Shown piece by piece: positions 1 to 32,205 of a stretch of DNA of 32,205 nucleotides; positions within the stretch are counted from its first letter, which is position 1; the number at the start of each line of letters is the position of its first letter. The position numbers were made by a program, and so were the translations under genes. The stretch comes from a virus (lineage: Duplodnaviria; Caudoviricetes). The notes below the pieces were generated by a model. The model saw only the letters and a program-made list of their open reading frames with translations. It was not told the DNA's origin and did no database searches. The DNA is taken from IMG/VR virus record IMGVR_UViG_3300008255_000317, positions 1-32,205 of that record; one strand, written 5' to 3'.

Positions 1-996
1 GACGGGCAGACGCTCGTATTCGGCTTCGATCTGTTCGGCGCTCTTCGCCAGCGCCTCTTCGATGACGACGGCGGTGAGTTTGCCTTCCTTGCCGAGCCGC
101 TTCAGTTCGCCGATCGGGACGCCGAGACCGTCGGCGATCGCTTTCGCCAGCCGGAGCGTGTTTTCACGGACGGAGCGCAGTTCGTCGCCCTGGAGGGTGT
201 TGGAGCCGATGCCCTGCGCAAACTGATAGAGGCCGGCTTCCTGACTGACGGCGGTGCCGCCCGACAGCTTGGCCGCCTTCGACGCAAGTTCAGTGAGGCG
301 CGAAATGCGCCCTTGCGTCAGCCCGACGTCCTTCCCTGCCAGCGTCAGCCGGGCGTAGAGATCGATGACAGGCTCGAGGCCGACGCGCGCGCGATCGGCG
401 ATGCCCTGCGCATCCTTGAAGGCGGCGTTGACCTGGCTTTGCGTCTCGTAGAGCGGGCGAAGCCGGGCGACGAGATCCTGTGTCGTCGACGCCAGCCGCA
501 CGAAACCGGCGACGGCCGCGCCGACGCCGACGAACCCCAGCCGCAAGCCGGTGAGTTCGCGCACCGCCACCGCCATCGCGGACAGACGGCCAGCGATCGG
601 GCCAAGCGGTCCCTGGGCGACGTTCGCGGCAACCGATGCCAGCCGCAAGCTGCGCTCGAGACGGCTGGTCTCACGCGCCGCTGCGCGCGCGGCATTGCTG
701 GTGCGCTCCATACCGGAAGCGCCGCGGCGCGTGGCGGCGTCAGCTTCGCGGGCGGCGCGCGCGGTGCGCTGGAGTGCGGTGGCGCGCGCCCGTTCGGCCG
801 CGGCGACATTCTGGATCTGGCCAGGAGAGCCGGTGCCGGGGACCATGCCCGACGTCAGCGCACCCGCCTTCTGCGCGGTTGCCGCAACCCGACGAAGGCT
901 CTGGTTGGCCTGTTCTTCGAACCGGGACAGGGCGCGTTCGTTGCCCGCACCCGGTTCGATGTTCATGAACGTCGTGAATGTGCGGCTTCCGCGCAT
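1..996 (-). CDS. Tail tape measure protein, N-terminal part (runs off the window)
   Basis: Missing from the ORF track because it has no stop in the window. ATG at 996 follows SD GGAGGA. Hand translation MRGSRTFTTFMNIEPG... is Ala-rich and contains the tape-measure domain signature LYQFAQGIGSNTLQGDELRSVRENTLRLAKAIADGLGVPIGELKRLGKEGKLT. Confidence 0.92.
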   Translation of the reverse strand, partial: MRGSRTFTTFMNIEPGAGNERALSRFEEQANQSLRRVAATAQKAGALTSGMVPGTGSPGQIQNVAAAERARATALQRTARAAREADAATRRGASGMERTSNAARAAARETSRLERSLRLASVAANVAQGPLGPIAGRLSAMAVAVRELTGLRLGFVGVGAAVAGFVRLASTTQDLVARLRPLYETQSQVNAAFKDAQGIADRARVGLEPVIDLYARLTLAGKDVGLTQGRISRLTELASKAAKLSGGTAVSQEAGLYQFAQGIGSNTLQGDELRSVRENTLRLAKAIADGLGVPIGELKRLGKEGKLTAVVIEEALAKSAEQIEAEYERLPV

Positions 997-1047
997 AGGA
1001 TCCTCCGATGCGCTCGCCGGCTGGTGGTCGACGCTGTGCTTAGCCTA

Positions 1048-1767
1048 TTACCCGGCCCGGTTATACCCTGCGATCGTGCGACGAAGATAATCGGGCATGC
1101 GATCCGCGTAGAAGGCGATGATCTGATCCTTGTCGAAGCGCTTCGCCCGGCGTGTCTGCTTTATGAGGACGAAGACGACAGTATCGCCCTTCGGCACGAC
1201 TCGAGTGCGCGTCCGGCCCGATGCCCCCAGCGCCTTCGCCCGCCCGGTCTTCGCCGACAGCGAGACCTTCTTCACCACCAACAGCGCAAGGTTCGACCGG
1301 ATCTGGCGGAATTGCAGCTTGCCGATGCGCGAGTTCAGCCCTGCCTTCGCCCACAATTCCGGCGTCAGCCGTCGACGCTTCCCGCCGACGCGGACGAAGC
1401 GGGGGGCCGCCTTCGTCGGCACGGCCAACCAGGCGCCGTTCTTCGGCCGGATAACCGCCCCTTGCGAATACGCCTCGAGCGCACCGCCGGCGAGGCTGTC
1501 GTCACCGCCGCGGGCATAGATCACGCCGTAGGGATTGCGGCCTTCCTCCGTCTGCCGCTTGCGTTTCGCCGACGTCTGCCCGACGGCGTTCCCCAGCCGC
1601 CCCAGCCCGACGCTGCGCATCTTGGCCTGTATGTGGCGCTGGGCCTTCTTCGACGCGAGATCCGTAACCTCGAGCGCCGCGCGATGGTTCTCGCGCTCGA
1701 TCTGCCGGACGTCCTGGCGAATGGCCCGAACGTCCGGCGTCTTTACCGTGAAGTTGATCCTCGACAT
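1048..1767 (-). CDS. Basic phage morphogenesis protein (DUF6441-like; possible tail-completion/neck protein)
   Basis: 239 aa, K/R-rich. The GAVIRPKNGAWLAVPT motif resembles alphaproteobacterial prophage DUF6441 proteins. Lies in the tail module. Confidence 0.6.
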   Translation of the reverse strand: MSRINFTVKTPDVRAIRQDVRQIERENHRAALEVTDLASKKAQRHIQAKMRSVGLGRLGNAVGQTSAKRKRQTEEGRNPYGVIYARGGDDSLAGGALEAYSQGAVIRPKNGAWLAVPTKAAPRFVRVGGKRRRLTPELWAKAGLNSRIGKLQFRQIRSNLALLVVKKVSLSAKTGRAKALGASGRTRTRVVPKGDTVVFVLIKQTRRAKRFDKDQIIAFYADRMPDYLRRTIAGYNRAG

Positions 1768-2076
1768 CTATTCCCTGTGTTGTTCATCGAAATAGGCGTC
1801 GATGACGTCGAGCGCCTGGATCAGCCGGAGGGGGGTGTCGACGAGGCTTCCGCCTGGGTATCGCCGGTGCTCACGGTTTCGCCAGTTGAGGGCGAAGTAG
1901 AGGTCGACGGTGTGGCGGTGCCATCGGCGGATGCGGTTTCGGGGGCTGGTGTGGAATTCGATGTCGAGGGGGTGGTTTCCTCCCCTGACGTCGAAGATCC
2001 ATCGCTGCTCTCCGATGCGCCGCTCGGTTCGGGCGAAGGCTCTTGGCTCGGCTCGGTCTCGGGCGGCGATTCGGAG
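1768..2076 (-). CDS. -1 frameshift extension of the tail assembly chaperone (gpT-like part of gpGT)
   Basis: The -1 frame after the slippery site is open for 102 codons (LRIAARDRAE...YPGGSLVDTPLRLIQALDVIDAYFDEQHRE). Its TAG directly abuts the next ATG at 1767. Confidence 0.8.
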   Translation of the reverse strand, partial: LRIAARDRAEPRAFARTERRIGEQRWIFDVRGGNHPLDIEFHTSPRNRIRRWHRHTVDLYFALNWRNREHRRYPGGSLVDTPLRLIQALDVIDAYFDEQHRE

Positions 2077-2789
2077 TTTCCCCGCTCGGTCCCCGTCAAC
2101 GCGCCCATGCTGATGCAGAACGTCTCGAGTTCGCGCATGGCCGTCTTGCCGATCTCGCTGCGCAGCGCGTCATAGGTCGCCTCGGGCACGATGTCGTCTT
2201 CACGCACGAAGGGCGTCGACAGATTGCTCCAGCCGAGAAGAACGAGACGGGTGATCCCGGCGCGCTGTTTCGGCTCATAGGTCTGCATCTCGACGGTCAT
2301 GTCGCGCAGCTTGCGGCTCTTGCCCTTCAGTTCTTCGGCGAACAGCAAGGCCCGGTTGCGTTCGCGCACGCCGAGCATGCGGGACGGCAGGGGCGCGGGC
2401 TTGCGCTTGGGCGCGCCGGCCGCTTCGTCGGCCAGCCGTTGACGCTCCTGTTCGTGCCATTCGGCCATCTGCTCGCGATGGACGTCTTCGGCCTGCCAGT
2501 AATTGTCGAGAAGATCGGCCTTCGGCTCGCCCGCTTCCTCGCCGTAGATCTCGAAAGTCTCGTCGATCATGGCCGCGCGGAACGTGTCGTTCGACGGCGG
2601 GACGATGTTGTGGCGGAAGAGTTCGTAGCCCAGCCGGTCGAATTCAGCTTCGGTGACGGGCTGGACCTGGAAGACCGGCTCGTCGCCCGTAGGCGTCGCC
2701 GGCGAATCGTCGGCGTCGTTGATCGGCAGAAGTGAAGGCGGGGTGAAGGCGAGGGGCGCCTTGGTGGTGGGGATGTGTTGGTCTCGCAT
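1821..2789 (-). CDS. Tail assembly chaperone (gpG-like)
   Basis: Directly downstream of the tail tube gene. Has SD GGAGGA, an LLGWSNL motif and an in-frame slippery heptamer followed by an S/T/P/E low-complexity tail. Confidence 0.8.
   Translation of the reverse strand: MRDQHIPTTKAPLAFTPPSLLPINDADDSPATPTGDEPVFQVQPVTEAEFDRLGYELFRHNIVPPSNDTFRAAMIDETFEIYGEEAGEPKADLLDNYWQAEDVHREQMAEWHEQERQRLADEAAGAPKRKPAPLPSRMLGVRERNRALLFAEELKGKSRKLRDMTVEMQTYEPKQRAGITRLVLLGWSNLSTPFVREDDIVPEATYDALRSEIGKTAMRELETFCISMGALTGTERGNSESPPETEPSQEPSPEPSGASESSDGSSTSGEETTPSTSNSTPAPETASADGTATPSTSTSPSTGETVSTGDTQAEASSTPPSG
2076..2082 (-). other. Programmed -1 ribosomal frameshift slippery site G GGA AAC
   Basis: X XXY YYZ heptamer in the correct frame (CGG GGA AAC = R-G-N). 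Compare lambda G-T GGGAAAG. Confidence 0.85.
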
Positions 2790-2792
2790 GTA

Positions 2793-2832
2793 ATCCTCCG
2801 GTTGGTGGCAACGACGCCGCCAACCGGAGGAT
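2793..2832 (-). promoter_or_regulatory. 17-bp hairpin sequestering the chaperone SD
   Basis: Minus strand ATCCTCCGGTTGGCGGC-GTCGTT-GCCACCAACCGGAGGAT, one mismatch. The 3' arm contains GGAGGA. No U-tract follows. Confidence 0.75.
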
Positions 2833-2837
2833 CAGGA

Positions 2838-4043
2838 TCAATCCCACCAGATCGCGAGCGTCGCGGACTTGTCTACATTGACGAAGGCCGCATTGCCAGT
2901 GAGGTTCACAAACCCGTTGCGATCGCCGGGGTTGTTGAGCGGATTGAGCGCGATCGCGGGCGCCAGGAAGCCGAAGCGGTTGCCCGCACCCTGCCCCCAC
3001 ACCGACATCTGCGACAGCGTCGTCTGGTTGTTGACGCGCGTCTCGATGTCGAAGTCGGCCACGGCCATCTGATTGATGTCCATGTCGAGCGTGCGCGTCG
3101 CCGACATGATCTCGTAACCGTCCTGGCCGTTCGCCGCGGCCGCATTGCTCGCGCCGGCAACGTCCGCGCCGAATTGGAAGCGCGTGCTCTGGTGGCCCAG
3201 CGCGACACGGTCCAGCGTGAATTTGCCGTTCCGGTAGGGAGCGATCGTCGTAAGCTGCTCGGGCGTCAGCGCCGGCGAAACGTCATCCGCCACCGCCTCG
3301 ACCAGCCCTTTCAGGCTGAATTCGACGGACGGGAAGACCTGGTTCTGCTCGTTCGACACGGGCATGTCGAAGGTAAGCTGCGACACGCGGACATCGCGAT
3401 AGTCGTAGCGCTTCTTGTCGCGCCAGATGCGAACCGACAGGAGCGGCGGGGCCGTCGACAGTGTGCCAAGCTGATACACGACGCACGGCGGGATCGTGTA
3501 ATTCGAGCCAGCCGCGGGAGCGCCGCCAAGGGTCTCGGCGATGTCCGCCGCCTTCGACGTGCCGTTGTAGTCTTGGATCAGGGACGTGCCCTTCACCGCG
3601 CCGACGCCGATGTCGGCATGCTGGATCGGGAAGCCGACATAGAAATCGTCGACCGCGCTCGCCGCCGCGGCAAGCGTCAGCGCAGTCGTGCTCGAGCCTG
3701 CCTGAAGCACACCTGCGATCGCGGCCTGGCTGCGCACTTCGGCAAAGCCTGCCGCCTGAAGCACCCGGCCGAGCGGCCACGCGTTCGCGGCGAAGGGAGC
3801 GGCACCGCCCGGCCCGCGCAGCGGTGCGGTCGCGGTGATCGTCGCCGTCTTGCCGAGATAGATCCGCGGCGCGGTGTGAACGGAGCCGGTCGCCGTGGGA
3901 TCTTCCGTGGAGATGATGTCCTCGGAGTTCGTCGGCGGCGAGACCGGAACGATGTCGGCCGCCGAGGGCGCGGTGAAGACGCCGGCGACGGGCTGGATCG
4001 CGATCGCAAGCGCTACGACGCGAGATTTGTGGTTCCAGGCCAT
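2838..4043 (-). CDS. Major tail (tube) protein
   Basis: 401 aa, beta-rich, with a GRVLQAAGFAE motif. Sits between a tail-terminator-like gene and the frameshifted chaperone. Confidence 0.8.
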   Translation of the reverse strand: MAWNHKSRVVALAIAIQPVAGVFTAPSAADIVPVSPPTNSEDIISTEDPTATGSVHTAPRIYLGKTATITATAPLRGPGGAAPFAANAWPLGRVLQAAGFAEVRSQAAIAGVLQAGSSTTALTLAAAASAVDDFYVGFPIQHADIGVGAVKGTSLIQDYNGTSKAADIAETLGGAPAAGSNYTIPPCVVYQLGTLSTAPPLLSVRIWRDKKRYDYRDVRVSQLTFDMPVSNEQNQVFPSVEFSLKGLVEAVADDVSPALTPEQLTTIAPYRNGKFTLDRVALGHQSTRFQFGADVAGASNAAAANGQDGYEIMSATRTLDMDINQMAVADFDIETRVNNQTTLSQMSVWGQGAGNRFGFLAPAIALNPLNNPGDRNGFVNLTGNAAFVNVDKSATLAIWWD

Positions 4044-4049
4044 GACTGA

Positions 4050-4448
4050 TTATTCCCCCTTCTTCGCGGGCGCATCGTCGGCCTTGGCCGGATCGATGGG
4101 CGGCTGGTAGTCTTCCTGCGCGGCTTCGGCTTCCTCGCGCTGGGCGGTGTCGAAGACGACGCGGTCTTCCTCGACGGCGAGGCTCTTGTCCTCGACCTTC
4201 TCGCGCTTGTAGCCGGGCGGCACGCCCAGGGTGGCATCGGGCCGGGGCGTCTCGTTCGCCTTGTCGACGATGTCGGCGCGCATTGCATCGCGCTTTTCGT
4301 CGTTCTTGGCGAGCGCGCTGTCGTCCAGCTTTTTCGACAGTTCGGACACGTCGTAGCTGCCAGCGGGAAGGCTGACAGGGGCCGCGCGGGCGACTTCCTT
4401 GTCCGAGCGATCGGTGCTGGTTGCTTCGACCTTGATCTTGCCGCTCAT
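4050..4448 (-). CDS. Hypothetical acidic protein in the tail module
   Basis: 132 aa. ATGA overlap with the upstream gene and typical codon usage. Confidence 0.7.
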   Translation of the reverse strand: MSGKIKVEATSTDRSDKEVARAAPVSLPAGSYDVSELSKKLDDSALAKNDEKRDAMRADIVDKANETPRPDATLGVPPGYKREKVEDKSLAVEEDRVVFDTAQREEAEAAQEDYQPPIDPAKADDAPAKKGE

Positions 4449-4987
4449 GATGCGTTTCCTTCCGGTCCTAGCAAGGTAAGTGGGTCATCGAAGAGAGTGC
4501 GGTATAGCACAATTACGCTGCTGGCCAATCGCCCTTCGTCGGGCTGCGAATCCTCGTCCGGATCCACGTCGCCATAGAGCACGTCGTCGACGATCTGGCG
4601 CAGCGGCGAGTCCATCCGGCAATAGCGGCCAGCCATGTAGTGCCCGACGCCGAGAAGCCTATCCCAGCCGGTCGCATCATTGTCTTCGCCGGCCGGAACA
4701 TTGTGATCGCGCTCGGCCAACAGCGGCAGATCGATGACGATGTCGACGTTCAACGCCCAGCATTGCTCGCTCGATGTGTGCATCGGGCCGCGCTCGTTGT
4801 CGATTTCGCTCTGGACGTAGCGCAGCGCGAGGCCGGGCCGCTCCGTCTTGCCGGTATTGCGGTGGCGATAGTGCCGCACCGTCAGCGGATTGTCCGAAAG
4901 CTGGAAGATCAGGTGCAGATCCTCGGCTTCGGCGATCGCTTTCATCGCCTCGAGGATCCTGGTCTCTGGTGGCAGGGGGACAGGCAT
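4445..4987 (-). CDS. Putative tail terminator (gpU-like)
   Basis: 180 aa, acidic, ending ...VIVLYRT...DDP. The call rests mainly on synteny. Confidence 0.6.
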   Translation of the reverse strand: MPVPLPPETRILEAMKAIAEAEDLHLIFQLSDNPLTVRHYRHRNTGKTERPGLALRYVQSEIDNERGPMHTSSEQCWALNVDIVIDLPLLAERDHNVPAGEDNDATGWDRLLGVGHYMAGRYCRMDSPLRQIVDDVLYGDVDPDEDSQPDEGRLASSVIVLYRTLFDDPLTLLGPEGNAS

Positions 4988-4990
4988 GCG

Positions 4991-5329
4991 TTACGCTCCG
5001 ACCTTCTGGATGTCGAAGATCCAGTAACGGCCCTGTTCGTCAGGGTCATCCCCTGCCGGCCGCCAGACCGTGTTGGCGCCCAGCTTGTGATGCTTCAGCC
5101 GGTGCGTGCGCTTCGGCTCGTCGACGATGCTCTTGGCCACCTTGATCCGCCAGCGGGATCCTAACGCCGGATCGATCTCGTTCAGCCCCAGCCCCTCGGC
5201 GAAGGGAAGGACATAGGCCGCGATGTTGGTGAAAGTCGCGCCCTCGTCCGTCGAATAGGCAACGGTGTCCGAGAGGCGCGCGTCGACACCCTCGTCCATC
5301 GCTGCCGACGCTTCATCCCAATCCGACAA
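4991..5329 (-). CDS. Putative head-tail joining/closure protein (gpFII-like)
   Basis: 112 aa, TTG start after SD AGGAGG. Size and position match. Confidence 0.6.
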   Translation of the reverse strand: MSDWDEASAAMDEGVDARLSDTVAYSTDEGATFTNIAAYVLPFAEGLGLNEIDPALGSRWRIKVAKSIVDEPKRTHRLKHHKLGANTVWRPAGDDPDEQGRYWIFDIQKVGA

Positions 5330-5373
5330 TCTGGCCTCCTAGCAAAAGGGCCGCCCGTAGGCATTCGTGACGA

Positions 5374-5952
5374 TCAGGTGTTGGAGAGTTCGCCCAGCCG
5401 GTCGTTAATGGCATCCTTGGCGCCATCGCGGTTCTGGTGTGCTTCCTCGTCCTCGCGAAGCTGCTGGAGTTCGGCGACATCGGTCATGTCGGCCAGCGCA
5501 ACCTTCAGCTTCGGGATGCTCTGCTGGAGCACCTTCGGTTCGGTGGAGCCGGGCACGGTTTCGTCGCCCTCGACCGGCGCCGCATCCGGATCGGCCAGCG
5601 TGTCCATCCGGCCCTGGCCGGCAGGGAAGTTGCGAAGCGTCGCCGTTGCCGGAGTAGCGCCGGCCGCATCGCCGCGGGGCGATTCCTCCATCTCCTGAAG
5701 GCGTTCCGCGCCAACCTCGGCCGGGCGAGCGGACACGGCCACGCCGGACTGCTGCGCCTTGAATTCCGCCTCGGTCGCATCGCCCTCGATCTCGACCAAG
5801 CCCTTCTTCTCGGCCTTGACGGCGTCGGCGTCGGGCAGGATCCGGCGCTGGTAACGGCCATCCTCGTCCTCGCGATCGGGATCGAAGTGCATGATACCGA
5901 TCGACGTGGCGACGGTGCCGAGCGCGATGGCGGTGACGAGTTTGTAGGACAT
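5374..5952 (-). CDS. Hypothetical protein at the gpFI position
   Basis: 192 aa directly after the capsid gene, with a small helical C-terminal domain (ELQQLREDEEAHQNRDGAKDAI). Confidence 0.65.
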   Translation of the reverse strand: MSYKLVTAIALGTVATSIGIMHFDPDREDEDGRYQRRILPDADAVKAEKKGLVEIEGDATEAEFKAQQSGVAVSARPAEVGAERLQEMEESPRGDAAGATPATATLRNFPAGQGRMDTLADPDAAPVEGDETVPGSTEPKVLQQSIPKLKVALADMTDVAELQQLREDEEAHQNRDGAKDAINDRLGELSNT

Positions 5953-5970
5953 CAGTCAGTTCCCTTCTGA

Positions 5971-7035
5971 TTACCCGGTCTTCGTGCCCTTCAGGAGCGC
6001 GAGCGGGAAGATACAGGCATAGAGCGGGTATGCCGCGACGAAGAAGTCGACGAACGACGGCATCTGGTCGCGCACGTCCGGCTGAATGTAGAGATATTCC
6101 GGCCGGCCCGGCTGGGTGATGTCGAGAAGCGTTTCACCCGGCGCCCAATAGACGTTGAACACGTCCTTCGCCCCGATCGGGAAGAAGTGCGCGTCGTTGA
6201 CGGCGACGTCGATCTCGCCACCGCTGCTGCCCTGGTAGTGCATGAAGGTGACGTTGCCGATACGGATCTCGTCGTAAGTCGGCAGGTTGAGAAGCGGGTT
6301 GGCCGCCAGCGCCACGGCGCGGGCCTGCTCGATCGCTTCCCAGCGCTTGCGGACGTCGACGTGGGTAATCAGCGAATACCAGAATTCGTCGCCGACAAGG
6401 CCGCCGATGCGGACATTCGGGGTCCAGCGGCCGTTCGCCTTCAGCACATCGATGATCGGATCGGCGATGTTCTTTTGGATGTAGAGCGCGAGCGCTCCTT
6501 CCGCGATGCCCGCGAAGTTGAAGTTGATCGTCGCCGGGGTGGAGATGCCATACTCGGCGAAATAGTCGACCAGAACGGTGCTTCCGTCGGCGTCGAGAAC
6601 CTTGCCCTGGAGCGCGCCGAGACGGTGCAGTTCCTTGGTGGCCTCGAGATCCGTCTTCAGTTGCTCGGTGCGCTCGACGGTGATCTGCTGTGCATTGCGC
6701 AGGCGGATCGTCTCGGGGAGCGCCGTGCTCGCCACGCCCATCAGTTCGCCGGCGCGAAGGGTGTCCTGCTTGCGCAGCGCGAGGGTCGACAGGGCGCGCA
6801 GGCGGCCCTGACGGCGGATCTGCTGGACCCAGGGCGAACCGCGCTCGGTTGCCGGGATCAGCGCGAAGCCGCCATCCTTCTCGTAGAGAAGCACTTCCTC
6901 GGTCTCGATCGGCTTGGGATCGAACATCCGAGCCATGCCGAGCGCCTGGGGCACATACGGCGATTTGTCGACGACGCGCTGCAAGCTGGTGACGCTGAAG
7001 GCGTCGTTCTTGAAGATGTCGAGGGTCAGTTCCAT
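5971..7035 (-). CDS. Major capsid protein (lambda gpE family)
   Basis: 354 aa. LDIFKNDAFSVTSL, EATKELHRLGALQGKVLDADG and DYFAEYGI are typical of gpE-family capsids. Confidence 0.93.
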   Translation of the reverse strand: MELTLDIFKNDAFSVTSLQRVVDKSPYVPQALGMARMFDPKPIETEEVLLYEKDGGFALIPATERGSPWVQQIRRQGRLRALSTLALRKQDTLRAGELMGVASTALPETIRLRNAQQITVERTEQLKTDLEATKELHRLGALQGKVLDADGSTVLVDYFAEYGISTPATINFNFAGIAEGALALYIQKNIADPIIDVLKANGRWTPNVRIGGLVGDEFWYSLITHVDVRKRWEAIEQARAVALAANPLLNLPTYDEIRIGNVTFMHYQGSSGGEIDVAVNDAHFFPIGAKDVFNVYWAPGETLLDITQPGRPEYLYIQPDVRDQMPSFVDFFVAAYPLYACIFPLALLKGTKTG

Positions 7036-7089
7036 TGCACTCGCTCCTGTCGACGCCGAAGCCCCCGCCCCGCGCGCCCATCCAAAGGG

Positions 7090-7485
7090 TTAGTAGCGGA
7101 CCATCAGGCTCCGCACGGCCATCGACGCTTCGACCGCAGCCTTTTGGGCGGCGTTCGCGGCGTTCGGCCAGGTGAGGGCGTTACCGTTCACCGCCTGGTC
7201 GCGGACATCCGCGACAGACTTCTGAACGGCGGCGCTGTTGGCGACATCGGCGTAGAGGATGACCGCCTCGTCGGGGTCTCCCGTGCCGTCGGCGGCCGCG
7301 GGATTGAAACCCGCATACTGGCCGGTTGCCGTCACCTTGCCGAGAACGGTGCCAGCCTTCATCGCGCCGGCATTCGCCTTGATGACGATTTCTTCGGTGG
7401 TGATGTTCTCGCCGGTGTGGCCACCGATACGATAGTGACCGCGACCGCGGCCATCGTAATCCATCGTCTTCAGAACGCCGGGCAT
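7090..7485 (-). CDS. Head decoration protein (gpD-like)
   Basis: 131 aa with AGTVLGKVTATGQY...AADGT...VILY, immediately upstream of the capsid gene. Confidence 0.9.
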   Translation of the reverse strand: MPGVLKTMDYDGRGRGHYRIGGHTGENITTEEIVIKANAGAMKAGTVLGKVTATGQYAGFNPAAADGTGDPDEAVILYADVANSAAVQKSVADVRDQAVNGNALTWPNAANAAQKAAVEASMAVRSLMVRY

Positions 7486-7499
7486 GACGCGCTACTCCT

Positions 7500-8162
7500 T
7501 CAGTTTCCGGTGCGCGGAAGCGCACGGGTGGTTACATGGCCCTCGCCGTTGCCAGCGTGGGCGGCCGGAATGATCGGGGCGTTGGCGGCGGCGCGATCGG
7601 CCAGCGCTTCATCCCAGCTATCGTCGACAGCCTTCTTGTCCGGACCTTCGTCGGCCAGCGCCTTCGGATCGACGCCCTTGCCGAGATCGACATTGGTGTT
7701 GGCGATCGGCTCGGTGGAACCGGACGCCGCCGGGGCCGGATTGCTCTTCATCTGCGCGATGATCGCCTCCGCGTTCGCATGGCTGTTGGCGAGCAGGAAT
7801 GCCGCCGTCGACGGGTTGGCCTTGCCTTCCTCGCTCGCCATGACTGTCGACATGCGCGCGTTGGCGGCGGCGAAGCCCTTCGCCTCGGCTTCGGACATCA
7901 GCGCGGTAACGTCGCTCGCGGCGACAACCTGCTGGACATCGCCGCCCTTGGCGTCCGCGCCCTTGTCATCGCCGGCATCGCCCTTGTCGGACGTCTTGTC
8001 GGCGCCGGTGTCGGCAGGCGCATCGTTCGAAGGAGGGGAGGCGTCCGAGCCACCTTTGCCCGGCTCGGGACCGGCGTCGGCATCGTTGCTGTCGTCGGCG
8101 GCAGCGGCGCTACCGGCAGCAAGTGCGGCGACGGCGGCGCGGGACATTAGCGAAAACTTCAT
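7500..8162 (-). CDS. Putative capsid scaffolding protein
   Basis: 220 aa, Ala/Asp-rich low complexity with a GFAAANARMSTVM helix. Lies between the protease and decoration genes. Confidence 0.6.
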   Translation of the reverse strand: MKFSLMSRAAVAALAAGSAAAADDSNDADAGPEPGKGGSDASPPSNDAPADTGADKTSDKGDAGDDKGADAKGGDVQQVVAASDVTALMSEAEAKGFAAANARMSTVMASEEGKANPSTAAFLLANSHANAEAIIAQMKSNPAPAASGSTEPIANTNVDLGKGVDPKALADEGPDKKAVDDSWDEALADRAAANAPIIPAAHAGNGEGHVTTRALPRTGN

Positions 8163-8176
8163 GGCAACCTGGCCCC

Positions 8177-9121
8177 TTACATTCGAGCGATCTTACGCTC
8201 CAGTTTCATCCAAGCCTCCGGCTCGGAGAGAACGTCACTGACTAAGCCGGTGGCCAAGGCTCGACCGCCCGTATAGACGTCCGCGTTCGTTTCGTGAACC
8301 GATTTTTTTGAGATGTTGCGATACCGCGCAACACGGTCCACGAAAACTTCGTCAACCTCGTCGACGAGAGCCTGGAATTTGTCGATCATCTCGTCATCCA
8401 GAGGCTCGAGCGAATTGCCTCGCATCTTGCGCGATTTCGAGCGGAAGATGTTCACGGCGACGCCCTCTTCCTCGAGCGCGCGGCTGACTTCGGCGTGGAT
8501 GATAACAGCGCCGATCGAGCCGACCATGCCAAGCTGGGGCACGAACACCTTGTCCGCGGCCGCGGCGAGCGCGTAGCTGGCGGACAGGGCGCTATCGGCG
8601 GCCATCGCCCATATCGGCTTACCCCCGAAGCGCGCGCTGTTCGAATAGATCGCGTCGGCGAGGTCGAACAGGCCGTCGACGGTGCCGCCGCCCGAATTGT
8701 GCGGCATCCAGATCGCGCGCACCGCATCGTTCTCGCTCGCATGGAGAAGCTGGGTCCACAGGCCGTCATAGCCCGTTGCGCCCGAATATGGCCCGACGCC
8801 CCAGGACCGCCGAAGCGTGCCCTGCACCGGCAGGACCGCGATTCCGCTTTCGGTGAGTTCGTATGGCAGGCAATCGCCGCGATGCTTCGCGACGCCCGAA
8901 TGGCTCGAAATCTTCGATTTCTTCGCGCGCGCTTCCAGCCGGCCGAGTTCGGCGAGATCTTCCATCCCGCGCGCGTCGATCGTTTCGAATTCCGTCGACA
9001 GCGATCGGATGTCCATCTTCCCAGCCAGGACGGCGGCAACCATAGCCGCGTGCGCCTCGCTGACGAGATGCGGGCGGTTGAAGACTTCGCCCATGACGAA
9101 GGGTAGGTGTTGCGAGGCCAT
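8177..9121 (-). CDS. Prohead protease, S49 family (gpC-like)
   Basis: Start moved to ATG 9121 (MASQHLP), just after the portal stop. Motifs NSGGGTV, ALSASYALA, VGSIG and ALATGLVS. Confidence 0.9.
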   Translation of the reverse strand: MASQHLPFVMGEVFNRPHLVSEAHAAMVAAVLAGKMDIRSLSTEFETIDARGMEDLAELGRLEARAKKSKISSHSGVAKHRGDCLPYELTESGIAVLPVQGTLRRSWGVGPYSGATGYDGLWTQLLHASENDAVRAIWMPHNSGGGTVDGLFDLADAIYSNSARFGGKPIWAMAADSALSASYALAAAADKVFVPQLGMVGSIGAVIIHAEVSRALEEEGVAVNIFRSKSRKMRGNSLEPLDDEMIDKFQALVDEVDEVFVDRVARYRNISKKSVHETNADVYTGGRALATGLVSDVLSEPEAWMKLERKIARM

Positions 9122-9123
9122 GT

Positions 9124-10839
9124 CTATGCTCCCGGTAGTGTGACGAAGGCGTTGGTATCGTCCTCGTCGACAATGCCATCCCCGTCGCCGTCGCGCTGTT
9201 GCTGCGGCTGGGATGGGCTGTTGTTCTTGTTCGTGCCCTCGTCGGGATCGATCGTGCCTTCGTCCTCTTCGGCGCCGGGTGTGCCAGGCGCCAGCGGGTC
9301 GAGGATGAAATCTCGCTCTTCGGCCATCGCGCGTTCGTTCTGGATCTCGTCGAACACGTCTTCGATGTCGCGGCCGCGCTGGGCGATGATCTCTTCGCGG
9401 CTTTCGATGCGCGCCTCGAGCAACATCTTGGACGCCTTCGCTTCCTTCTCCGGATCGATCTGCGGGAAGCCGGGGCCGGTCCACAGACACGCGGTCCACG
9501 CTGCGCGATACTCGTCGAAATCAGGCACGCCCGCCGGCAATTCCAGCCGACCCTTCTTCCACGCCTCTTCAATGACGGCGCCGTAGATCAGCGACAGGAC
9601 ATGCTGCCCGAACCAGAAGCGCAGGCGCATGATGCCCTGCCAGATGTCGAGCAACGCAGCGCGCGCGGCCGAATAGTTCGCGTCGGAGAAATTCTTCGCG
9701 ATCTGTTCGAAGCTGATGCCGACGCTCGAAGCGAAACCGCGCAGGAAGCCGTTGCGGAAGACCGAAGGATCCTGAATGGCGCGGTTCACGGCACTCATTT
9801 TGATCTGATCGCCGGGCGGCATAACCGGAATGCGCGAGCCGCCGACGCGCATCTTGACGCCGTTGTAGTAGCCCAGCTTCTTTTCGAACAAGCCCCAGCT
9901 ATCGGTAATCGCATCGGGCAGCGGGGCGTTGAGGTTCTGCGCAACCGACCGCGTAGAGCCTTCCGATTGGATGTATGTGGCGAGCACCTGGTTGATCGTG
10001 GCCGCGCCGAGATAGGCGTCGTCGAATTTGTCGAGCATGCCCGCTTGCTTCAGGATCGTCACCAGCGTCGACACGCCGCGGATCTGGCCGGCGCGCGTCT
10101 TCACGAACCAGTTGAAGCCGACCGGCCGGCCGGTATCGGTCTCGCGCGGAACCATCTCGAAATCCATGTCCGACGGGTTCGTCAGCGTTTCGGACGGGTG
10201 CTTCTTGCGGACGAAGGTGCCGACACGGCGCCCCCAGCGATCGAAGATGAAACCGTCGCGGACGTTGGGATTGTCGACCTTGTTGCTCGGCGTCTCGATG
10301 CGATCCGGATCGTAGACTTCGACGAAGGTGGCCCAGCGGTGGCGGTAGGCTTTCGCGCGATCTTCGTCGTAATGGATTACGCCGGCGCACTCACCGTCCG
10401 GTCCCGAGATCTGGCGAAAGAGCATCCATGCCAGCCCGCCAAAGTCGTAATGCCCTTCGGCGTCTTGCAGAAGGCGGGTGTCGTAGGCCCAATTCTTGAA
10501 TTCACGCTCGAATACCTTGCGGATGCGCGTCTGTTCTTCGGGATCGGTGATGCCAAGCACGTCGAACGACGGCGTGGCGCGGACCATCAGCCGCGGCCCG
10601 ACAACCATGTCCGCCTTGCGATCGAGGCCGCCCCGAATGTGCTCGCTGTAGCGCTCGACATCGCGCGCCGAGCGGACGATGTCGCGGCGCGCCATGCGGC
10701 CTTCCTTGGCCGCCGACATCAGGGGCGGGGTGGAGAAGACCTGGCCGGGGAACGATTCCATGTTCCGGAAGACGCGTCCGCCCATGCTGGCGGCCAGCGT
10801 TTCCTGCGAAGGGAGCGCGAGATCGAGTTCGGCCATCAT
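9124..10839 (-). CDS. Portal protein (lambda gpB family)
   Basis: 571 aa. Motifs RAGQIRGVS, FSDANYSAARAALL and QIDPEKEAKA. Confidence 0.95.
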   Translation of the reverse strand: MMAELDLALPSQETLAASMGGRVFRNMESFPGQVFSTPPLMSAAKEGRMARRDIVRSARDVERYSEHIRGGLDRKADMVVGPRLMVRATPSFDVLGITDPEEQTRIRKVFEREFKNWAYDTRLLQDAEGHYDFGGLAWMLFRQISGPDGECAGVIHYDEDRAKAYRHRWATFVEVYDPDRIETPSNKVDNPNVRDGFIFDRWGRRVGTFVRKKHPSETLTNPSDMDFEMVPRETDTGRPVGFNWFVKTRAGQIRGVSTLVTILKQAGMLDKFDDAYLGAATINQVLATYIQSEGSTRSVAQNLNAPLPDAITDSWGLFEKKLGYYNGVKMRVGGSRIPVMPPGDQIKMSAVNRAIQDPSVFRNGFLRGFASSVGISFEQIAKNFSDANYSAARAALLDIWQGIMRLRFWFGQHVLSLIYGAVIEEAWKKGRLELPAGVPDFDEYRAAWTACLWTGPGFPQIDPEKEAKASKMLLEARIESREEIIAQRGRDIEDVFDEIQNERAMAEERDFILDPLAPGTPGAEEDEGTIDPDEGTNKNNSPSQPQQQRDGDGDGIVDEDDTNAFVTLPGA

Positions 10840-11084
10840 CCAATCTCCACGGGGATCGCGCCACCGCCGTCGCCGACGGGCAAGCCGCGCTCGGTCGCTT
10901 CGGTGTAGAGTTCGCGCAGTTCACGACGCGCTTCGCCGACATTGCCGGCCGTGTATTCGATCCGGCGCCCCTCGCCGGCGACGACGCCCACGCCACCGCC
11001 GATCGCCGCCTTCTTGATCGCAGCGCGATACTCGGCGATCTCGGCGACAAGCTGCTCGTCGGTTAGGTCTGCATACGGCCGCAT
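10836..11084 (-). CDS. gpW-like head-tail joining protein
   Basis: 82 aa between terL and portal, with a GEGRRIEYT motif. Confidence 0.8.
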   Translation of the reverse strand: MRPYADLTDEQLVAEIAEYRAAIKKAAIGGGVGVVAGEGRRIEYTAGNVGEARRELRELYTEATERGLPVGDGGGAIPVEIG

Positions 11085-11093
11085 GATCGCTCC

Positions 11094-13262
11094 CTAGTTC
11101 GTGTCGGCATTGATCTGTGCCAGCCGATCGAAGACGTCTGTCGGCGCTCGTAACACATCGCCAAGTCCCTGTCCCCGTGCTTTAGGCGTCGCCCATTCGG
11201 GAAGCTGGCCTTCCCAATGCTTCGGATTGTCGGCCTTCAGCGCCTCGCGCGCAACCTCGCAAGCGACATAGCCGTCCCACGTCTCGTTCCGGACGCGGTG
11301 CTTCACCCATTCCCCGTTCGTGTAGCGCTCGGCCGTCAGTTCGTAGACGTAGAGCGTCATCATCTTCTGGAAGGCGCGGCGATCGATATTGCTGTCGACA
11401 GGCGGGAGCACGGGGATGTGCATGCGGCCCGGCCCCGGTTCCTCGATCTTCATGCGCGCCGCGATGATCTTCTTGACCTCGCTGACGTTGGGGTAGCGCT
11501 CGTAGACAGGGAGCCATTTCTTGCCGAAATCGTCCAGTTCGACCAGCTTCGACTTGCCATAGGTCTCGCCCTTGTCGGAGCCTTGCATCAGCATCACCTG
11601 ATACGGCTGGACGAGGCGGCCTTCCTGACGCGTCAGCAGCTTCGACAACCATTTGCGGCCGTTGTTCGTCACGCCCGGCTGGCCCGAGTTGTTCACCACC
11701 GTCTTTGCGATCGGCATGAACAGTTCGTCCATCCCCGCTTCCTTGCGCTGGGGGTTCGATTGCAGCGGGTAGCTGGAGGCGATCACCGCCTCTTCGATGA
11801 CGTCCCAATCGTCCAACCGCATCGCCGGATCGATGTCCTCGAAGGCGGTATGCGTGCCGAATGCCGGCCATTGCTTGATCGAGTAGCGATCGATCAGCCA
11901 GCTTTCGCGATTGAGGCTCCAGCCGATGACGACGACTTCGAAGCGATCGCCCTGGACGTCGACGAAGGCGGTCAGGAACATGACGCCGGCGGGGACGGAC
12001 TTCATGGGATAGCCGGACGCGAGGCGCGTTTCGACGATCCGCGGCGGATCGATCTGCTCTTCCGCCTTCGTCGAGCGCGGCGTCTCGCCCAGCTTCTTGA
12101 CCACGACTTCGCGAAAGTGCGTCTCGACGCCCGTCGCGTCCAGCGTCAGCTTGGCGGCGGCCCAATCGCGCGCAGTCTCGTTGAATTTCACGAACGGCGC
12201 CATGAAGGCGTGGATGACGAAACCCATCTGCGCGGCGACGCGCGCCTCGCCCTTGATCGTGCCGTTCGGCAACCATTCCTGGTGCGGCTGGAGCCACCGG
12301 CCGGCGTTCATGATCTCGAGGCGGCGATTGTGCCCGAATTCTTCGCGGCATTCGGGGTTCGGACAGACCAGCCGCACGGCCTTGGCGACATGGTCGAGGA
12401 AAGCGACACGCTCCATCTCTTCGGCAAGGCCCATCAGATCCGGCAGGTTCCACTTCCACCGCGGCCTGTCCTGGTCTTCGGCTTCCACGGCTGGCGAAGC
12501 GGCGTGCCCGCATTCGGGACAACGCGCGAACCAGAGATGCAGCAGGCAATCCTTCAGGATCAGATCGATGCCGCCGTCCGGCCCGGCGTCGGGGTGCGAG
12601 CAAAGGTAGGCTTTGGCGGCCGAGCCGTATTCATCCTGGCGCGACGTCACCAGCGTCATGATCGCGTCGCGGACCTTCTTGACGTAGGCGTCGATCTCGT
12701 CGGCGACGATGACCGGGGCGGACTTGGCGCGAAGCGCCCGCATGGTGGCGACGCGCCACAGGGCGAGGGCGCGGCCGATACGCTTGCGGGCGCGCGCCTT
12801 GTTCCGGCTGTCCTTCCAATCGATGCGCTCGCGAACCTCGTCGTGGAGCATAAGCATCTGCTCGCCGCGCTCGTCGAGATAGTCGTTGAGGCTGTCTTCG
12901 TCCTGCATCAGCCACAAGACGCCCTTCAGCGGTCCATACGTCCAATCGCGCAGAACCATGTTCTCGGCGCTGACGGTCTTCGCCGAGCGCGTGTTGCCCT
13001 TTACGCCGATGACGTTGACGTCGGGATGATCGCAGGCGTCGTTGATGCCGTCCGCGTAGGGCGTCAGCGCCGGATCGTAGGGGAAAGGTTCGCCGCCTGG
13101 ATTGACCATCAGGCGCTTGGTGCGGGCGAATTCGTTGATCGAGATCGCGCGTGCTGGGAGTAGGGAATCAAGCCTTGCGAGAACCGCTTCCGCTGCGTTT
13201 CCGTCGTGCTGGTGCCTTGCGAGGCTTTCGAGCCGGTTTTCGATTTCCAGTGTCGACAGCAT
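11094..13262 (-). CDS. Terminase large subunit (gpA family)
   Basis: 722 aa. LTPY adenine motif, deviant Walker A KGNTRSAKT, Walker B VIVADEID, CPECG/CPNPEC, nuclease LTAFVDVQ and RNETWD. Confidence 0.94.
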   Translation of the reverse strand: MLSTLEIENRLESLARHQHDGNAAEAVLARLDSLLPARAISINEFARTKRLMVNPGGEPFPYDPALTPYADGINDACDHPDVNVIGVKGNTRSAKTVSAENMVLRDWTYGPLKGVLWLMQDEDSLNDYLDERGEQMLMLHDEVRERIDWKDSRNKARARKRIGRALALWRVATMRALRAKSAPVIVADEIDAYVKKVRDAIMTLVTSRQDEYGSAAKAYLCSHPDAGPDGGIDLILKDCLLHLWFARCPECGHAASPAVEAEDQDRPRWKWNLPDLMGLAEEMERVAFLDHVAKAVRLVCPNPECREEFGHNRRLEIMNAGRWLQPHQEWLPNGTIKGEARVAAQMGFVIHAFMAPFVKFNETARDWAAAKLTLDATGVETHFREVVVKKLGETPRSTKAEEQIDPPRIVETRLASGYPMKSVPAGVMFLTAFVDVQGDRFEVVVIGWSLNRESWLIDRYSIKQWPAFGTHTAFEDIDPAMRLDDWDVIEEAVIASSYPLQSNPQRKEAGMDELFMPIAKTVVNNSGQPGVTNNGRKWLSKLLTRQEGRLVQPYQVMLMQGSDKGETYGKSKLVELDDFGKKWLPVYERYPNVSEVKKIIAARMKIEEPGPGRMHIPVLPPVDSNIDRRAFQKMMTLYVYELTAERYTNGEWVKHRVRNETWDGYVACEVAREALKADNPKHWEGQLPEWATPKARGQGLGDVLRAPTDVFDRLAQINADTN

Positions 13263-13860
13263 CGGGAGAAAGCATGCCCTTCAGGTTCTTGTGCGTGCGC
13301 AATAGCAATTCATGAGCGTTGGTGTCGATAAGGGTGCGCGTTTCCGGCTCGAGGCGCCCGTGCGGATCGACGAGATTGGACAGGTTCGAAAGCGTCTCGG
13401 ACACTTCGGAGAAGACCATGCCGACGACGCGCTGGAGTTCGTCGACGCGGACGTAAAGCCCCTGGTCGCGCATCCGCTGCTCGATTTCCGCGGCAAGCTG
13501 GTTGGCCTTCGCCAGTTCGGCGATCGAGAAATTGCCGACCATCTGTTCGGACATCTGGTCCGTGCCGATCAGTTGCCCCAGCCGCTTCGTCTTCGCCGCG
13601 TTGGCGGTCTGGTGGCGCTGAATAAACGAGATCATCGCCTTCAGCGCTTCGCGCGCCGGGTAGAGATGGGCGTTCCCGTCGCGCTCGGCCATGTCGGGGA
13701 AGCCGGCCATCTCCTTCCGCTTCGTGACGAATCGTGGCTTCGTCACGCCCCATAGGGCCGCGCATTCGTCCAGCGAGATCAGCGGCGCCTTCTTCCTGCC
13801 GAGCGCCTTTAGGGCGGCCTCCAGGTCGACGAGGCGTTTGCTGTCAGTCTTGTCCGCCAC
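13168..13860 (-). CDS. Terminase small subunit (Nu1-like)
   Basis: 230 aa, GTG start, N-terminal wHTH (SLDECAALWGVT...GFP) followed by coiled helices. Overlaps terL. Confidence 0.8.
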   Translation of the reverse strand: MADKTDSKRLVDLEAALKALGRKKAPLISLDECAALWGVTKPRFVTKRKEMAGFPDMAERDGNAHLYPAREALKAMISFIQRHQTANAAKTKRLGQLIGTDQMSEQMVGNFSIAELAKANQLAAEIEQRMRDQGLYVRVDELQRVVGMVFSEVSETLSNLSNLVDPHGRLEPETRTLIDTNAHELLLRTHKNLKGMLSPDAVDTGNRKPARKPRKAPARRKRSGSGSRKA

Positions 13861-14368
13861 GCGCGATCCTTGCGAGCCTTTCCAGCCGGTCCCCTTCGAC
13901 GCGCAGCTTCTCCGCGCGCGCCTCGACGAAATCGAAGATGAAGGGCACCAGCCGCTCGGGGAAACTCACCTTGCGGCGCGCCTGTGCCAACGCTTCGACA
14001 ACGAGCGTATAGGGGACTTCCGCCAATTCGACGAGCACTTGGTCGCTGAATTCGCGGCGCGCGGCCGGATCGACGCGCGCCATGGTGAGCGCGATGAAGC
14101 CGCCGATGTCCTGCTCGATCAGCCTGTCGACGGCTTCGTCGTCGGCTTCCGCGAGCGGCTTCGCCTCGTTCCACCAGCCCTCTTCGGCGGCGGCGAGGAC
14201 GTCAGCCGGGATGTCCATCTTGGCGCGGATCTCCGCTTCGTCCTGCCCGTTGGCGAGCATGGCGGAAGCGTTCGCGTGTGCCACGCGTAGCCGCTGCGGC
14301 TGGCCCCAGGACTTCTCCGGTTGTCGGATCGTAATCGCCTTCTGCGGCGTCGCCTGAATATCCGTCAT
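13844..14368 (-). CDS. Putative helicase loader/inhibitor (lambda P or G39P-like)
   Basis: 174 aa, SD GAGGT. LAEVPYTLVVEALAQARRKVSFP pattern. Directly after the initiator. Confidence 0.5.
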   Translation of the reverse strand: MTDIQATPQKAITIRQPEKSWGQPQRLRVAHANASAMLANGQDEAEIRAKMDIPADVLAAAEEGWWNEAKPLAEADDEAVDRLIEQDIGGFIALTMARVDPAARREFSDQVLVELAEVPYTLVVEALAQARRKVSFPERLVPFIFDFVEARAEKLRVEGDRLERLARIARGGQD

Positions 14369-15221
14369 TGATTACCTCGCGAAAAATGTGCGGCTTCAGC
14401 AGCCGAGTGAGGGTGAGACGATAGGGCTTGGAATACCCCTTGCCCGGCTTGGCGCGGCCCGTGAGGAACGCCGATTCCCTGATCTTCTGGAAGACGACGC
14501 GCCAGACGTCGTGAAGGCTCTCGCCGGTCTGCGCGTGCTCCTTCGCCCGCTCGCGCACCAACCGGACCATCGATTCCGTTACCTGTCGACAGCCTCCCAT
14601 GTTGGGATAGTCGGTCTTCAGCTTGTCCCACTCCTGCTTGATGAAAACCGGAAGCGGTGGATCGCCGTCGACGGGCGCGATCGCGCCTGACGGTTCACTG
14701 ACAGGTTCATCTGATGGTTCTATGATAGGATAGGGTGCCACCGTGGCACCGGGTAGCGTCGTCCCTGGCACCGGGGGGGTGCCACCCTGGCGGGGGTGAT
14801 GTGCCACCGTGGCGGGGGTGCCAGGGTGCTCTTCGAACAGATCCGGCTCTTCCCAATCCTCGTATTCCTGGTGCGGGCCGCGTTGCTTGGGAGCGGCTGG
14901 GCGCTCAACGTAGGGCAGCTTCTCGAGGTTGAAGAGATACTGCGATGACGCGTCCGTCCGGCGCCTCACGCGGACCAGACCGAGCACCTGCGCTTGCTTC
15001 AGCGCTCGCTGGACGGAGCGCGTCGACAGGCCGGTCCAGTTCTCGATCGACTTCACGCTCGGCCATGCAAAGCCTTCGCCGTTCGAAAAGTCCGCCAGCG
15101 CCATCAGCGTCCACTTCAGGTTGCGGCCGGATCCTTCGTGCTGTTCGCGGATCGGCTTGACCATTTTGTCGTAATCGGCCGCGGTGCGACAGCTTACGCG
15201 CGTTGTGATTTCGAATGCCAT
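14202..15221 (-). CDS. Replication initiator (lambda O-like, N-terminal HTH)
   Basis: Start moved to 15221 (MAFEITTR). LMALADFSNGEGFAWPSVKSIENWTGLSTRSVQRALKQ is an initiator HTH. Contains internal iterons. Confidence 0.88.
   Translation of the reverse strand: MAFEITTRVSCRTAADYDKMVKPIREQHEGSGRNLKWTLMALADFSNGEGFAWPSVKSIENWTGLSTRSVQRALKQAQVLGLVRVRRRTDASSQYLFNLEKLPYVERPAAPKQRGPHQEYEDWEEPDLFEEHPGTPATVAHHPRQGGTPPVPGTTLPGATVAPYPIIEPSDEPVSEPSGAIAPVDGDPPLPVFIKQEWDKLKTDYPNMGGCRQVTESMVRLVRERAKEHAQTGESLHDVWRVVFQKIRESAFLTGRAKPGKGYSKPYRLTLTRLLKPHIFREVINDGYSGDAAEGDYDPTTGEVLGPAAAATRGTRERFRHARQRAGRSGDPRQDGHPG
14734..14823. repeat. Four iterons at a 22-bp period (putative replication origin)
   Basis: GGTGCCA-CCS-TGGC(A/G) units with TGGC at 14744, 14766, 14788 and 14810. 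Unit 1 is a perfect palindrome and unit 2 has a degenerate left half. An extra half-site lies at 14817. Confidence 0.85.
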
Positions 15222-15237
15222 GGTTGGTGGTCTCTCG

Positions 15238-16689
15238 TCAGAAAAGTAGCGGGTCTGCTGTGTCGTCGAAGGCGTTGTAATCGCCCGATCGGCACGCGGA
15301 GTATTCGGGGTAGAAGCGGGCCGTGCGCGTGCCGACGCGGCCATGCCTGTTCTTCGCGCAGATCAGGTCCAGCTTGTTCCTGGCTGCGAACATTTCGGTT
15401 TCCCATTCTTCGAAGGCGTCGCGCTTGTCCGGCGTCTTGTCGCCGGGCTTGGGGCGCTCCTGCTCGAGATAGTATTCCTCGCGGTAGATGAAGGTGACGC
15501 TGTCGGCGTCCTGCTCGAGATCCCCGCTCTCCTTCAGATCGGACAGGATGGGGCGCTTGTTCTGGCGTTGCTCGACGCCGCGCGATAGCTGCGCGAGGGC
15601 GATCAGGGCGACATCCAGATCCTCGGCCAGTTTCTTCAGCATGCGCGAAACGGCGCTGACGCGGTCGTAGCCTTTCGTCAGCGGCTTCCCGTCGGCGGAA
15701 TGCGCGCCCAGCAGGCCGAGATAGTCGACGACGACGAATTCCAGTTCCCGCCCCTGCGCGGCGAGAAGCGCGCGATGTTGCGCAGCGAGCGAGTAGACGC
15801 GCTTCACGTCGACCGTGCCGGGCGTCAGGAACCGGATCGGCAGCAGCTTTCCGCGCTGCTCGACCTGGTCGACGATCCCCCAGCCGCCATCGGCGAGTTC
15901 GCCCTTCTTCAGCTTTTCGTGCTCGATCCGATGGCCCATCGCGTGCGCGAGATCGGCGGTCGACCGGATGGCCATCTGCTCGGCGCTCATTTCGTGATTG
16001 AAGACGAGACCGGGATGCCCGTTGATCGCGTAACCATAGGCAACTGATGAAGCGAGGCTCGACTTACCCATGCCGGGCCGCCCCGCGAGGATGTTGTAGG
16101 TTCCGCGCTCGAGGTTCAGCAGCGAGTCCCACTCTTCCACCAGCGCATTGCGCATGCCGGCGGCGTCTGGATTGTCTCGGATCTTCTCGGCGCGTTCGCG
16201 CACCAGCCGCGCAAGATCGCCAGCATGAAGCATGACGTCGACAGGCTTGCGCGCCGCGGCGGCCCAGCCGGACGCCTCCACCTTGCCGGTGATCGCGTCG
16301 ACCGGAACGTCCAGATCGTCATGAACGCTGTTCAGCGCTTCGCGCAGGGTTTCGCGCACACCGCGCCGCCCCGCGAGATCGGCAACCTGGTCCGCCAGCG
16401 CATCGATCGCTCCCTTGACGGCTGGCGCTTCGACGAGATCGCCGAGATAGTCGCCATACCGGCAATCACCATCGCTCGCGAACAGGGGGCGCAGCGTCAC
16501 CGCGTCGGCGCGCATGCCCTTTGCTGCAAAGCGGAGCATGGCCGAATAGATCCGGCCGTTGAGCGCGTCGGCAAAGTCATCGGGCTTCACACGATCGGCG
16601 ACGCCGATGATGCGATCGTTGTCGAGCATCAGGCCGCCGAGAAGAGCGGCTTCCGCGGTCGGATTTATGAGGCGATCGTTCGCGTTCAC
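15238..16689 (-). CDS. dnaB: Replicative DNA helicase, DnaB family
   Basis: Motifs ILAGRPGMGKS, VVVDYLGL, LAQLSRGVEQRQNKRPILSDLKESGDLEQDAD and AKNRHG. Confidence 0.96.
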   Translation of the reverse strand: MNANDRLINPTAEAALLGGLMLDNDRIIGVADRVKPDDFADALNGRIYSAMLRFAAKGMRADAVTLRPLFASDGDCRYGDYLGDLVEAPAVKGAIDALADQVADLAGRRGVRETLREALNSVHDDLDVPVDAITGKVEASGWAAAARKPVDVMLHAGDLARLVRERAEKIRDNPDAAGMRNALVEEWDSLLNLERGTYNILAGRPGMGKSSLASSVAYGYAINGHPGLVFNHEMSAEQMAIRSTADLAHAMGHRIEHEKLKKGELADGGWGIVDQVEQRGKLLPIRFLTPGTVDVKRVYSLAAQHRALLAAQGRELEFVVVDYLGLLGAHSADGKPLTKGYDRVSAVSRMLKKLAEDLDVALIALAQLSRGVEQRQNKRPILSDLKESGDLEQDADSVTFIYREEYYLEQERPKPGDKTPDKRDAFEEWETEMFAARNKLDLICAKNRHGRVGTRTARFYPEYSACRSGDYNAFDDTADPLLF

Positions 16690-17345
16690 CGCGCCACCGC
16701 CATTTCAGCGCGCTCGCCGTCGCGGTGAGACCAGCCGAACGACGTCCAGCCGGGACGGGCCGCGCCGGCGAACATATCGAGATAGGGGCCGCTTCCGAAA
16801 TAGCGGGCACGCCGGAAAAATTCGTCGGGCTTGCGACTGTGCGCGCCGACGGGGGCGAAGATGATCTGCCGGATGTCGCGGCGGGCCACCCTGGGGGAAC
16901 CTATGCGGCCGAGAATGACATATTCGGCGTTCTGGCGTGTGGTGAACCCGGTCCCCATGTGGAGATCGCCTTCGAACAGCGCGCTCGGCTCGATGTCGAC
17001 GACGCCAGGGAAGTTCTTCAGCGTCTTGATCCAGACGAAGGCCGTCGACGACGGGCGCACGCCCCAGGCGCGAAAAAGCCGGTTATGGACGCCGGGCGCC
17101 ATCAACGGGCCGGTGATCCACAGCATGATCCACGCGTTCGGCAGCGCGAGCGTCTTGATCGGCAGCTTCTCGAGATGGGGGATGTCCATCGTCGGGTAGT
17201 GGCGCTGGGGGTTGCGGTCGGATTGCGGATTGCTGACGGGCGCGCGCGAGCGAAAGTGCCACGGCGGATCGATCGAGATAACGCCGAAGCGCTCGTCGGG
17301 CAGCGGCGGCAGGGGGAGATTGTCGGCTTTCGGGCTGGCGGTCAT
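16686..17345 (-). CDS. MT-A70 family N6-adenine methyltransferase
   Basis: Start moved to 17345 (ATGA overlap). Motifs IDPPW, HYPTM, FVWIK, GTGFTTRQNAE, HSRKPDEF and LDMFA. Confidence 0.92.
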   Translation of the reverse strand: MTASPKADNLPLPPLPDERFGVISIDPPWHFRSRAPVSNPQSDRNPQRHYPTMDIPHLEKLPIKTLALPNAWIMLWITGPLMAPGVHNRLFRAWGVRPSSTAFVWIKTLKNFPGVVDIEPSALFEGDLHMGTGFTTRQNAEYVILGRIGSPRVARRDIRQIIFAPVGAHSRKPDEFFRRARYFGSGPYLDMFAGAARPGWTSFGWSHRDGERAEMAVAR

Positions 17346-17950
17346 TTCCGCTCCATGGTCTTCATCAACAGGGCGTCGCGCCACGGGCGCGGATGGATGG
17401 CATCGCCAATCTGGCTGATCCCATAGTCGAGGATCCCGCACGCCTCGGCGGCGTCGGCGATGTCCGTGTGCCAGCCGAATTCACCGCAACGCTGGATGGC
17501 CAGTTCTTTCGGATCCTCGCCGGGCAGGTAGGGCCGCCCCTTCAGCGTCTTGTCGCGCTTGAAGCCGGAGCCGCGCCCGATGAAATGAGAGCGCCACGTC
17601 GAGATGTGGACCTTGTAGCACCAGACCATCTTCTGATCGCGCGGCTTCACCTGAAAAGCGAATTTCTCGACCACGCCGCCGAGCGCGATCAGGCGGTAGA
17701 CGGTGTCGATATTGATCTTCGCGTCGATGTGCTGGGCTTCGAAGAACCAATGCGTGATCGGCGATCCCGCGTTCTTCGTCTTCAGGTAGATTTCGCGCAG
17801 GAAGCGCTCGAGCGCGTCCGCGGGACGGCCGACTTCGCCCGGCTGGCCGGGCAGCGTGAACGCGCCGAAGAAAGGGCGTGGCATGCCGACAGCGTGCCAC
17901 GCCCATCCCGTCGTCGTCGCCAGATCAAGGGCGAGGACCGAAGTTTTCAT
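17342..17950 (-). CDS. RuvC-like Holliday junction resolvase
   Basis: VLALDLATTTGWA, FFEAQ, STWRSHFIG and DAAEACGI match the RuvC-like acidic pattern. Confidence 0.75.
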   Translation of the reverse strand: MKTSVLALDLATTTGWAWHAVGMPRPFFGAFTLPGQPGEVGRPADALERFLREIYLKTKNAGSPITHWFFEAQHIDAKINIDTVYRLIALGGVVEKFAFQVKPRDQKMVWCYKVHISTWRSHFIGRGSGFKRDKTLKGRPYLPGEDPKELAIQRCGEFGWHTDIADAAEACGILDYGISQIGDAIHPRPWRDALLMKTMERK

Positions 17951-18528
17951 TCGGCGTCGTCTGCGAGGTCCGAATTGTCGCCGGTGTAAGGCTCTTCGCC
18001 GCCCGACATGGCATCCTTGGCGCGGTTCTTGGCGGCGGCTTCGGCGCGACCGGCTTGCTGGGCCAGTTCTTCGTCGCTCGCTTCCTCGAAATCATCTTCA
18101 TCGCCGCTGGTGCCGTCGACGTCGTTCTCGAGATCTTCGATTTCCTCTTCGATCGTGCCGTCACCCTCGTCTTCGACTTCCGGTTTGCCCTTGCCAGGGC
18201 GGAAATCGACGATGTTCCCCTCGGCACGGTCGACCAGATCGGCGCCCGTCTTCGGCAGGCCGGACGCGTCGAGCAGGCCGTTGAGGTCGCGGAACGTCAG
18301 GATCCGGTCGTTGTCGTCCAGCTTGCGCAGGATCATGAAGATTTTCGCGGCGGCCTTGTCGACGCCGTGGATCCCTTCACAAGCCGAGAACACGTCACCG
18401 ATGTCCTTCGCGGCCTTCTGCTGCTTGGCCTTCATCGCATCGATCGTCGTGAGGCGCTTGAACGCCCCGCGGTAATCGACCGGCTTCATGTCGGCGGCTA
18501 CTTTGCCGTCCTTCGCTGCTTGCGCCAT
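17947..18528 (-). CDS. Divergent GapR/DUF2312-like protein with an acidic C-terminal tail
   Basis: DIGDVFSACEGIHGVDKAAAKIFMILRKLDDNDR resembles the GapR core as I recall it (DIKDVYAEAKGxGFDxKxxRxIIRLRKMD). The tail is D/E-rich. Confidence 0.55.
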   Translation of the reverse strand: MAQAAKDGKVAADMKPVDYRGAFKRLTTIDAMKAKQQKAAKDIGDVFSACEGIHGVDKAAAKIFMILRKLDDNDRILTFRDLNGLLDASGLPKTGADLVDRAEGNIVDFRPGKGKPEVEDEGDGTIEEEIEDLENDVDGTSGDEDDFEEASDEELAQQAGRAEAAAKNRAKDAMSGGEEPYTGDNSDLADDAE

Positions 18529-18567
18529 TGGTCTTCCTTCTCGTTTCGCCGGCGGGCCGCCGGGCAG

Positions 18568-18771
18568 TTATGCCGCCTCGTCGGCGACGAAATCATCCAT
18601 GTCATGCCCGTGCGATTCGCCCAGCAACACGATCGCCCTGCGATAGTGCTTCGGGATGCCCCGCACGCGCCAGTTGTAGATGTTCTGACGGGATGTGTGG
18701 AAGTGCTCGGCGAGCGCCGGGGCGCCGATGCGGTCAATCACTTCCATGTCGGATATGGTCTTCTTTGCCAT
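18568..18771 (-). CDS. Cro-like HTH regulator (67 aa)
   Basis: Start moved to 18771. IDRIGAPALAEHFHTSRQNIYNWRVRGIP is a Cro/YdaS-type HTH. First gene of the left arm. Confidence 0.85.
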   Translation of the reverse strand: MAKKTISDMEVIDRIGAPALAEHFHTSRQNIYNWRVRGIPKHYRRAIVLLGESHGHDMDDFVADEAA

Positions 18772-18777
18772 TTGGCG

Positions 18778-18806
18778 CTGATACGGCGCGATCTTGCGCT
18801 TGTAAA
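18778..18806 (-). promoter_or_regulatory. Leftward sigma70-type promoter, probably giving a leaderless mRNA
   Basis: TTTACA-17 nt-TATCAG-6 nt-ATG, with no SD before the Cro-like gene. Confidence 0.6.
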
Positions 18807-18819
18807 CAGGCGTTGACAA
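18800..18819. promoter_or_regulatory. Imperfect palindrome, candidate operator covering both -35 boxes
   Basis: TTGTAAAC-AGGC-GTTGACAA, 8-bp arms with one mismatch. Confidence 0.45.
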
Positions 18820-18844
18820 TTTTCCCTTGCACCCCGGCTTAAAG
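18813..18844 (+). promoter_or_regulatory. Rightward promoter
   Basis: Perfect TTGACA at 18813. GCTTAAAG at 18837-18844 is a loose alphaproteobacterial -10. Confidence 0.5.
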
Positions 18845-18891
18845 CCCGTCATACGGTGCGGCGTCGCAGCGATGCGGCAGACCACCAACCA

Positions 18892-18953
18892 GGAGCGGGC
18901 CGTCAGGTTCGCACTCGCATCCCCCGCCCCGCGCGCCCGATGCGCCCGCTCCC
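18892..18953 (+). ncRNA. Candidate structured leader/antisense RNA
   Basis: Outer stem GGAGCGGGC/GCCCGCTCC and inner stem GCATC/GATGC enclose a C-rich loop identical to the + strand upstream of the capsid gene. Confidence 0.4.
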
Positions 18954-18966
18954 ATAGCGAGGCTCC

Positions 18967-19365
18967 ATGATCCCCGATCCTCATATCCGCGAGCGCGGCG
19001 GCGCCGATCCGCTGATAGAAGGCTATTACCTGATCCGGCTGGACCGCGCGCGCCGTGTGAGTGTGCCGGTGCGGGTCTGGTATGGTCCGCCTAACGATCC
19101 CGAAACCGGCGAGCCGTTGGATCGCTCGCATCGCTGGCAGATACAGGTTGGCTTCCAGCTTCTCGAGGAAGGGCCGCTGCGCATCGGCGGCATCTGGATC
19201 GAGGGATTGACGGACGTCTGGCCGTCGTGCGCGAAGAACCCGATCGACCGCGTCGATTGGCAGTATCGACTCGAGCGCGCCGAATGGGCGACGACGAACG
19301 ACGGGGATGATCCCTATTCGCAACTTGGAGGGCGCATCGATCCGATGACGTGCTCGCTGCCATGA
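18967..19365 (+). CDS. Hypothetical protein
   Basis: 132 aa, SD GAGG. Contains DPETGEPLDRSHRW. First gene of the right arm. Confidence 0.75.
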   Translation: MIPDPHIRERGGADPLIEGYYLIRLDRARRVSVPVRVWYGPPNDPETGEPLDRSHRWQIQVGFQLLEEGPLRIGGIWIEGLTDVWPSCAKNPIDRVDWQYRLERAEWATTNDGDDPYSQLGGRIDPMTCSLP

Positions 19366-19682
19366 ACATCCTTCAGATCACGCGCGAAAGCTGGATCGAT
19401 GCGCTCGCGTCGATACCGCCCGATCCGATGATAGCCGAAGCCAGCAAGCGCGCGGCCGAATGGCGCGATCGCGAATTGGAGAAGCGGCTGCGCGAGGCTG
19501 GGCCGGGCCATGCCGTCGGCGTGCGCCTGAAACCCGGCTCGCATCTGCCGTTCCCGCGCGAATATCTGGCCCAGCCGACGGTCGAGTTGGAGTGGGAATT
19601 TCACACCGTCGAGTTGATCGACGGAGCGATCACCGTCGGCTTGGCCGGCTTCCACTATTTCACGCTGAAGGATCCGAAATGA
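19362..19682 (+). CDS. Hypothetical protein
   Basis: 106 aa with ATGA overlaps at both ends. Confidence 0.65.
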   Translation: MNILQITRESWIDALASIPPDPMIAEASKRAAEWRDRELEKRLREAGPGHAVGVRLKPGSHLPFPREYLAQPTVELEWEFHTVELIDGAITVGLAGFHYFTLKDPK

Positions 19683-20206
19683 AGGCTCTTACTGTCTGGC
19701 AACCATGGGCGTCGCTGATCGTCGAAGGAGCGAAGCCATACGAGTTTCGCGGCTGGCGCGCCCACCAATCGATGATCGGCCAGCGCATCGTTATCCACGC
19801 CGCGGCGCGGACAATCCGAGCGCGCGAGATCGGCGACTTGCTCGACGATATGAAAGCCGGCGGGGAAGCGTGGGCGAGCCGCTGTCTGCATCAAGCCCAA
19901 GCTGAAACTGTGCTCGAGAGCGCGTTGCGCATGACGTTGACGGGGCGGCCCTCGCTTCCTCTTCTGCCGTCCGCAGATGATCTCCCATATTCTGCCGGTC
20001 TCGGCACCGCCGTCATCGGCGAGCCTCGCAATGGCTTCGACATCGCCGAAGAATTCGGCCTTCCTCGCGTCAACGACAGCGATCGCGACGAGCACGCGAA
20101 TTGGGGCTGGCCCATGCTCGACATCGAGAAGTGGGACGAGCCGATTCCCATGAAGGGCGCGCAAGGCTTCTGGAATTGGCCCGAGCCGGAAAGCGTCGGC
20201 CTGTGA
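19679..20206 (+). CDS. ASCH domain protein
   Basis: MKALTVWQPWASLIVEGAKPYEFR (GxKxxExR) and C-terminal PIPMKGAQGFW. Confidence 0.9.
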   Translation: MKALTVWQPWASLIVEGAKPYEFRGWRAHQSMIGQRIVIHAAARTIRAREIGDLLDDMKAGGEAWASRCLHQAQAETVLESALRMTLTGRPSLPLLPSADDLPYSAGLGTAVIGEPRNGFDIAEEFGLPRVNDSDRDEHANWGWPMLDIEKWDEPIPMKGAQGFWNWPEPESVGL

Positions 20207-20208
20207 GC

Positions 20209-20949
20209 ATGATCCCCGACGAACCGAACCCCCGCGCTGTGGTAGGCGGCAACCAGCCACCCAGCCCAATCGAGCACCTTGTCGACCTTCAACGCGAGGC
20301 ACAGACGACAGAGAAGCGCGAGCGGCTGGAATACATCGTCGGCCGCGCTGATGCGAAAAAGATCTCCGATCGCGAGACGGCTGGACAGGCTGGCGACATC
20401 ATCAAGGTTGCGGGCGAATTCGAGAAGATCGTCGAGAACGATCGGATCGCGCTGACGAAGCCCTACCGGGACGCTGCCGACGCCGCGAAGGGCGAATGCG
20501 ATCAGTTTCTCGAGCCGTTGCGCGATGCTATCGAGCGCCTTCGCGCGCGGCTGAAGGAATGGTCCGATGCCGAAGATCAGCGCATCGCCGAACAGCAGGC
20601 CGAACAGGACAGGTTCTTCGCGGATCCGGTTGCGGACCCGCCTGCGCAACCAGACGCGAAAAACGAGCCGGATTGTCAACCAGCCGCGAAGCCCGCGCCC
20701 CCTCCACCCCCGCCGTCGACACTGAAGCCCGCAAAGCGCCGCAAGATCGTCGGCGACCTCGGCGCGCGCGTGAGCCAGATCGAGCGCAAGCACTACCGCG
20801 TTGTCGACGTGCGCGCGGTGCCCGATTTCATCCTCAATTCGTCCACCGTCCACGAAGCGATCGTGCAGGTGGCGAAGTCGATGGCCAAGCACATGCCGGA
20901 GATCGCCGGCATCGAAGTCACCACCGAAACCGACAACCAGGTCCGATAG
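20209..20949 (+). CDS. Hypothetical coiled-coil phage protein
   Basis: 246 aa from ATG 20209. GGNQPP N-terminus, coiled coil and Pro-rich linker. Precedes recT. Confidence 0.75.
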   Translation: MIPDEPNPRAVVGGNQPPSPIEHLVDLQREAQTTEKRERLEYIVGRADAKKISDRETAGQAGDIIKVAGEFEKIVENDRIALTKPYRDAADAAKGECDQFLEPLRDAIERLRARLKEWSDAEDQRIAEQQAEQDRFFADPVADPPAQPDAKNEPDCQPAAKPAPPPPPPSTLKPAKRRKIVGDLGARVSQIERKHYRVVDVRAVPDFILNSSTVHEAIVQVAKSMAKHMPEIAGIEVTTETDNQVR

Positions 20950-20957
20950 GAGCCGGA

Positions 20958-22085
20958 ATGAGCAATCTGCAAACCACACGACAGGCCAATCTGAAGGAAG
21001 TGCTGAAGATGGTGCTCGGGCGCGAGCGCGACATCGTCAACATGCTCCCGCCCGATCTCCCGTTCGACCGCTTCCGTGCCAACATCACGAATGCGCTGAC
21101 ACAGAACGCGCAGCTACTCGACGCGGACGTCCGGTCTATTTTCCAAGCGTGCATGAAGGCCGCCTATGATGGTTTGCGGATCGATGGGCGCGAGGCCGCG
21201 ATCGTGACGCACGAAACCACCTTCCGCCGCAACACACAGAACGAGCGCAAGGTTCTCTTGGCGCAATACTATCCGATGGCATTCGGCCTGATCCAACAGG
21301 TGCTCCGCGGCGGCGAAGTCATATCGATGTTCGCCGACGTCATTCGCGAGGGCGATGAATACGAGGTTCTGCGCGGGACCAACGCGGGGATCTATCACAA
21401 GCCCGACGTGGAGGGGAAAGGCGCGATCATCGCCGCCTATTCGGTTGCCACGCTGAAGAGCGGCGCGAAGACGTTCGAATTCCTCACCGGGGCCGATCTC
21501 GCGTCGATCAAGGATGCCGCGCAAACCGACAAGGTCTGGAAGCGCTGGCCGGGCGAGATGTCGAAGAAGTCGGCAATCCGCCGCCACCGTAAAACTCTGC
21601 CGCTGGGCGATCGCGACATCGTGATCCGCGACTCCGAAGCCGAAGATCTCTTCCCCGAAATGAACCCGCAGCACGAAAGCCTGCCCGCGCCGGCGCAAAA
21701 CCAGCCGCGGCCGACACGACAGGCCATCGCCGACCAGCAAGGCACCGGCCAAGGCGTCGACATGGACCTTGGCGACGATCCCGGCGAAGTCATCGATCAG
21801 GAAGACAAGGTCGAGGCGAAGAAGGCCGCGCCGAAAGCTAAGGCGGCGAAAAGCGCTCCAGCCGCCCAGGACGACGTCGATTTGCCGGAAGACGAAGAAG
21901 CCTGGCGCTTCTGGTCGACGTCCACCGAAGACGAGATTGCCGCGGCGCCTGACGCGGACACGGTGAATGCGATCGCCAAGCGCGAGGAAGGCAGGCTGAA
22001 GGCCGCCACCAAGGAACGGAGCGACTATCTGCGTGGGCTGATTTCGGATCGGCTTGCTGACTTTGCGACGGGGGGAGAGGGCTGA
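20958..22085 (+). CDS. recT: RecT-family single-strand annealing protein
   Basis: SD AGGAG. Motifs SIFQACMKAAYDGLRIDGREAAIV, IIAAYSVA and WPGEMSKKSAIRR...LP. Confidence 0.9.
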   Translation: MSNLQTTRQANLKEVLKMVLGRERDIVNMLPPDLPFDRFRANITNALTQNAQLLDADVRSIFQACMKAAYDGLRIDGREAAIVTHETTFRRNTQNERKVLLAQYYPMAFGLIQQVLRGGEVISMFADVIREGDEYEVLRGTNAGIYHKPDVEGKGAIIAAYSVATLKSGAKTFEFLTGADLASIKDAAQTDKVWKRWPGEMSKKSAIRRHRKTLPLGDRDIVIRDSEAEDLFPEMNPQHESLPAPAQNQPRPTRQAIADQQGTGQGVDMDLGDDPGEVIDQEDKVEAKKAAPKAKAAKSAPAAQDDVDLPEDEEAWRFWSTSTEDEIAAAPDADTVNAIAKREEGRLKAATKERSDYLRGLISDRLADFATGGEG

Positions 22086-22345
22086 TGTCGAATTATCGAG
22101 GCGATCTGGTCGACCGCGTCTCACAGGCGTTCGATGGCGACCGCGTTCTTGCTGAAGCTGCCGTCGACGAGGTTCTGCGCCAGATCCGCGCGCTTACGAC
22201 GATCGACGACATGCTGATCCTGAAGGGCTTCGGCACCTTCAGCATGCGCCACCGGCGCGAGAGCACCACCCGCAATCCCAGGACGGGCGCGCCGATGACG
22301 GTGCCCGCGTCGACGCGGCTGCATTTCAAGGCGTCGAAGGTCTGA
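22085..22345 (+). CDS. HU/IHF family DNA-binding protein
   Basis: LKGFGTF...RNPRTGAPMTVPA...FKAS signature. Confidence 0.93.
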   Translation: MSNYRGDLVDRVSQAFDGDRVLAEAAVDEVLRQIRALTTIDDMLILKGFGTFSMRHRRESTTRNPRTGAPMTVPASTRLHFKASKV

Positions 22346-23565
22346 TGGCCCGCCCCCCTAAGCTGCCTATCCCCGAGCGGGCGCTGAACGACGTCGGCGC
22401 CATTCTCGGCCGCACGGGCGCCGGTAAGTCCGGCACCGGCCGGATCCTGCTCGAGCACAAACTACGCGCGGGCCACCGGGCCGGGGTCATCGATCCCAAA
22501 GGCGATTGGTGGGGCGCGCGGCTGGCGAAGAGCGGCAAGTCCCCCTCTCCCTTCAAAGTCATCGTCTTCGGCGGCACGCACGCCGACGTGCCGATCACGG
22601 ACGACAACGGGCACGTTCTCGGTCAAGTCCTGGCCGGGTCGAGCGAGAGTTTCATCATCGACCTGTCCGGCTTCAGCATTGCGGGCATGCGGCGGTTCAT
22701 GATGGCGTTCGCGGAATCGTTCTTCGAACATAACCTCGCTCCGATCACGCTGTTCGTCGACGAAGCCGACCAACTTGCGCCCCAGCGCGTCGGCGCCGAC
22801 ATGGCCAACCTCCTTCACCGCATGGAGCGGCTGGCGCGACAGGGCAGGAGCAAGGGCATCTTCCTGTGGATGCTGACGCAACGCCCGGCTGTTCTGAACA
22901 AGAACCTGCTCTCCCAGGCTGAAACGCTCGTCGCGATGAAGGTGACGACGGTTCACGATCGCAAAGCCCTAAGCGAGTGGATGCAGGCGCACAGTCCGGA
23001 AGACGCTGCCATCGTCGAAAAGGATCTCGCGAAGCTGTCCGTCGGGGAAGCCTTCGTGTGGGTGCCAAGCGCCGATTTCCTCCAGCGTGTGCAATTCCCG
23101 CTCTTCCAGACCTATGATTCCGGCCGCACGCCCCAGCATGGCGAGACCGTCGAGGACGTGAAGCTGAAGCCGCTCGACGTTGGCGAATTCGGCAAGCTGC
23201 TCGCCCAGGAAGACGCGGCAACCGACGAACTGGCCGAGACGAAGGCCGCGCTGAAGACCGCGCAGACCGCGCTCGCGGACGAGCGCGCGCGCCACCGCGA
23301 GACGCGTGCCGAACTGGCGAGCGTCAACATGCGCGAGGATCGGTTGCTGACGGTTTTCGCGGCGCTCCAGATGCGGATCGGGGCGGCCATCGGCTCCCCG
23401 GCGATCGAGCCGCTGGGCCTCGACAAGCCTTACGAGAAATTCGTCATGATCGAGGATAGCGACGGCGTCGTCCGCGCGATTCCTCGCGAGGGCGACAATC
23501 CCAACCACAGCCGGAAGGCCAAGGCCCGCGTGAAGCGCGCCAACCCGAAGAAGGACGCGAAATGA
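22345..23565 (+). CDS. HerA/FtsK-superfamily (DUF87-like) ATPase
   Basis: Walker A GRTGAGKS, IDPKGDW, Walker B LFVDEAD, ARQGRSKG and LTQRP, followed by a C-terminal coiled coil. Confidence 0.88.
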   Translation: MARPPKLPIPERALNDVGAILGRTGAGKSGTGRILLEHKLRAGHRAGVIDPKGDWWGARLAKSGKSPSPFKVIVFGGTHADVPITDDNGHVLGQVLAGSSESFIIDLSGFSIAGMRRFMMAFAESFFEHNLAPITLFVDEADQLAPQRVGADMANLLHRMERLARQGRSKGIFLWMLTQRPAVLNKNLLSQAETLVAMKVTTVHDRKALSEWMQAHSPEDAAIVEKDLAKLSVGEAFVWVPSADFLQRVQFPLFQTYDSGRTPQHGETVEDVKLKPLDVGEFGKLLAQEDAATDELAETKAALKTAQTALADERARHRETRAELASVNMREDRLLTVFAALQMRIGAAIGSPAIEPLGLDKPYEKFVMIEDSDGVVRAIPREGDNPNHSRKAKARVKRANPKKDAK

Positions 23566-23783
23566 CAGCGATAGGATCACCCTGCCCGATCAAGGGCTGC
23601 ACGCGCCACGCGAAGCCGAACCAGCTTATGTGCTGGCCTCACTGGCGCCGGGTGCCGAAGGCATTGAACCATGCCGTCTTCGACACCTATCGCAATATCC
23701 GCAACGATCCGGAGGCGTATCGCGAGGCGCGCGCCGCGGCGATCGATGCTGTCGAAACCAAGGAGGCGGACGAAGCGAAATGA
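23562..23783 (+). CDS. Small Zn-finger protein
   Basis: CPIKGC...MCWPHW, with ATGA overlaps. Confidence 0.75.
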   Translation: MTAIGSPCPIKGCTRHAKPNQLMCWPHWRRVPKALNHAVFDTYRNIRNDPEAYREARAAAIDAVETKEADEAK

Positions 23784-23956
23784 AGGGTCGAGATCTATTG
23801 TGCTTCGTCGTGCTCGTCGTGCTGTTCGGCGGTCTGTTCATGTGGCTCGAGACAAGGCCCGGCTGGCCGATCCGGCTCACCGTCGGCGACATCATCCTGC
23901 TCGCCGGGATATTCACCATCATCGCCGTCGTGCGCGATGCAGCGGAGAGCGATTGA
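23780..23956 (+). CDS. Small membrane protein with two predicted TM helices
   Basis: 58 aa with two hydrophobic stretches, coupled at both ends. Confidence 0.65.
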   Translation: MKGRDLLCFVVLVVLFGGLFMWLETRPGWPIRLTVGDIILLAGIFTIIAVVRDAAESD

Positions 23957-24762
23957 TGGCCGATAATTCGAAGATCGAGTGGACAGACCACACCTTCAAC
24001 CCGTGGATCGGCTGTTCGAAGATCAGCCTGGCATGCGATAATTGCTACGCCGAAGAACTCATGGACACGCGCTATGGCCGTGCGAAATGGGGACCGGGCC
24101 AGCCGCGCGTTCGAACATCGGAATCGAACTGGCGAAAGCCGTTGACGTGGGCGCGACAGGCAAATGATTTCGGCGCGATCCACGAACGTCGACAGCGCGT
24201 CTTCTGCGCCAGCCTGGCCGACGTCTTCGACAACGAAGTAGACCCGGCCTGGCGGCTGGACCTCTTCAAGTTGATCGATCGCACGGCGGAACTCGATTGG
24301 CTGGTGCTTACCAAGCGCATCGGCAACGCTCGCAAGATGCTCGAGGACATCGGTATTCCGGTCGACCAGATCGCGGATCCGCATGGAATCCTACGCCATG
24401 TCTGGTTCGGGGCGACGATCGCCAACCGCGAAGAGATGCTGCGTGACGGGCCGAAATTGAAGGCGTTGCCCGCGGCGGTTCGTTTTTGGAGCGTTGAACC
24501 GATGCTAGGCGATCTCGGAGAGATACCGCCCGAACTCATGCCCGATTGGATTATTGCCGGTGGCGAAAGCGGGGCGAAGGCGCGCGCCGCTGATCCTCGC
24601 TGGTTCTACAGCCTGCGCGATCAATGCGAGGCGGCTGGAGTGCCGTTCCTCTTCAAGCAATGGGGCACTTTCGGCGAAGACGGACAGCGTGTCGGCAAGG
24701 CGAAGGCTGGCCGGCTGCTCGCCGGGCGGACACACGACAGCTTTCCGGAAGGTCCGGTCTGA
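23956..24762 (+). CDS. Phage Gp37/Gp68 (DUF5131) protein
   Basis: SKIEWTDHTFNPWIGCSKISLACDNCYA, VFCASLADVF, LTKR, SVEPMLG, WIIAGGESG and FLFKQWG. Confidence 0.94.
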   Translation: MADNSKIEWTDHTFNPWIGCSKISLACDNCYAEELMDTRYGRAKWGPGQPRVRTSESNWRKPLTWARQANDFGAIHERRQRVFCASLADVFDNEVDPAWRLDLFKLIDRTAELDWLVLTKRIGNARKMLEDIGIPVDQIADPHGILRHVWFGATIANREEMLRDGPKLKALPAAVRFWSVEPMLGDLGEIPPELMPDWIIAGGESGAKARAADPRWFYSLRDQCEAAGVPFLFKQWGTFGEDGQRVGKAKAGRLLAGRTHDSFPEGPV

Positions 24763-24781
24763 TGCGGTTCCGACGCCTCAC

Positions 24782-24937
24782 ATGCCCGCTCGTCTGCGCC
24801 AGCTTTTCAAGCGCAAGAAAGGCGCGGGCACCTTCTTCGCATGGTGGCCTCGTCGCCTCGACAATGGAACATGGGTCTGGCTGGAGACAGTCAATCGATA
24901 CAGAACGCGCCGCTATTACGGCGGCCGCAAGCGCTAG
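24782..24937 (+). CDS. Small basic Trp-rich hypothetical protein
   Basis: 51 aa containing FAWWPRRLDNGTWVWLETV. Start uncertain. Confidence 0.5.
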   Translation: MPARLRQLFKRKKGAGTFFAWWPRRLDNGTWVWLETVNRYRTRRYYGGRKR

Positions 24938-24946
24938 GAGCGAAAC

Positions 24947-25102
24947 ATGCTTACCCTCAAAAGGCTCGGCTGGACCGGGCTTCTGATCGTCGCCCAGCCG
25001 ATCAAGATCATCGTTACGATCATCATTCTCGTCGGCGTCATGCTCTCCGACATCGGGCCGGAATTCATGCGTGAACTCCGGAAGATCTGGAGCGAGCGAT
25101 GA
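24947..25102 (+). CDS. Small membrane protein
   Basis: Not in the ORF track. SD AGGAG. MLTLKRLGWTGLLIVAQPIKIIVTIIILVGVMLSDIGPEFMRELRKIWSER, with ATGA overlap with the next gene. Confidence 0.7.
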   Translation: MLTLKRLGWTGLLIVAQPIKIIVTIIILVGVMLSDIGPEFMRELRKIWSER

Positions 25103-25347
25103 TCCGGATCGAAATCACCTGCGATCATGCGGAAGAGCCGCGCGCTCGAGACGCGAAGGCGCCGTGCGCGTCGACGCGTGGGCGTAGTTTGGCGATCGAC
25201 AGCGTCGGTGTGATGTCGGACGCCAGCCGCGCCGTCGAACGCGTCGTGCGCGAACAAGGCTGGCACCGATGGATCATTCCTTCGCTCGGCCGTCGCAAGG
25301 GCTTCATCTGCGCGAACTGCTACCGGCGCGCGAAAGGCGAAATATGA
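25099..25347 (+). CDS. Hypothetical Cys-containing protein
   Basis: 82 aa with ITCD...C...GWH...ICANC. Coupled at both ends. Confidence 0.65.
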   Translation: MIRIEITCDHAEEPRARDAKAPCASTRGRSLAIDSVGVMSDASRAVERVVREQGWHRWIIPSLGRRKGFICANCYRRAKGEI

Positions 25348-25532
25348 CCGACCTCTACATCTCCCCGGTCCCCGTCACCACGATCCGGCGCTACAGCTAC
25401 CAGATCGGCGACTATGTCGACGTCCGCGTCCACCAATATCCGCATGGTGATGGCGTCCAGCATTGCGATCCGAAGTCCTGCCGCGAATGCTACCGCGAGA
25501 GGCATTGGAAGGCGGGGCAGACCCATGGCTAA
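25344..25532 (+). CDS. Hypothetical protein
   Basis: 62 aa with HCDPKSCREC and an ATGA overlap. Confidence 0.55.
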   Translation: MTDLYISPVPVTTIRRYSYQIGDYVDVRVHQYPHGDGVQHCDPKSCRECYRERHWKAGQTHG

Positions 25533-25677
25533 GGCGCCCGTCGACGATGCCGCGTGCAAGCGTTGCGATGATAGCGGCCTTCTACCGCGGGGCGGCGCCG
25601 AATCGGATGTCTGCACCTGCCCGGCAGGCGGTCGCGTGCTGGATCAGCTTGCCGATCGTGAGGCTCGAGCCGCATGA
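25525..25677 (+). CDS. Small Zn-binding protein
   Basis: 50 aa with CKRCDDSG...CTCPAG, coupled to the primase gene. Confidence 0.6.
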   Translation: MAKAPVDDAACKRCDDSGLLPRGGAESDVCTCPAGGRVLDQLADREARAA

Positions 25678-27341
25678 CAATCCCTACCGGCTTCCTCGAC
25701 GAGATCCGCGCCAGGACGACGCTGTCTTCGCTTATCAGCCGATCAGGCGTGCCGCTCAAGAAGGCGGGGCGCGAGTGGAAGGCGCCTTGCCCGTTCCACA
25801 ACGAGAAGACGCCCAGCTTCTACGTCAACGACGAGAAGGCGTTCTACCATTGCTTCGGATGCCAGGCGCACGGTGACGCGATCGGCTGGATGGTCGACCA
25901 TGACGGCATGCAATTCATCGATGCGGTGAAGGAACTGGCCGAGCAAGCCGGTCTGGAGATGCCCGCGCCGGATCCGCAAGCTGCGCAGCGCGCGAAGAGG
26001 CGTGACAGCTACGTCGACATCAATGCCCGAGCGCAAAGGTTCTTCGTTGGACGGCTGGACGCTGGCCCCGGCGACCTCGATGCTTCGGCCGCCGTGAAAT
26101 ACCTCGTCGACCGCGGCATTGACGGGGCCGCTATCGACAAATTCCAGATTGGCTTCGCACCGAACTCCCGGCCCGGCCAGCCGGCGCCCTTGGTCGAGAC
26201 GCTGAAGGATGTGGATGCGGCCGAACTGGAGCGGCTGGGCCTCGTCAAACGCAACCCCGACAGCGGGCGCGCCTACGATTTCTTTCGCCGGCGCATCATG
26301 ATCCCCATCCATGACGCGCGCGGCAACACCATCGGCTTCGGCGGGCGAATCGTCGGCGCCGGAGAGCCGAAATATCTGAACTCTCCCGATACCCCCGTCT
26401 TCGACAAGGGCCGCACGCTGTTCAACCTTCACCGCGTCGCGCCAGCCGCGCGCGCCAAGGGCCGCCTGCTGATCGTCGAAGGCTACATGGACGTCATCGG
26501 CCTGGACAGCGTCGGCTTCGATGTCGCGGTGGCACCGAACGGGACCGCGCTGACGGAGCATCAGCTATTCCTCGCGTGGAAGCTGGTCGACACGCCGACG
26601 GTGTGCTTCGACGGCGATAATGCGGGCCGGAAGGCGATGGCCCGTGCCGCCTACCGTGCCCTCCCGATCATGGAGCCGGGAAAGGGTCTGCGCTTCGCCA
26701 AACTGCCGGAAGGCAAGGATCCTGACGATATGGCGCGACAGGACGGACTCGAGGCGGTCAATGCGATGGTCGAAGGGGCGGCGCCGCTCGTCGACGTCAT
26801 CTGGCGCGATCTGTTGGAGCGCTACGATCAGCGCAATCCCGATCAGCGCGCAGCGATGGCTGCGGAAATCAAGAAGGTGGTTGCGGGGATCCGGAACGTC
26901 GACGTGCGCGAATCCTACCGGGAAGCGCTGCGCACGCTCTATCGCACGAACGGGGAGCGAAGCCGGGCGACGAGCGGCCGCCATAGCGAGCGTGGCCCGG
27001 CCAGAAACGTCGCGATGGCGGTTGAAGGCGCATTGATCCTCGGCGTGATCGACATGCCGGCGGTGATCGAAGGGCAGGGCGAGAACATCGCCAAGCTGGC
27101 ATGGCGAGCCGAACAGCACCAGCGTATCGTAGACGTGCTTTACGACGCGTCCTGGCTGACGGCCATGAACAACGAGCCTTTGACGCGCGACATCGCGCTC
27201 GAGGCGATCGAGAAGGCCGGGCTGACGGAATATGTCGGCAATCTCCGGCGATTGGCGCTCCGGCTTCCATTCGCAACGGAATCGGACCCACAAACCGCGC
27301 GGGCGCTGCTGATACAGGCGCTTCGCGACAATTTCACCTGA
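25674..27341 (+). CDS. dnaG: DNA primase, bacterial DnaG type
   Basis: CPFHNEKTPSF...HCFGC, PKYLNSPDT, TOPRIM IVEGYMDV, FDGDNAG and GKDPDD. Confidence 0.97.
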   Translation: MTIPTGFLDEIRARTTLSSLISRSGVPLKKAGREWKAPCPFHNEKTPSFYVNDEKAFYHCFGCQAHGDAIGWMVDHDGMQFIDAVKELAEQAGLEMPAPDPQAAQRAKRRDSYVDINARAQRFFVGRLDAGPGDLDASAAVKYLVDRGIDGAAIDKFQIGFAPNSRPGQPAPLVETLKDVDAAELERLGLVKRNPDSGRAYDFFRRRIMIPIHDARGNTIGFGGRIVGAGEPKYLNSPDTPVFDKGRTLFNLHRVAPAARAKGRLLIVEGYMDVIGLDSVGFDVAVAPNGTALTEHQLFLAWKLVDTPTVCFDGDNAGRKAMARAAYRALPIMEPGKGLRFAKLPEGKDPDDMARQDGLEAVNAMVEGAAPLVDVIWRDLLERYDQRNPDQRAAMAAEIKKVVAGIRNVDVRESYREALRTLYRTNGERSRATSGRHSERGPARNVAMAVEGALILGVIDMPAVIEGQGENIAKLAWRAEQHQRIVDVLYDASWLTAMNNEPLTRDIALEAIEKAGLTEYVGNLRRLALRLPFATESDPQTARALLIQALRDNFT

Positions 27342-27351
27342 AGGAGATCCC

Positions 27352-27774
27352 ATGGGAAAGAAAGCATATCGCATCTGGCGCATCGATCCGGCCAAAAAGG
27401 CGATCGCGCCGCTCGCGCTAGACGCGTCGAAGAAGGATTTCGCGCTGACGATCCAGCGCCTTTGTCGCGCGAGCGCGCTTGGACACCGGGCGCTGTGCGA
27501 CATCGAAGGCGTGAAACTATGCGTCGCTGCCGACGCGCAGGCGGACGAAGGACAGCCCGGCTTCCGCTTTCGAGGCGTCGAGGGCGTCACCGCGGGGATC
27601 GGCGTGCTCTTCGGCCAGGGACAGGGCGGCGGCCTCGTCGCCGCGCCTGTCGACAAGAACTGGATCGCTCGGCATCTCGTGTGGACCGATCCGGCCGAGA
27701 CTGACGAAGACAGCGCCGATGATGTGGCCGTGATGAACATCGTCGAAGAGGTTGCCGACGCCGATGGCGCATAA
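27352..27774 (+). CDS. Hypothetical protein
   Basis: 140 aa with a strong SD AAGGAG. Confidence 0.75.
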   Translation: MGKKAYRIWRIDPAKKAIAPLALDASKKDFALTIQRLCRASALGHRALCDIEGVKLCVAADAQADEGQPGFRFRGVEGVTAGIGVLFGQGQGGGLVAAPVDKNWIARHLVWTDPAETDEDSADDVAVMNIVEEVADADGA

Positions 27775-28660
27775 GCGCAAACCTTGGGACGATGACCGGC
27801 TGGCGCGGCTGCGCGAAATGTGGGCGGCGAATGAGAATGTCGGCGTCATAGCCGACAAACTCGAGACCAGCCGCGGAGCGGTCTACCAGCGCGCGAGGAA
27901 GCTGGGCCTCGCCGCGCGACAGTCGCGCCATGGCCGAAAGCCCGGCACCGCTCTTGGAAAGCCGGATGGGGCGCGGGTGGATCTCGAGCCGTGGCATCCG
28001 GCGATCGAGACCGGCCGCACTATCCACGGAAAGACCGTCACCCCGGCCGCGCGAGCGAAGCGCATGCTGAAGGACGCAAAGTGGAGCGCGAAGATCGGTT
28101 CTCCGGCCATGAAGGGCGCATGGAAGGGCTTTCCGCTGTTCACGCTGACGCTGGAGGAACGCGCGACTTGCCCGCGGACATGCCTGGAATGGCGCACCTG
28201 CTATGGCAACAATCTCGGCCACATGACTGTCGAGCGCCTGTTCGATGATGGCTATCTCGAGACGCGGTTGCACGCCGAGATCGCGCACAGGGCGACGCTT
28301 TATCCGAAGGGCTTCGCGATCCGGCTGCACGTCCTGGGCGACTTCTACTCGATCGCTTACGTCGACTTCTGGAAGCGCATGCTGCGCGAATTCGACATGC
28401 TTCATCTCTTCGGCTTCACGGCGCGCGCGCCAGCCGATCCGATCGGGACCGCCGTGCTAGAGATGATGCAGGAATTCGACGCCCGCGCGATGCTGCGCTT
28501 CTCCGGACGCCCCTACCCCCAGCTATGCTCCGAAGTCGTCGACAGTGCGGAAGACGCGAATTTCATAATCTGTCCTGCGGAGCGCAAGGTTGACCACGAT
28601 TGCGCGCGCTGCGGCTTGTGCTGGACATCCGATCACAGCATCACTTTCCTACGACATTGA
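27764..28660 (+). CDS. GcrA-like HTH fused to a Cys-rich, Gp88-like (possibly Fe-S) domain
   Basis: N-terminus WDDDRLARLREMW...IADKL...SRGAVYQRARKLGL. C-terminal domain TCPRTCLEWRTCY, IRLHVLGDF and ICPAE...CARCGLCW. Confidence 0.7.
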   Translation: MAHKRKPWDDDRLARLREMWAANENVGVIADKLETSRGAVYQRARKLGLAARQSRHGRKPGTALGKPDGARVDLEPWHPAIETGRTIHGKTVTPAARAKRMLKDAKWSAKIGSPAMKGAWKGFPLFTLTLEERATCPRTCLEWRTCYGNNLGHMTVERLFDDGYLETRLHAEIAHRATLYPKGFAIRLHVLGDFYSIAYVDFWKRMLREFDMLHLFGFTARAPADPIGTAVLEMMQEFDARAMLRFSGRPYPQLCSEVVDSAEDANFIICPAERKVDHDCARCGLCWTSDHSITFLRH

Positions 28661-28672
28661 GGGAGCGGAACT

Positions 28673-28954
28673 ATGGATGAAATCAAAGAGAAGCTGATCG
28701 AAATGCTGCGCGAAGCGCATGGCGATGACGTCGCCTTTGCAGCAGCGGCCGGCGAAGAGATCTTCGCGACGCATGGCGCGGGCTGGGGCGACGGCAAGCT
28801 GGATAGCCTGGACAGGCTCGAATTCGTCATGGCTGTCGAAGACGAATACGACATCGAGATCACCGATGCCCTCACCGTCGACGTCCGAACGGCGGATCAG
28901 GTCGCCGAACTTGTCGACACGCTGACGCGCGGCGCGGCGCATGGGGCGCATTGA
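28673..28954 (+). CDS. Acyl carrier protein
   Basis: Acidic 93 aa with LDSLDRLEFVMAVEDEYDIEITD, carrying the phosphopantetheine-site Ser. SD GGGAG. Confidence 0.9.
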   Translation: MDEIKEKLIEMLREAHGDDVAFAAAAGEEIFATHGAGWGDGKLDSLDRLEFVMAVEDEYDIEITDALTVDVRTADQVAELVDTLTRGAAHGAH

Positions 28955-29226
28955 TGCGGAAAAGGTGGACGCCACCGTCGCCGAAATCCGAAGCGCCGAA
29001 CTGGAAACCGGACAAGTGCGATGCGCCCGGCTGCGAAGCCAGGCACCCGTGCTTCAGCCGGACGGGCGGGAAAGGGCCGTGGCTGTGTCAGAAACACTAC
29101 CGGGAAGCCATCTCGTCGAATGCCGATGCGCAGCCTGCCGCGCCGGCGACGCACTCCCGCTCCATCTCCAGGGAATCCCCGGCGCCAAGCAACTCACCTT
29201 CATCCAACCAGGGAAGGCTTCTATGA
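28954..29226 (+). CDS. Small Zn-finger protein
   Basis: TGATG overlap with ACP. CDAPGC...WLCQKH, ending QGRLL. Confidence 0.65.
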   Translation: MRKRWTPPSPKSEAPNWKPDKCDAPGCEARHPCFSRTGGKGPWLCQKHYREAISSNADAQPAAPATHSRSISRESPAPSNSPSSNQGRLL

Positions 29227-29420
29227 CACCGCACGAAAAGCGGCTTCGCGAGGAATGCCGCGATAGCTGCGCAGAATACGGCGATCCGCCGTGCTTCGAA
29301 CTGGATAGCTGGGCCGGCGATCCGACCTATTGCGTCGATTGTCGGCGCGCGGCTGGCGAAGATGTCAGCGCCGACCCGCAACCGTTGGACGACAATGCCG
29401 TCGTGAGGCCGCTGCTATGA
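29223..29420 (+). CDS. Small Cys-rich protein
   Basis: 65 aa with CAEYGDPPC...CVDC and ATGA overlaps at both ends. Confidence 0.6.
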   Translation: MTPHEKRLREECRDSCAEYGDPPCFELDSWAGDPTYCVDCRRAAGEDVSADPQPLDDNAVVRPLL

Positions 29421-29764
29421 AGGCGCGCGATCTGGCCCGGTATCTCCAATATCATCGCTATCGGCTGGGGCACGAAAGGCTTCTCGGCGACGATGTCGAA
29501 GCGCATCTCGAGGATGCGGGTATCGAATTCGAGCGTGAGAAGATCCTTGGCCCGGCCGACCGCGTGGATTTCCTCGTCGGCGGCACCGCTGTCGAACTGA
29601 AGATCAAGGCGCAGAAGCGCGCCATCTATCGCCAGATGGAGCGATACGCGATGCACGACGTCGTCGACGGTCTCATTCTCGTCACCGCGGGGGCGACATC
29701 CCTCCCGGCGCGCATCAACGACAAGCCAGTCTTCGTCGTGAAGCTGGGGTTGACCGGCCTGTGA
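29417..29764 (+). CDS. Small PD-(D/E)xK nuclease
   Basis: FERE...RVDFLV...VELK...QMERY pattern, coupled to the helicase gene. Confidence 0.75.
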   Translation: MKARDLARYLQYHRYRLGHERLLGDDVEAHLEDAGIEFEREKILGPADRVDFLVGGTAVELKIKAQKRAIYRQMERYAMHDVVDGLILVTAGATSLPARINDKPVFVVKLGLTGL

Positions 29765-31479
29765 GAACATTCGGCAAGCTGCGCTACGGCAAATTCGAAG
29801 GTGGCGCGGTGTGGGGGGTTTCCAACCTCGCCCCGCACGTCGCGATCGCTTTCAAGCGCCTGTTCCCCAAGGTTCACACAAAGCGCACCACGCACATCCT
29901 GACGGACAACGACGACACGCGCGCAGATCTCGATTGGTTCATGCTGCGCTACCCGCTGGACGTCCGCGCGGTCGAACGCGAGATGCTGGCCGAGGGTGCG
30001 GCACGGATGGCGGCCCGCGCGGCCGAAAGAGACGAGATCCTGCAACTCGATTGGGAGCCGGGCGATACGCCGGCGGTCTTCCGGCCGGGCAAGGTGCCCT
30101 ATCTCTATCAGGAACAGGCCGCCACGCTGGCGGTGCGCAATAATGCGCTGCTGCTGTGCGACGATGTCGGGCTGGGGAAGACGATAACGACGTTCACGGT
30201 CGCGGCTCGAGGCGCTGCGCTCCCGATGGCGATCGTCGTTCAATCGCACCTGGTCCGGCAATGGGGGAAGAAGGCGCGCGAATTCACGACGTTCCGCGTC
30301 CACGAAATCAAGCAGAGCAAGCCCTACCCCCTCCCTGTCGCCGACCTCTACATCTTCAGCTACAACATGCTCCACGGCTGGCTGGAAGTGCTCGCGTCCG
30401 GCATGTTCAAGTCCGCGGCCTTCGACGAGATACAGGAACTCCGGCATGGGCCGAAGAAGACCGAGTGGGACGCGAAGGGGACACAGAAGGGCAATGCTGC
30501 GCTCGTCCTCACCGAAGCTGTCGACACCAATGCCAGGGGCGTCCTGCTCGGCCTGACAGCGACGCCTGTCTACAATTACGGCGACGAGATGCACACGGTC
30601 ATGCGCTACATCGCTCCCCATGTGCTCGGCGATCGCGAAGAATTCATTCGTGAGTGGTGCCATGGTGACGGAAGCGGGCACGCGATCGTCAACGATCCAG
30701 ACGCGCTCGGCAGCTTTCTCGACAGCACGGGCTATCGTTTGCGCCGGCGCGAGGATGACGAAGTCGTCGACAAGTCCATGCCGCCGCCGAACATCGTGGA
30801 ATTCGAACTCGATTACGACCGGATCGCGCTTCAGAAAGAAGAAGAGATCCTGAAGTCGCTCGCCGAAACCGTGCTCACGGGCAAATTCGAGGATGCGGGC
30901 CAGGCCAGCCGCGAACTGGACGTCCGGATGCGCCATCTGACGGGCGTCGCGAAAGCGAAGCCGGTCGCCGCCTACGTCAACATGCTCCTGCGCGAGCGCA
31001 AGAAGGTGGTGCTCGCTGGCTGGCACCGCGACGTCTACGATCTGTGGCGCTACGCGCTCCAGAAGCACAATCCCGTGCTCTACACCGGCAGCGAAAGCCA
31101 GGCGGGCAAGGCACGCAACGTCGAGCGGTTCTGCGAAGGCGACAGCGACGTGCTGATGATCTCCCTTCGATCAGGTGCCGGTCTCGATGGGCTTCAGCAC
31201 GTTTGCCAGGACGTCGTCTTCGGCGAACTCGATTGGTCCCCCCAGGTGCATTACCAGCTTCTCGGCCGCGTCCGCCGGCCCGGCCAGCTTCACCAAGTCA
31301 CCGGGCACTATCTCCACGTCAACGGCGGCAGCGATCCGGTCCTGATGTCGATGCTGGGCGTGAAGGCCGATCAGTCGCGCGGGATCCTCGATCCCGGCCA
31401 GGCGCCTCGAGCACGGGTCAACGATGACAGCCGGATCAAGACGCTCGCGCGGTTCGTGCTGGATGGCGATCGTGCATAG
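29761..31479 (+). CDS. SNF2-family helicase/translocase
   Basis: DDVGLGKT, FDEIQE, LTATP, GAGLDGLQ, ELDWSP and QLLGRVRRPGQ. Confidence 0.93.
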   Translation: MRTFGKLRYGKFEGGAVWGVSNLAPHVAIAFKRLFPKVHTKRTTHILTDNDDTRADLDWFMLRYPLDVRAVEREMLAEGAARMAARAAERDEILQLDWEPGDTPAVFRPGKVPYLYQEQAATLAVRNNALLLCDDVGLGKTITTFTVAARGAALPMAIVVQSHLVRQWGKKAREFTTFRVHEIKQSKPYPLPVADLYIFSYNMLHGWLEVLASGMFKSAAFDEIQELRHGPKKTEWDAKGTQKGNAALVLTEAVDTNARGVLLGLTATPVYNYGDEMHTVMRYIAPHVLGDREEFIREWCHGDGSGHAIVNDPDALGSFLDSTGYRLRRREDDEVVDKSMPPPNIVEFELDYDRIALQKEEEILKSLAETVLTGKFEDAGQASRELDVRMRHLTGVAKAKPVAAYVNMLLRERKKVVLAGWHRDVYDLWRYALQKHNPVLYTGSESQAGKARNVERFCEGDSDVLMISLRSGAGLDGLQHVCQDVVFGELDWSPQVHYQLLGRVRRPGQLHQVTGHYLHVNGGSDPVLMSMLGVKADQSRGILDPGQAPRARVNDDSRIKTLARFVLDGDRA

Positions 31480-31900
31480 CGAAAACACGCTCGTTGGCGA
31501 ACGTCTGGTCGCGCAATGCCTCGTTTGCGGCGAACCGGCGATCGGCGAAGCTGACGACGAAATTCGCCCGTGGACATGGCGGTGCGAGAAGCACGCCGAC
31601 CGCAATCCCTGCGCAATCGAAGGCTGCTCGAGATCTACTGCCGCCGACGGCCGCCTGGACGCCGGGCATTACTGGCTATGCGGCTTTCACTGGCGCCTGG
31701 TCTGTCCGCCCCATAGCCGCGAGCGGCGCGCCTATCTCCGGTTCTTCCGCATCGCGAAGAAGCATGGATGGGATGACGCGCTGCGAACGCGCTTCTGGCG
31801 ATACTGGCACGGGCTGGTCCGCCGCGGCCGGCGACAGATGGAAGACACCGGCTCGATCGATGTCGACGAGATCCACCGCATGTTCGGCTGGGATGACTGA
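31472..31900 (+). CDS. Double Zn-finger protein
   Basis: Probable GTG start. CLVC...WRCEKH and CAIEGC...WLCGFHW. Confidence 0.65.
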   Translation: MHSENTLVGERLVAQCLVCGEPAIGEADDEIRPWTWRCEKHADRNPCAIEGCSRSTAADGRLDAGHYWLCGFHWRLVCPPHSRERRAYLRFFRIAKKHGWDDALRTRFWRYWHGLVRRGRRQMEDTGSIDVDEIHRMFGWDD

Positions 31901-32141
31901 CGATCGTCGAAAGATCGCGCTCGCCATCTACCGCGCCAGCCGCGGCGTGATCCCAGCGGCCGAGCGCCAGGCGCTCTACGCATTTCTCCAATCGCTCCCC
32001 GGTGGCGCCCCCAAGAAGCGCCGCAAGATCCATAGCTGGCATCGGAAGAAGAAGCCGGCAGCGAAAGCCGTCTCGAGAAGGCGGCAGACGCGGCGCAGCG
32101 CAGCGCAGGACCGCCAACTGCGACTGCCCTTGGACGAGTGA
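31893..32141 (+). CDS. Small very basic protein ending QLRLPLDE
   Basis: 82 aa from ATG 31893, overlapping the previous stop region. Confidence 0.55.
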   Translation: MTDDRRKIALAIYRASRGVIPAAERQALYAFLQSLPGGAPKKRRKIHSWHRKKKPAAKAVSRRRQTRRSAAQDRQLRLPLDE

Positions 32142-32171
32142 CGGGCCGTTACCGTTTCGAGGTTCGGATTT

Positions 32172-32191
32172 TGGTCGGAGGCCGACCATTT
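32172..32191 (+). terminator. Possible terminator hairpin
   Basis: TGGTCGG-AGG-CCGACCA-TTT after the last ORF. The U-tract is short. Confidence 0.3.
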
Positions 32192-32205
32192 CAGCGGTCC
32201 TCCAC

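Follow-up and report, generated by a model that had tools for sequence, protein, structure and literature searches.

A candidate trans-acting antisense RNA in the early leader of a lambda-like siphophage, complementary to its major capsid mRNA

The early leader of an uncultured lambda-like siphophage contains a predicted hairpin with a C-rich segment that is complementary to the mRNA of the phage's own major capsid gene. Comparison with relatives indicates that the link between the two sites is real, conserved and covarying, and most likely exerted at the RNA level. We analyzed the whole 32,205-base virus record, hereafter called the window. An initial annotation of this DNA had proposed that a trans-antisense RNA from the leader silences capsid translation. 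The RNA–RNA link in that proposal held up, through covariation, an asymmetry in G-U pairs and reciprocal best ranking in three genomes, but occlusion of the capsid Shine–Dalgarno (SD) sequence did not exceed chance. We tentatively suggest that the leader hairpin may act in trans as an antisense RNA that restrains capsid synthesis early in infection.

The divergent operons and the early leader

The window phage is a lambda-like siphophage in which two divergent operons meet at 18770–18970. The leftward operon opens with a small Cro-like helix-turn-helix gene (18568–18771, minus strand; phrog_8008, DNA-binding), for which the YdaS/HTH_28 matches are weak and under their cut-offs. It continues with a GapR/DsbA-like gene, a methylase, DnaB and an O-like initiator, and then with terminase, portal, protease, decoration, major capsid and tail genes. 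The 193-aa gene in second position (17947–18528) is kept family-wide in that place; its GapR/DsbA-like N-terminal look-alikes (score 0.85) are a lead only. The rightward operon contains RecT-like, primase, helicase and other genes. The phage has two replication sets, a leftward one made up of the O-like initiator, DnaB and a loader-like gene (15238–16689, minus strand) and a rightward one with the primase and a second helicase (25674–27341 and 29761–31479, plus strand). An acyl-carrier-protein-like gene at 28673–28954 is also found in relatives G002, G003 and G004.

Between the Cro-like gene and TerL, neighboring called genes either overlap or are separated by gaps of at most 78 nt, the two biggest being 78 and 47 nt. 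The 174-aa gene 5′ of the small terminase has helicase-loader families as its nearest named look-alikes (scores 0.83–0.84, under the lead bar) and, as a lead only, resembles a helicase loader more than Q. Both observations fit the earlier remark that this operon lacks an obvious late switch. The capsid gene, placed on the minus strand in the original annotation as well, is a lambda E-type gene of 354 aa at 5971–7035 (phrog_29; PF03864, E 3e-40), preceded by a lambda D-type head decoration gene at 7090–7485 (minus strand; phrog_49; PF02924).

The first rightward gene (18967–19365, plus strand) encodes 132 aa and has 32 homologues, among them a distant one in a Sphingomonas genome and, apart from that of G004, four on contigs of 45–65 kb; it has no PHROG match and no Pfam match. 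The gene directly after the hairpin is a different one in G004 and G005. Among 37 genes scanned in the complete relative G004, below position 34,000, none matched an integrase or repressor. For this phage we infer that the host is an alphaproteobacterium and that the life style is lytic.

A rightward, presumably early, promoter-like motif, TTG-N20-(C/G)ATA(C/T), is located at 18827–18855 (plus strand), with a predicted start near 18861–18863. It has only two matches in the window when both strands are scanned, and it occurs in the same register in 10 of 15 divergent regions, a conservation that is partly circular because the motif was derived from these same sequences. An E. coli-type promoter scan found none. 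The motif resembles the S. meliloti sigma-70 consensus CTTGAC-N17-CTATAT, as given in PMC2873474. On the other side of the junction, a leftward promoter-like sequence, TTTACA-N17-TATCAG (18778–18806, minus strand), ends 6 nt from the Cro-like start codon. It overlaps an imperfect, operator-like palindrome that spans the divergent promoters (18801–18818, noted by eye), and it is possible that the Cro-like transcript is nearly leaderless and autoregulated.

Folding of the leader predicts a small 5′ hairpin (18857–18879, plus strand), an unpaired linker, GACCACC (18880–18886, plus strand), and a long hairpin (18892–18952, plus strand) that is the candidate body of the antisense RNA. The small hairpin is weakly retained in a three-sequence consensus, with several pairs broken, and the linker is invariant in the window (G000) and relatives G004 and G012. 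The outer stem of the long hairpin, 18892–18900/18944–18952, had been noticed in the initial annotation and does form in these predictions: the segment 18885–18960 is more stable than expected (z −4.06, 0 of 200 shuffles), while the full leader, 18845–18966, reaches only z −1.70 (11 of 200 shuffles). Across the three sequences, 3 pairs of the 13-pair stem are changed on both sides. A second, inner stem described in the same annotation, GCATC/GATGC, is not predicted (pair probability 3e-5).

No Rfam family, including C4 and related phage antisense RNAs, matched the leader in the window at E up to 5, and four relative loci gave 0 matches at the gathering score. The leader has no conserved reading frame; a 32-codon frame present in the window is lost in G004 and G012. 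We therefore rejected a leader peptide, or a Cro-like frame extended through the leader, because frame conservation is absent. There is no U-tract 3′ of the hairpin in the window or G004, and no terminator was found in the window, so a discrete RNA would require processing; U-rich tails do follow the hairpin in G012 and G002. A single low-depth contig from sequencing run X24 (record 13) agrees with the leader up to 18952, the final base of the hairpin, and then diverges, suggesting that the first early gene was swapped at the hairpin edge.

The two sites and their coupling across relatives

Among exact matches linking the leader to other parts of the window, the longest is an 18-nt direct repeat, 18921–18938 and 7062–7079, and no further copies occur in the window even when up to 3 mismatches are allowed. 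With the capsid gene encoded on the minus strand, an RNA read from the plus strand of the leader is complementary to positions −44 to −27 of the capsid mRNA, counted from the AUG, in agreement with the 18-nt complementarity upstream of the SD reported earlier. The C-rich antisense segment (18921–18938, plus strand) had been described as exposed in a loop. This is true of its C-runs, since CCCCC (18921–18925) and CCC are predicted to be unpaired and could serve as a toehold, but its 3′ half is paired within the hairpin. The G-rich target (7062–7079, minus strand) lies in the decoration–capsid gap and is kept in G004, G012 and L063. The leader is 11.9 kb from this target and not on the opposite strand of the target gene, so any such RNA is not cis-encoded.

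The 18-mer by itself is not beyond chance, because 0.33–0.8 such repeats are expected per window on average from Markov shuffles; at least one was found in 16/60, 27/60 and 36/60 shuffles. The window holds three exact repeats of at least 18 nt. The other two (22513/29344 and 457/26957; 19 and 18 nt) lie inside coding regions and were taken as background. It is the comparative evidence from relatives that lifts the match above chance.

Relatives were gathered by scans with the capsid, DnaB, TerL and the 132-aa gene, and 12 records, the window included, contain both the divergent region and a capsid gene. No close relative was present among 50,697 annotated phage records, where TerL identity was about 25% at best and the 132-aa gene had no match. 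The window, G004 and G012 form one TerL branch (support 98/97), with capsid identities to the window of 69% (G004) and 63% (G012). In these three, and in G005 and G002, the promoter is followed by a long hairpin with a C-rich loop; the five all fall within one TerL branch (100/99). The distant provirus G010 has such a hairpin after its promoter too. G006–G009, G011 and G016–G018 have no long hairpin, and their first gene begins within a few tens of bases; in G015, a CI-like gene, identified by eye, occupies the hairpin position. The capsid gene of G005 and the leader of L063 lie off their contigs.

A covariance model built from the three leaders and run against 59 sources (931,609 bases) returned only those leaders and an identical copy, L062, with the next best match at E 0.014; five further records gave one weak match (E 0.065). 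The model does not detect the leaders of G002 or G005, which are therefore positional analogues rather than demonstrated homologues. Pattern scans of viral contigs yielded at least 120 loci for the leader, of which, among the matches listed, two have the closing arm and neither of these the C-run, and nine loci for the capsid untranslated region (UTR), of which four were capsids already in our set and five were unrelated. No RNA run was among the 24 runs listed as carrying the sequence, and contigs from seven DNA runs contained no paired variants. In G003, pieces of the early promoter region (13–17 nt) recur between C1:13486–13599 and positions 890–1060 and 58435, suggesting repeated early promoters in that genome.

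G004 and G012 have the same hairpin after the same promoter-like motif, and it is complementary to their own capsid leaders over 19–22 nt. In 3 of 11 records (the window, G004 and G012), the best contiguous complement of the capsid UTR in the whole record is the leader, with scores of 55, 48 and 53 against 47, 42 and 46 for the runners-up. The capsid UTRs of the other eight records have best scores of 37–42, and no trans partner stands out. In the reciprocal direction, using a home-made gene caller and a home-made energy model that includes opening costs, the capsid start ranked 1/40, 1/81 and 1/50 among called starts, at −26.8, −18.1 and −30.2 kcal/mol against −11.2, −15.2 and −12.7 for the runners-up (window, G004, G012). 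In a raw scan of 60-nt windows, the capsid region ranked 1/3186, 8/5938 and 1/3700, respectively.

As the initial annotation had suggested looking for, the two sites change together in G004 and G012. The CCC that ends the helix at both window sites is ATG at both G012 sites, and a C-G pair at the other edge of the core becomes U-A in G004. The helix has 18 Watson–Crick columns and 1 G-U in the window, 16 Watson–Crick, 5 G-U and 1 mismatch in G004, and 18 Watson–Crick and 1 G-U in G012. Shuffling the 3′ extension around a constant shared core matched the observed energy in only 3, 2 and 2 of 1000 trials (window, G004, G012). Of the six interior positions that are not identical, five are G-U on the leader (plus) and mRNA strands and none on the opposite strands, although self-pairing within the leader hairpin could contribute to this bias. 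Pairing favors the predicted strands over their complements in G004 (−58.4 vs. −45.8) and G012 (−64.9 vs. −55.5), with a tie in the window. The diverged loop of G005 pairs over 16 nt with the window capsid UTR, 6 nt of which lie beyond the window leader's own match. Taken as sequence comparison, these observations make it probable that the leader and the capsid UTR pair as RNA with RNA. The leader also shows several features expected of a trans-encoded sRNA: complementarity to a distant target conserved in three genomes, a seed predicted to be accessible in a stable structure (C-run unpaired, z −4.06) and no conserved coding frame, the 32-codon frame being lost in G004 and G012.

Only three complete pairs of the two sites were found, all in one clade, and since these genomes are kin they are not three independent origins. 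The C-rich hairpin is present in G002 and G010, where the capsid start ranks only 55/82 and the capsid window only 1446/5914, so the link holds in three of the five hairpin-bearing records with a capsid gene. The G004 leader pairs with the window's UTR as well as, or slightly better than, with its own. In G002, the leader (L050:9920–9975) forms a strong C-rich-loop hairpin at the same position, with no partner found in that complete genome; its loop ranked the start of a putative tail-tube gene 1/82, a candidate that we rejected because 124/200 shuffled cores and 139/200 shuffled full loops did equally well. An 11-bp match of the G003 leader to its own capsid UTR (rank 155/6130 windows) was not counted, and a 13-nt match of the same leader at 46515 falls inside a gene.

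Two alternatives to an RNA duplex bear on these data. The two copies might be a shared DNA-binding site, recognized by the Cro-like or the GapR-like protein, or a DNA repeat homogenized by conversion, with the hairpin having a separate role in cis. The 10-bp core is identical at both sites in the window, G004 and G012, small DNA-binding proteins are encoded next to the leader and the strand test ties in the window, all of which would suit a DNA site. In G004, however, 5 of 21 positions are not the same in the two copies, and 4 of these differences run in the one direction that preserves RNA pairing; one copy is within a conserved hairpin; and there are only two copies, with no dyad symmetry. 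This alternative, already raised in the initial annotation, is weakened by these points to the extent that we consider it quite unlikely. Chance, or an old duplication with no current function whose G-rich tract and C-rich loop were simply passed down by descent, is very improbable: it is common for a window to contain one 18-nt repeat, many capsid genes of the family are preceded by G-rich tracts and the C-rich loop persists in G002, where no partner was found, but flank changes are concerted at both sites and the capsid ranks first in three genomes at 63–69% capsid identity.

Direction of effect and proposed mechanism

The supported helix covers −44 to −27 relative to the capsid AUG, which places it 5′ of the ribosome site. 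A ribosome footprint extends roughly from −20 to +15. Because the significant helix is upstream of that footprint, silencing by SD occlusion is not supported beyond chance. The initial annotation had extended the pairing to the 8 nt between the SD and the AUG and, weakly, to the first codons. The capsid SD (AGGAG, 7044–7048) and spacer can be read directly from the sequence (7037–7048, minus strand), and an 8-nt leader segment (18911–18918, plus strand) does match 7037–7044 and could form a second helix. The spacer match is no better than shuffles, however, and neither is the pairing with the first codons: the SD/spacer/first-codon helix was equalled by 288, 178 and 48 of 1000 shuffles in the window, G004 and G012, so we rejected it as independent evidence. 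Predicted duplexes do reach the SD region in all three genomes, in a part that is no better than shuffles.

The same RNA duplex could have the opposite sign, with the leader RNA, which would accumulate, activating or stabilizing the capsid cistron through sequestration of an inhibitory G-tract or protection of a processed 5′ end. The position of the significant helix upstream of the SD would fit this. In G008, G016, L097 and L101, fold prediction pairs the equivalent G-tract in cis with the opening codons of the capsid gene, so that the SD and AUG are enclosed; with the tract blocked, opening the start becomes cheaper by 4.8, 5.3, 2.6 and 4.7 kcal/mol. G008 and G016 were seen to be without the leader hairpin, and L097 and L101 have no leader on record. 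Activation stays viable because of this predicted cis pairing. sRNAs that bind 5′ UTRs can also work either way, as with cfa (PMC12691595). Against activation, blocking the tract in the leader-bearing genomes shifts the opening cost by only +0.1, −1.9 and +1.9 kcal/mol (window, G004, G012; L063, +2.1) with 80 + 60 nt of context. The estimate is unstable, since a shorter context of 70 + 30 nt changes the three values to +1.6, −3.0 and −5.3 kcal/mol. The RNA would, moreover, originate from an early promoter. Overall, we regard activation or stabilization as unlikely.

The G-tract was also predicted to pair in two ways at the capsid starts L096:5850–5920, L100:8700–8770, L097:715–785 and L101:5665–5730. 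Its partners in this sister clade are either the first six capsid codons (12–16 bp, SD and AUG enclosed, with matching changes between genomes) or a local CCUCC. By these fold predictions, the sister clade holds a candidate cis switch on capsid translation.

In a further alternative, the duplex works in reverse, so that capsid mRNA or an excised D–E spacer binds the early leader and feeds back on early transcription or stability. The duplex is symmetric, and the U-rich tails after the hairpin in G012 and G002 are attenuator-like. The window and G004 are without a U-tract, however, the duplex would leave the outer stem unbroken, and no conserved alternative pairing with the start of the first gene, which itself varies, was seen. 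We consider such feedback very improbable.

Silencing by the leader RNA is likelier than activation or stabilization, and we favor repression because of the presumed early promoter, the predicted duplexes over the SD region in three genomes and the plausible suitability of the helix for cleavage. A duplex of 18–22 bp is a plausible RNase III substrate. Among known antisense RNAs, OOP works via RNase III (PMC12197685).

From the observed complementarity, its conservation and its covariation, we infer the following steps. The conserved promoter-like motif would direct early transcription of the leader, and the hairpin would persist either as leader or as a processed RNA of about 60–100 nt. The exposed C-run would seed on the G-run and zip, with displacement of the inner stem, into a duplex of 18–22 bp. 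This duplex could cut capsid output by one of three routes: the freed 5′ arm might extend weakly over the SD region, the upstream duplex might block ribosome access, or RNase III-type cleavage might occur between the D and E cistrons. Capsid translation would be released once the Cro-like protein shuts the early promoter or once late mRNA exceeds the RNA.

A broader and more doubtful reading, possible on present evidence, is that the early-operon leader is a trans RNA switch on the phage's own major capsid cistron. It would serve, where a Q-type antiterminator or a late promoter might be expected, as an early-to-late timer derived from the G-tract that sister phages are predicted to pair in cis, in a clade of probably lytic, probably alphaproteobacterial siphophages whose replication, packaging and structural genes would be transcribed as a single near-gapless operon. 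The timing of phage late genes is usually credited to proteins such as antiterminators, sigma factors and activators. If the reading is true, a leader-derived RNA would set the timing of the most abundant virion protein at the RNA level, and the predicted cis pairing of the same G-tract in the sister clade would offer a rare view of a cis structure becoming a trans regulator. The two short, separable sequences defined here are amenable to testing without phage culture.

Comparison with known phage RNAs

The CI RNA of P4, like c4, is a structured phage RNA with loop complementarity that acts on the phage's own mRNA. The c4 RNA of P1 and P7 resembles the leader in being a structured phage RNA with its complementarity in loops and a target in its own phage's mRNA; that target, according to PMC12197685, is the antirepressor mRNA around the ribosome-binding site, and its function is immunity. 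The leader, in contrast, would target the major capsid cistron of a divergent operon 12 kb off, upstream of the SD, and has no Rfam match. Late or regulatory functions are delayed or limited by other phage antisense RNAs, among them lambda aQ and OOP, P22 sar, BTP1 STnc6030 and PAK_P4as15. As described in PMC12197685, these target Q, cII, ant, a tailspike or an endolysin, in most cases being transcribed opposite the gene they act on, and none of them hits a capsid gene from a distant locus. In the literature on phage sRNAs and capsids, of which our coverage was partial and took in few subscription papers, we found no phage leader RNA acting on its own capsid mRNA.

Two sRNAs come close in target. 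CisR of Vibrio cholerae acts in trans to lower the CTX-phi coat mRNA cep via its 5′ region, and is host-encoded, 3′-UTR-derived, Hfq-dependent and bound to the ribosome-binding site (PMC13250501); the candidate leader RNA differs in being phage-encoded and 5′-leader-derived, with near-perfect complementarity over 18–22 nt. SviR of the PLE satellite lowers translation beside the capsid operon of ICP1 (gp120), but it is encoded by a phage parasite and its target is not the major capsid protein (bioRxiv 10.1101/2022.04.08.487710). Placed among these systems, the candidate likely works as a trans-encoded, rather than cis-encoded, antisense RNA with a loop seed, and would lie outside the Rfam families.
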